Source of the DNA: a virus
Length of the DNA: 40,349 nt
Direction: 5' to 3' (one strand)
Virus record (IMG/VR): IMGVR_UViG_3300037882_000094
Location: 1-40,349 of that record
In this document: piece after piece, positions 1 through 40,349 of the stretch
How the letters are laid out: each line of letters begins with the position of its first letter
Position numbering within the stretch: position 1 is the stretch's first letter
The notes under the pieces: model-generated
The model's database searches: none
What the model was told of the DNA's origin: nothing
The model's input: the letters and a program-made list of their open reading frames with translations, nothing else
Made by a program: the position numbers and the translations under genes

Positions 1-927
<927 letters not shown>

Positions 928-1275
928 TTAGCGAGTGACCTCTCCTCTGACAACAAACTTTCCTTCAAGAACTCTAGTGACAACACTGTTAGAGGTTTGA
1001 GTTAATTCTAAATCATAAGTATGACGACCAGCAGGTAAATCAGTAGTGTTAGCTGCTGTTAAAGATAAAGTTACAGTACCATTTGAGGAAAAAGATATTC
1101 TACTATTAGCAGTAGTTAATTCAATAAGAACAGTGCTAGCGTTAAGAAAAGAACGAACTTGCATTTTACCTGTATAGTTGCCAACTAAATTCCAAGGAGT
1201 GCCATCAGTTTTAATTGTAAAAGTTAAACTGAAGGTAGCACCCTGGTCACAGACCATATTGTATCTACCTGACAT
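928..1275 (-). CDS. Beta-rich virion-associated protein (Ig/FN3-like, function unknown)
   Basis: 115-aa ORF whose stop abuts the collagen-gene ATG (TAAATG). The C-terminal pattern ...GRHTYDLELTQ...LEGKFVVRGEVTR is of the kind seen in fibre-associated beta-sandwich domains. It lies in the tail module. Confidence 0.55.
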   Translation of the reverse strand: MSGRYNMVCDQGATFSLTFTIKTDGTPWNLVGNYTGKMQVRSFLNASTVLIELTTANSRISFSSNGTVTLSLTAANTTDLPAGRHTYDLELTQTSNSVVTRVLEGKFVVRGEVTR

Positions 1276-1433
1276 TATTTCTTCTTTCTTGCCACAGCAG
1301 CATTGTCAACTAAGTTTGGATACTTTCTTCCTGCAGCTTTAGCGCGAGCCTTAGCACTTTTGATCTGTGCTGGTGTTAATTTCTTAGAAGTTTTCTTAGG
1401 GTTCTTCTTATCCCAAAATGCTTTTTGTTTCAC
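1275..1433 (-). CDS. Small very basic protein (52 aa)
   Basis: Hand translation checked triplet by triplet: VKQKAFWDKKNPKKTSKKLTPAQIKSAKARAKAAGRKYPNLVDNAAVARKKK. The GTG start overlaps the upstream stop (GTGGTGA) and the stop overlaps the downstream ATG (TAATG). 18 of 52 residues are Lys/Arg. There is no ATG, so the start is uncertain. Confidence 0.45.
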   Translation of the reverse strand: MKQKAFWDKKNPKKTSKKLTPAQIKSAKARAKAAGRKYPNLVDNAAVARKKK

Positions 1434-1693
1434 CACTTCACCTTATTCGCCCAGTACGCTGCAGACATTTTGCCTTTAGCAATATTTTTTGCGTGTCTTG
1501 CTTTAAAAGATTTTTGACGTGCTGTAGGTTTTCTGTCCCCAGTTACACCTTGTTGTCCAAAGCGGATTGTCTTAACCTGTGAACCAGACTTAGCCACAAC
1601 AACGTGTGACTTAGTAGGATGGCTAGGGGTCCGCTTTGGCTTGTTATAGCCAGAGACTCCAGCACGTTTTAAACGTGAGTCTTTTGGCTGCAT
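1430..1693 (-). CDS. Small basic conserved-looking phage protein (87 aa)
   Basis: Track ORF. YNKPKRTPSHPTKSHVVVAKSG..VKTIRFGQQG...SFKARHAKNIAKGKMSAAYWANKVKW resembles a family I recall from marine/freshwater phages and giant viruses. I have not verified this. Confidence 0.65.
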   Translation of the reverse strand: MQPKDSRLKRAGVSGYNKPKRTPSHPTKSHVVVAKSGSQVKTIRFGQQGVTGDRKPTARQKSFKARHAKNIAKGKMSAAYWANKVKW

Positions 1694-1695
1694 AA

Positions 1696-1836
1696 TTACT
1701 TCTTTGGTTTCTTAGGTGTTGCTTTAACAATGCTAGATGGCTTTGGTGCAATTGGCATACCCATTGGGTTATTGCCCATAGCGTTAGCCATAGCGTGATC
1801 TAGATTAGGATAGTTACATCCACAAGTTGCACACAT
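1696..1836 (-). CDS. Small protein (46 aa) with an N-terminal CxxCxC motif and a basic tail
   Basis: Hand translation checked: MCATCGCNYPNLDHAMANAMGNNPMGMPIAPKPSSIVKATPKKPKK. It is tightly packed between neighbours (TAAT-ATG upstream, TAATT-ATG downstream). Confidence 0.45.
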   Translation of the reverse strand: MCATCGCNYPNLDHAMANAMGNNPMGMPIAPKPSSIVKATPKKPKK

Positions 1837-1837
1837 A

Positions 1838-1999
1838 TTATTTCTTCTTCCTTTTTGCTTTGCCAGCTTCTGATAAAGCTATAGCAATTGCTTGCTTCTT
1901 TGATTTAACAACTGGACCCTTTTTACCTGAGTGTAAAGTTCCAGCTTTATATTCTTTCATTACTTTAGAAATCTTTTTCTGTCCTTTAGACTTCTTCAT
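1838..1999 (-). CDS. Small basic protein (53 aa) with a KxxKQAIAIALSEAGK motif
   Basis: Hand translation checked: MKKSKGQKKISKVMKEYKAGTLHSGKKGPVVKSKKQAIAIALSEAGKAKRKKK. The HSG...K(Q)AIAIALSEA motif matches a widespread small-protein family that I believe is a DUF6496-type family. This needs HMM confirmation. Confidence 0.6.
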   Translation of the reverse strand: MKKSKGQKKISKVMKEYKAGTLHSGKKGPVVKSKKQAIAIALSEAGKAKRKKK

Positions 2000-2106
2000 T
2001 ATTTCTTCTTGCCCATTTTCTTCATTTTAGCTGCTGGTTTCATTTTCTTATCCATCATCTTTGAAGACATTGCTTTTTTGCCTTTAGGCATTTTTTTACC
2101 GTACAT
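1999..2106 (-). CDS. Lys/Met-rich mini-protein (35 aa)
   Basis: Hand translation checked base by base: MYGKKMPKGKKAMSSKMMDKKMKPAAKMKKMGKKK (15 Lys and 8 Met in 35 residues). A GGAG lies 8 nt upstream of the ATG, 3 nt after the upstream stop. The stop overlaps the next ATG (TAATG). Confidence 0.45.
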   Translation of the reverse strand: MYGKKMPKGKKAMSSKMMDKKMKPAAKMKKMGKKK

Positions 2107-2109
2107 TGT

Positions 2110-2361
2110 TTACGCTCCGTATGCTTTTCCAGTTTTGTTTGATATATCTATTGCCCTACGTATATCTTTAGTCTTGGTAGTATCAGGTTGAATACCCTGA
2201 GATCTAGCTTGACGATATAACGCAAGTTCATTATCCCACTTCTTAGCTGACATTGTTAGGCGAGTGGAAGCCTCTCCTGCATTTAAATCTACAGTTGCAG
2301 CTTTGCAACCAAAACATCCTTCAACATATTCAGGATGAGTTCTTAGTTGATGTAAAGTCAT
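2110..2361 (-). CDS. Hypothetical head-module protein (83 aa)
   Basis: Track ORF, start/stop coupled with its neighbours. Contains a GCFGC pair. No function recognised. Confidence 0.55.
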   Translation of the reverse strand: MTLHQLRTHPEYVEGCFGCKAATVDLNAGEASTRLTMSAKKWDNELALYRQARSQGIQPDTTKTKDIRRAIDISNKTGKAYGA

Positions 2362-2645
2362 TATTGTCCCTGTAACTTATCAATCTTTAATTCTATTCTT
2401 TGTACTGCATCTTTTAATGAAGAGCCACCATTGTTAGATAGTTCTCCATCAAGTCTATTTAGTCTTTCCATAACACCAGGAACTCTGTCTCTACCTGGTT
2501 CTGCATCTTCGCCTTCCCAGTCTCTACGAAACTTATCAAGCCAAGTTATAAATGTTCTTATTGTTCTAATCGGAACAGCAAGTATTACAGCTACTGCAGC
2601 TATTGCACCTGCAACTGCACCGATAGTTAGCAATGTATTGGTCAT
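2361..2645 (-). CDS. Membrane-anchored protein (94 aa)
   Basis: Track ORF. It has an N-terminal TM helix (TLLTIGAVAGAIAAVAVILAVPI). The ...DWEGE..PGRDRVPGVMERL..L..NGGSSLKDAV.RIE motif is one I recall from actinophage membrane proteins. Confidence 0.55.
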   Translation of the reverse strand: MTNTLLTIGAVAGAIAAVAVILAVPIRTIRTFITWLDKFRRDWEGEDAEPGRDRVPGVMERLNRLDGELSNNGGSSLKDAVQRIELKIDKLQGQ

Positions 2646-2899
2646 CCGAAGTTAGCTTCCGTAATGCCAAGACCAGAAGCAAGAAGCGCGGTCTTTTGAT
2701 TATCGGTAACTTCATATTCGTGACCTCCTGCATAGTATTCGCTAGCAGATTCTATTTGATCAGTGGAAGGAGTTCTGTACTTTTTATAAGTAGAACCAAT
2801 TTTCAAAATACTTACACCACGTGTTAGTTTGTAGCGTGAGAAGAAATATCCTAAAGCTGCTGGACCTTCTTCAACAGTTGGTGGAAAGAATTTTGGCAA
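2642..2899 (-). CDS. Hypothetical head-module protein (85 aa, TTG start)
   Basis: Track ORF. AGGAG lies 6 nt upstream of the TTG at 2899. It is the first gene after the capsid-gene hairpin. Confidence 0.5.
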   Translation of the reverse strand: MPKFFPPTVEEGPAALGYFFSRYKLTRGVSILKIGSTYKKYRTPSTDQIESASEYYAGGHEYEVTDNQKTALLASGLGITEANFG

Positions 2900-2916
2900 T
2901 TGAGTCTCCTAATAGG

Positions 2917-2943
2917 AATAGCCCCCAGTTGCCCAGGGGCTAT
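2917..2943 (-). terminator. Stem-loop immediately downstream of the capsid gene (attenuator / RNA-stability element)
   Basis: AATAGCCCC (2917-2925) and GGGGCTATT (2935-2943) form a perfect 9-bp stem with a 9-nt loop. It starts 14 nt after the capsid stop. No U-tract follows on the minus-sense RNA. Confidence 0.55.
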
Positions 2944-2956
2944 TACATTTATCTAA

Positions 2957-3982
2957 CTACGCAGCGTTGATGCTGGAGCTTGATTCGATTCGGTATAGTG
3001 CTTCTTCGCGATAGCGTTTGAAGCCTAATACTCCGTACCAACCGATTGGGCGCAAGCGCATCAATTTGTCGGTTACGTTTCCGATCACTACGTGTGGTTC
3101 TTCAGCAACTGCTTCTGCAAGTGCTTGTTGACCAGCTAGTATTGTACGGAATACACGAGCACTTGAACCACCATCGGTGGCGTTGTACATACGTGGTGTT
3201 TCGATGAAGTATGCACCTTCGAATGTTCCAATTTCTCCTGCCCAAATTTCAGCATTTGATTGGTATTCGTGAGGCAATCTCCAAGAGGCTGAGCCTGTTT
3301 CTGCACGAAGATCGTGTGAAACTTCTGGGTGTATTGCACACCAGTATAGGCTGCCTTTTCTTGCAACTGCTTTTCCTGCACGCAATTTTGCAACTGCTAG
3401 ACGGATGTCTGCAGCTTTCAAGGTGTGAGCACCAGTAACGTTTGTTGTTGCTGTTGCACGTGTTCCTGAAGCATTGCTTGCGTAGATTACGTTTGTTCCA
3501 GCACGAAGTTCTGTTTGAACAATTTCGTCAATGGAATCAGCCATATTGAAAGCAACGATATTTGCAATCGCTGGATCAACATCTGCTAATGACATTAATT
3601 GCAGTTTGCGAGTGGTTAGAACTGCGTTACCGTATTCGTTAAGAACAACAGTTACTGCAGTTGGAGCACCAATTGCTACTGAATCTGGATCAACTTGCTC
3701 TGATAGAGCAGTTGTTGCTTTGCTTAGATCGCTGTAGATTTGGAATACTACAGATGATCCAGGCATTGATTGTCTGGCTGGACGTTTGTCAGCTACTGAA
3801 CGGAGTAATGGTTGAGAGCGAAGTGCAAACTCAACAAGACGGTCATATGCTTTTTGTACGAGACCTGCACCATTAGATGGTGTGAAGGTACCTACGTTGT
3901 CAGCACTTGAATATTGACCGCCACCAAGACCACCGTTAGTTGCAGAAACGCCACCAGATAATGCGGTATATGCGTTAGGCAT
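2957..3982 (-). CDS. Major capsid protein (HK97 fold, N4-gp56-like pattern)
   Basis: 341-aa ORF directly after an acidic scaffold-like ORF. Sequence blocks (VVFQIYSDLS, LNEYGNAVLTT, IDEIVQTEL) resemble the N4-type capsid family as I recall it. Its position is typical for a capsid gene. Confidence 0.8.
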   Translation of the reverse strand: MPNAYTALSGGVSATNGGLGGGQYSSADNVGTFTPSNGAGLVQKAYDRLVEFALRSQPLLRSVADKRPARQSMPGSSVVFQIYSDLSKATTALSEQVDPDSVAIGAPTAVTVVLNEYGNAVLTTRKLQLMSLADVDPAIANIVAFNMADSIDEIVQTELRAGTNVIYASNASGTRATATTNVTGAHTLKAADIRLAVAKLRAGKAVARKGSLYWCAIHPEVSHDLRAETGSASWRLPHEYQSNAEIWAGEIGTFEGAYFIETPRMYNATDGGSSARVFRTILAGQQALAEAVAEEPHVVIGNVTDKLMRLRPIGWYGVLGFKRYREEALYRIESSSSINAA

Positions 3983-4016
3983 TTTTTTAAGGTTTCCTTA
4001 GTTTAGTAGTTTTAAA

Positions 4017-4484
4017 TTATGACTGTTGATTTATCATATTGATAATTTCTTCAGCTGAAGAAGCTTGATCAATACGAAGCATCGTGTCATCAAAACCAGC
4101 AGGGGATTGAGCATTAGCAGTAATAGCATCTATTTGACGAAGAGCAGATAGATCTGGTCCTTTGTCTTCTTGCTTTGCTACTAATCCAAAGATGTCTGCA
4201 TTTTCCTTAATCCAATTATCAACAGCCTCTGGCGTTGATTCTAAATCGGAAGGAATGAATTTAGCTATCTTTGGGCTTACACCCTTGCTTTCCAAAACTG
4301 ATTTGATTGTACTTTCGCGTTGTACAGAACGAAGTTGTCCTAGTTCGGACTCTAGTTCCTTGATTCGCTTTTCTTTTGCGCGATCTACTTTGCGAAGTTT
4401 CTTAACGAGATCATTTGGTTCTTGGCTATCGTTATCCAATTCCTGATCTTCGTCATCTTCCCAGTCTTGATAATTGTTGCTCAT
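4017..4484 (-). CDS. Scaffolding protein
   Basis: Track ORF 4017-4517. The likely true start is the ATG at 4484 (MSNNYQDWEDDED...), with GGGAG 7 nt upstream. The protein is highly acidic/charged and helical (KKLRKVDRAKEKRIKELESELGQL) and lies immediately upstream of the capsid gene. Confidence 0.7.
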   Translation of the reverse strand: MSNNYQDWEDDEDQELDNDSQEPNDLVKKLRKVDRAKEKRIKELESELGQLRSVQRESTIKSVLESKGVSPKIAKFIPSDLESTPEAVDNWIKENADIFGLVAKQEDKGPDLSALRQIDAITANAQSPAGFDDTMLRIDQASSAEEIINMINQQS

Positions 4485-4603
4485 TGCAACGCTCCCATTC
4501 TTTGTTGTTAGTCGCAAGCCTCACAATAAATCGGGGAAAATATTGTGGCTCTTGCTACCAGTCTTTTACTCCTGCAGAGGCTGGTCGATTCTGCTAGGGG
4601 GTT

Positions 4604-5767
4604 TTAGAAGTTACCTTTAGACTGTTGTCCTAAAGATACTTGGGTTGTGCCAGCAGAGCCTTTAAATGCTGCTTTCTCTGCTTCTTCGGCTTTCTTTCTA
4701 CGTTCAGATTTCAAACCTAAGAATGCTTCTTTCTGAAGTTCTTCTTGAGTTGCTGCTTGGGTTTGATATCTTTCGGCAAGTGTTTGTGCTTGTGGTTCTA
4801 TTTGAGCAAGTGTTTGGAATCCTTGTTGACCTGCAGCATAAGTGTTACTTACACCAGCTTCAGATAACAACTTCTCAACTGCGCCGATACGTTCTTCAGG
4901 AAGAGTGTATCTAGCAGCAGTAGCTCCAGCACGTAGTTGTGCTCTTTTAATATTTGATTCAAGTTTCATTGCTGGATTCTCACCAGACAAAATTGCTTCG
5001 GCAATTTGATTTCTTTGAACTAATGGATCTCCAACACCATATTGGCTGAAGTATCTTCCTAATTCATTCTTAACATCATCTGAGGCATTATCAATCTTAT
5101 TGAAGACATTATTGATTCTATCTTGTGTTTCTGCTGGAGATACCCCACCAGATATTAGTTTAGAAAATGTTTGCTTGTTTGCTAGTCCAGATAAGTTATT
5201 AGCATTTAATAAGTTTGCATAAGCTTCTTCAGCTTGTAAGTATTCTGCAGGAGAATATGCTGGTAGTCCTTTAGCGATTCTTCCTTCATTGCCTTGAAAT
5301 CTAGTTTTATAAGTTGGAGTATTACGAAGTTGTAATGTTGCTTCTGCTGCACTTAAACCTTGTTGTAAGTACTTCTTAATTTCAGGAACTAATTCTTCTA
5401 AGTTATATGCTTTGAATGTATCTTCTAAGATTGCATAAGCACTACGGCGTTCTGCTTCACTTTGAGCTTGAGCATAAGCAATACCTGGATCAACTACATT
5501 TCCTGTAGTAGGTGTTGTACCTTGACCTGCTGGAGTTCCACCTGCAACGCGAGCATTAGCATCAAGTCTTGATTGTAAAGTTCCAAGAAATGCTACAGGA
5601 TTTGTTTTAGCTGTAATGCTAGATACATTATTTCTAATAAAGGCTAACTCATTATTGCTAAGACCTTCACCAGTTTTAGTTGCTTGAGCAATAACTTTTG
5701 CTGCAGCAGGATTAGCTTTGGCAATTGCTTTAGCTTCTTGAGCATTCTTCTTATAATCAGTTGCCAT
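4604..5767 (-). CDS. Virion internal/ejection-type protein (387 aa, function unknown)
   Basis: Track ORF. Ala/Gln-rich, helical, with no enzymatic motif. It lies between the portal and the scaffold. Confidence 0.5.
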   Translation of the reverse strand: MATDYKKNAQEAKAIAKANPAAAKVIAQATKTGEGLSNNELAFIRNNVSSITAKTNPVAFLGTLQSRLDANARVAGGTPAGQGTTPTTGNVVDPGIAYAQAQSEAERRSAYAILEDTFKAYNLEELVPEIKKYLQQGLSAAEATLQLRNTPTYKTRFQGNEGRIAKGLPAYSPAEYLQAEEAYANLLNANNLSGLANKQTFSKLISGGVSPAETQDRINNVFNKIDNASDDVKNELGRYFSQYGVGDPLVQRNQIAEAILSGENPAMKLESNIKRAQLRAGATAARYTLPEERIGAVEKLLSEAGVSNTYAAGQQGFQTLAQIEPQAQTLAERYQTQAATQEELQKEAFLGLKSERRKKAEEAEKAAFKGSAGTTQVSLGQQSKGNF

Positions 5768-6952
5768 TTACATAAATCCCAACTCTGATAAAACTTGAGT
5801 ACTAAAAGTTGCAGCCTTTTCCCTAAACTTAGGGGTGTATTCTGCACCTGGTTTTGTTCCTAAATAATTTTGCCATTCGTCATAGCTTGGAAGTTTTTGT
5901 TGTTGAGATAACCATTTAACATCTGGATCATCCCAAGGGTTTGGAGATAATGATGGAACACCATAGAAATTTGCTTTGAATGATTGATATCCACCAAGTA
6001 CTTCAGATGGTTTATAGCCTGCTTCAATATATGGAGCTAATGCAGGATTTTGTAAAGCAGATAGTTTTTGAATCTTTAATGCAGTATCCTGTAAACCAGT
6101 CTTACTCTTAGCAGTATTTAAAAGATATTCAAGTCTTGTCTTAGGATCTATCTTAACATTATAGTCTGACAATAATGTATCAACTTGTTTTAGGTTAGTT
6201 CCTAGTTGTCCACCAACATTAGCTAATCCTTCAACGGTTACATCTTTACCAATTAAACTTAAAGCAACTTGTTCTTTATCGGCTTCGTCTACACCAGCTT
6301 TAGTTACTACTGTCCTAGTTTTACCACCAGAGGTAGTTGTAGTTTGAGTTTGTACATTTGCTTTTTCTGCAGCATTAAGTTTATTATAAAACTCTTGTGC
6401 TTTCTTTGGATCAGCAACTTGACCTGTTAGATCTGTATAGAACTGATTAAAGTATTGAAGTGCTTCTTGCTTGCTTGTTAGATAGAGTGTTTCATAAACA
6501 GATGCTCCGCCTTTGCCACCTTGCACAGCAGAGTTATCAACGAATTGAGCAATGTCACCTGGTGCGCCAGCAGGATTAGCAACTACTAAAGTTGAATAAG
6601 CATCCCAAGCATCAAGAACTGCTTTTCTATAGTTATCAACTTGTTGCTGAGTATCTAATCTACCATTGGCTTTTATGTTCTTATAGCCAGCTTTAATGAA
6701 TTGATTTTGGACTACTTTAATCTTTTCAGGACTTTGATCAAAGAATAAGGCAAGAGCAGCTTGTTGAGTTACTGGAACCACTTCGGTAATTAATTGATTA
6801 CCTGAATATCTTTTTACAACTTGGTAATAACTTTTACCAGAGGTAGCACCTGTTGCTGTTGGAACAGGAGGCAATGCTTCTGCTGCATCGTCTGGAGTAA
6901 TAACTGGTTGATTAGTTATATCGTCAAGACCGTCTCCGTTTAAGTCTGCCAT
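5768..6952 (-). CDS. Virion internal-type protein (394 aa) with an N-terminal DLNGDGLDD Ca-binding-like motif
   Basis: Track ORF, contiguous with its neighbours with no gap. The N-terminus MADLNGDGLDD resembles DxNGDGxxD calcium loops. Confidence 0.5.
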   Translation of the reverse strand: MADLNGDGLDDITNQPVITPDDAAEALPPVPTATGATSGKSYYQVVKRYSGNQLITEVVPVTQQAALALFFDQSPEKIKVVQNQFIKAGYKNIKANGRLDTQQQVDNYRKAVLDAWDAYSTLVVANPAGAPGDIAQFVDNSAVQGGKGGASVYETLYLTSKQEALQYFNQFYTDLTGQVADPKKAQEFYNKLNAAEKANVQTQTTTTSGGKTRTVVTKAGVDEADKEQVALSLIGKDVTVEGLANVGGQLGTNLKQVDTLLSDYNVKIDPKTRLEYLLNTAKSKTGLQDTALKIQKLSALQNPALAPYIEAGYKPSEVLGGYQSFKANFYGVPSLSPNPWDDPDVKWLSQQQKLPSYDEWQNYLGTKPGAEYTPKFREKAATFSTQVLSELGFM

Positions 6953-9900
6953 TATTCTCCTATTAGTGGATCAAATAAAGTTCTGTATGCTGCTAAAGCT
7001 TGATCATCGCTTCCTGCATATTCGAGCATTAATTCTAAAGCATCTTTTCTAAGGTTCTTACGATAAGCAACTTCCTCATCGGTTCTACCTTGAACTGCTT
7101 GGAATTTAGATGTAAACTCATTGTAGAGTTTCATCATCTTTACTAACTTTTGATTAGAATCTGTATTAGGCATATCGCCTTTTTCATACATATTATAAAG
7201 TTCAGTAATTGTATTCTTCTTAGCTTGATCGTTTCTCACGATATTGTCTAAGTAAACTTGAACGTGTGGGTTCTGTGCTCTGTATTGCTTAGACCAAGAT
7301 TCCCATCTAGCTTGCAATGCTTTCTTCTCAGCAGGAGATTGGGCATTAGTAATATCTAAATCAGAGAAGTTCTTTACTTGTCTCCAGTAGAAGTAATCTT
7401 CAAAAGTATTTGCTTCAGCAGCAAACTTTTCAATAGTCTTCATTTCACTAAAGCCTTGGTCTTGCAAGAAAGCATAAGCTTCTAGATCGTATTTGCCATT
7501 AGATGGAACGATAAATCTAACTGCTTCTGGATAGGCATTAACTAATCTCTTATTGCCCTTAATCCATTCAACAGCTTCTTGAGTAGCTTTAACTGTACCA
7601 ATACCAGTCTTTTCAGATTCTGTTAAAGTATAGATTGCTTTACCTGGAAATAGTTTGCTCCACTTGTATTGAGCTTTATCAATACCTAATGGATCATTAC
7701 CATATTGCTCTACTAGCTTTTGGAACTCAGGTTTTAAGTTAGTAATGTTACTTTGTTCACGTACCCACTCTGGAACATCTAATCCAAAGTCTGCTTGAGG
7801 GGAAGCAGGTGCAACTAAACCAAACATATTTCTAGCAACTACAACATTTCGTGCAGTAGCGTTTACATATTGGTTATACTTCATTACAGCAGCAGCGCGT
7901 TCTTCTCCGCCCTTAACTGCTTGGTCAATAAACTTTTTCATTATGCCATTTGCTGCATAATACATATGTGCTTTACGTACAGCAGAAGCGTATTGAGAAG
8001 CTTTCTCATCAAAATTAAAGAATGAATTATAGAATCTATTAATAGAAGTAGGAAGTAATAGTTCTGGAAGTGTTCTATCTACAGAATACTTACCAAGAAC
8101 TTTCTTTCTAAACGCCATCTGTTCTGATTCAGGCAACCATTGTTCAATAGCCCATATTAATGTTGCAGATATAGGACCACTGAGTGTTGGAATGCCTGCT
8201 TCTGGATCTAATGATGGAGTAAGCATTGACATCTTGCCAGTGAATTGTGCTGGTTGTGGTTGTCTTAGGGCATTTTCTTGACCTAATAATCTCATACCTA
8301 AACCAACAGCAGTAAAGATTATTTCATCACCAGGGTAAACAAAGTATGGTTCACCTTGATCATCTCTGTGAATCCAACCAGTGTCTTCTAAACCTGTAGT
8401 AAGTAATCTAAATTTAGCAATAGCTAATGGATCGTAGCGTACTACTCTGCCAGCTCTTCTATAAAAATCTTCTGTTGCTCTGTAATAACGAGCAAGGTTA
8501 CGCATAGTGAATGCAAGATTTGTTCTAACATTAGGATTATCTACATATTGTAATGTTCTATTTGTAGCCAAATCACCAGCAATATTAGATGCCCACTTGC
8601 TTGCAGTGTTTTCTGCAGCATCTCTAGACATTCCTTGAGCAACATAACGTTCAGCCATATCTGCTTCAGCAGTAATTAAACGTTTACGAAATACTTGATA
8701 GTTTGCAAATAGAGCTGGTTCACGACCAAGCACACTAATCTGCTTACCCATCCAGTTCATAGCCCAGGACATTCCTTTGCCCCAAGCTTCAACTAGATTA
8801 CTTGCTGCTGTAGTAGGAATGTATTTGATACCTAGTATTGTTTCTGGTCTTTCAAGTTTAACAAACTCATCTAGATCTCTAATGGTAAGATTTTCAGCAT
8901 TAATGTCTAATCTTGATTTACCAGTAGTAGGATCTATAACAGTCTTACGTACTTTGTTAATAAGCTTTTCGTTTAATAAACCATTGTTCTTAGTGAATGG
9001 ATGTACGATAAACTTGTATTGTCTTCTAGCAAACTCTTCAGGACCAACAGCTTTGAATAGAACAAACTTGTTCATAATCTCTGGGTTCTTTTTAAAGTTC
9101 TCAACTAAAGCTTTAACAGCTTTATCTTCATTGTATATGTTAGCAAGAACAATTTTGCCCCAACCTAAGTTAGTTTGATGATTCAATCTTAACTTAATTT
9201 GGGTTAACCAACCAATATCAAATCCATAATCACCATTTCTAATGGTGTCAAATTCGCCAGTTGATCTTATTTTAGAAGCAGCTTCTTCAGCTCTAAAGTT
9301 CCATTGAGTAATAGGACCATAGATCTTTTCTGCCCTTAATGCTAATTGATCACTTGCTGCTTCTGTTAAATTAAGAGTTGCTAAAGCACCCTCATTGATT
9401 TCATCTAAAGCAGCAGTTCCATAAGGCAATGAGAACCAGTCATCTACCCAACGCTCTACAGTTTTAGTATCAAAACCACTTAATAACATAACTGCTTTGT
9501 TGCGAGCAACGTTCTTAGCAATTAATGCTGGTAGTTGGCTTGGATCTTGTTGTAAAAGTTTTCTTTGTGCTGGTGTAATCTTTGATTCACCAGAACGTAG
9601 GAATGTTGCCATCATACGATTGATGAAACCAAGACCTGCTTCACCATAAGTTGCATAACGATATTCGTTAGATATCTTCTTACCGATTAATATTCTATGT
9701 AAGTCACCAAATGGAACTGCAATACCGAATAAACCTAATTCTTCAATAGCAGATCTGATACCTAAACGTGGGATAAGGGTAGCCCAGGACCAACCATTAA
9801 CAATCTTTTGTCCTAGATACCTACTTGTACCAATAAGTTTAGAGTTAGCTTCTATTGACCATTTAGCAAAGTTCGGCATAGCAACCTTGTTGCTTAGTTG

Positions 9901-12312
9901 CCAGTAACCTAAAGCGTATTGTGAGTCACCTAATTGTGCAGGGTTATATGCAGTCTGTCCTAGACGTTGTGCAACCTCTTCAGCACTTGGGAATGCTTTT
10001 GCTACATAGTTAAATACTTGATCAAAGTCAACTACTTCAAATCCATCAATATTCTTACTTAGTTGTGTACCTAGTTTTTTGTCATTAGAGATTGCATCAT
10101 ATACAGTTCCAAGTATTTGTTGGAACTCGTATTGATCTACGTCTTCTAATACACCTTTGCGTAGAATATCGGTATAGGTATTAACATCATCTGTAGAGTA
10201 TCCAGCACGAAATAGTGCTCCTCTAATTTCTTTAGCAACATCATCGCCAGTTGCTTTTCTATAGGTCTTACTCTTATTAACTAAGCCACCTATTTTTTTA
10301 TCTAGGTTTCCTATTTGTTCTTTAAGAGTATCAATCTCTGTAAAAGTAGCATTGTTGATTTCAAGTTGTTTTAGTTTAGCTTTAAGATCTTTCTTTAGTG
10401 TTCTTGCTTCTTTTAATTGTGTATTAAGATCTGCTAATGCACCTTTAGATAAGGAAGCAGTAGTTGCTAATTGAGTCTCAGTTAAACCAGTACGTCTGCC
10501 TAGGTTTGATACTTTACCTAAAGCAGTAGATCCTTTTGAGAAAGCTGTTAAGTCTTCTGAGTATAGTTGTGTTCCAGTACGATTGTACAGTTTACCAATC
10601 TCATCATCAGTAAGACCAAACTTCTTGCCCACGTTAATAGCGATACCATCAAATAGTCTTAAACGAGTAGCAACATCGCCTTCGCGCCAAGCTTGTTTAA
10701 TGATATTAGCGTGATATGGATCTACAATTAATCTAGACATTCTAAATATATCTGTGGCAGACTCAGCAGTATCTAAAACAATCTCTTTACCAGTTACTGC
10801 TTTGCTAAAGATTTTGTTTAAGTTACCAGCAGCACTTCTAAATTGTTTTAAGTCACCAATGTTTTCAAAGTTACGTGCTAATTCATCTGCATCATTCCAC
10901 ATTGCTGGAAGATCTGGAGCTTTACGTAGTCCCATTAAAGCTGCAGTTGTATTACGAAGATTCTTAGCAGTGCTTGCAAAAACAGTTTTACGTGGCATTA
11001 ATGGTTCTACGCCACCAGCACGACCCATACTAATAAGTTCAGTTACGCCAGCATTTTTTAAATATGATAATGCAGAGTCTGAATCTCTTACACCAGCTTT
11101 AGCAAGTTGTTCAATAAAATCTACAGCAACTATTTCACTGGCATCATCTGCTACTTTTTTAGTAACATCAACACCAAAATCTCTACCTAAATCAGCAGCA
11201 ATTTGTGCTTTAGTTTTTAAATCTTTTGATGCTGCGTATTGTCCAACTTTAGCGCCAACTTCGTTCCAGTAATTTCTAACACTGGCTGCTTTGAACATTT
11301 TGTCTAAGCCTGTTGATAATTTAATACCATCAGCACCAGCAAGTTTCATTAAACCAAAACGAGCAACTTTAATAGCAGATATTGCTTTAGTTAATACAAT
11401 GCTTGGGTCTGTTGCAACTAAGAATGCTGCATCAGTAAGACCTGAAACAACATCATAGCGATCTGGAATCTTACTTTTGCGATCATATTCTCTTAAACCA
11501 TAAGCAAGATCTCTACCAGGACTTACTTTAGCGTGATCAAAATCATCAATAGCTTTGAATACTTCGCTTTGTTTTCCATTTTGTGGATCCATATAAGCGA
11601 TTAAAGCTTGTTCTTCTTCAGGTGTTTCAACTAAAGACATAATTTCTTGAGGAGCTTTATCCATTGCAAATAGTTTTGCAACTTTAGAAACGGCTGGAGA
11701 GTACTTAGACTCTACTTCTTTTTCTTTGTCTTTATCAAAGTATTGTTCACCATTGAATGTGGTGTTCCATTGATCAGCAGTTAAGAATGCTTCAAATGAA
11801 TTTTGAGTTTTATCTTTACCTGGAGTAATTCTAATACCAGAAGGGAACATTCCAGCACCTGGTACTAAAGGAGTTTGTGCAACTCTTTCCTGAACACCAG
11901 CAAATTGTGCTTGAGCTTCTGGACTTGTATTTAGTTGTTCTTGTTTTAAGTTAGAAACTCTGTAAAGGTTAGTTTGGGTCCAAGCATACTTTTGAAAACC
12001 GTTAAGTAGTTCTCCAAAGCTTGGTATATTAGTAGCTGATTTAAGTTTTTGCCAACTAGATACTTTAGCTTTGCTATAGTTCTGCTCACCCATAAAGTCA
12101 ATTAGTGCTTGACGATTGGTTTCAGGAAGCCTTTGGAATGAGGTGCGAGCCTCTGCATCTGGCAATCCAATAAAAGATTTATGTTGTTGTAATAATCTAG
12201 ATGCTGCAGCAGCACGTCTTAATGTATCATCAGAAGCATTTGATTGCTTTAATGAATTATAAACTTGTGGAGAAGTATTCCAGATTAATGAGCCAATGCT
12301 GTCGTCAGACAT
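6952..12312 (-). CDS. Giant virion-associated protein (1786 aa, function unknown)
   Basis: Single uninterrupted track ORF covering about 13% of the genome, between the portal and the scaffold. It has a central coiled-coil-like stretch (LNTQLKEARTLKKDLKAKLKQLEINNATFTEIDTLKEQIGNLDKKIG). I found no HExxH, polymerase or lysozyme motif by eye. Confidence 0.6.
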   Translation of the reverse strand: MSDDSIGSLIWNTSPQVYNSLKQSNASDDTLRRAAAASRLLQQHKSFIGLPDAEARTSFQRLPETNRQALIDFMGEQNYSKAKVSSWQKLKSATNIPSFGELLNGFQKYAWTQTNLYRVSNLKQEQLNTSPEAQAQFAGVQERVAQTPLVPGAGMFPSGIRITPGKDKTQNSFEAFLTADQWNTTFNGEQYFDKDKEKEVESKYSPAVSKVAKLFAMDKAPQEIMSLVETPEEEQALIAYMDPQNGKQSEVFKAIDDFDHAKVSPGRDLAYGLREYDRKSKIPDRYDVVSGLTDAAFLVATDPSIVLTKAISAIKVARFGLMKLAGADGIKLSTGLDKMFKAASVRNYWNEVGAKVGQYAASKDLKTKAQIAADLGRDFGVDVTKKVADDASEIVAVDFIEQLAKAGVRDSDSALSYLKNAGVTELISMGRAGGVEPLMPRKTVFASTAKNLRNTTAALMGLRKAPDLPAMWNDADELARNFENIGDLKQFRSAAGNLNKIFSKAVTGKEIVLDTAESATDIFRMSRLIVDPYHANIIKQAWREGDVATRLRLFDGIAINVGKKFGLTDDEIGKLYNRTGTQLYSEDLTAFSKGSTALGKVSNLGRRTGLTETQLATTASLSKGALADLNTQLKEARTLKKDLKAKLKQLEINNATFTEIDTLKEQIGNLDKKIGGLVNKSKTYRKATGDDVAKEIRGALFRAGYSTDDVNTYTDILRKGVLEDVDQYEFQQILGTVYDAISNDKKLGTQLSKNIDGFEVVDFDQVFNYVAKAFPSAEEVAQRLGQTAYNPAQLGDSQYALGYWQLSNKVAMPNFAKWSIEANSKLIGTSRYLGQKIVNGWSWATLIPRLGIRSAIEELGLFGIAVPFGDLHRILIGKKISNEYRYATYGEAGLGFINRMMATFLRSGESKITPAQRKLLQQDPSQLPALIAKNVARNKAVMLLSGFDTKTVERWVDDWFSLPYGTAALDEINEGALATLNLTEAASDQLALRAEKIYGPITQWNFRAEEAASKIRSTGEFDTIRNGDYGFDIGWLTQIKLRLNHQTNLGWGKIVLANIYNEDKAVKALVENFKKNPEIMNKFVLFKAVGPEEFARRQYKFIVHPFTKNNGLLNEKLINKVRKTVIDPTTGKSRLDINAENLTIRDLDEFVKLERPETILGIKYIPTTAASNLVEAWGKGMSWAMNWMGKQISVLGREPALFANYQVFRKRLITAEADMAERYVAQGMSRDAAENTASKWASNIAGDLATNRTLQYVDNPNVRTNLAFTMRNLARYYRATEDFYRRAGRVVRYDPLAIAKFRLLTTGLEDTGWIHRDDQGEPYFVYPGDEIIFTAVGLGMRLLGQENALRQPQPAQFTGKMSMLTPSLDPEAGIPTLSGPISATLIWAIEQWLPESEQMAFRKKVLGKYSVDRTLPELLLPTSINRFYNSFFNFDEKASQYASAVRKAHMYYAANGIMKKFIDQAVKGGEERAAAVMKYNQYVNATARNVVVARNMFGLVAPASPQADFGLDVPEWVREQSNITNLKPEFQKLVEQYGNDPLGIDKAQYKWSKLFPGKAIYTLTESEKTGIGTVKATQEAVEWIKGNKRLVNAYPEAVRFIVPSNGKYDLEAYAFLQDQGFSEMKTIEKFAAEANTFEDYFYWRQVKNFSDLDITNAQSPAEKKALQARWESWSKQYRAQNPHVQVYLDNIVRNDQAKKNTITELYNMYEKGDMPNTDSNQKLVKMMKLYNEFTSKFQAVQGRTDEEVAYRKNLRKDALELMLEYAGSDDQALAAYRTLFDPLIGE

Positions 12313-12744
12313 TTACAACCCACGTTCAACAAGGAAATCATAAAAAGCTTGAGTCTCTGGATTAGGATCTGCTTGAACTGCAGGAGCTACACGATCAGAT
12401 AACTTTGGTGATTGATAATTTGTACCAATAAGAACTTCAGGTCCAGGAGACATAGCACCTTTATTAAAACCCATACCAGTTTCTGGTGCTTCATCTGGTC
12501 TTAATGTTTCAGCAAATAAAGGAACAGTTGGTGTGTTTGGAGTAATAGGTTCAATTGGACCCATTTTAGGAACTTTATAAGAAGCACCTTGTAAATTTGC
12601 TCCTGATTGAATTTGATTTAATTGAACTTGATCGCCATAAGATTGTGATGGAATACGATCTTGTACTGCTTGAGTTAGTTTATTTGATGTATTCATATCT
12701 GTGCGTTTGGCACTTTTGCCTACACCTGAAACAACTTCTGCCAT
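12313..12744 (-). CDS. Hypothetical protein (143 aa) between the portal and the giant protein
   Basis: Track ORF. Its stop abuts the ATG of the giant ORF. Pro/Gly-rich with no recognisable motif. Confidence 0.5.
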   Translation of the reverse strand: MAEVVSGVGKSAKRTDMNTSNKLTQAVQDRIPSQSYGDQVQLNQIQSGANLQGASYKVPKMGPIEPITPNTPTVPLFAETLRPDEAPETGMGFNKGAMSPGPEVLIGTNYQSPKLSDRVAPAVQADPNPETQAFYDFLVERGL

Positions 12745-12783
12745 TTAAATCCTCATCTATTGATAATTAAAATTGATTACTTA

Positions 12784-14520
12784 CTAACCTGCTAATTGTC
12801 CTAAGATTGCTTGTAGGTTAGGTGGTGCTTGTTGGGGTGCTCCTGGAGCAGCCTCGACAGGAGCGTTTTGTGGGACAGACATTTGCTCAACTGGAGACAC
12901 TGACTCTCCAGGAGCGGCTTGTGGGGCTGCCTCTGGGGCTGGTGCTGGAGTAAAGATTTTTCCAACGGCATCTTCAATAGAAGTACCTGCTTGACGTTCC
13001 TTGATAACTTGTGCCATCTTAGAAACTATGTCTGAAGGATCTTGTCCCTGTGTAGCCATTTGTGGAATGGCTTGAGCTAGAGCATTCATAGATGCGTTTA
13101 AGTTATCGCGCATCTTTTGAATGTCAATTCTTTCTTGTTCCCCAGTCACATTCATTGACCAAGGTAATTCTCTCATAATGAAATCTCTTGAAATAAGATC
13201 TGCACCTAGAGCTTGTAATGAGAAGATTAAAGCACGTGAAGGATCTAGTCCTGACATTAATCCATAACGTACTTGGATTCCGTATTCACCTTTAATGTCT
13301 TTTCTGGAGTCATATTTTAATTCATATGGGGATCCATTGTTAACACCATTGATTGTCTTTTCACCAGGGAAAAGTTTCTCATCCATCTTAAAGCAAAGTG
13401 CTAATACATCTTCAAAGATGTCAGCTAAGATTTGTTGACCAGTCTTTACTTGAGTATCAAATGCACCTAATAGTGCTTGAACTCCTTGACCAGTAATAAC
13501 AGAAGCATCAATAGTTCCAGAACGACCTTCTGGATAACGTGCTCCCATACGCATTTCTTGTTGTAGTAAAGCTGCTTCTTGGAATGCTGCAGGAGGAACT
13601 TCTAAACCAACACGTCTAATTGCTTGTGGGTTTTGTGAACGCAATATTGCATCTGGACCGAAAGTAAATTCTTGTACATCATTTGGAATTGCTAATGGTG
13701 CGTTAACTGATTTCTCAGCAGCATCCATTGCAAGTAAAGCAAAACGAGCACGTGCAATTTGAGCCCAGAGAATGTCATCGAATTGACCTCTTGGTTCATC
13801 ATCTACACCAGGTCGTCTAGCAATACGAACCATTACTTCACCCATTGGGTTAGCTGTGGTTCTTAGAACTAGGTTTTCTCTAGTAGGTAAGAATAAAGTA
13901 ATCTGGTCAGCATCTTCATAGCGAATCATTTCTAATGTTGAATAAACATCAACATCTTCAATTGAATTGCCAGCTAAAATTTGACGAGAATACTCTGGAA
14001 AGTCAACAAGTAATTCTGCGATAGTTTTAACATAACGCTTTGAGTAAGCCACGATTCGACCATAGCGATCAAATTCTGGGTAAGCACCGATTGGGTTTTC
14101 TATGCGAATGCGTGGAAGTCTTGCGTCTGTATCAGGTTCAACAACTATTGGTAGGAATCCATAGGTTCCGTAGTAATCTGCACCTGTGTACATTTGGGTT
14201 TGAAGTCTGGCAAATTGAACATAGTTATTAGCTATTAATGTTCTAGTATCTGCATTCTTCTTAGCACGATCTGAAGTTATATTTGTGGTTTGGCAATTAA
14301 AAGAAGGAAGAGGGGCAAGTACTTCTGAGATATCGCGAGCAGCAACATCAATGAAGTTAGCAATCATTGGTTTGCTCATACCCTCTGGGAAGAACTCAGG
14401 GGCAACGTTAATCATATTGCCACGTCTGATCTCTAATACATCTGCCATACGTGAATCACGGTCAGCGTACTTGAGCTTGAGAGCTTGGACCTTCATTGCG
14501 ATCTGCTCGTTATTTAACAT
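12784..14520 (-). CDS. Portal protein
   Basis: 578-aa ORF 8 nt downstream of terL, with typical size and position. It has a low-complexity Pro/Ala/Gln C-terminal tail (PAPAPEAAPQAAPGES...). Confidence 0.75.
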   Translation of the reverse strand: MLNNEQIAMKVQALKLKYADRDSRMADVLEIRRGNMINVAPEFFPEGMSKPMIANFIDVAARDISEVLAPLPSFNCQTTNITSDRAKKNADTRTLIANNYVQFARLQTQMYTGADYYGTYGFLPIVVEPDTDARLPRIRIENPIGAYPEFDRYGRIVAYSKRYVKTIAELLVDFPEYSRQILAGNSIEDVDVYSTLEMIRYEDADQITLFLPTRENLVLRTTANPMGEVMVRIARRPGVDDEPRGQFDDILWAQIARARFALLAMDAAEKSVNAPLAIPNDVQEFTFGPDAILRSQNPQAIRRVGLEVPPAAFQEAALLQQEMRMGARYPEGRSGTIDASVITGQGVQALLGAFDTQVKTGQQILADIFEDVLALCFKMDEKLFPGEKTINGVNNGSPYELKYDSRKDIKGEYGIQVRYGLMSGLDPSRALIFSLQALGADLISRDFIMRELPWSMNVTGEQERIDIQKMRDNLNASMNALAQAIPQMATQGQDPSDIVSKMAQVIKERQAGTSIEDAVGKIFTPAPAPEAAPQAAPGESVSPVEQMSVPQNAPVEAAPGAPQQAPPNLQAILGQLAG

Positions 14521-14528
14521 TAATTCCT

Positions 14529-16418
14529 CTATACATAAAGTGTGTCGATATTGTCAGAAGCCCATTCATCTAAGTTGACTGAACCTCTTTGAGCCAGAGA
14601 TCTTCTGGTTGCATATTTGTTTTGTAAATGACTCTTTTGAAATTGTCCGTGCTGTAGCATTTCTTTTGCTCTAATCTCACAGAACCATAAAGCCATAACT
14701 AAATCTGTTGGGCTCTTAGTCTCAGCTTTCCAGGTTATAAGCTGGTTAATCAAAGCCTTAACGTGTTCATTGTTTTCGTGTGAAGGTAATTCAATTAGGT
14801 TGTTATCATCGTGTTTACCATCTTCAGAAGTACCAAAGAGTCCACTCATACCAGCAACACCAAATGAGGTATCCCATTTGTTCTTACCAGTGAAGTGACT
14901 TCTCATAGCCACGCCTTTTGAGCCTAGCCATATTCTTAGTTCTTCATCTAAAGCATAAGATTTTTGATGAGCATTGATTTCAATACGTAGCTCATTAGGA
15001 TGATATCTATCAATCCAGTCTTCCATCAAAGCACGAATTTTGCCTGGAGTTGGATCAACCATATTAAAGACATCAAGAACATAACGCATTTGAGTTCTTT
15101 GATCTATGGCATACATTATTGCGCCAGTCTTACCAGTCATAGCTGGATCAAGACCCATAATGGTGTACACAGAATCTGAAAGCTTAGGGTGTCCTACTTT
15201 TTTAGGATCTATTAAACCAACACGTCTTTGTTTATTAACTGACCCATAGACATTAACAGGTGGGAATATGGCATCTTCTTCAACGTCTTGTTGTTGATAG
15301 ACTAAAGCCCAAGTATGGGCTCCCACTTCCGAGCGCCGTTCGAATAATTGTTTGCCATCCCACTTCGGATAAAGACCATCGGCATCAGGAGTAGCAAGTT
15401 CTCCTTCAGCGCCATCCCAAGGTCTATCAGAGCGAGCCCAAAGGGTTCGCCAATCTTCTGGCTTATCAGCAAATTCTAAAACTGCTGGCATAGCCATATA
15501 AGTAAATGGGGACTTACCACCAGACCAATGATCTGGGTTTCTTAATTCTTTATATAGATCTATAGAGGCAACACGTGTGCCAACTATCATTAACATACCA
15601 GTAGCACCAAGACGAGTGATAACCATTTTTTGCAGCCAGTTAAGTTGTTTTTCCCATTCGTGGGCGTTGCTGGTGGTTATCACGTCATCTAGGATTATCA
15701 GATCGGCACGTGTGCCATAAATCTGTTGACCCATACCGATAGCTTGAACAGTAGGATCTTTTCGTTCAGACTCACGTTTAATATAAATGCGGTCATCACG
15801 CCATTGGTCAGCAGTATCTTTCCATCCCTCAGCAGGTCCGTAAACGGTCTGCATTTTAGTCCATTGAGGTTCGGTCAATCTCTGCTTGATTGCGTACAAA
15901 AATTCTTTAGCCCTGGTCTGAGTCTGAGACACGATGACTATCTGAACATTAGGATTCATCGCGATTCGATACAGAGGATAGTTCACAGTTAAGATGGTTG
16001 ATTTAGCGTGCTCAGGTGGTACGTTGATCAGGAGTCTTCGAGGACTACCCTTTTCATAAACCATAGCATCATCAACCCAAGAGGGCTCTCTTCCTTCAAC
16101 CACATCAACCCAAGACTGATGGTGAGGAAAAACTTTAGACTCAAGATACTCTTGACTAAAGGTAGAAAAATCAATTTTAAACTTATCTCCACCTAGACGG
16201 TCAACATTGAGTTGACCAGCTATCTGGCGTGCTGATTCAAAATCAGCAGCAAAAGCTTTGTCCCTAAAAATCCATTGACGTAATGTATCAGACTTCCTAT
16301 GGATCCTGACCATTGCTTCAGAAGGGTCCCACCCCAACTTGACCAGTTCCAGAAACTTCATCTTGTCTTCGACTAGATTAATCCTGTTATGGTTCAAATT
16401 ACCTTTTTTGGCAACCAC
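14529..16418 (-). CDS. terL: Terminase large subunit with an N-terminal HTH-like extension
   Basis: 629 aa. Walker A-like VPPEHAKSTILT, Walker B LIILDDV, and C-terminal nuclease-type acidic blocks (IMGLDPA...). The N-terminal ~90 aa (KFLELVKLGWDPSEAMVRIHRKSDTLRQWIFRDKAFAADFESA) looks like a small-terminase-type HTH. The start is GTG at 16418 or ATG at 16361. Confidence 0.9.
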   Translation of the reverse strand: MVAKKGNLNHNRINLVEDKMKFLELVKLGWDPSEAMVRIHRKSDTLRQWIFRDKAFAADFESARQIAGQLNVDRLGGDKFKIDFSTFSQEYLESKVFPHHQSWVDVVEGREPSWVDDAMVYEKGSPRRLLINVPPEHAKSTILTVNYPLYRIAMNPNVQIVIVSQTQTRAKEFLYAIKQRLTEPQWTKMQTVYGPAEGWKDTADQWRDDRIYIKRESERKDPTVQAIGMGQQIYGTRADLIILDDVITTSNAHEWEKQLNWLQKMVITRLGATGMLMIVGTRVASIDLYKELRNPDHWSGGKSPFTYMAMPAVLEFADKPEDWRTLWARSDRPWDGAEGELATPDADGLYPKWDGKQLFERRSEVGAHTWALVYQQQDVEEDAIFPPVNVYGSVNKQRRVGLIDPKKVGHPKLSDSVYTIMGLDPAMTGKTGAIMYAIDQRTQMRYVLDVFNMVDPTPGKIRALMEDWIDRYHPNELRIEINAHQKSYALDEELRIWLGSKGVAMRSHFTGKNKWDTSFGVAGMSGLFGTSEDGKHDDNNLIELPSHENNEHVKALINQLITWKAETKSPTDLVMALWFCEIRAKEMLQHGQFQKSHLQNKYATRRSLAQRGSVNLDEWASDNIDTLYV

Positions 16419-16480
16419 CTAATACACCCACCGTCACGTCAACCAGCCCTATCTTGTAACAGGGCGTAGCATAGCTTGCA

Positions 16481-16526
16481 GTGACCCTTAAAGGGTCACA
16501 CTTTGCAGGGCTCTTAAAAGAGCCCT
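16481..16526. promoter_or_regulatory. Two adjacent near-perfect palindromes (protein-binding-site candidates; pac/ori/operator)
   Basis: GTGACCCTT-A-AAGGGTCAC (16481-16499) and AGGGCTCTT-AA-AAGAGCCCT (16507-16526), each with 9-bp arms. The half-site AGGGCTCTTAAAA recurs at 16894-16906. Confidence 0.6.
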
Positions 16527-16844
16527 CACTATATATAACCCTTCCAAAAACGGACTACGGAGCGAGTTCGTTAAAAAAGTTTACGACACGCCGTTAAAAG
16601 TGACGTAAATCACAGCTTTTAGCTATGTTTGCTACCTCAAATGTTATTCAAAAATTATTGTGGGACTGTACGTACACAGCCCCTAGCGCATTTAAGCACC
16701 TGGGGTTGCCCGTTTTGTCCGTTGCGCGTGCTTTGCCTGGTTTGTCTGCTATGTCTGGAAGAAGTGGAGGAAGGAGGCTATCTCCCTAGCCTTTCAATTA
16801 CTTAATAGCCCTCCTGCTCCTTGCATTAACTAATTGCATTAAAA

Positions 16845-16895
16845 GATCTCCAGAACTTCCAGGATCTCAGAAGTTCTAGGATCTCCAGGAATTAG
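16845..16895. repeat. Three tandem ~17-bp repeats upstream of the early promoter
   Basis: GATCTCCAGAACTTCCAG / GATCTCAGAAGTTCTAG / GATCTCCAGGAATTAG, back to back. Copies 1 and 2 also carry the inverted pair AGAACTTC / GAAGTTCT. Confidence 0.8.
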
Positions 16896-16932
16896 GGCTC
16901 TTAAAATAAATTAAAATAATTCTGGAATATCC

Positions 16933-16962
16933 TTGACATCTCTAATATCTAGGCATTACGCT
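16933..16962 (+). promoter_or_regulatory. Candidate early promoter
   Basis: TTGACA (16933-16938), an 18-nt spacer, then TACGCT (16957-16962, TANNNT type). It lies about 30 nt upstream of the AAGGAGG site and the first early ATG at 16995. Confidence 0.4.
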
Positions 16963-16994
16963 CATAGATTAAGAGCAAGAACTAAGGAGGCAGG

Positions 16995-17111
16995 ATGGAT
17001 GACTTCGACAAGGGAGTAATAGTAGCCCTAGAAGAATTAGTCGAATTATTCGAAGGAATTAAAGACACAGAATTATGGAAGCAATATAAAGGAGATGAGA
17101 GCAATGACTAA
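16995..17111 (+). CDS. Early mini-protein (38 aa, acidic)
   Basis: Hand translation checked: MDDFDKGVIVALEELVELFEGIKDTELWKQYKGDESND. AAGGAGG lies 5-6 nt upstream of the ATG. Confidence 0.5.
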   Translation: MDDFDKGVIVALEELVELFEGIKDTELWKQYKGDESND

Positions 17112-17304
17112 GAAGCACTTTATTAAAATTGCCGAAGCATTCGGCGAAGTATTGTCGAAGTCTAAGGATGAGAGCAATGAGGCATATGCCGTATGGCTCG
17201 CAGTCTTTAAGTTCGAAGAAGTAGCCAAGCAGGCTAATGCTCGATTTGATTATGAAGTATTCGAGCAGAAGATTAGAGATACCAGGAACGCATTAAGAGG
17301 CTAG
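17095..17304 (+). CDS. Early hypothetical protein (69 aa; more likely starts at ATG 17104)
   Basis: Track ORF. The GGAG at 17091-17094 is better spaced for the ATG at 17104 (MTKKHFIKIAEAF...). Confidence 0.6.
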   Translation: MRAMTKKHFIKIAEAFGEVLSKSKDESNEAYAVWLAVFKFEEVAKQANARFDYEVFEQKIRDTRNALRG

Positions 17305-17316
17305 TGCCTGGAGATT

Positions 17317-17341
17317 AGCCCCAGTTAGAGCGCCTGGGGCT
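17317..17341 (+). terminator. Intergenic hairpin after the early gene
   Basis: AGCCCCAG / CTGGGGCT form an 8-bp stem with a 9-nt loop, followed by CTTCTTCTAG. Confidence 0.5.
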
Positions 17342-17389
17342 CTTCTTCTAGTCCTAGAATTAGGCTAGAATTATTCTTAAGGAGGAATA

Positions 17390-17656
17390 ATGAAATTAGA
17401 ACTAGACAGCAAGGATATCAACGAGAAGGCACTAACTAACCACGCCATATTTTCGCAATTCTTCAATGTAGAAGAGGAAGCGTGGAGAAGTGCAGTTCTT
17501 GAGTCTGCATTAGAGAAGTTAGGTGTTGATGTAATTAAACTATGGCAGGACTATCCAGAAGAAGTCTGTTGTGGTAAGGAAGATGACGAATATCCAGAAG
17601 GACACGAAGAACTAAAGTGTGAATGCTGTAATGGTTCTTGTGCCTGGTGTAATTAG
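17390..17656 (+). CDS. Early acidic protein with a C-terminal Cys cluster (88 aa)
   Basis: Track ORF with AAGGAGG upstream. The C-terminus is ...EEVCCGKEDDEYPEGHEELKCECCNGSCAWCN. Confidence 0.65.
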   Translation: MKLELDSKDINEKALTNHAIFSQFFNVEEEAWRSAVLESALEKLGVDVIKLWQDYPEEVCCGKEDDEYPEGHEELKCECCNGSCAWCN

Positions 17657-17667
17657 TTCTAGAAGTT

Positions 17668-17696
17668 AGCCCCCAGGGCTCGAAGTTCTGGGGGTT
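17668..17696 (+). terminator. Intergenic hairpin after the early gene
   Basis: AGCCCCCAG / CTGGGGGTT form a 9-bp stem (one G-U pair), followed by CTCTTCTAG. Confidence 0.5.
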
Positions 17697-17735
17697 CTCT
17701 TCTAGCCCTAATCGGCTAGCAATTAAGGAGGAAGA

Positions 17736-18098
17736 ATGAAGAAGCAATTAACAGAAGAAGAACTACGACAGAAGCGCGAATACTTAAAAGAATTAGTCGC
17801 GATAACTAGCGACTATCTCGAGAAGTACGGCGATATAGAGAGAGTCGTGAAGTTATCGAATGTAGAAGAGCCTTACTCTGCTCGCAATTCCTTGCTAATA
17901 AAGCTTCAAGATCCAGGCGCGACAATATGCGCAGGGTTCTTAGAGTGGAAGAAGCAGGGTAGAAGCGTTAAGCGTGGCGAGACTGGGCGAATAATCTTAG
18001 TTCCGATAATCTTTAAGAATAATAAGGAGGAAGATAAAGTTAGATTTAAGTCGGACTATGTATTCGATATTAGCCAGACAGAAGAACTAAGTATCTAG
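17736..18098 (+). CDS. ArdC-N-like (DUF1738-type) ssDNA-binding / putative anti-restriction protein
   Basis: YSARNSLLIKLQ...GFLEWKKQGRSVKRGETGRIILVP...FKSDYVFDISQTE parallels the ArdC N-domain pattern Y.G.N.LLL...W.TFKQ...G..VRKGEKG..I...VFN..Q. There is no metalloprotease half. Confidence 0.6.
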   Translation: MKKQLTEEELRQKREYLKELVAITSDYLEKYGDIERVVKLSNVEEPYSARNSLLIKLQDPGATICAGFLEWKKQGRSVKRGETGRIILVPIIFKNNKEEDKVRFKSDYVFDISQTEELSI

Positions 18099-18102
18099 TG
18101 CT

Positions 18103-18141
18103 GGAGAGTCGCATTCTAGATCTAAACTAGAATGCTTCTCC
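18103..18141 (+). terminator. Intergenic hairpin after the ArdC-N-like gene
   Basis: GCATTCTAG / CTAGAATGC form a 9-bp stem with a 7-nt loop, extended by GGAGA / TCTCC. Confidence 0.5.
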
Positions 18142-18179
18142 CTAGAACTAGCAGGGTGCTAGTAATAGGAGGAGGAACT

Positions 18180-18338
18180 ATGAAGATTAAGTATAATGAG
18201 TTCGATAACAAGTTAACCATAGGAGAATGGAAGTTAACTAGAAGAGGCACGCTAATAGTGGAAGCATTATTCTTGCTCGCGCTTCTTGCATTAGTAGGTT
18301 TCGCTGGCTATATTGAGACTATGGAGGTAGGACAATGA
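18180..18338 (+). CDS. Early small membrane protein (52 aa)
   Basis: The track ORF starts at 18132, but GGAGGAGG precedes the ATG at 18180 (MKIKYNEF...). It has one TM helix (LIVEALFLLALLALVGFAGYI). Confidence 0.6.
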   Translation: MKIKYNEFDNKLTIGEWKLTRRGTLIVEALFLLALLALVGFAGYIETMEVGQ

Positions 18339-18466
18339 TAATTGAGAAGAATTATGAGGGTGCGTGGGTAATCTCCGACATAATTAGAGGCTATCGCGTA
18401 GCTCATAGATACTACGGATATACGAAGAGAGAAGCTGTAAGACTATTCAAGGAGGCTACTAAATGA
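18335..18466 (+). CDS. Early mini-protein (43 aa)
   Basis: Hand translation checked: MIIEKNYEGAWVISDIIRGYRVAHRYYGYTKREAVRLFKEATK. It has an ATGA overlap with the upstream gene. Confidence 0.5.
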   Translation: MIIEKNYEGAWVISDIIRGYRVAHRYYGYTKREAVRLFKEATK

Positions 18467-18573
18467 TAATTACAATAGGTCATTGCGCAAATTGTAACAA
18501 ATACTATGGCATTAAAGGATCTATTATGGAATACAATAATGAGCCTTATCACAAATGCGAGGAGGGTAAATGA
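18463..18573 (+). CDS. Early mini-protein (36 aa), CxxC...HxC
   Basis: Hand translation checked: MIITIGHCANCNKYYGIKGSIMEYNNEPYHKCEEGK. It has ATGA overlaps on both sides. Confidence 0.45.
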   Translation: MIITIGHCANCNKYYGIKGSIMEYNNEPYHKCEEGK

Positions 18574-18806
18574 GCAAGCGAGCAGAAGCACTACAGAAGA
18601 AGCTAGAGTCTGGAGCTCCTACTGAGGGAGCTCTAATCACCTGGCTAAAGGAAGATATCAAGAAGAGTGGCATTATATGGTCAAGATCGGATAGACCGAG
18701 TGGGTTCTGGGTTATTCCAGAAGACTTAAAAGATGTTGACGATATGGTACACCTAACTTATAGAATGAAAGCTAGTCCAGAATATAGGTGGCAGGAATGG
18801 AGCTAA
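18570..18806 (+). CDS. Early hypothetical protein (78 aa)
   Basis: Track ORF with an ATGA overlap with the upstream ORF. Confidence 0.6.
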   Translation: MSKRAEALQKKLESGAPTEGALITWLKEDIKKSGIIWSRSDRPSGFWVIPEDLKDVDDMVHLTYRMKASPEYRWQEWS

Positions 18807-18861
18807 CCTGGAGGAGCTGGTATGGATATAAAGAAGAAAATACTAACAAGGAGGAAGAGCA

Positions 18862-19476
18862 ATGCCTAACTGGTGCAGTAATAGCTTAGAGATTAGATCA
18901 ACTAGAGAAGATCTTGAAGCTATAAAGAAGCAAGTGAGCAAGTCATATATTCATAAAGGGTTCACACTTAAATTCAATACTGAGCTTAAGGAGTGGAAGA
19001 GGGAGTGGCACGAAGAAGATACTGGAGAACTGGTCTTCTCATTCCAGAATATAATTCCAATGCCAGATGAAAAGAATAAAGATGAAGACTGGTATCGGTG
19101 GAGATTAGATAACTGGGATACTAAGTGGGACTCTAGCGAGACTATCCTTAATGAAAAGGATAACTCTCTAATCTATACATTCGATACGGCGTGGAGTCCA
19201 CCTATGAATGTGTATTTTGAGTTATCTAAAAAATATCCACAAGCTACTCTAATGGTTAGCTATGATGAACCAGGAATGAGCTTCTATGGAATGCACATAA
19301 TTAGGAATGGAGAAGAATTAAGTGTCATTCAAGGAGATATGTCTCACCTATCACATAAGCTAATGGGTGAAGAGTGTATGTGTGAGGGTTTGGACGATAC
19401 GGAAGCTGACGAAGCTCCCTACATAGATTGTCCAATAGTAAGAACAACTAATAAGGAGGCAATAAACAATGGGTGA
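18862..19476 (+). CDS. DUF1281 / Api92-like ferredoxin-fold protein
   Basis: The N-terminus MPNWCSNSLEI..., the NWDTKWD motif and ...FDTAWSPP... match my recollection of the DUF1281 family (MPNWC.N.L, WGTKW). Confidence 0.6.
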   Translation: MPNWCSNSLEIRSTREDLEAIKKQVSKSYIHKGFTLKFNTELKEWKREWHEEDTGELVFSFQNIIPMPDEKNKDEDWYRWRLDNWDTKWDSSETILNEKDNSLIYTFDTAWSPPMNVYFELSKKYPQATLMVSYDEPGMSFYGMHIIRNGEELSVIQGDMSHLSHKLMGEECMCEGLDDTEADEAPYIDCPIVRTTNKEAINNG

Positions 19477-19969
19477 CAGAGTAAATATCGTAGTAACAAC
19501 TGATCACACTTCGGGAGTGGTTCTATATTCTCACTGGGGAGGTTATCGAATGCCTAAGACTATTGCAAAATTCATTAGCAATACTGGCAGATTAGACACA
19601 GATTATTTCACTAGAAATCTTATGTGTTCAATGATAGCTGACGGAGTTATCGCTGATGATAATTCTAGATCTGGTTTCGATCTAATTTCGGCTGATAATA
19701 ATGCTGGAGAGATGATACTAAATGCATTCCAGGATGAATTAAGTTTCGGAATAGGACTTAATCTAGCTGGAGATCGTGAGTATCCTGTCATAGTAATAAA
19801 TCCAGAAGTGCAGAGTATCTGGCTAATGCCTGATCAAGAAGTGGTTACTACTGGAGAATGTGTTTCAAGAGCTCTAAGATATAAAGAGATCCCATTCGAG
19901 GACTTCAAGAAAATATCTTCCTGGAGCGAATTGAAATCACTAACTAGCCTTGAGCTAGTTGCAGTCTAA
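19469..19969 (+). CDS. Hypothetical protein (166 aa, YSHWGG motif)
   Basis: Track ORF that overlaps the upstream gene by 8 nt. Confidence 0.6.
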   Translation: MGDRVNIVVTTDHTSGVVLYSHWGGYRMPKTIAKFISNTGRLDTDYFTRNLMCSMIADGVIADDNSRSGFDLISADNNAGEMILNAFQDELSFGIGLNLAGDREYPVIVINPEVQSIWLMPDQEVVTTGECVSRALRYKEIPFEDFKKISSWSELKSLTSLELVAV

Positions 19970-19979
19970 TTAAATAACC

Positions 19980-20011
19980 TGAGCCCTAGTCCATTCCCTA
20001 GCTAGGGCTCA
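19980..20011 (+). terminator. Hairpin closing the first early gene set
   Basis: TGAGCCCTAG / CTAGGGCTCA form a 10-bp stem with a 12-nt loop. No U-tract follows. Confidence 0.5.
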
Positions 20012-20035
20012 CCTAATACAACTAAAGAGAGTGAA

Positions 20036-20275
20036 ATGTTTGATACAACTGATGCACTATGTAAGGAGATCGGAAGCGATATCTTCTTTCCAGAAAAGCA
20101 CGAAGCTTATCTAACAAAATATGCTAAGTGGGTCTGTAAGAGATGTCCTTTGATCCAGGAATGTAGGGAATATGCAATGAAAGATATAGATATAGTCGGG
20201 ATCTGGGGTGGAACTTCTACTCTAGAAAGAAACAATTTAAGGTGGAGAAAAGGTGTCAGAAAAAGAGCAAGCTGA
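20036..20275 (+). CDS. whiB: WhiB-like Fe-S transcription factor
   Basis: Four Cys in the pattern C9...C34-x2-C37-x5-C43, a GIWGGT turn, and a basic tail (RWRKGVRKRAS). These are canonical Wbl features. Confidence 0.85.
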   Translation: MFDTTDALCKEIGSDIFFPEKHEAYLTKYAKWVCKRCPLIQECREYAMKDIDIVGIWGGTSTLERNNLRWRKGVRKRAS

Positions 20276-20450
20276 ATGGGTAGAAGCATTCGAGATTGAA
20301 ACAACTGGAGAAGAGACAGATATTCCAGATGAGGAGATTACAAGAAGAATTAGAAAACACTTAGTCAATGCTCATATAAATAACTATGAAGCTAGGGCTG
20401 AGGAATGGCAAGAGATCGGTCACACTGAGATTATGGAGGCTTCAAGATGA
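20253..20450 (+). CDS. Acidic hypothetical protein (65 aa, GTG start)
   Basis: Track ORF with a GGAG 6 nt upstream of the GTG. Confidence 0.5.
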   Translation: MSEKEQAEWVEAFEIETTGEETDIPDEEITRRIRKHLVNAHINNYEARAEEWQEIGHTEIMEASR

Positions 20451-20686
20451 AGAAGTGCGAGAATGTAATTAACATAACACCAGATAGATTATTATTACCT
20501 AGCTATAAAGGAATGAAAATCATCTCGCAATACACAGATGAAGATCAAGATTATATTATCTTGCAATGCTGTAAAGAAGCAGATCAAGCGTGTTTCTCTT
20601 GCTGTTCAATAGTCTGTAAAGAATGCAAGTATGAGCACGAAGAATGCGAGGAAGAGGTGAAGAAGAGTGTGGTGTCTAGCCTGTAA
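20447..20686 (+). CDS. Cys-rich hypothetical protein (79 aa)
   Basis: Track ORF with an ATGA overlap. Contains QCCKEADQACFSCCSIVCKECKYEHEEC. Confidence 0.6.
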   Translation: MKKCENVINITPDRLLLPSYKGMKIISQYTDEDQDYIILQCCKEADQACFSCCSIVCKECKYEHEECEEEVKKSVVSSL

Positions 20687-20798
20687 TGGCAAGGGATACA
20701 TAACTAACTTCATAAATAAATCTTCTATATGCCTATTGTGTAGAGCAACTGGGTATCTAGATGAGCAAGATGAAACAACTAATAAGGAGGAGCAGTGA
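20667..20798 (+). CDS. Mini-protein with two DnaJ-type CxxCxGxG zinc knuckles (43 aa, GTG start)
   Basis: Hand translation checked: VWCLACNGKGYITNFINKSSICLLCRATGYLDEQDETTNKEEQ. Confidence 0.5.
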   Translation: MWCLACNGKGYITNFINKSSICLLCRATGYLDEQDETTNKEEQ

Positions 20799-20956
20799 AA
20801 GAATATAAAGTTATAGTAAAAATGGATACAGAAGTAATTAACTTAAAGGCTAAGAATGAACACGAAGCTTTACTATTAGCGCGTGATTCTATTGCCTATG
20901 ATTACAACGAGGATCTAGCTGAGTCTTGTGATTATGAAGTCCAGGAGGTGAAGTGA
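20795..20956 (+). CDS. Early mini-protein (53 aa, GTG start)
   Basis: Hand translation checked: VKEYKVIVKMDTEVINLKAKNEHEALLLARDSIAYDYNEDLAESCDYEVQEVK. AGGAGG lies 4 nt upstream. Confidence 0.5.
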   Translation: MKEYKVIVKMDTEVINLKAKNEHEALLLARDSIAYDYNEDLAESCDYEVQEVK

Positions 20957-20958
20957 TA

Positions 20959-21144
20959 ATGAAGATTAAGATAACTTATTCTATGGTTTATGACATAGAT
21001 AAACTAATGCCAGAGATAAAAGCCTGGGGCTTAGATTATCCGATAACTTCTAACACCATAGAAGACTTCATTAAAGATCGCTTCATTAGTCCAGAGCTAT
21101 TAGATACTAACAAGCAAGCTAAGTTAGATCTGGAGTATCTATGA
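20959..21144 (+). CDS. Early hypothetical protein (61 aa)
   Basis: The track ORF starts at GTG 20953. The ATG at 20959 is better spaced from the GGAGG at 20944-20948. Confidence 0.55.
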   Translation: MKIKITYSMVYDIDKLMPEIKAWGLDYPITSNTIEDFIKDRFISPELLDTNKQAKLDLEYL

Positions 21145-21317
21145 AAACTAACTGGGTTAAATGTATTGAATGCGAAGAAATCTATTCCGATTATGATTAT
21201 GATCTCACAGATGATTGTGATCTATGTGGAGCTAAGAATAGCACCAGGGACTACGACATAGACTCTTCACCTGACTATCTAGCAGAGTTTAAGGCTCTAA
21301 TGGAGGCTAAGTTATAG
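21141..21317 (+). CDS. Zinc-ribbon mini-protein (58 aa)
   Basis: Hand translation checked: MKTNWVKCIECEEIYSDYDYDLTDDCDLCGAKNSTRDYDIDSSPDYLAEFKALMEAKL (CxxC...CxxC). Confidence 0.5.
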   Translation: MKTNWVKCIECEEIYSDYDYDLTDDCDLCGAKNSTRDYDIDSSPDYLAEFKALMEAKL

Positions 21318-21318
21318 A

Positions 21319-21456
21319 ATGGAATTACTAGCCTACATAGCCTTGATATCTATTGTCGGATTAGCTGTTGATAATAGAAGATTAAGAAAAGAAATAAAAA
21401 AGAAGATTGACTTTGATTACGAAGAGTATCTGCTCTATCGTAAGTCTAAAGACTAG
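21319..21456 (+). CDS. Small membrane protein (45 aa)
   Basis: Hand translation checked: MELLAYIALISIVGLAVDNRRLRKEIKKKIDFDYEEYLLYRKSKD. Its 3' end overlaps the convergent gene by 11 nt. Confidence 0.45.
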   Translation: MELLAYIALISIVGLAVDNRRLRKEIKKKIDFDYEEYLLYRKSKD

Positions 21457-21652
21457 CTCCTGGAATACCCCTACTTATTGCGTCTTCATTACAAGGCGCA
21501 GTAAGAGGGGTATCACAATGAAAGCACTTAGCATTATCTAGAAGATATCCTGACACTTCATAAGTCTCTTGATCAAATGTAGCCACGATCCATATAAGAT
21601 CGCACCCACAATTAGGGCAAGTTGCAGTGGGAATACCTCTAGGGTCTATCAC
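21446..21652 (-). CDS. Zinc-ribbon protein (68 aa)
   Basis: Track ORF with CPNCGC...CFHC. It lies directly downstream of the SLT-like gene on the minus strand. Confidence 0.6.
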   Translation of the reverse strand: MIDPRGIPTATCPNCGCDLIWIVATFDQETYEVSGYLLDNAKCFHCDTPLTAPCNEDAISRGIPGASL

Positions 21653-22000
21653 TTAATACCAATTCCTCCTGTTATGGTGGCGTAAAGCTTCACAGCTAGA
21701 GCCGTCATACCTGGAGTCAATGTATCTAATACCTGCTTCTACCTGGTCTTGAAGTGTTGAGTCTTCTTTTGTTTTAAGAACCTGAAATAAACCATAAGCA
21801 CTAGACTTAGGATTGTCTGCTGACATATCCCACTTAGACTCACGATCTACTAGCTCATCAAGACATCTCCACTCTTTATCATTCCAACCTAATCCTCGGA
21901 CATAAAATCTGACATATGAACGAGAGGCTGGTGGCGACCAAGTGCGTACGAAAGGCTGGCTTTCGACAGGCAGGTCAATAGGTGGTATCAGAAATAGCAT
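21653..22000 (-). CDS. Lysozyme-like / SLT-type transglycosylase domain protein (actinobacterial type)
   Basis: The track ORF extends to 22048, but AGGAGG lies 4 nt upstream of the ATG at 22000 (MLFLIPP...). EWRCLDELVDRESKWDMSADNPKSSAYGLFQVL...GIRYIDSRYDGSSCEALRHH..RNWY matches the W.CL..L..RES.W...A.NPSS.AYG..Q...YI.SRYG..C.AW.H...WY pattern. Confidence 0.75.
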   Translation of the reverse strand: MLFLIPPIDLPVESQPFVRTWSPPASRSYVRFYVRGLGWNDKEWRCLDELVDRESKWDMSADNPKSSAYGLFQVLKTKEDSTLQDQVEAGIRYIDSRYDGSSCEALRHHNRRNWY

Positions 22001-22090
22001 TTGCCTCCTAACGTAGACCAGAATAGCACATAAAACGCGACACACCATAACAGTGTGTTGATTTTACAATAACCAAATAGTGTGCTACCC

Positions 22091-22126
22091 TAGCAAGCAA
22101 TTCGCTCTGAGGCGAATTGCTAGCTA
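22091..22126. promoter_or_regulatory. 15-bp imperfect inverted repeat in the divergent control region
   Basis: TAGCAAGCAATTCGC (22091-22105), tctgag, GCGAATTGCTAGCTA (22112-22126), with one mismatch. It is followed by two GCTATAGC palindromes (22123, 22138) and TATCAGC-N5-GCTGATA (22151-22169). Confidence 0.6.
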
Positions 22127-22217
22127 TAGCTAGCTATGCTATAGCAAAGCTATCAGCAACACGCTGATAACTTCTCCCACACTGGTTTGTGTGGTAAGAT
22201 CTTTCTGTCTGGGTCGT

Positions 22218-22270
22218 AGCTGTATCTCTTCCTCCTCCTTGAGGTACAGCTCCCCTCCTAAAGGAGGAAG
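22218..22270 (+). promoter_or_regulatory. Candidate SD-sequestering structure (hairpin plus loop-to-SD pairing) ahead of the middle operon
   Basis: AGCTGTA (22218-22224) pairs with TACAGCT (22245-22251). Within the loop, CTTCCTCCT (22228-22236) is the exact complement of AGGAGGAAG (22262-22270), which is the ribosome site of the ATG at 22275. Confidence 0.45.
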
Positions 22271-22274
22271 TACA

Positions 22275-22481
22275 ATGATTGAAATTGATGATTACAAAAT
22301 CCCTGAGCACGTTAGTTATTCTGCATTCACAACTTGGTTAGAGTGTGGATGGTTATACTTTCTATCAAGGATTGTAGACACACCAGAAGTACCAGCTATC
22401 TGGAACTTAGGTGGATCAGCAGTTCATAAGGCAACAGAACTTTATGACTTGAGAGAATGGGAAGCATCCAAAAATGTATAA
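22275..22481 (+). CDS. RecB/Cas4-family nuclease, N-terminal fragment (68 aa)
   Basis: ATG at 22275 after AAAGGAGGAAG; the track ORF starts upstream at GTG 22191. HVSYSAFTTWLECGWLYFLSRI carries the N-terminal Cys of the Cas4 cluster, followed by GGSAVHKATE (motif I-like). Confidence 0.65.
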   Translation: MIEIDDYKIPEHVSYSAFTTWLECGWLYFLSRIVDTPEVPAIWNLGGSAVHKATELYDLREWEASKNV

Positions 22482-22863
22482 CGAACAAGAGTTCTTTGAT
22501 AAGTTAAAGCTAATCATTCCTGATCTAGTTAAAAGTGATAATAAGTTTTCCACTAATGACTGCACATCAGAACAACTTGGTGCATACATAGAACTTAAAT
22601 GTCGAAAGACTCACTACGATACTTTGCTAATCGAATACAGCAAGTATGCCAGGTTATTAGAAGAAGCAAGCACTAAGAGATTAGTTCCTGCTTACTTCAA
22701 TGCCACACCAGAAGGTGCTTGGGGATTTAATTTATTAACTATGGATGTTGAGTTTGCAGAACAAAATAATCTTCCTGCAACTACAGACTTTGAGAATAAA
22801 GAAAAGGTAACTAAGATAGTTGGTTACTTACCTATTGAAAAAGGATTCAAGTTATGGTCTTAG
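22474..22863 (+). CDS. Inserted ORF (129 aa) with a PD-(D/E)XK-like D-x10-E-x-K motif; candidate free-standing homing-endonuclease-like gene
   Basis: Track ORF in the +1 frame relative to both nuclease fragments, overlapping each of them (ATGTATAA and ATGGTCTTAG). Motif ...STNDCTSEQLGAYIELKCRKTHYDTLLIEYSKY... Confidence 0.45.
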   Translation: MYNEQEFFDKLKLIIPDLVKSDNKFSTNDCTSEQLGAYIELKCRKTHYDTLLIEYSKYARLLEEASTKRLVPAYFNATPEGAWGFNLLTMDVEFAEQNNLPATTDFENKEKVTKIVGYLPIEKGFKLWS

Positions 22864-23507
22864 ACATTCAAGATATATGGCGTGAAGCTTGGGACTATGA
22901 ATCTAAAGATAGAGGCTACGACAAAGTAGCTAAAGAAGATTTCAGGAAATCAGTAAGAACAACAAAAGCAAATCCAGATGGTGAGGACTACGATTGGTGG
23001 TTCAACAATGGTATTGACTTTGTTAACTCTTGGATTAACTGGAAGAAAAATTCTGGTTGGAAGATCTGGGAAACACCTAATGGAGATCCAGCTATTGAAC
23101 TTGGTTTAACACCAAAGTTTGATAACACTCTTGTCAAGATGGTTCTTGATAGAGTGATGGTTAATCCTGAAGGTGAATTAATTATCCTGGATATTAAGAC
23201 TGGAAGGAACACTCCATCATCTGACCTACAGCTTGCGTTTTACGCTGCTGGAATGGAGCAGACATTCGGAATTAGACCTCGTTGGGGAACCTACTGGATG
23301 GCTCGTCAAGGTGGTACTGGTGTTCCATTAGATCTTGATTTAGTACCTACTTCTACTGTAGAATATTTAATCAAGGAATTTAACAGAGCAAGAAAGGCTA
23401 ACTTATACATTCCTAACTTAACCAATTGCAAGATGTGTTCTCGGACAGAATATTGCAAGTGGAGGAATGGATCGTTAGCACACACAATTGGAGAAATGAA
23501 TGGCTAA
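22854..23507 (+). CDS. RecB/Cas4-family nuclease, C-terminal fragment (217 aa)
   Basis: VLDRV (motif II), LIILDIKTG (motif III), QLAFYA, and C-terminal CKMCSRTEYC (C-x2-C-x5-C). It is in the same reading frame as the N-terminal fragment. Confidence 0.8.
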   Translation: MVLDIQDIWREAWDYESKDRGYDKVAKEDFRKSVRTTKANPDGEDYDWWFNNGIDFVNSWINWKKNSGWKIWETPNGDPAIELGLTPKFDNTLVKMVLDRVMVNPEGELIILDIKTGRNTPSSDLQLAFYAAGMEQTFGIRPRWGTYWMARQGGTGVPLDLDLVPTSTVEYLIKEFNRARKANLYIPNLTNCKMCSRTEYCKWRNGSLAHTIGEMNG

Positions 23508-23937
23508 TACAACAGAAGCAACATATTCCTTTACCACAAAAGTTAATGGAGATCTATTAACAGTTAGAGGAAATACTAAAGATGAGTTTGCACTTAACCT
23601 TGCAAGCTTGCACGATGATCAAGTGTTAATTGAAATGATTAATACATTACAACAAAAGTTTAAACCAACTTCTGTTGCAGAGATTCAAGCTGCATTTAAT
23701 GGAACTATAATTCCAGATCCATTATCTAGTAAGCCAACTCCTCCTGCACCAGTAAGACCTGCTGGCTTTAATCCAGCTCCAACTAATGCACCGACTGGTG
23801 TCGTACCAATGTGCGAACACGGACCAATGCGTTTTGTTAAGGGTGGAATATCTAAGACAACAGGTAAAGGATATCCAGCATTCTATTCTTGCTCAATGCC
23901 TAAAGGGCAAACGCAATGTAAGAGTGTGAATGCTTAA
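23500..23937 (+). CDS. Hypothetical DNA-associated protein with a C-terminal zinc ribbon (145 aa)
   Basis: Track ORF. A Pro-rich linker is followed by MCEHGPMRFVKGGISKTTGKGYPAFYSCSMPKGQTQC, which resembles a topoisomerase-type C4/CHCC ribbon. Confidence 0.5.
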   Translation: MANTTEATYSFTTKVNGDLLTVRGNTKDEFALNLASLHDDQVLIEMINTLQQKFKPTSVAEIQAAFNGTIIPDPLSSKPTPPAPVRPAGFNPAPTNAPTGVVPMCEHGPMRFVKGGISKTTGKGYPAFYSCSMPKGQTQCKSVNA

Positions 23938-24729
23938 ATGCGTACACTAATCAGATCTGTTGGTAAACAAGACATAGGTGGAGAACCTATTCCTACAGTG
24001 TTTACAACACTTGCTACCAACAACATCGTATTTAGAAGAGCTGAAGTATCTCTAGTAGCAGGAACACCTGGTGCTGGTAAAAGTACACTGGCGTTAGCTC
24101 TTGCATTAAGAGCAAATGTGCCAACACTTTATGTCTCTGCTGATACAAACCTACATACAATGGCTATGCGATTGTATTCAATGGTTACTGGTGTTACTCA
24201 GACTGATTCAGAACGTACTATGGAACAAGAACCAGAAGCTTTCAAACAAAAATTAGATTGCTCAAAGCATATCTATTGGTTGTTTGAGTCAGCTCCAAAC
24301 TTAGATGATCTCTACCAGAATGTTCTTGCATTCGAAGAACTATGGGGAGAATCACCATCAATGATTGTCGTAGATAATCTTATGGATGTTGCTATGGATG
24401 GAGCAGAAGAGTGGTCTGGTATGCGTTCTGCTATGAAAGAACTAAAATTTTTAGCAAGGGAAACCAATGCTGCAGTTATAGTTCTTCATCATACAAAAGA
24501 AACATATGAGGGAACTCCTTGCCAACCAAGAGCAGCGATTCAAGGAATGGTAAATCAATTGCCAGCTTTGATTTTAACTATTGGACAAGATCCTAATGGT
24601 GGTTATCTCGGAATAGCCAGTGTTAAGAATCGTTATGGCAAAGCTGATCCAACTGGTAAAGCAGTTCATATGCTTGAGTTTCAACCTGAGCGTATGTTCA
24701 TATCAGATCCAGAAAGAGCAATCATATGA
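23938..24729 (+). CDS. RecA-fold ATPase, DnaB/RepA-like replicative helicase
   Basis: Walker A GTPGAGKST, Walker B MIVVDNLMD, and a VIVLHHTKE motif. Confidence 0.75.
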   Translation: MRTLIRSVGKQDIGGEPIPTVFTTLATNNIVFRRAEVSLVAGTPGAGKSTLALALALRANVPTLYVSADTNLHTMAMRLYSMVTGVTQTDSERTMEQEPEAFKQKLDCSKHIYWLFESAPNLDDLYQNVLAFEELWGESPSMIVVDNLMDVAMDGAEEWSGMRSAMKELKFLARETNAAVIVLHHTKETYEGTPCQPRAAIQGMVNQLPALILTIGQDPNGGYLGIASVKNRYGKADPTGKAVHMLEFQPERMFISDPERAII

Positions 24730-24812
24730 TGACTTGGTTACTGTTCTTTGGATTTATCCTTATTGCTAGTGCAATATGGTTAAACCAAAAAGAATACATT
24801 GACAAGGAATAA
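24726..24812 (+). CDS. Possible 28-aa membrane peptide
   Basis: Hand translation checked: MMTWLLFFGFILIASAIWLNQKEYIDKE. The ATG overlaps the helicase stop (ATGA). Confidence 0.3.
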   Translation: MMTWLLFFGFILIASAIWLNQKEYIDKE

Positions 24813-24893
24813 AGATCAAGATGGCAGATGTTATATCTGTTCATCTATCTGGTACTGCACGTGCAACAACGAAGCTAATATAGGAGAAAAACA

Positions 24894-25226
24894 ATGCCAT
24901 ACCCAACGATAGTTGCAGAAGGAAATCTAGTAGACGATATTGAATTAAAGTTTTATAACGAAAAGGCTTGTGCTAATTTTCGTATAGCTTGCAATTCAAG
25001 AAAGAAAACAGAAACAGGTGAATGGGTTAACACAGATCCAATTTATCTGAGTGGAAGTATTTGGGGCAAAGCTGCAGAAAACACAGCTAATACTTTCAGC
25101 AAAGGAGATCCAATTATTATTACTGGAGAACTGAAGCAACGTAGTTACACCAATAAAGAAGGTGTCAACAAAACTGTTGATGAGATCAACGCTAACACAA
25201 TTGCTGCACCAGTAAAGAAGTTTTAA
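24894..25226 (+). CDS. ssb: Single-stranded DNA-binding protein (short, OB fold)
   Basis: GNLVDDIELKF...FRIACNSRKK...EWVNTDPIYLSGSIWGKAAEN...KGDPIIITGELKQRSY...G. It ends ...PVKKF, with no acidic tail. Confidence 0.75.
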   Translation: MPYPTIVAEGNLVDDIELKFYNEKACANFRIACNSRKKTETGEWVNTDPIYLSGSIWGKAAENTANTFSKGDPIIITGELKQRSYTNKEGVNKTVDEINANTIAAPVKKF

Positions 25227-25562
25227 ATGGTTAACCCAAGTAAAAATAAAGGCACAGCAGCAGAGACTGCTGTTGTTAACTATCTTAAAAACACTTGGGA
25301 GACTGTTGAAAGAAGAGCACTGGCTGGAAGTCTAGACAAAGGGGATGTCTCTGGCATCCCTGATGTCTGCATAGAAGTTAAAGATTGCAAGAAAACAGAA
25401 CTACCTAAATGGACTAGAGAGTTAGAACAAGAAATGAAAAACTCTCAAGCATTAACTGGTGCAATCATACATAAAAAACGTGGCACACTTGATGTTGGAC
25501 AATGGTATGCTACTATGCCAGTAGAAGTTTATATTAATTTATTAATAGAAGCAGGTTACTAG
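25227..25562 (+). CDS. Holliday-junction resolvase-like PD-(D/E)XK nuclease (Hjc-like, actinophage type)
   Basis: KGTAAETAVVNYL..., GDVSGIPDVCIEVKDCKK (D...E-x-K), and HKKRG...W. Confidence 0.7.
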   Translation: MVNPSKNKGTAAETAVVNYLKNTWETVERRALAGSLDKGDVSGIPDVCIEVKDCKKTELPKWTRELEQEMKNSQALTGAIIHKKRGTLDVGQWYATMPVEVYINLLIEAGY

Positions 25563-25571
25563 GAGGAAGTA

Positions 25572-25934
25572 ATGGATAAGCCACCAATAACTGAGGTGCT
25601 TAAACATTACGGAGCAAAGAACGTTAGAGAAGATGTAAGAGGATGGCGCAAGATTTGTTGCCCCTTTCACAACGACTCAATAGCTTCTGCTACTTACTCA
25701 ACAGAAGCAGATGCGTTTAATTGTTTCGGTTGTGGAATTAAAGGCGACAGTTATAAGATTATTATGGAGAGAGAAGGGATAGGCTTTCGTGAAGCTTACT
25801 TATTCGCAGAAGAAACATTTGCAGGAAGCAGTAGAGAAGTACAACCAAAATCTATCTCTGGCAGAAGATTACCTGTTGCAAAGAGGCTTGACTCTAAAAG
25901 ACGCAAACCGTTATTTGCTAGGGGTAGTGACTGA
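25572..25934 (+). CDS. DnaG-type primase, CHC2 zinc-finger part (frame 0)
   Basis: CCPFHNDSIASATYSTEADAFNCFGCGIKGDSYKII...GIGFREA. The tail after about 25815 looks like out-of-frame filler. Confidence 0.75.
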   Translation: MDKPPITEVLKHYGAKNVREDVRGWRKICCPFHNDSIASATYSTEADAFNCFGCGIKGDSYKIIMEREGIGFREAYLFAEETFAGSSREVQPKSISGRRLPVAKRLDSKRRKPLFARGSD

Positions 25935-26406
25935 TCCACTACCAGGACACGAACTTTATAAAGACAGATTAGTTATTCCCTACATCACTAGAACTGGCAT
26001 AGTTGATATCAGATTTAGATCAATGGATAACACTGAGCCTAAGTATCTGGGATTGCCAGGAGCTAGCACACATCTATTCAATGTGTCAGCTTTGTTCAGA
26101 GCTAATGATTGGATTGCTGTTTGTGAAGGTGAGATTGATACCATCACACTTGATGCCAAGGTAGGCTTTCCTACTATCGGAGTTCCAGGAGCAAACAACT
26201 GGAAGAAGCATTACTACAAGTTGCTAGCAGACTTTGAAAGAATCATTATCTTTGCAGATGGTGATCAAGCAGGGCAAGACTTTGCCAGACAGTTGGCAAA
26301 AGAACTAGGTACTGTTACAATTATCTCAATGCCAGAAGGCGAAGATGTTAACAGCATCTATGTTGCGAAGGGTGCTGATTATTTTAAATCAAAGGTGGCA
26401 TCTTGA
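25789..26406 (+). CDS. DnaG-type primase, RNA-polymerase/TOPRIM part (frame +1; overlaps the previous ORF by 146 nt)
   Basis: LAEDYLLQRGLTLKDANRYLLGVV, VCEGEIDTITL (TOPRIM Glu) and IIFADGDQAGQ (DxD). The track start is GTG 25789, and the frame is open from 25783. Confidence 0.75.
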   Translation: MKLTYSQKKHLQEAVEKYNQNLSLAEDYLLQRGLTLKDANRYLLGVVTDPLPGHELYKDRLVIPYITRTGIVDIRFRSMDNTEPKYLGLPGASTHLFNVSALFRANDWIAVCEGEIDTITLDAKVGFPTIGVPGANNWKKHYYKLLADFERIIIFADGDQAGQDFARQLAKELGTVTIISMPEGEDVNSIYVAKGADYFKSKVAS

Positions 26407-26756
26407 AAGATGAAAGAAGAATTTATATTTGTGATGAATGTGGTATAGAGTTTGATAACATATTTGATTACCTTGAAGAACACGAAACAGACTTCAAAGT
26501 ATTACTTCCTCTAGGAACTATAGCTTTAGACTTAATGGATATGTTAAAAGATTTATATGGTTTGATTAGAGACAAAGACTATGACACAGCAAAGATATTA
26601 TTAGCAGGTGTTGGTGCTGCATTTTATGCCCACGCCAATGGTGACTTGGAAGAGATAGTTGATGAGATAATTATTGAAGAAACAGTAGAGAAAGAAACTA
26701 AGAACTTAGACATAGAACTAATTAAGTTACTAGGTAAAGGAAATAAAGATGAGTAA
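26403..26756 (+). CDS. Acidic hypothetical protein (117 aa, TTG start)
   Basis: Track ORF. The TTG overlaps the primase stop (cTTGA). It has an N-terminal CDECGIEF......L.EH element. Confidence 0.5.
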   Translation: MKDERRIYICDECGIEFDNIFDYLEEHETDFKVLLPLGTIALDLMDMLKDLYGLIRDKDYDTAKILLAGVGAAFYAHANGDLEEIVDEIIIEETVEKETKNLDIELIKLLGKGNKDE

Positions 26757-27060
26757 GTTTGATATTCCAGTAGAGCTAGAACAATTTTATAATGATGTAG
26801 TTGAAATTACTAATGCAAATGTATTGCTATTAGTTAAGAAACAAAAAGACTATGGTTCAAAGAATATATCTCAATCACCTGGTGGACCATTGAATGGATT
26901 AAGAGTGAGAATGTTTGACAAGCTTGCTCGCATTAACAATCTAGTTGAAACAGGTGCAACACCAGAGAATGAGTCATTAAGAGATTCGTTTATGGATATA
27001 GCTAATTATGCAACCATCGCCTTGATGGTTCTTGATGGCAAGTGGGAAGGCTCTGAATGA
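26749..27060 (+). CDS. DUF1599 / MazG-like all-alpha NTP-pyrophosphohydrolase superfamily protein
   Basis: KKQKDYGSKNI...L.VRMFDKLARINNL......ENESLRDSFMDIANYATIALMVL fits the DUF1599 pattern as I recall it. Confidence 0.55.
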   Translation: MSKFDIPVELEQFYNDVVEITNANVLLLVKKQKDYGSKNISQSPGGPLNGLRVRMFDKLARINNLVETGATPENESLRDSFMDIANYATIALMVLDGKWEGSE

Positions 27061-27812
27061 AAAGAGTAGTTGTCTTATCTGATATGCAAATACCATTGCA
27101 TAACAAACCAGCAATAGAAGCAACAATAAAGTTTGTGAAAGACTATCAACCAGACCAATTATTTTGTGTTGGTGATGAAGCTGATTGTTTAGCACCAGCT
27201 AGATGGTCTAAAGGATATGTTGCAGAACATTCAAACTTACAAAGAGATCTTGATGAAACTACTCGTATTATGGGTAGGTTTCGTAAAGCAATTGGGGATC
27301 GTGAATTTCATTTAATGAGATCAAATCACGGAGATCGCATACAAAGATACATTGAACGCGATGCGCCAGCCCTTGCAACATTAAGAGATTTAAAGTATGA
27401 AAAGCTTTTAGGTTATCGCGATCTTGGTATTACTTATCACAATAAATTGTGGGAGTTTGCACCTGGTTGGGTTATGGGTCACGGCGATGAAGGATCAAGT
27501 AGTAGATACAGTGGTGGCACCGCGATGGCATTAGCTAAAAAGATTGGTATGTCTGTAGTCTGTGGGCATACACATAAGCAAGGATTAATCCATACTAATA
27601 CTTCCTTTAATGGAAGATACACTTCAAGTCTTTATGGTTTTGAAGTTGGAAACATTATGGATTTAAAGCAAGCTACATATCTCAAAGGTGGCTCTGCAAA
27701 TTGGCAATCAGGTTTTGGAATACTTTATATTGATAAAGGTAAAGTAACACCAGTGCCAGTGCCAATGATTGGTAATTCATTTGTCGTGGAGGGGAAGATA
27801 TATAAATGGTAA
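27057..27812 (+). CDS. Calcineurin-like metallophosphoesterase
   Basis: VVLSDMQIPLHN, CVGDEADC, SNHGDR, GHGDE and CGHTHKQG blocks in the canonical order. Confidence 0.8.
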   Translation: MKRVVVLSDMQIPLHNKPAIEATIKFVKDYQPDQLFCVGDEADCLAPARWSKGYVAEHSNLQRDLDETTRIMGRFRKAIGDREFHLMRSNHGDRIQRYIERDAPALATLRDLKYEKLLGYRDLGITYHNKLWEFAPGWVMGHGDEGSSSRYSGGTAMALAKKIGMSVVCGHTHKQGLIHTNTSFNGRYTSSLYGFEVGNIMDLKQATYLKGGSANWQSGFGILYIDKGKVTPVPVPMIGNSFVVEGKIYKW

Positions 27813-27829
27813 AAACTGAATAGGGTAAA

Positions 27830-28480
27830 ATGAAACTAGATCACGAATTAATAGAAGAATATAATTACTTAGTCACACGAATCGCCAATGATTACAATAG
27901 AAAATATAAGATGGTTCCCAGAGATGATATCAAACAACAACTCTGGTTATGGTTTATTGAACATCCCCATAAAGTAAAACAGTGGACTGATATGGAAGAC
28001 AAAAAAGAAACAACTAAATTGTTTGCCAGATCTTTACGCAATGCTGCTCACGACTATTGTCAAAGAGAGAAAGCATACTCAGCAGGATTTAATATAGAAG
28101 ATAACTTTTATTACCAAAGAGATATGGTTGAAGTATTATTGCCAGCAGTTATTAGTGGTGATAGAACAATAGGATCTTCAGCAGATCTAAACCTAGGTGT
28201 CTCAACTGGTAAAGCACCAGCAGAGGGTGGCAACTGGATGGTGTATCTCATTGACATTGAGAAAGCATTCAACAAAATTCCAGAGCAATATCAAAATGTG
28301 CTACACCTTAGATATGCAGAGAACCTGTTAGGCAATGACCTAAGTTCAGTACTCAACTGCTCTCCAGATGCAGCACGAAAGAGAGTAGATAAAGCTTTAA
28401 GAAAGCTGATTCAAGAGCTTGGTGGCTTTAGACCATACAAAGATCACGATGCTAAAGTCCAGGAAGAATCTGCAGAATAA
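27830..28480 (+). CDS. Sigma-70-family (ECF-like) sigma factor
   Basis: Region 2-like ...DIKQQLWLWFIEHP... and region 4 HTH ...QNVLHLRYAENLLGNDLSSVLNCSPDAARKRVDKALRKLIQEL. It is the last gene of the middle operon. Confidence 0.7.
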   Translation: MKLDHELIEEYNYLVTRIANDYNRKYKMVPRDDIKQQLWLWFIEHPHKVKQWTDMEDKKETTKLFARSLRNAAHDYCQREKAYSAGFNIEDNFYYQRDMVEVLLPAVISGDRTIGSSADLNLGVSTGKAPAEGGNWMVYLIDIEKAFNKIPEQYQNVLHLRYAENLLGNDLSSVLNCSPDAARKRVDKALRKLIQELGGFRPYKDHDAKVQEESAE

Positions 28481-28489
28481 ACGCAAAAA

Positions 28490-28524
28490 GAGGCAGGTAT
28501 AGGTACTAACACCTATCCTGCCTC
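28490..28524. terminator. Strong hairpin between the convergent operons (best as an intrinsic terminator for the minus-strand cassette)
   Basis: GAGGCAGG-T-ATAGGT / ACCTATCCTGCCTC form a 14-bp stem with one bulge and a 6-nt loop. On the minus-sense RNA it is followed by CUUUUUGCGUUUAUU. Confidence 0.7.
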
Positions 28525-28543
28525 AAACTGCCTAATTTTGCCC

Positions 28544-28747
28544 TTATTTGCCCTCAGAATCGCTATTGATGGTCACTTTAAACAGTGTCCAAACAGCAAA
28601 AGCACCAAGGGAAATGATGCCTATAGTGTCTCTAGTTGGTCCTGGTTCAACCAGGATCCAGGCTATAGCTAAACCTACAAGTGTGAATGCTTCTCCTGCC
28701 CAGGCATCAAGATGTTTCCAGATGAATGAGCCAACACGCTTTAACAT
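28544..28747 (-). CDS. Small two-TM membrane protein (67 aa)
   Basis: Track ORF. Two hydrophobic helices (AFTLVGLAIAWILV and IGIISLGAFAVWTLF). The ATG abuts the stop of the upstream gene. Confidence 0.6.
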   Translation of the reverse strand: MLKRVGSFIWKHLDAWAGEAFTLVGLAIAWILVEPGPTRDTIGIISLGAFAVWTLFKVTINSDSEGK

Positions 28748-29749
28748 TTATTTATTTCTCCTTATGACCGATGCTGCTAGTTGTGGTAAGATAATTACTG
28801 CAAGAACTACCTGCTGAGCTTCTTTGCGATTCTCTTCAGATAGATCAGAACCAAGATTGGAAATGATGTCTAATGCAGCAGTTATGGTTTCAGATATTTG
28901 TTGGAGTGCTTCTTGCAAATTCTGTGATAAAAATTCTGGAAGAAATCCAAGGACAGATTCAGTTTCATCTGTGGAAAAAATCTCTTGAGGCACGTCTTCA
29001 AAAGAAGGTAACTCGTTCTCCAAAGAAGAAGGGAAATCGTTAGATGACGAATCAACAATTACTTCTAAAGTATCTTGAACATCTGGAGTTGGAAGTTCAG
29101 TCGGCTGTAAAAACTCTACAGAAGGTACAGGGTCTGGCTCGTTTGGCTCTGGACCTGGATCAACTGGAACCTCTGGAGATGTTGATGGCTGAGGAGTATC
29201 AGTCGGTAACGGAGAAGGAGAAGAAGGCTCAACAGTTGGCTCAGGAGTTGGCGAAGATGAAGACTGAGTTGGGGTTGGACTAGGTGAACTTGTTTCAGAA
29301 GGTGTTACTTCTACTGTTGGCGTGGGGCTTGGTGTCACTACTATTAAGTTAGTAGATAACAAATAAGAACCAGTAGGATATTGGTTGCAACAAGTATAAG
29401 CATAAGATGTTGCACGAATAAAATATTCACCAACAGCTAAGGGCATAGTGATGATAGATGCTAAAACATTTGTACCAGAATGAGCACCATCATCATTGTA
29501 AGCAATGCGAACAGTGTCTTGCCAAAGCTCAATCCAAGAATCAATAAAGCCAGGATTAGTTTGAGGAGTACCAGTAGTGGTTGATATAGTTGCATCAACA
29601 GGTTCACTAACAGTTACTGGTATATCCACATAAGGTGTAGTAGAATCTAGATTAATAGTCACATCATCAGAGTATGATGGATTAGCAATAAGAGTAGTAA
29701 GGATAAAGATAGCTATGACGGATAATAATTTAGACATTTGGATGACCAT
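28748..29749 (-). CDS. Secreted, C-terminally anchored surface protein: signal peptide + PPC-like beta domain + Pro/Ser/Thr linker + acidic region + TM tail
   Basis: MSKLLSVIAIFILTTLIANPSYS (signal peptide; alternative ATG at 29737). ...SWIELWQDTVRIAYNDDG...GEYFIRATSYAY resembles a pre-peptidase C-terminal domain. PSPTPTVEVTPSETSSPSPTPTQSSSSPTPEPTVEPSSPSPLPTDTPQPSTSPEVP is the linker. The C-terminus is VVLAVIILPQLAASVIRRNK. Confidence 0.6.
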   Translation of the reverse strand: MVIQMSKLLSVIAIFILTTLIANPSYSDDVTINLDSTTPYVDIPVTVSEPVDATISTTTGTPQTNPGFIDSWIELWQDTVRIAYNDDGAHSGTNVLASIITMPLAVGEYFIRATSYAYTCCNQYPTGSYLLSTNLIVVTPSPTPTVEVTPSETSSPSPTPTQSSSSPTPEPTVEPSSPSPLPTDTPQPSTSPEVPVDPGPEPNEPDPVPSVEFLQPTELPTPDVQDTLEVIVDSSSNDFPSSLENELPSFEDVPQEIFSTDETESVLGFLPEFLSQNLQEALQQISETITAALDIISNLGSDLSEENRKEAQQVVLAVIILPQLAASVIRRNK

Positions 29750-30305
29750 TCCAAGTGGAACGCGCCGTCAATACTTGCAAGATATAATTCAAGATAGTAA
29801 TATTCCCCCTGAAAAAATTGTAATAGTACACACAGTTGAATCAGAACCAATAGATGGTGTTAATAATATCTGGGATTTAGAACCAGTGAATATCCACAGA
29901 TGGTGGAACAGAGGCATAGATGTAGCCAGAACATTTGGTGCTGATTATATAGCTGTACTAAATGATGATTTAAAATTAAAGAATGATCCTATAAATAAGA
30001 TTGCTAGAAGTATGAAAGAACTAAATGCCATACTTGGCTATCCTTTACCTTACACAGGTGCGATAGCAGGGTACTGCTGGGTGCTTGATATTAAATCAAA
30101 CATTAGAGCAGATGAAAATCTTAGGTGGTGGTACGGAGATAACGACATTCAATACAAGGCAGCAATGCAAGGAGAATTTATCTATGTGCCTTGTGAGGTA
30201 GAGCACATTCATCCAAATGAATTGACAAGCAGTAATCCAGATCTAATAGAATTAACTAAAGCAGATCAAAGATACTTTGAAGAAAAGTGGGGTACATTAC
30301 TATGA
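29715..30305 (+). CDS. Small GT2-like glycosyltransferase
   Basis: YIAVLNDDLKL (DxD-type) and WWYGDNDIQYKA are blocks typical of small phage GT-A enzymes. The alternative start is ATG 29742. Confidence 0.6.
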   Translation: MTDNNLDIWMTIPSGTRRQYLQDIIQDSNIPPEKIVIVHTVESEPIDGVNNIWDLEPVNIHRWWNRGIDVARTFGADYIAVLNDDLKLKNDPINKIARSMKELNAILGYPLPYTGAIAGYCWVLDIKSNIRADENLRWWYGDNDIQYKAAMQGEFIYVPCEVEHIHPNELTSSNPDLIELTKADQRYFEEKWGTLL

Positions 30306-30835
30306 CAACAATACTTGGACTACAAGCACCAGATCACTGTCTACTTATAGCAGACTCACGGATAACTGATGATGGAGGAAGAACCTACACACATCCAACA
30401 GTTTCTAAAATTACTAAGCGTGGAAAATATCTAATAGCAGGAGCTGGAACTACACAGCCTTGCGATATTATTCAACACGTATGGAAACCACCTGCTCCTA
30501 CACCTGCATCATATAAAGATCTATATCACTTTATGATTGCAGATGTTGTGCCAAGTATGAAGATGACACTATCAGTTAATGGCTATCAACCAGATAAAGA
30601 ATCAACTGAACCAGACTTTATATTCTTAATAGCATTAGGTGGAACTATCTTTGAACTAGATGATTCACTCTCGGTATTGATGAGAGATGATGGAATCTAT
30701 GGCATAGGATCTGGCTCTCCATATGCCATAGGCGCATTACAAGCTGGAGCTAACTGGAGAAAAGCTATGCAGATTGCAGCAAAGAATAATGTCTTTACTG
30801 CTGCTCCATTTATTACACATAAACAAACTAAATAA
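30302..30835 (+). CDS. Ntn-hydrolase, HslV / proteasome beta-subunit-like
   Basis: The ATG at 30302 overlaps the glycosyltransferase stop (ATGA) and gives MTTILGLQAPDHCLLIADSR..., i.e. Thr directly after Met as in HslV (TTIV). KYLIAGAGT and GIYGIGSGSPYAIGALQAG parallel the HslV GSGG.YA block. Confidence 0.6.
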   Translation: MTTILGLQAPDHCLLIADSRITDDGGRTYTHPTVSKITKRGKYLIAGAGTTQPCDIIQHVWKPPAPTPASYKDLYHFMIADVVPSMKMTLSVNGYQPDKESTEPDFIFLIALGGTIFELDDSLSVLMRDDGIYGIGSGSPYAIGALQAGANWRKAMQIAAKNNVFTAAPFITHKQTK

Positions 30836-31528
30836 CTAATTAATTACTGAAGTGCCACGATACTTGTGACCTTCAAGGCTATAGTTAATAAAAGGATTAA
30901 GACTATAGACATTGCAACCATAAACTTCTTGAAGCTTTTGTTTTAATTGAATACTTTGAGCTTCAAATAAAACGGCACGGCTTTTAACATTATTAATGTA
31001 TTCTTCATCATCAAGCATAGTGTCATAAACATAGCCATCAACCCAAGCTTTATCATCAAGTTCACCACAGTCGTGTGCTACAAGAATAATATTCTTAGCA
31101 CCAAGATGTGCAGCCAGATGAATAGCAGAGGTTATACTAGACCAAGAAACAACCAGATGATTGTCCCCAGTAGGGAACTCATTTAATATATTAGTTTGTT
31201 TATCAAAGTTTTCGTTATGCTCAAACTCATACAAGTTATCAAACTCGTCAGATAATTTACCAGCACCATTGGCACCAGTATTACCATAAGAACAAACAAT
31301 CTTAACATCAGGCATATGTCTAGCCCAATGTTGTGCATCACTATGATACTTAGTAACAATGTAATTAGTAGTTGGTAAATATGATTCACCAACATTATTA
31401 ACACATACAGTTATCTTGTCTTTAAAAAATTCTTTGTCTATAAAGTTTAATGTTGGACCTGAACCTATCACATAAATGTCTTTATCTTTATGTTTGTTTT
31501 TTAATTCAGATACAGGTCTTAAACCCAT
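30836..31528 (-). CDS. GT42 / DUF115 (Cst-II / Maf)-like putative nonulosonic-acid-type glycosyltransferase
   Basis: DIYVIGSGPTLNFID (compare the GNGPSL..ID of Cst-II / MAF_flag10) and SSITSAIHLAAHLGAKNIILVAHDCG (compare TSG...A..LG.K.I.L.G.D). Confidence 0.5.
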   Translation of the reverse strand: MGLRPVSELKNKHKDKDIYVIGSGPTLNFIDKEFFKDKITVCVNNVGESYLPTTNYIVTKYHSDAQHWARHMPDVKIVCSYGNTGANGAGKLSDEFDNLYEFEHNENFDKQTNILNEFPTGDNHLVVSWSSITSAIHLAAHLGAKNIILVAHDCGELDDKAWVDGYVYDTMLDDEEYINNVKSRAVLFEAQSIQLKQKLQEVYGCNVYSLNPFINYSLEGHKYRGTSVIN

Positions 31529-31924
31529 TTAACTAGCTAAAATATCCTTTGGATCTACATCTTTACCAGCAGACCAACGAACATTATCCCTTGCCTCAAA
31601 GTGTAGGTGTGGACCAGAGGAGTTACCAGTGTTACCTGACTCACCAATGTGTTGTCCTTTAGTTATCTTATCGCCAGCCTTAACTAATGATTTAGATAAG
31701 TGTGCATAGATAACCCAAATATCTTGACCAGCAATCTTTTGTACAATTTGTGTACCATAAGACTTGCCCCAGTTAGCATTAGCTACTGTGCCATCGGCAA
31801 CAGCAAGAATATCTGTGCCTTCTTTACAAGCATAGTCAACACCAGTGTGATAACCTTTTGACCACATCTTGCCTAGTTTTTTGTAAGCAGTTGTAATCTT
31901 GCCATCTTTAATAGGTGAAGCCAT
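31529..31924 (-). CDS. M23 (LytM-type) peptidase, endolysin
   Basis: GYHTGVDYA (HxxxD), GTDILAVADGTV, YAHLS, and NSSGPHLHFE (HxH). It lies directly after a holin-like gene. Confidence 0.8.
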   Translation of the reverse strand: MASPIKDGKITTAYKKLGKMWSKGYHTGVDYACKEGTDILAVADGTVANANWGKSYGTQIVQKIAGQDIWVIYAHLSKSLVKAGDKITKGQHIGESGNTGNSSGPHLHFEARDNVRWSAGKDVDPKDILAS

Positions 31925-31926
31925 TC

Positions 31927-32181
31927 TTATTTGCCGCCTTCAGATTTTTTATTAGCACGTTTAAATACTGCATCTACTTCTTCTTGTGTAAGTTTGCCAT
32001 CATCCAAAAATGCTTTGGCTAAATCTGTAATAACCTTAGACACACCAAGAGCTCCAGCAATAAGAGCTGATTGAACTGGTTCAACACCAGCAAAAGCACC
32101 AGCACCAATAGCAGGTAATGCCATTGTTAAGAACAATGCAACAGAACGAAAGATTACATCTTTCACAATACTTAAATTCAT
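31927..32181 (-). CDS. Holin-like membrane protein (84 aa)
   Basis: Two hydrophobic segments plus a charged C-terminal tail (KRANKKSEGGK). It lies immediately upstream of the endolysin. Confidence 0.55.
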   Translation of the reverse strand: MNLSIVKDVIFRSVALFLTMALPAIGAGAFAGVEPVQSALIAGALGVSKVITDLAKAFLDDGKLTQEEVDAVFKRANKKSEGGK

Positions 32182-34346
32182 TAAGATAGTTTCCTTACAG
32201 TTAGTAGAAGTTTGCCACCAAAGCCATTGAATCTTTCACTTGGTGGTGTAGCAGAAAAGAATCTAATCTCTTCTATTAGAGCAGAAAAAGTTTCATCTGT
32301 TCTAAAATCTTGCACAACAACAATGTTGCCATTTCTTTCTAGTTCTTCTAAAGCAGTGATACGATCAAAAGCCCTATCATCCTCAGAACCAACAAGGTTA
32401 TTATATTTATCCATCTCCACGTCATAGCAATACAATGGGTATTGGATAAGTCTTTGTTTAAATATTGCAGGTAAAGCCTTGATTTGGTAGCCAGTCATAA
32501 TAGCACCATTAGCAGTATTGGCTGTGTCTCGTTTCAATGTGAACTTGAAAGCCAAGAACTCTTGACCACCAGTAGGTCTAGCCACACCAAGATCTTCGTT
32601 TAAGTTCTCATCGGTAACGTTATACAAAAGTGTGTCAACTTCTGCACCAGTAATACTATTAACATCAATAGTTGTTGTGGTGTTTAAAGTTCCACGAACT
32701 TTCAAGAACTTAAAGTATTTGTTTTCTAATGTGGCATAACGAATGAAACCTGTGCGTAAGTATCCTGTTGAAACAAGTCTAGTTGCTGCCTCAATGTAGT
32801 TATAATCTGATGCTACAGCAAATATCTTACGATCAGAATTACCTAAGAATGCTACAGCTTTACACTGTTTAGCAACATTCTTAAAGATGTCGTGAGCATA
32901 AGCAAAGCGAAGAGGACTAATCTGTTCTGATAAATCAATACGAATCAGACCACCCTTGCCGTTAACCTCAGCAGTAGCCCAAGCAAATCTATCTCTGAAA
33001 GCAAAGTCGTAGACTGGTTGTTCTGTCTCTGCTACTAATGGACCATAAGCTATAGATCCATCATCAGGTGAGATTGTTGCTACACGGATACCCTTAGAAG
33101 TACCGATAAGCATATAGCCTAAGTATTGTTTGATTGAGTAAATTAATTCACCATCTGGCATTTGTGCTGATACAACAGCAGATGATAGCGAAGTGATAGC
33201 ACCAGCATCAGACAAAGTAAACTTGTAAATAGATGATTGTGTGCCAGCATAACCTGCAATATAAATTGCTGCACCAGATTCTGCAATACTTGTGAAAGTA
33301 TATGAAGTGTTAGGGTGGGTAAAAATTGGGGAAGGGAGAGAGGAAGATGTTGGGGTTAGTTCATAAACCTTATTATCAACAGCAGCAATAATGCGACCTT
33401 TAACCCATTCCATTATTGTTTTACCTTCAGAAGAAACAATACCTGCATCTTTAAAGATCAAAGTATCAGCAACAGTTGAGTCCCCTGTTAAGGCTTTCTT
33501 ATAAAAATATCCTTTATTAACACCAGAATCTAAATCATTAGTCAACCAGTATGCTGTAGTACCGTCATCACATATTGCATACACTGGGTCTTCGGTACCA
33601 GCATTGTAATCAATGAAATGAATAATGTCTGCTGTTCCTGTACCTACAGGAGACACTGCAGTTGAGGTAACATTGGATGCTGTTTTTGCGTAAGTAAAAG
33701 TTGTTGTTGTTGGAACACCAGTAACACGGTATTCACCATTGAATGTGGCATCAACACCAGTAATATCAACTTGCATACCAACAGCTAAACCGTGTGCTGC
33801 AGTAGTAGTTAAAGTAGCAACGTTAGATGTTAATGCTTTGTTGTTGATTGAGAAAGTTATTCTAGGAAAGATTTTGTCAACATCGTGAGCATCAAGAAGT
33901 AGTGCTTCGTCTCTGTTTGATTCACGAATGGATCTAAGCTTTAAGGAACTTGAAGTAGTTATGTGGCTAGTATCAACATCTTTAAGCAAACTTGTTTGAC
34001 CTTTAGTCCAAACATCCACACCCTCAGAATCCTGAAACCTGAAACGCAAAGTCTCGTCTTGACTTGGTTCAAAGTACTTAGCTCCAGCTCCTAAGTGAAA
34101 TGATGATTGCGATCTAAACCACCAGCCTGTGAATGATTGTTCACCTGGTTCTGTGGTTTGGTCTATCTGTTCACGTTTAGATGGTGCTGATTCTCTACGA
34201 TATGGTTGTTCATCTGTGGCAGCAATGAAGAATGGTTTGTCGTTTATTGCTATGTCGTATGATACTGAATCTAAACCATAGAGTTGTGTGTCTGTTGAGA
34301 CGGATAGGTCAATGGCTAATGCTTCGGTAATATCATTTATTGCCAT
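32181..34346 (-). CDS. Large tail protein (721 aa; putative tail hub/nozzle-type)
   Basis: Track ORF and the largest tail-module protein. It contains a small beta-insertion (LTTTAAHGLAVGMQVDITGVDATFNGEYRVTGVPTTTTFTY) of a type common in tail proteins. The specific role is not established. Confidence 0.5.
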   Translation of the reverse strand: MAINDITEALAIDLSVSTDTQLYGLDSVSYDIAINDKPFFIAATDEQPYRRESAPSKREQIDQTTEPGEQSFTGWWFRSQSSFHLGAGAKYFEPSQDETLRFRFQDSEGVDVWTKGQTSLLKDVDTSHITTSSSLKLRSIRESNRDEALLLDAHDVDKIFPRITFSINNKALTSNVATLTTTAAHGLAVGMQVDITGVDATFNGEYRVTGVPTTTTFTYAKTASNVTSTAVSPVGTGTADIIHFIDYNAGTEDPVYAICDDGTTAYWLTNDLDSGVNKGYFYKKALTGDSTVADTLIFKDAGIVSSEGKTIMEWVKGRIIAAVDNKVYELTPTSSSLPSPIFTHPNTSYTFTSIAESGAAIYIAGYAGTQSSIYKFTLSDAGAITSLSSAVVSAQMPDGELIYSIKQYLGYMLIGTSKGIRVATISPDDGSIAYGPLVAETEQPVYDFAFRDRFAWATAEVNGKGGLIRIDLSEQISPLRFAYAHDIFKNVAKQCKAVAFLGNSDRKIFAVASDYNYIEAATRLVSTGYLRTGFIRYATLENKYFKFLKVRGTLNTTTTIDVNSITGAEVDTLLYNVTDENLNEDLGVARPTGGQEFLAFKFTLKRDTANTANGAIMTGYQIKALPAIFKQRLIQYPLYCYDVEMDKYNNLVGSEDDRAFDRITALEELERNGNIVVVQDFRTDETFSALIEEIRFFSATPPSERFNGFGGKLLLTVRKLS

Positions 34347-34359
34347 TTAATCTAAACTC

Positions 34360-34545
34360 CTAGGGTAAAGGTATTACTGCAAATGGGTCGTAGTCAAATA
34401 CTGAATTGTATTCTTCTTGTGTCATTTCTATTGGGGTTATGTCTTCTTTGCAACCACCACATACTGATGGGTTAGTTGCTTCAGGCATATAATAGATAAC
34501 ATCTTTATTTGCACATTCATTTTTATCACATATTAATTTAAACAT
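34360..34545 (-). CDS. Zinc-ribbon-like small protein (61 aa) in the tail module
   Basis: Track ORF with C6, C11, C29-x2-C32. Confidence 0.5.
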   Translation of the reverse strand: MFKLICDKNECANKDVIYYMPEATNPSVCGGCKEDITPIEMTQEEYNSVFDYDPFAVIPLP

Positions 34546-34991
34546 TATGCTACCTCGTATACTCCGCTATAAGTTATTGAATCACTTGTTGTCCAGTTAA
34601 AAGGAACTGAACTTGTTATTTGACTTAATGTTCCATAAGTTCCACTAGCATTTATTACACCTAAATAAAATCCGCTTTCCCCAATCCAATAACCAATTGA
34701 TGGAAAGATTGAACCATTAGCATCAATCATTTGACCAACCATACTTTTAGAAACTACTCTTTTACCAGTAACAGGTAAATTTAAAAAACTATTACCACCA
34801 GTTATAGAAGTAGTTGAACCAAAAACTAATCTAAATTCCCAAAATACTGTTTTACCTATTTGTCTATATGCTGCACTAACAGTACCATTACCTACAGTTA
34901 CATCAGATAATGTTGGTGTCCAGGTAGTCCACGCAGCATTGGAAACTACATCTCCAAGGTCTCTGGCTTTAGTCATTTTATATACCCACAA
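34545..34991 (-). CDS. Tail-fibre-associated / receptor-binding-type beta protein (148 aa)
   Basis: Track ORF. Beta-rich and visibly A+T-rich in its coding sequence. WTPTLSDVTVGNGTVSAAYRQIGKTVFWEFRL is a pattern seen in fibre tip domains. Confidence 0.45.
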   Translation of the reverse strand: MWVYKMTKARDLGDVVSNAAWTTWTPTLSDVTVGNGTVSAAYRQIGKTVFWEFRLVFGSTTSITGGNSFLNLPVTGKRVVSKSMVGQMIDANGSIFPSIGYWIGESGFYLGVINASGTYGTLSQITSSVPFNWTTSDSITYSGVYEVA

Positions 34992-35196
34992 TCTGTTTCG
35001 CTTCAGCCTCAGTCAAACCCAAAGCCTGTAATTTTGTTAAAGCAGATTCCTTAGCAGCAGCCTTAGCATCCTGCTCAGCCTGTAGTAAGGCAGATTCTGC
35101 TTGTCTTAGTTCTCTATCTGCAAGAAATGCTTCAAGTTCAGCACCCTGCAGTTCAATACGTTCACTATTTCTATGTACGAATATTTGTTCAGTCAT
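34978..35196 (-). CDS. Coiled-coil small protein (72 aa), fibre-associated
   Basis: Track ORF with LQAEQDAKAAAKESALTKLQALGLTEAEAKQIVGI. Confidence 0.5.
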   Translation of the reverse strand: MTEQIFVHRNSERIELQGAELEAFLADRELRQAESALLQAEQDAKAAAKESALTKLQALGLTEAEAKQIVGI

Positions 35197-35204
35197 TGTT
35201 ATCC

Positions 35205-36113
35205 TTATTTATTAATTCCATATGTTGAAATTGTGCCAGTTATAGTGCCGCTATTAGGTACTAAAGTAAAACCTGTATATGCTGTTGATAAAGTATGAGA
35301 ACCAGCATTTAATGAAATTCTTGCATTATCTAATGACCAAGCATTTTGAGAAGAATATTGTGTTGTTGCTGCAACATTTGGTCTATAAATATATGCAATA
35401 CCACCATTGTAACTTGTGTCATTTCTAAAAATATCCCAACTTGTATTTGCAGTTCCGCGACCAGCGCTAACAGTTGTATTTATAGCATTTAATGTTTGAT
35501 AACCATAGTTTGAACCTGAAGCATCAGTTGCAGAAACTCTTAATCTTAATCTTAAAATTTCATCTGTTGCACTTGAAACGTGATTTATTATTAAACAATA
35601 ATTTTCATAAGTTGAACTAAACACATCATCAACATTAACAGCAGCAGAAGCACTAAATGTTTCAGTCTTAATCAAAGTCATACCACCATTAGCCCACTTC
35701 AAACCAGAAGTCTCACCACTAGCAGCAGAAAGCAATTTACCATCAGTACCAACAGCCAACCTACCAACAGCATCAGCCCCAGTACCAACCAACAAATCAC
35801 CCTTAGCATCAACAGTAGAAACAGTCAAAGCATTAGCAATATTGAAAGGAACATAAGCAAACACCTCAACCACATCAGAAGCCACAAGAGCTGTAAGAGA
35901 TCCAACAGAAGTACCATTGGTTGCTGTGTAGTCTTGCCCACGTACCAGGTTCACACCGTTTAAAAACACTTGTTCTAAACCTACTGTGTAGGACAAGGTT
36001 TTGCCGTCAGCATCTGTGCCACTGACTGATGTTTCTCCACCTGTTGCCACGTATCTGTAGCGTGTTAGTTGTGAGGTTGTGCCTACACCAACGTTGAAAT
36101 TATTAATTGCCAT
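35205..36113 (-). CDS. Tail fibre protein (302 aa)
   Basis: N-terminal anchor pattern RYRYVATGGETSVSG...LEQVFLNGVNLVRGQDYTATNGTS...SDVVEVFAY, then the KGDLLVGTGADAVGRLAVGTDGKLLSAASGETSGLKW hinge motif common to phage fibres. The C-terminal half is A+T-rich. Confidence 0.7.
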   Translation of the reverse strand: MAINNFNVGVGTTSQLTRYRYVATGGETSVSGTDADGKTLSYTVGLEQVFLNGVNLVRGQDYTATNGTSVGSLTALVASDVVEVFAYVPFNIANALTVSTVDAKGDLLVGTGADAVGRLAVGTDGKLLSAASGETSGLKWANGGMTLIKTETFSASAAVNVDDVFSSTYENYCLIINHVSSATDEILRLRLRVSATDASGSNYGYQTLNAINTTVSAGRGTANTSWDIFRNDTSYNGGIAYIYRPNVAATTQYSSQNAWSLDNARISLNAGSHTLSTAYTGFTLVPNSGTITGTISTYGINK

Positions 36114-36254
36114 TAGTTGTTTCCTTCTTGTTGTGCATCGTAAACAGATTTAGGCATAGAGGTAAACTCATTGTTTCCTCTGTTAATTATAACGTGTTCA
36201 GTTACTGAACCATCCATAAGATTAGTTACTTCTATTATTTTTATGTTTTCCATA

Positions 36255-37457
36255 TTATAACTCCGCACTAAAACCAAGGTAAGAAGCATTAGCAGAATTA
36301 TCGTGAATTATTCTTGCTGCTCTTCCACTTGAAGCACCAGTACAAGTACCGTTTATACTCCAGGCTCTTTCATTACCAAAATCTATAACAACACTTGTAA
36401 AAGAATATTGACCATTTGATGAGTCTTGTATTTTTAGATTACTAAAATCTATAGATGTTGGAAACACTCTCATTTGTACAGGTGGTACAACTGTTAAATC
36501 TGCTCTATTAGATGCTAAAGTCATACCTGCTGGGCTAAATGAATTACTTCCTGATGATTTTGATTCTCTAAAATAATATCTTTGACATCTTGCAAGTTCA
36601 GCATCAATAGGTAAGAACTCAAAGTCTGTAGCAGTATTACCAACTTCAAGTTGTACACCTGTTATTTGCCAGTAGTTGTTTGTTGATGCTGCAAGATTTG
36701 TTTGACCAACAGCACGGTTAGCATTAGTTACTGCTCCCCAAGTTGTTTGTAAAGTACCTGAAGTAAAATTACTTCCAGCAGCCAACCAAAAACTTAAAAC
36801 TAAACTAAGATTATTATCACTATCTAAAGCACCAGTAGTATCAGCAGGAATAGTCATTGTTTTCTTTTCCCAAGTTGCTGAAGCACTAATTGTGTATGAA
36901 TTATTATAAGTTCTAGAGTTATCAAAATCTTCAATTTCAACAATATATGTTCCAGTAACATTTGATTTAACCCAAAAGGAAACAGTTAATTGTTTAGCAG
37001 AAGATGTTCCTTTAGCAATTTGTTGAACATTTTGACCTTCTAAACGATGGTCAAACTTTAAAAAATCTCCAGCAGCAAGACTTGCATCAGCAGTAGTACA
37101 AAGCATCTTTGTAGATTTTCTAAAACCTGAACCTGTTGGTGCATCATTTTCTACAGATTGAGTCCAAGTACCTAAAGTATTAATTCCTGTTAACCATCTG
37201 TCTGAAGTATAATAATCACTAGTTGTAATAGAAGTTTTAGAAGTACCACGTTGTGCAACCTGCATAGCACCATTGATAACAATGTTTTTAAATGTAGGAG
37301 GATGAATCAAAGTACCAACAGGATTACCAGAAGCATCAACACCAGCAACAGTAGTACCAGCAGTATTCTGCAACTCCAAAATATTAGTGGACTGACCACT
37401 GGATGCTTTAGAAAGCAACTGGTTAGTAGCACCAACATTTAAACGATTAACAGCCAT
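36255..37457 (-). CDS. Tail fibre / receptor-binding protein (400 aa)
   Basis: The N-terminus MAVNRLNVG resembles that of the 302-aa fibre. ELARCQRYYF is a motif I associate with podophage fibre-like proteins. The C-terminus is beta-rich. Confidence 0.6.
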   Translation of the reverse strand: MAVNRLNVGATNQLLSKASSGQSTNILELQNTAGTTVAGVDASGNPVGTLIHPPTFKNIVINGAMQVAQRGTSKTSITTSDYYTSDRWLTGINTLGTWTQSVENDAPTGSGFRKSTKMLCTTADASLAAGDFLKFDHRLEGQNVQQIAKGTSSAKQLTVSFWVKSNVTGTYIVEIEDFDNSRTYNNSYTISASATWEKKTMTIPADTTGALDSDNNLSLVLSFWLAAGSNFTSGTLQTTWGAVTNANRAVGQTNLAASTNNYWQITGVQLEVGNTATDFEFLPIDAELARCQRYYFRESKSSGSNSFSPAGMTLASNRADLTVVPPVQMRVFPTSIDFSNLKIQDSSNGQYSFTSVVIDFGNERAWSINGTCTGASSGRAARIIHDNSANASYLGFSAEL

Positions 37458-37786
37458 TAAACTATCTCACTTCCGAAAGCGTTGAAACTTAAATCAGCAG
37501 TTGAAGCATAAACAGTAATAACATCAGCAGCATTCAAAGTAATACCAAGAGTTAATGCTGTTGAATCATTAGCCGAAACAGTAGCATCATAAGCAATATA
37601 ATGTTGATTTGCCTGTGAAGCACCATCAGGTCTAACTGATATGCGATATGTTGCAGCAGATGCTGCACGATTACAAACAACAATAGTAGAAATCACTGCC
37701 TCAGTAGCACTAGGAACAGTGTACAAAGTAGTTGCTGTTGTTGCACTAGGAGCAGATTGCCCAAGCACCTTATAGGATGTAGCCAT
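37457..37786 (-). CDS. Small beta-sandwich virion protein (109 aa)
   Basis: Track ORF with start/stop coupling (ATG at 37786; its stop overlaps the next start). Confidence 0.5.
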   Translation of the reverse strand: MATSYKVLGQSAPSATTATTLYTVPSATEAVISTIVVCNRAASAATYRISVRPDGASQANQHYIAYDATVSANDSTALTLGITLNAADVITVYASTADLSFNAFGSEIV

Positions 37787-37794
37787 ATTTTTCC

Positions 37795-38247
37795 TTATCC
37801 TCCCATCAAAAGTAGGGATGAAACATTATCGCCACTACCTGTGGCGTTTAATATTGTGTTCGAATTAAAATCAATAGTTTTATTAGTAAGAGTCTGTGCA
37901 TCACTTGTGCCAACAACAGAACCAGTAACACCGTGAACACCACTCGATGCAGCCATATGATTCTGTGGCTCTTGTAGATCGCGAGCTGTGATCATATGTC
38001 TTACTTCAGAACCAATAGCGTGTGAAACAGCAGAGGTTCCATCTTGTGCTCTAGCAATATTAACAGTTGTACCAGCATCTAAAGAAAGAGCAGTAACTAT
38101 TTCTTCATTGGTGGTATCTGGTTCTATTACTAAAGTGAAAGGATAAGCAGGAATACCTGTAAGGTTATTCAACTGCATTGTAGTAACACTTGAGTTCATA
38201 GCAAGAGCAAGTGTTTTAGCGTCTAAGGTTGAAGTATAATTTCTCAT
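37795..38247 (-). CDS. Tail/fibre-connector-type protein (150 aa)
   Basis: ARAQDGTSAVSHAIGSEVRHMITARDL...HGVTGSVVGTSDAQTLTNKTI is the R..GT.A..H..G..V.H...A.D...Q.LTNKT pattern seen at fibre N-termini. Confidence 0.5.
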   Translation of the reverse strand: MRNYTSTLDAKTLALAMNSSVTTMQLNNLTGIPAYPFTLVIEPDTTNEEIVTALSLDAGTTVNIARAQDGTSAVSHAIGSEVRHMITARDLQEPQNHMAASSGVHGVTGSVVGTSDAQTLTNKTIDFNSNTILNATGSGDNVSSLLLMGG

Positions 38248-39137
38248 CGACTGTAGTGAATCCTTATTGGGTATCTATCTCTCAGTTTTCTTGACTCCTC
38301 ATCTAGTCTTTGTGTATACAAAGCTAATAAGTATCTTGCAGCATTAGTGCCAGCATTAGAAGGAATCTTGTTTGATTGAATATCTGCTTCAGGTGCTGTA
38401 AGAGTTAAGCGACCTGGATCAATCATAGATGCCATACGATAAGCTGCACCATAAACAATTACATCTTTGCAAGACAAAGGCAACCCAGTAACATCCTCAT
38501 AATCGTCTTGATCTATTTCAAAAGTATCAGGGTTAGTTGTGTAGAATACTTGAACAGTTCTTCCTGGAGTAATTACATCATAGATTGACAAAGATATGTT
38601 TGAATTAAATTCTGTAGTGTTAGCCATTGGATCTATGCGCCAAGATCTAACTGGATACCATTCCTCGGTTGGACCAGTAGATTGCCAGGATACAGCTAAT
38701 ACTTTTTCAACATCATTAGGTAAAGGATAAGTTAGCTGTGCTGGAGTGTAATCAAAAGTATATGTTCCTGTAGAGAATAATGTTTCTCCTACAGCTAAAA
38801 CTGTGTCGTTAATTGCTTTCTTAATATTGTTTCTAGGATAAGTTGGTTTAACAATAACTTGTGTACCAGAAGTATGGGAAGACTTTGTTGTACCTAAATA
38901 GCCTCTGCCGTAAGGTGGGATGGTGATAACACCTGTTGACTTGTTGTATGAGTCAACCCAAATAAGTTCATCATCAATTTGGATAATACCTTTAGCAACA
39001 TTGTCTGCTGATGCTAAAGTCATACTTGTAGCAGTTGAGGTCACATTAGCAGTTAAATGTGTTGACCTGTCTTGACGTAAAGTAAAACCTTGAAGGTTTA
39101 ACGCTACCTCATCAACCAGTTCTTTAAACGTTGGCAT
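38244..39137 (-). CDS. Virion structural protein (297 aa; adaptor/tail, role uncertain)
   Basis: Track ORF that overlaps both neighbours. Contains IIQIDDELIWV...GRGYLGTTKSSHTSGTQV. Confidence 0.45.
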   Translation of the reverse strand: MPTFKELVDEVALNLQGFTLRQDRSTHLTANVTSTATSMTLASADNVAKGIIQIDDELIWVDSYNKSTGVITIPPYGRGYLGTTKSSHTSGTQVIVKPTYPRNNIKKAINDTVLAVGETLFSTGTYTFDYTPAQLTYPLPNDVEKVLAVSWQSTGPTEEWYPVRSWRIDPMANTTEFNSNISLSIYDVITPGRTVQVFYTTNPDTFEIDQDDYEDVTGLPLSCKDVIVYGAAYRMASMIDPGRLTLTAPEADIQSNKIPSNAGTNAARYLLALYTQRLDEESRKLRDRYPIRIHYSR

Positions 39138-40182
39138 TATTCTTTTGCATCCATTCTAAATTATCTATCAATCTTTTCTCACTAGGATTACCTTGTACTG
39201 CCTTTTTTCCATATTCAATAGCTTCATCTTTTTTGCCTAGATACCAGCCAGCTATAGCTAAAAGATCAAAACACTTCCAATTCCAAACATCATCATTAAC
39301 TAGATAATGCTTTTCCTTTTGTAATGTTTCTACCTTTAATGCTGAGTCCCAACATCCTTGCCAATTCTTTACTTCATAATTAAATTGAGCTAATGAGTAC
39401 CAGGCTTCTAGTTGATCTGGTGCTTCTTTCACACCCTTAACAAACCAATCTCTAGCCATCTCTTTATTGTTTAACATAACAAAAGCTTGTGCTGCTGCCC
39501 TACAGGTTGCAGCACGTTCAATGTACCAACCACCTGCTTTAAGCATTTCTTCTGCAGCTTCAATAGTTTCTTTCCACTTACTGTGGAAGAAATATTCTCT
39601 AGCTAGATAAGCCCACATTCTTGCATCTTGTGGAGTCTCGGCTACTGCCATCTGAAGCATTGGAAGATATTGAGATCTAGACTTAGAATCATCTGGTCTG
39701 TGTCTTACTACTGAATGAACTACAGCACTTTTTTCTTCTCCACCAAAGAAGTCACCATAATATTCTGTGACTTCGTGGCAAGGCTTAACCCAACGATATC
39801 CATATCTTGAATGCAATCTGTTATTATTTTGCCATTCAAAACCTGTTTCCCAAGTAATCCACATACGATTAATCTCAGGATTCCAAACCTTTTTGATCTC
39901 TTTGAATAAATCTTCATCAGGTATTTCATCAAGATCTAAAGATAAACACATATCTATATCATCAGGAACTAAAGCTAGGGAAGCATTGCGAGCATCATCA
40001 AACCTAAATGGTTTGACACTGATGTCGTGTACTATTACACCCTCTGCTCTAAGAAGTTCTTGTGTGCCATCTGTAGATCCTGTATCAGCTACTATCCTGA
40101 TATCAGCATCTTTAGTTGCATCAGCCCAACGCTTAGCGTGTTTGGCTTCATTTAAAGCAATTGCATATACAGCTATTTTCAT
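39124..40182 (-). CDS. GT2-family glycosyltransferase fused to TPR repeats
   Basis: KIAVYAIALNE, ADTGSTDGTQELL, FRFDDARNASL and CLSLDLDE form a GT-A/DxD core. The C-terminal half has TPR-like repeats (ARMWAYLAREYF..., EAWYSLAQFNYE..., IAGWYLGKKDEAIEYGKKAV). Confidence 0.75.
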   Translation of the reverse strand: MKIAVYAIALNEAKHAKRWADATKDADIRIVADTGSTDGTQELLRAEGVIVHDISVKPFRFDDARNASLALVPDDIDMCLSLDLDEIPDEDLFKEIKKVWNPEINRMWITWETGFEWQNNNRLHSRYGYRWVKPCHEVTEYYGDFFGGEEKSAVVHSVVRHRPDDSKSRSQYLPMLQMAVAETPQDARMWAYLAREYFFHSKWKETIEAAEEMLKAGGWYIERAATCRAAAQAFVMLNNKEMARDWFVKGVKEAPDQLEAWYSLAQFNYEVKNWQGCWDSALKVETLQKEKHYLVNDDVWNWKCFDLLAIAGWYLGKKDEAIEYGKKAVQGNPSEKRLIDNLEWMQKNNANV

Positions 40183-40202
40183 ATTGTCCCAATATGTTTT
40201 AG

Positions 40203-40349
40203 TTACATTCCACCAAGAAGTATTCCACCAACAAATAAATCATTAGTGTTAATTGTACCAGTCGCTCCAGTTGCACCAGTGGCTCCTGTTGCGCCTGTCG
40301 GTCCAGTTATTCCTGTAGCTCCAGTAACACCTGTCGCACCAGTTGCGCC
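40203..40349 (-). CDS. C-terminal end of the same collagen-like fibre gene (40251-40349 duplicates 1-99)
   Basis: The reverse complement of 40203-40250 reads AAC ACT AAT GAT TTA TTT GTT GGT GGA ATA CTT CTT GGT GGA ATG TAA. This is in frame with the triplets ending at base 1, so the C-terminus is ...[18 protein letters not shown]. Confidence 0.85.
40251..40349. repeat. Terminal direct repeat, copy B (identical to 1-99)
   Basis: Same 99 nt as the window start, read by eye. Confidence 0.95.

Follow-up and report, generated by a model that had tools for sequence, protein, structure and literature searches.

A putative two-gene Cas4/RecB-family phage exonuclease with a predicted Hjc-like nuclease gene at the junction of its parts

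Introduction

Phage exonucleases of the Cas4 family (phrog_1870; PDDEXK_1/Cas_Cas4), such as gp62 of Mycobacterium phage A10ZJ24 (279 aa) and Gp37 of a P. acnes phage (306 aa), are single chains carrying the catalytic motifs together with four cysteines, and their genes lie beside gp49-like and DnaB-like genes in an L5-like replication module. In actinophages, selfish elements have repeatedly targeted this family; the inteins described there are inserted in frame at motif III and are removed by splicing at the protein level (10.1101/2025.01.02.630785). In T4-like phages there are essential DNA-metabolism enzymes made as two chains, whose genes flank a small nuclease gene, as in nrdA of phage Aeh1 with mobE, in T4 gene 39/60 with mobA, and in gene 43A/43B of Aeromonas phages 25 and 44RR (PMC2988022).

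Here we analyse a 40,349-nt stretch of viral DNA, IMG/VR record IMGVR_UViG_3300037882_000094 (the window), which appears to derive from a freshwater actinophage belonging to the same family as the 'Ca. Planktophila' phages E7 and F5. The window encodes an exonuclease with the same motifs, the same four cysteines and the same gene neighbourhood as the intact Cas4-family enzymes, except that the first cysteine and motif I are found on a separate protein of 68 aa. The actinophage inteins interrupt the same host gene family, but in the window the intervening sequence is a separate ORF in another frame, it lies at a loop following motif I, and two proteins result. The T4-like split genes share with this locus the promoter-less nuclease cassette whose start overlaps the upstream stop, and the replacement of one cassette by another in the same slot among related phages. 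The exonuclease also has split forms that lack an endonuclease gene, as does gene 43, and the order of events is thus ambiguous. In contrast to the T4-like cases, the host gene encodes a Cas4/RecB-family Fe-S exonuclease, and the cassette is not an HNH or GIY-YIG enzyme; it is predicted to be a minimal Hjc-fold PD-(D/E)XK protein that has no separate DNA-binding domain and whose homing is putative. Furthermore, the slot also accepts genes that have no nuclease signature, and the split is the majority state of a large and old clade, whose members diverge to ~41% identity.

Results

Three consecutive ORFs on the + strand make up the locus. The upstream gene, exoN (22275-22481, 68 aa), starts with ATG at 22275 and ends with TAA at 22479-22481; a strong Shine-Dalgarno-like sequence, AAAGGAGGAAG (22259-22269, + strand), read directly from the DNA, lies 5 nt 5' of its ATG. 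Homologous N-terminal pieces begin at the corresponding Met, all with a MIEID-like sequence, and the longer alternative start that we considered, GTG at 22191, finds no support among them. exoN carries SYSAFTTWLECGWLYF and GGSAVHKATE; the first Fe-S cysteine is C23 in LECGW, and motif I is the GGSAVH...E helix. The downstream gene, exoC (22854-23507, 217 aa), has an AAGGA motif 8 nt 5' of its ATG and encodes motif II (D99 in LDRV), motif III (D113-x-K115 in LDIKTG), Q126...Y130 (QLAFYA) and the cysteine triad C192-x2-C195-x5-C201 in CKMCSRTEYC. Between them lies ORF129 (22474-22863, 129 aa), a minimal PD-(D/E)XK nuclease gene by prediction, the cassette of a slot whose content varies among relatives. 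It occupies the entire gap in a different frame, and the exonuclease frame has stops there. As the initial annotation had noted, ORF129 overlaps both fragments and contains a D-x10-E-x-K motif. At the left junction, ATGTATAA (22474-22481, + strand), the stop of exoN and the start of ORF129 share 8 nt, an overlap compatible with translational coupling; at the right junction, ATGGTCTTAG (22854-22863, + strand), the stop of ORF129 and the start of exoC share 10 nt. No + strand terminator was found between the three ORFs. This arrangement makes it probable that ORF129 shares a transcript with the two exonuclease pieces and that its translation is coupled to theirs by way of the 8-nt and 10-nt overlaps; all three ORFs would be translated together. 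Purifying selection acts on all three ORFs of the window, with dN/dS values of 0-0.12 for exoN, 0.06-0.20 for ORF129 and 0.03-0.20 for exoC. The window also codes for a resolvase-type nuclease at 25227-25562 (phrog_244, E 1e-27).

Profile searches place both pieces in one family. The PHROG 1870 profile ('exonuclease', 313 positions) is matched by exoN at positions 11-66 (E 7e-8) and by exoC at positions 77-291 (E 3e-47). Given that the two products match successive parts of the same profile, the split is more than a chance arrangement. In Pfam PDDEXK_1, exoN matches positions 1-49 with 15.4 bits, a score which alone is under the 22-bit cut-off, and exoC matches positions 124-246 with 27.5 bits. 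exoC also scores 22.4 bits against Cas_Cas4, slightly under the cut-off of 22.7 bits, and matches the Cas4 and DruK models of PADLOC. These matches and the motifs bear out the initial annotation, which had proposed that the Cas4 motifs and the four cysteines are divided between the 68-aa and 217-aa ORFs and that the smaller one resembles the Cas4 N-terminus; its summed length of 285 aa (68 + 217) likewise agrees with that of intact family members. When the pieces are aligned to the fused homologues P0114 and P0120, an alignment suggested earlier for locating the insertion point, the break is clean, with zero residues lost or duplicated. Of 14 N-piece or fused sequences in the alignment, every one keeps the cysteine and the histidine of exoN; in exoC, residues D99, D113-x-K115 and Q126...Y130 show no change across 14 sequences, and C192, C195 and C201 are invariant in the homologue alignment. 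A structural model of P0114 (pLDDT 86) places the break within a loop (residues 64-72) between helices 43-63 and 73-88; its best PDB matches are the Cas4-family protein ACE1, the nuclease domains of AdnAB and AddAB, Dna2 and Cas4, and a sequence-only PDB search with P0114 returned nothing meaningful. The profile match, the catalytic motifs and the four cysteines of a Cas4/RecB-family nuclease are thus all present at the locus, with the ligands on two polypeptides and the motifs in two ORFs instead of on a single chain. Judged by sequence, exoN and exoC are the N-terminal and C-terminal parts of one Cas4/RecB-family exonuclease.

The split is not peculiar to the window. Stand-alone homologues of exoN form 23 clusters, most of 65-71 aa (range 65-114), and those of exoC form 108 clusters with 41-94% identity, most of 198-232 aa. 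In a junction census of 80 related IMG/VR loci, whose proportions are biased because it drew on those with the greatest similarity to the window, the two pieces abut in 33, mostly with ATGA-type overlaps, and the slot is filled by ORF129 in 13, by a phrog_18407-type gene in 20, by a DUF7004 gene in one, by an SLT-like gene in three and by other small ORFs in five; one locus is fused and six are truncated (the tallies, with a total given as 83, also take in the window, L002 and one further entry). The search for relatives without the 129-aa ORF, proposed with the initial annotation, was therefore fruitful, and all 33 such insert-free loci are still split. Likewise, the cultured Planktophila phages E7 and F5 have ORFs of 61 aa and 202 aa that overlap by 17 nt and have no insert between them (PMC10202952). 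Fused versions were found only three times (L100, P0114 and P0120), all of them distant. The frame of the C-terminal piece relative to the N-terminal piece is 0, +1 or +2 among relatives. In the window both starts are 0 mod 3 with a spacing of 375 nt, as initially annotated, yet the significance attached to the shared frame is lost, because relatives show all three frames. The two-gene layout is clade-wide, selectively maintained, broken at the same loop and independent of ORF129.

What is ORF129? Its AlphaFold2 model is confident (pLDDT 90.6), and the best Foldseek matches are the Hjc structures 2wcw and 1gef (TM ~0.6, E 7e-4; TM 0.62/0.65 against 2wcw_B), the fold being nearest to Hjc, DpnI and RecU. 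Archaeal Hjc resolvases use an E / D / ExK catalytic tetrad. ORF129 contains D29-x10-E40-x-K42; among 22 close members there is no variation at E4, D29, E40 or K42, and E54 and K57 are conserved, while a more diverse set of 32 relatives keeps E40 and K42 without exception and shows at least 90% conservation of E4 and D29. ORF129 shares with archaeal Hjc (2wcw, 1gef, 1ob8) the size of ~120-135 aa, the predicted alpha-beta-beta-beta-alpha-beta fold and the E...D...ExK arrangement at matching secondary-structure positions. In contrast, it has extra C-terminal beta strands and no detectable sequence similarity to Hjc (10-17% identity in structural alignments). Neither ORF129 nor 31 diverse relatives matched any family in Pfam, NCBIfam, PHROG and PADLOC scans, ORF129 had no Pfam match, Hjc included, at E<=1, and a sequence search of the PDB with the ORF129 profile gave nothing meaningful. 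The earlier suggestion that the intervening ORF looks like a PD-(D/E)XK nuclease is accordingly strengthened, as the gene is conserved and its predicted fold is Hjc-like. According to this confident model, ORF129 would be a minimal PD-(D/E)XK nuclease whose nearest counterparts are the archaeal Hjc resolvases, and it presumably has nuclease activity. It falls into none of the homing endonuclease families considered (LAGLIDADG, GIY-YIG, HNH, His-Cys box, EDxHD, I-Ssp6803I-like). I-Ssp6803I is, like ORF129, a small single-domain PD-(D/E)XK nuclease; it is intron-encoded, unlike ORF129, it is absent from the top 50 structural matches of ORF129, and no sequence relationship between the two was found. 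A mobile-element role for ORF129 is a proposal.

The ORF129 family is large, unannotated and almost exclusively phage-borne: it comprises 735 representative clusters and occurs in at least 593 IMG/VR stretches, and a scan of 185,579 genomes with alignment A2 yielded just four matches. At least five genomic contexts harbour its members. No Cas4-like exonuclease lies within 9 kb in 73 of 79 newly fetched loci; in E7 the homologue lies at a distance of 3.6 kb, flanked by DUF1599 and a sigma-like gene, and in the unrelated phages L012 and L039 a member immediately precedes, or lies close to, another type of PD-(D/E)XK exonuclease, DUF3799. Close relatives show sporadic presence and absence at one site, and members occupy other sites elsewhere, as is characteristic of homing-type genes. 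This patchy distribution and the many genomic positions make it most likely that ORF129 is a free-standing nuclease gene which moves between positions and behaves like a homing endonuclease gene. The ORF129 copies at the junction form a clade with bootstrap 100, except for that of L079, which falls outside. Between junction-bearing lineages ORF129 is about as divergent (48-62% identity) as the exonuclease on either side of it (47-53%), and long vertical residence therefore fits as well as repeated invasion. No direct or inverted repeats resembling transposon ends were found to flank ORF129; its GC content (0.35-0.36) is slightly lower than that of the flanks (0.39-0.41), a difference that is not diagnostic. 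With megablast, the region found no counterpart among INPHARED phages, and relatives were retrieved by tblastn only.

The slot itself is variable. In other phages it holds unrelated cassettes (phrog_18407, DUF7004, an SLT-like gene, tiny ORFs), some of which are not nuclease-like, and which are homologues of genes that the window has at other sites. As non-nuclease cassettes occupy the same slot, it can also be filled by ordinary illegitimate or modular recombination without an endonuclease. In the exoC tree, sister lineages alternate between ORF129 and phrog_18407 with bootstrap values of 94-100. In L074, L069 and L066, whose flanks are 95-99.9% identical, the slot is empty, holds a 41-aa ORF and holds a 171-aa ORF, respectively. 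The final cassette codons remain in L074 (NKMEQL*), indicating that loss of a cassette leaves precisely the ATGA-overlapped split form. We also considered whether the phrog_18407-type cassette, which has a PDVG..IEVR motif, is itself a PD-(D/E)XK nuclease; this was unsupported, as hhalign found no relationship to ORF129 (probability 0.2), and a sequence-only PDB search with its profile found nothing meaningful. All trees are neighbour-joining trees with weak deep nodes (bootstrap 48 for the basal position of P0120). In the rooted tree, monophyly of all split forms is recovered in 10/100 replicates, and the cassette-bearing clade I is nested (bootstrap 70), with clade II and E7, which are insert-free and split, outside it. 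Every member of clade I has a cassette or a cassette scar, and the window lineage is basal in it.

Discussion

The reading that we favour, at a probability of roughly 0.7, is that the exonuclease is naturally bipartite and that the junction between its pieces is a hot spot for mobile small genes. Two genes would supply the phage Cas4/RecB-family recombination exonuclease. exoN (68 aa) contributes GGSAVH, the helix of motif I, along with the first cysteine, and exoC (217 aa) contributes the C-x2-C-x5-C triad and the D / DxK / QxxxY catalytic core. The two are separated at a surface loop joining two helices, and the polypeptides may reassemble, stapled by a 4Fe-4S 'iron staple' with ligands from both; the association of exoN with exoC and the binding of the cluster are suggested by the motifs that each piece carries. 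The exoN/exoC boundary is a permissive slot, which is empty or holds one of several unrelated small genes according to lineage, and which in the window is filled by ORF129, most likely as an Hjc-fold PD-(D/E)XK endonuclease rather than as a subunit of the exonuclease.

Did an insertion break the gene? A mobile free-standing nuclease gene, ORF129 or a predecessor, might have split an intact exonuclease at the base of the clade, the insert-free forms being losses and the other cassettes replacements, and we regard this as possible, if rather unlikely. The fused forms (P0120; P0114 with L100) branch near the base of the rooted tree, the cassette remnant of L074 proves that deletion yields an ATGA-overlapped split gene, clade I with its basal window lineage has a cassette or a scar throughout, and mobE in Aeh1 nrdA and mobA in T4 gene 39/60 are precedents, as is the known swapping of homing endonuclease genes in one slot (PMC2988022). 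Yet the insert-free split forms of clade II and E7 branch outside the nested clade I, monophyly of all split forms has hardly any bootstrap support, and the original invader could equally have been phrog_18407 or a gene since lost, so that ORF129 is not singled out. The order of events cannot be assumed in any case, because a seg gene may have invaded a gene 43 that was already split (PMC2988022). A 'gene in pieces' would have contiguous insert-free relatives, and those found here are divided; both halves are retained, with motifs kept and dN/dS of 0-0.2, which points to function. Thus, of the proposal in the initial annotation that a homing-like insert created a gene in pieces, the positionally mobile, free-standing behaviour is supported and the causation, as stated, is not, the split being found also in insert-free form (33 of 80) or with unrelated cassettes. 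More speculative, and in our opinion doubtful, is a further version, in which ORF129 founds a new Hjc-type homing family, it or a phrog_18407-like rival broke the exonuclease, the two now compete for the slot, and the host enzyme outlasts the break thanks to reassembly of its fragments by the iron staple.

ORF129 might instead be a functional partner, either a third subunit of the exonuclease, as had been raised initially, or a structure-specific nuclease (resolvase or flap nuclease) that is dedicated to the same recombination pathway and co-expressed with it. The Hjc-like fold with its conserved catalytic set, the strong purifying selection, the tight translational overlaps, the long residence of ORF129 in the slot and the position of family members beside or near the DUF3799 exonuclease in unrelated phages (L012, L039) all agree with such a role. 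This alternative is nevertheless improbable, given that 33 of the 80 relatives have no cassette and ~30 have unrelated ones, that the homologue in E7 is distant from the exonuclease, that a Cas4-like exonuclease is missing from the neighbourhood of nearly all newly fetched family members, and that the window already has the phrog_244 resolvase-type nuclease; a three-subunit enzyme is at odds with the same observations, most relatives having no ORF129 in the slot. Production of a single polypeptide or a mature mRNA from the locus, through a group I/II intron, an intein, frameshifting or bypassing, or decay of the locus as a pseudogene, is harder still to credit and in our judgement very improbable. 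The pieces in the window do share a frame, and actinophage Cas4 exonucleases are known intein hosts (10.1101/2025.01.02.630785). Against this, signals of an intron, an intein or frameshifting were not found, and an Rfam search of 21900-23700 was empty at E<=1; ORF129 fills the gap in another frame, with stops in that of the exonuclease, the frame from piece to piece varies in relatives, and insert-free relatives, two isolate genomes included, have separate overlapping ORFs. Moreover, each ORF has a dN/dS well below 1, stand-alone pieces form more than 100 clusters, and the known inteins lie at motif III, elsewhere than the break in the window.

The preferred reading, a bipartite exonuclease with a permissive junction, has practical consequences for annotation, as pipelines will give the 68-aa product the label 'hypothetical' and will call the 217-aa product a truncated exonuclease; both should be annotated as a pair. 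The analysis also exposes a large phage nuclease family, with a confident Hjc-like model, that Pfam, NCBIfam and PHROGs all lack, and it extends the pattern of a split gene with a free-standing nuclease cassette from T4-like myoviruses to small, abundant freshwater actinophages. The natural alleles are many, namely fused, split and empty, and split with at least six cassette types, and the order of events and any homing activity are therefore directly testable. To our knowledge, there is no earlier example of a Cas4/AddB-type iron-staple nuclease with its Fe-S ligands and active-site motifs on two polypeptides; such natural fragment complementation would speak to the purpose of the Fe-S cluster, namely structural stapling.

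Results

An exonuclease encoded in two pieces

Three consecutive ORFs on the plus strand, each stop codon overlapping the next start, encode the N-terminal piece of a Cas4/RecB-type exonuclease (exoN, 22275-22481, 68 aa), a predicted PD-(D/E)XK nuclease (ORF129, 22474-22863, 129 aa) and the C-terminal piece of the exonuclease (exoC, 22854-23507, 217 aa). The initial annotation had described a nuclease gene lying in two ORFs around a third; this is confirmed, and all the motifs it quoted are present. A strong ribosome-binding site, AAAGGAGGAAG, lies upstream of exoN; the left junction reads ATGTATAA and the right junction ATGGTCTTAG. We find no terminator-like site on the plus strand between the three ORFs and no direct or inverted repeats around ORF129. 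A longer exoN, initiated at a GTG at 22191, was rejected as unsupported, since every homologue starts at a MIEID-type methionine. Overlapping palindromes, e.g. TAGCAAGCAATTCGC and GCGAATTGCTAGCTA, cluster at 22091-22152 in the intergenic stretch from which exoN and the minus-strand SLT-like gene diverge, and may serve as operator or promoter.

We find that exoN and exoC are the halves of one Cas4/RecB-family exonuclease. On the PHROG 1870 'exonuclease' profile (313 positions) exoN matches positions 11-66 (E 7e-8), bearing out its resemblance to the exonuclease N-terminus, and exoC matches 77-291 (E 3e-47); on Pfam PDDEXK_1 they cover 1-49 and 124-246, respectively, and exoC further matches Cas_Cas4 and the PADLOC Cas4 and DruK models. 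Together the two pieces align end to end with two fused metagenome homologues, P0114 (273 aa) and P0120 (311 aa), with zero residues lost and zero duplicated at the break. In the AlphaFold2 model of P0114 (pLDDT 86) the break falls in a loop (64-72) flanked by helices 43-63 and 73-88, and the best PDB matches of this model are the Cas4-family protein ACE1, the AdnAB and AddAB nuclease domains, Dna2 and Cas4. C23 of exoN and the histidine of its GGSAVH motif are kept in 14 of 14 aligned N-piece or fused sequences, and D99, D113, K115, Q126, Y130, C192, C195 and C201 of exoC are invariant in the alignment. In AddB, Dna2 and Cas4, one N-terminal and three C-terminal cysteines bind a single 4Fe-4S cluster, which tethers the N-terminus to the core of the nuclease. 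By this role of the four cysteines, such a cluster would hold the exoN and exoC polypeptides together and their active site would be composite. Orf49 of Rhodococcus phage RGL3 (L132 1024-1713), annotated 'RecB-like protein', has only 229 aa and begins at the motif-I helix (MGTAFHTAAE), without the N-terminal cysteine segment; it may have a mis-called start or be another N-terminally truncated or split variant.

The DNA primase of the window likewise occupies two ORFs, a DnaG zinc-ribbon (25572-25934, 120 aa) and a Toprim (25789-26406, 205 aa), which overlap by 146 nt, each in its own frame. The related locus L002 has counterparts at 4983-5372 and 5221-5847, and the cultured 'Ca. Planktophila' phage E7 shares this layout, which could reflect either a second enzyme in two pieces or programmed frameshifting. 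The early region carries an ArdC-N-like (anti-restriction) ORF (17736-18098) and a DUF1281_C/Api92-like ORF (18862-19476), both unrelated to the split exonuclease.

The split is clade-wide, with or without an insert

A collection of 5.8 billion proteins holds 108 clusters of exoC relatives (41-94% identity, mostly 198-232 aa) and 23 of exoN relatives (mostly 65-71 aa). We scanned IMG/VR with the exoC alignment and inspected the exoN|exoC junction, hereafter the slot, in the 80 best loci; the tallies sum to 83, since they also take in the window, L002 and one more entry. No insert is present in 33, where exoN and exoC either share 1, 4 or 8 nt or are separated by 8-40 nt. The slot is occupied by an ORF129-family gene in 13, by a 157-171-aa gene of unknown function in two related forms (phrog_18407) in 20, by an SLT-like gene in three, by a DUF7004 gene in one and by other small ORFs of 41-87 aa in five; one exonuclease is fused and six loci are cut by a contig end. 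In the GenBank phage collection the only relatives are OX376640 and OX376641, the cultured Planktophila phages E7 and F5 (PMC10202952), each with ORFs of 61 and 202 aa that overlap by 17 nt, insert-free. Because the insert-free split is found in cultured phages, it is not an assembly artefact. Relatives lacking the 129-aa ORF thus exist and are still split; the split is common to the clade and independent of ORF129. Depending on the lineage, exoC lies in frame 0, +1 or +2 with respect to exoN, so the shared frame of the two pieces in the window, regarded initially as significant, is coincidental.

ORF129 is a predicted, probably mobile nuclease of its own family

Neither ORF129 nor 31 diverse relatives belong to a family in Pfam, PHROGs, NCBIfam or PADLOC. 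Searched with a family profile, 1.84 billion representative proteins yield 735 clusters at E<=1e-3, mostly single-domain proteins of 120-145 aa among the 150 best matches listed, and 593 or more loci are present in IMG/VR; by contrast, only four matches come from 185,579 bacterial and archaeal genomes, all on MAG contigs, one a Nanopelagicaceae MAG. E4, D29, E40, K42, E54 and K57 are invariant across 22 close members; across 32 diverse members this still holds for E40, K42 and K57, while conservation of E4, D29 and E54 is 90% or higher. In the AlphaFold2 model (pLDDT 90.6, pTM 0.81) E4 lies in helix 1, D29 at a strand start and E40-x-K42 in the next strand, a predicted layout that is the canonical PD-(D/E)XK arrangement. 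Foldseek places archaeal Hjc Holliday-junction resolvases at the top (TM about 0.6, E 7e-4), followed by the DpnI catalytic domain and RecU, and the PD-(D/E)XK homing endonuclease I-Ssp6803I is absent from the top 50 matches. The inserted ORF was rightly taken for a nuclease, and as the window already carries a resolvase-type gene (25227-25562, phrog_244), it is an additional one.

The family occurs in at least five contexts. Besides the slot, and the E7 position flanked by DUF1599 and sigma-like genes, its members lie in related actinophage-like contigs downstream of a 190-220-aa gene and ahead of a pair of Zn-ribbon and methyltransferase genes. Others, in further phages, separate a 140-aa gene from a DUF3799 PD-(D/E)XK exonuclease, and in the fifth context the gene follows the amidase that ends a lysis module. 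The E7 homologue (45% identity) lies 3.6 kb downstream, where the window has a 251-aa metallophosphoesterase gene (27057-27812); this DUF1599|sigma-like boundary is a second variable slot (window 26749-28480 versus L002 6215-7664). In unrelated phages that are not actinophage-like (L012 3992-5109, L039 3944-6071), the ORF129-family gene follows a sigma-like gene and the conserved 140-aa gene, directly upstream of or near the DUF3799 exonuclease, a neighbourhood that is recurring and clearly not obligate. A Cas4-like exonuclease is absent within 9 kb in 73 of 79 newly fetched loci of the family, which argues against obligate partnership.

In the ORF129 tree the slot copies form a clade with bootstrap 100, except that of L079, which groups with the non-slot copy of E7. 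This grouping suggests two or more entries of the family into this slot, the alternative being fast evolution of L079. Slot copies are 48-62% identical and their flanks 47-53%, so that long vertical residence is also compatible. Across five near-identical genomes (the window versus L003-L006) dN/dS is 0-0.2 for exoN, ORF129 and exoC; dS is generally higher in ORF129 (0.15-0.39) than in the adjacent exoC (0.04-0.19), which hints at recombinational cassette exchange or a history unlike that of the flanks.

The slot exchanges its contents

In a neighbour-joining tree of exoC, rooted on the intact exonucleases of Mycobacterium, Rhodococcus and Propionibacterium phages, the fused forms branch close to the base, split lineages free of inserts make up one large group, and every cassette-bearing lineage falls in a nested clade (bootstrap 70, rising to 100 when the window lineage is left out). 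Within this clade ORF129-bearing and phrog_18407-bearing lineages form sister pairs (bootstrap 94-100), implying repeated replacement in the slot. Three very close relatives, with flanks 95-99.9% identical, have different contents: a 171-aa phrog_18407 gene in L066 (1859-2504), a 41-aa zinc-finger ORF in L069 (1953-2205) and nothing in L074 (1-143). The exoN of L074 terminates in NKMEQL and a stop, the last six codons of the 171-aa cassette; this tail is a fresh deletion scar, recreating the ATGA overlap with exoC. The zinc-finger ORF of L069, a 58-aa slot ORF of L090 and the SLT-like slot ORF of L128 are homologues of window genes at 20667-20798, 20953-21144 and 21653-22048 (minus strand), respectively. 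The slot thus takes ordinary small phage genes, not nucleases alone. The phrog_18407-type cassette (157-171 aa; in L055-57, L061, L065-73, L076-78, L102, L109, L112-113 and L116) has invariant residues including E52, R89 and D103; it is unrelated to ORF129 by hhalign and a PDB sequence search gave no match.

Discussion

Several readings of this arrangement can be set aside. An intron is very unlikely, because there is no Rfam match at E<=1 within 21900-23700 and the gap is filled by ORF129. An intein is excluded by frame and stop codons; known inteins of actinophage Cas4 exonucleases sit at motif III (10.1101/2025.01.02.630785). Frameshifting cannot produce a fusion across inserts of 340-500 nt, and the relative frame of the pieces is not conserved. 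Pseudogenisation is excluded by the selection data. What caused the split is a separate matter. The initial annotation proposed that a homing-type gene, ORF129, had created a gene in pieces; the split itself and the nuclease nature of the insert stand, the causal claim does not, the split being insert-free in 33 census loci, E7 and F5 among them. That a mobile nuclease first broke the exonuclease we consider possible but less likely than not; it has parallels in T4-like phages, the closest analogues: mobE in Aeh1 nrdA, mobA between T4 genes 60 and 39, and gene 43A/43B of Aeromonas phages (PMC2988022). The split gene 43 holds a seg gene in one phage and lacks it in another, and the authors cautioned that the gene may have been in two pieces before the endonuclease invaded it (PMC2988022).

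The literature searched yielded no account of a Cas4-family exonuclease in two pieces, nor of the ORF129 family, an absence that is not proof of novelty. The exoN/exoC pair resembles the invasion of an already split gene, on a much larger scale. It departs from the T4-like cases in its host enzyme, an Fe-S Cas4-family nuclease, in its cassette, which is of unknown family and has a predicted Hjc-type PD-(D/E)XK fold, and in the diversity of the slot contents. We conclude, with a confidence of roughly 0.7, that this Cas4-type exonuclease is bipartite by nature and kept so by selection, and that the boundary between its two pieces is a hot spot where mobile small genes settle, occupied here by an uncharacterised nuclease with a predicted Hjc fold.

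Follow-up and report, generated by a model that had tools for sequence, protein, structure and literature searches.

A predicted proteasome-family Ntn hydrolase gene beside a small glycosyltransferase gene in the genome of a putative actinophage

Results

Organization of the locus

The window, i.e., the whole stretch of 40,349 nucleotides analysed here, is a complete circular genome with a 99-nt terminal overlap. Two genes on the plus strand, ORF1 (29715..30305, 196 aa, ATG start) and ORF2 (30302..30835, 177 aa), stand alone between minus-strand genes, as the first-pass annotation had described and the ORF coordinates confirmed. ORF1 is predicted to encode a small GT2-like glycosyltransferase of the GT-A fold and behaves as a presence/absence cassette, and ORF2 is predicted to encode a proteasome-family (T1-like) Ntn hydrolase resembling BPH and HslV. 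The ATG of ORF2 lies on the TGA of ORF1 in an ATGA start/stop overlap (30302..30305, plus strand), so that the two genes have 4 nt in common, again as first described. The peptide strings MTTILGLQ, ADSR, AGAGT and GIGSGSPYAIGAL, on which the earlier description of the second gene was based, were each found in ORF2. Searches of a 5.8-billion-protein database yielded 204 homologous clusters for ORF1 and 155 for ORF2, the latter at the 90% identity level, and therefore both are real genes and not chance ORFs.

The divergent upstream neighbour (28748..29749, minus strand) encodes a Ser/Thr/Pro-rich, secreted-looking protein of 333 aa, and its start overlaps the start of ORF1 by 35 nt. Searches of this protein with Pfam, PHROG and PADLOC gave no match, and in related loci arranged like the window, its gene is conserved beside that of the protease. 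The convergent downstream neighbour (30836..31528, minus strand), whose stop codon abuts that of ORF2, encodes an MptE-like/sialyltransferase-like protein (PF01973, 28.2 bits, below the cut-off; phrog_4603, 6.3e-7) and represents a second glycosylation-type cassette. Its homologue lies beside the ORF1 homologue in five related loci (L002, L009, L011, L017 and L028). PADLOC detected nothing in ORF1, ORF2 or either neighbour, and a megablast search of the region against GenBank phages gave no match. A scan for sigma-70 promoters and terminators was uninformative (5 sites, as compared with 10.9 expected); one weak plus-strand sigma-70 site was located upstream of ORF1 at 29561-29590.

ORF1 is predicted to have a GT-A glycosyltransferase fold

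The AF2 model of ORF1 (pLDDT 91.4) was compared with the PDB using Foldseek. The model matched the glycosyltransferase 6p61 (E 1.5e-8, TM 0.64), and also ppGalNAc-T2, WrtF and SunS; over the GT-A enzymes, the E-values ranged from 1e-8 to 1e-6 and the TM scores from 0.60 to 0.72. A DxD-type metal/nucleotide-sugar motif, N83-D84-D85 (AVLNDD; 29961..29969, plus strand), follows a hydrophobic strand and is invariant in 30 ORF1 homologues, as is G141-D142-x-D144. The model and the invariant NDD motif thus support the GT2-like glycosyltransferase proposed in the first-pass annotation. Pfam (including PF00535), NCBIfam and PHROG gave no match to the ORF1 sequence, and among its 204 homologues, one carries PF00535 (P0238, 57% identity) and one was named GT2 by JGI. 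When the ORF1 profile was searched against the PDB by sequence only, de novo TIM barrels were retrieved through one repeated 29-residue stretch. Because these spurious matches were the only ones found, the structure model was required for the GT-A assignment.

ORF2 is predicted to be a proteasome-family Ntn hydrolase

ORF2 matched phrog_1040, 'peptidase HslV family', at 7e-29. The score against PF00227 was 21.1 bits, just under the gathering cut-off of 22.4, and a precomputed PF00227 match is present in several ORF2 homologues. A profile built from 35 ORF2 homologues retrieved BPH (5ovu) from the PDB as the top match (3.3e-10), followed by HslV and 20S beta5. From the AF2 model (pLDDT 95), Foldseek likewise ranked BPH, HslV and 20S beta first (E ~1e-10, TM 0.65-0.76, probability 1.00), and viral structures in BFVD matched with TM up to 0.89. 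According to the model and these alignments, the protein has the alpha-beta-beta-alpha Ntn sandwich with strands S1-S11 and helices H1-H4, of which H2 comprises residues 74-92, and lacks both a propeptide and the C-terminal H5 helix. Comparison by profile and by predicted structure with the T1 peptidases therefore upholds the proposal that this gene encodes an HslV/proteasome-like Ntn hydrolase.

The catalytic residues are strictly conserved. The Thr2 codon (30305..30307, plus strand) directly follows the initiator codon, as had been pointed out, and specifies the predicted N-terminal nucleophile, which would become Thr1 once Met is removed. T2 and T3 are invariant in the 35 homologues, and among the best 149 representatives at 50% identity, the residue after the start codon is Thr in 127 and Ser in 5. 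The start of ORF2 is fixed by its overlap with the upstream stop. Asp18 (codon 30353..30355, plus strand) aligns with D17 of E. coli HslV, Lys36 (codon 30407..30409, plus strand) is the Lys33 equivalent, and Gly49 in IAGAG (codon 30446..30448, plus strand) is the equivalent of the oxyanion-hole Gly47; all three are invariant. Conservation of Thr1, Asp17 and Lys33, on which the earlier proposal depended, was thus found in the alignment with HslV. The GSG active-site loop of proteasome beta subunits and HslV corresponds to G136-S137-G138 (GIGSGS; 30707..30715, plus strand), which aligns with the GSG of HslV and BPH; both glycines are invariant and S137 is kept in at least 90% of the homologues. 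It is from these conserved residues that we infer a proteolytic role for ORF2. In addition, residues 93-106 (NGYQPDKESTEPDF; 30578..30619, plus strand), delimited by the helices of the AF2 model, form an acidic loop that follows H2, where the 'pore loop' lies in the proteasome and BPH. The loop carries a negative net charge in 34 of 35 homologues, with a mean charge of -2.9 and a mean length of 14 residues.

The protease gene moves independently of the glycosyltransferase gene

Gene order was compared in 80 representative related loci (E <= 1e-30; the counts are not dereplicated). The gene preceding the protease gene encodes a primase in 33 loci, DnaB helicase in 13, a primase Zn-ribbon ORF in 5, a portal protein in 8, a glycosyltransferase in 13 and other products in 8. 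The protease gene thus lies within the replication module in 51 of the 80 loci, and the window copy is in an accessory island. In the 33 primase-type loci, the ORF1 homologue, where detected, is 3-4 kb away and mostly on the other strand. Of the relatives with sizeable flanks, the nearest are L101-L104, in which the protease is 90% identical to ORF2. They keep the gene order of the window but lack ORF1 by a clean 586-nt indel, and their protease gene has its own GGGAG ribosome-binding site. The gene corresponding to 30836..31528 is absent from these four loci, likewise by a clean indel. When relatives were fetched via the DnaB helicase, 13 loci were obtained, one of which (L090) has no protease gene between the helicase and tail genes. 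A scan of GTDB genomes for relatives gave only 2 loci, one of them a contig binned in a Saccharimonadales MAG; since this contig is phage-like, the scan provided neither cellular relatives nor a link to a host.

The ATGA/GTGA overlap is kept in all 13 relatives that contain the glycosyltransferase. However, whatever gene lies upstream, its ORF ends on this TGA in 62 of 81 related loci, which shows that the overlap is no special property of the glycosyltransferase gene. A TGA is always present in the +1 frame because ORF2 begins with Met-Thr (ATG/GTG ACN). The ATGA coupling is a by-product of tight packing. A meaningful coupling of the pair, for which the first-pass annotation had proposed co-occurrence in relatives as a check, was not borne out by this distribution. 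These results clearly indicated that the protease is independent of the glycosyltransferase and that its gene is mobile. The pairing in the window is an accident of gene shuffling and represents ordinary phage mosaicism; the two genes share a hypervariable island, in which the glycosyltransferase gene forms a cassette of its own.

Host of the phage

A whiB gene is present in the window genome (20036..20275), and the phage is kin to Planktophila phage E7. The host is therefore placed in Actinobacteria, for which Table 1 of PMC8665760 records no HslV. No AAA+ unfoldase, including HslU, was detected among the 49 ORFs scanned in the complete window genome.

Discussion

Proposed role of ORF2 and alternatives

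On balance, we favour the view that ORF2 is probably a stand-alone accessory threonine protease of freshwater actinophages, a group I homologue belonging to the HslV/BPH/AAH/CPH/PPH radiation. Methionine aminopeptidase of the host would cut off Met1 and expose Thr as the N-terminal nucleophile, which would act together with D18, K36 and G49 as their equivalents Asp17, Lys33 and Gly47 do in beta subunits of the proteasome. ORF2 is likely to form HslV/BPH-like rings that may serve during infection as a cytoplasmic, non-virion protease for peptides or proteins. It would work without a phage unfoldase and, if the host is actinobacterial, without HslU.

The IMG name for ORF2, 'ATP-dependent protease HslVU (ClpYQ) peptidase subunit', implies an authentic HslV that would bind the HslU of the host to make a hybrid ATP-dependent HslVU protease, and the MTTI N-terminus and the fold are indeed HslV-like. 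However, ORF2 scored 18.2 bits with TIGR03692 and 18.0 bits with NF003964, far from the NCBIfam equivalog cut-offs of 157.75 and 137 bits, respectively, and its profile is nearer to BPH, a protein without a known partner unfoldase. HslU is missing from the phage genome, and the host belongs to a phylum not known for HslVU. We consider this reading highly improbable, and the IMG label 'HslVU peptidase subunit', which proteins of this subfamily carry, should be corrected: ORF2 is not a true HslV, i.e., not an HslVU subunit. An equally slight chance is given to a functional pair of the glycosyltransferase and the protease, which might, for example, mature or degrade a glycosylated substrate. The overlap conserved in all 13 pair-bearing loci, the Ser/Thr/Pro-rich secreted-looking neighbour and the second glycosylation-type gene nearby would suit such a pair, but its distribution, with adjacency confined to these 13 of 80 loci, a distant glycosyltransferase gene in the primase-type loci, its clean loss from L101-L104 and the same TGA shared with other upstream genes, has already largely refuted it. 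More probably, the glycosyltransferase cooperates with the products of the phage's other glycosylation-type genes.

Another possibility, which we rate somewhat higher but still regard as unlikely, is that ORF2 is a prohead protease for maturation of the capsid or internal proteins, which in the window lineage would have moved out of the head module. The first-pass annotation had called this role unlikely from the position of the gene outside the head module. That judgement is probably right, but the gene directly follows the portal gene, in the classical slot of the prohead protease, in a sister lineage including Planktophila phage E7 (L001, L065, L067, L069-71 and L079-81), and also in a MAG contig (L083). 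These post-portal copies precede genes for a 143-aa protein and a giant protein of ~1770 aa, and the complete window genome yielded no second candidate for a maturation protease. Because of the E7-type lineage, this alternative is only weakened by the frequent location in the replication module (51 of 80 loci) and by the accessory island of the window. In Microbacterium phage LeeroyJenkins, gp16 is a 'protease' of the ORF2 type, and capsid maturation is assigned to another protease, gp25; in phage DSL-LC01 the gene is found among small genes beside whiB. In Streptomyces podophages, whose capsid protein is 57% identical, ORF2 found no match, and the annotation of the stretch inspected lists no maturation protease; the window has a scaffold-like protein (4017..4517), as is the case in protease-less podophages. 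ORF2 might instead be an Ntn enzyme without proteolytic function: a connectase-like ligase/transpeptidase, or an amidase with small molecules or envelope material as its substrate. This appears slightly less probable still. Connectase is described as a ligase on the proteasome fold (PMC8665760), and no proteolysis has been reported for BPH or any phage homologue. However, ORF2 keeps H1-H4 and has no helical insertion at S3/S4, the defining feature of connectase, and its triad and GSG loop are of the peptidase type. Substrates in the envelope are unlikely because ORF2 has no signal peptide.

A more specific and rather speculative view, to which we give a small but real chance, is that freshwater actinophages use ORF2 specifically for host takeover or counter-defence, as a self-sufficient mini-proteasome or as a hijacker of AAA+ proteins. 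The hijacked actinobacterial AAA+ protein would be, for example, ARC/Mpa, Cpa or ClpX, and the target would be one particular regulator or immunity protein of the host; alternatively, host protein would be recycled to amino acids in nutrient-starved, genome-streamlined hosts. A highly mobile gene, a strictly conserved active site and frequent early/replication placement are compatible with this view, which, if true, would provide the first function for any viral proteasome homologue. Of the viral homologues catalogued since 2021, none has so far been assigned a substrate, an oligomeric state or a function. The ORF2 subfamily is abundant, as seen from its 155 clusters (90% identity) and 80 representatives (E <= 1e-30), and is found in phages of the very abundant freshwater Actinobacteria. 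Since Planktophila phage E7 and its host LanE-43 are a cultured pair, the role of the ORF2-type protein is testable at the bench.

Comparison with known systems

ORF1 is predicted to have the same fold as the family-2-like GT-A enzymes (6p61, the catalytic domain of ppGalNAc-T2, WrtF and SunS), with an N-terminal TIPxG strand in addition to the DxD-type NDD motif. It differs from these enzymes in its very small size (196 aa) and in having no match to a family model.

ORF2 shares with HslV (ClpQ) the predicted fold, the MTTI N-terminus, the D17/K33 and GSG motifs and a similar length. Apart from failing the HslV equivalog models and residing in a phage genome without HslU, it differs from HslV in the pore loop, which is longer and acidic in ORF2 and very short in HslV (Fuchs et al.). 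BPH (Betaproteobacteria proteasome homologue; PDB 5ovs/5ovt/5ovu; Fuchs et al. 2017, PMC5777263) is its top match by profile (3.3e-10) and by predicted structure (TM 0.73-0.76). Both proteins have Thr right after Met, no propeptide, a compact form without H5 and an acidic loop after H2, which comprises 14 residues in ORF2, and no partner unfoldase is known. BPH is a tetradecameric double ring, a state that ORF2 may share. However, the two are only 19-22% identical, and BPH is betaproteobacterial and encoded in stress-regulated cellular operons, whereas the ORF2 gene is borne by a virus, putatively an actinophage.

The first-pass annotation had not known a proteasome-like hydrolase as a phage module, but such proteins are established in phages, as seen from PHROG 1040, ~99 GenBank phage records that annotate an ORF2-type protein, the IMG label and the phage proteasome homologues PPH, AAH and CPH described by Fuchs, Alva & Lupas (2021, PMC8665760). 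PPH (Proteasome homologue of Phages and their Hosts), of ~140 aa, lacks helix H2, and phAPEC8 gp175 shows a gap in the H2 region when aligned with ORF2; a length of 177 aa and the presence of H2, with H1-H4 all kept in the model, rule out ORF2 as a PPH. Like PPH, AAH, CPH and the proteins of PHROG 1040, ORF2 is a phage-borne group I proteasome homologue, and it is homologous to proteins of phapecoctavirus, Microbacterium, Aeromonas and Vibrio phages.

Organization of the locus and the genome

Two plus-strand genes, ORF1 (29715..30305, 196 aa) and ORF2 (30302..30835, 177 aa, beginning MTTILGLQAPDHCLLIADSR), form an island among minus-strand genes, and the start codon of ORF2 at 30302 overlaps the TGA stop codon of ORF1 in an ATGA, as the first-pass annotation had read. 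In a collection of 5.8 billion proteins, ORF1 and ORF2 have 204 and 155 homologous clusters at 90% identity, respectively, and therefore both are real genes. Downstream of ORF2, a long minus-strand block starts at 30836, and the stop codons of the two sides abut. Upstream, the start of a divergent gene for a 333-aa protein (28748..29749, minus strand) overlaps that of ORF1 by 35 nt, which leaves no intergenic room for promoters. The product of this gene starts with a signal-peptide-like segment, continues as a long linker rich in Pro, Ser and Thr, and ends in a hydrophobic tail. It matched no family in Pfam, PHROG or PADLOC; speculatively, it could be a target of the phage glycosyltransferases.

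The window ends (1-99 and 40251-40349) overlap exactly by 99 nt, which identifies the window as a circular assembly of the complete genome, ~40.25 kb in length. It encodes terminase, portal, a giant 1786-aa protein, a scaffold-like protein, the major capsid protein, tail-fibre-type proteins and an M23 peptidase, together with a replication module of exonuclease, DnaB helicase, SSB, RusA, split primase and metallophosphoesterase. The Zn-ribbon (25572-25934, plus strand) and Toprim (25789-26406, plus strand) ORFs of the split primase overlap by ~146 nt in different frames. Downstream of portal come a 143-aa ORF and then the giant ORF (6952-12312, minus strand). The giant ORF contains no Pfam domain; its homologues in Planktophila phage E7 and further relatives are 25-30% identical, and Streptomyces phage Immanuel3 has a similarly sized gene (gp09) behind the portal. 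A role as an internal or ejection protein is possible.

The best phage relatives of the window were OX376640/1 'LanE43-AprE7', the genome of Planktophila phage LanE43AprE7; before it, no phage infecting 'Ca. Nanopelagicales' (acI Actinobacteriota) had been isolated (PMC10202952). The sigma factor, whiB and glycosyltransferases are mentioned in that paper; neither 'protease' nor 'proteasome' was found in its main text. The window capsid protein is 57% identical to that of Streptomyces podophages (Beephvirinae). From this kinship and this capsid, the window is therefore a freshwater actinophage. A WhiB-family regulator (20036..20275, plus strand; Pfam, 3.5e-17), an ArdC-N-like anti-restriction domain protein (17736-18098, plus strand) and a sigma factor (27830-28480, plus strand; Pfam and PHROG searches) constitute the same hallmark set as reported for Planktophila phages E7/F5, and this set points to an actinobacterial host.

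ORF2 encodes a proteasome-family Ntn hydrolase

ORF2 matched PHROG 1040 'peptidase HslV family' at 7e-29, and scored 21.1 bits against Pfam Proteasome (PF00227), slightly below the cut-off of 22.4. A profile of 35 ORF2 homologues searched against PDB found BPH first (5ovu, 3.3e-10; 5ovs, 1.5e-7), followed by HslV and 20S beta5. The AlphaFold2 model was confident (pLDDT 95, pTM 0.90), and Foldseek placed BPH, HslV and 20S beta at the top of its PDB matches (E of 3e-10 and weaker, TM 0.65-0.76). In this model, helices H1-H4 are kept, and neither a propeptide nor the C-terminal H5 helix is present.

The homologue alignment shows no variation at T2, T3, D18, K36, G49, G136 and G138, and very little at S137. 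When aligned with BPH and E. coli HslV, these positions fall on Thr1, Asp17, Lys33, the Gly47 region and the GSG loop of both proteins. Among the best 149 of the 50%-identity representatives of the wider family, the residue after the start codon is Thr in 127 and Ser in 5; the remainder are fragments or carry dubious upstream extensions, and no conserved upstream start was found. Removal of the initiator Met would expose this Thr as the N-terminal residue. These results indicated that ORF2 is a proteasome-family Ntn hydrolase with its catalytic Thr, Asp and Lys equivalents in place, and so the assignment proposed from the sequence withstood each of these comparisons.

The first-pass annotation knew of no such hydrolase as a standard phage module, but it is not new to phages. 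Using tblastn, relatives of ORF2 were detected in 99 GenBank phage records, many of which label them 'peptidase HslV family', 'ATP-dependent protease subunit', 'Ntn_hydrolase-like protein' or 'protease'; the ORF2 protein is already labelled by IMG, and HslV without HslU had been remarked on in a jumbo-phage paper. In BFVD, 42 representative viral structures share this fold (E <= 1e-3). At E-value limits of 1e-3, 1e-10 and 1e-30, the wider family comprises 9118, 3293 and 80 representatives, respectively. The close subfamily is essentially confined to viruses: a scan of 185,579 species genomes gave two loci, one of them on a MAG-binned contig that carries terminase and portal genes besides the protease gene. 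A 134-kb phage-like contig (GCA_046464045.1, 8001-8699) carries a 232-aa homologue as a solitary plus-strand gene in minus-strand surroundings of SNase, Dam, ThyX, resolvase and HNH genes. An internal MTT follows the N-terminal extension predicted for this homologue, whose start may be miscalled. ORF2 thus belongs to a known kind; the question of interest is the role of viral proteasome homologues, and a cultured phage-host system carrying one is available.

ORF1 encodes a GT-A glycosyltransferase

The ORF1 protein of the window matched no Pfam, PHROG or NCBIfam model. Its AlphaFold2 model (pLDDT 91.4) resembles many GT-A enzymes, among them 6p61, ppGalNAc-T2, WrtF, K4CP and SunS/ThuS (E of 1.5e-8 to 1e-6, TM 0.60-0.72). 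Invariant features of the alignment are a TIPxG...R strand at the N-terminus, a DxD-type motif (AVLNDD) and a GDxD motif. One homologue has PF00535 and another is named GT2 by JGI. ORF1 is a GT-A glycosyltransferase, in agreement with the initial call. The window has two more glycosylation-type genes besides 29715-30305, encoding an MptE-like/sialyltransferase-like protein (30836-31528, minus strand) and a protein (39124-40182) with a match to phrog_13126 'beta-1,4-glycosyltransferase' and weak TPR-repeat matches.

The protease gene is an autonomous cassette

The window proteins were mapped onto 80 IMG/VR loci carrying the protease gene, and the counts are of raw, non-dereplicated loci. The protease gene lies between the Toprim primase and metallophosphoesterase genes in 33 loci, between DnaB helicase and SSB in 13, and between the primase Zn-ribbon and Toprim ORFs in 5 (inserted between homologues of the two split-primase ORFs in L058-L062). 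It is directly behind the portal in 8 loci, and likewise in phage E7 and the MAG contig, and in other contexts in 8. The window-style order of glycosyltransferase then protease was found in only 13 of the 80. In the primase-linked group, the ORF1 homologue, where detected (48% identity), is 3-4 kb off, mostly on the opposite strand, and often adjoins a homologue of the 30836..31528 gene. Among relatives whose flanks are of sizeable length, L101-L104 are the closest (protease 90% and DNA ~86% identical). Their gene order is that of the window, except that ORF1 and the 30836 gene are missing; at the ORF1 site, ~49 nt with a GGGAG ribosome-binding site stand in place of 586 nt. Relative to them, both genes are clean presence/absence cassettes.

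The ATGA/GTGA overlap is kept in all 13 glycosyltransferase-containing loci. However, a Met-Thr start always yields a +1-frame TGA, and the upstream gene, whichever it is, ends on it in 62 of 81 loci. From the varied neighbours, the relatives without ORF1 and this generic overlap, the protease gene is therefore an autonomous, often relocated cassette. The glycosyltransferase is a separate one; both lie in a single hypervariable island, which has the sigma factor gene on one side and the lysis and tail genes on the other. Both gene calls of the first-pass annotation stood, whereas its sense of novelty and the weight it put on the coupling did not.

The window protease (30302-30835) was also compared with the copies of related loci L002-L032 and L034-L057. 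Many primase-linked copies share 81-84% identity with it, and these come from phages that are otherwise distant, with flanking genes mostly 24-60% identical. Identity is only 75-77% with copies from phages whose tail and lysis genes are 90-99% identical to those of the window. This mismatch suggests allelic exchange of the protease cassette.

Possible function and comparison with known proteasome homologues

Because the gene is independent of any module, its distribution argues that the protease acts on its own. We somewhat favor a stand-alone threonine protease, probably ring-forming, which would work in the cytoplasm of the infected cell with no unfoldase dedicated to it. A role as the prohead (capsid) maturation protease would fit two observations: the gene follows portal in the E7 lineage, and no further maturation protease was recognised in the genome of the window. 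However, the gene lies inside the replication module in 51 of the 80 loci, and Microbacterium phage LeeroyJenkins has the protease (gp16) alongside a separate capsid maturation protease (gp25). In addition, the gene sits among small genes adjoining whiB in Actinomycetia phage DSL-LC01, and Streptomyces podophages with a homologous capsid showed no match to the protease. The maturation role is therefore improbable.

ORF2 is not a true HslV. It scored 18 bits against the NCBIfam HslV equivalog cut-offs of 137 and 157.75, ORF scans detected no AAA+ unfoldase in the complete window genome, and HslV is not recorded for Actinobacteria in Table 1 of Fuchs et al. 2021 (PMC8665760). It is also not of the PPH type, since PPH is ~140 aa and without H2, which ORF2 keeps; phAPEC8 gp175 has exactly this gap at H2 when aligned with ORF2. 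In ORF2, H2 is followed by a 14-residue loop, which is acidic in 34 of the 35 homologues (mean charge, -2.9). This loop is reminiscent of the elongated, acidic pore loop in BPH, a protease homologue that forms a double ring and has no known partner unfoldase (PMC5777263; PMC8665760).
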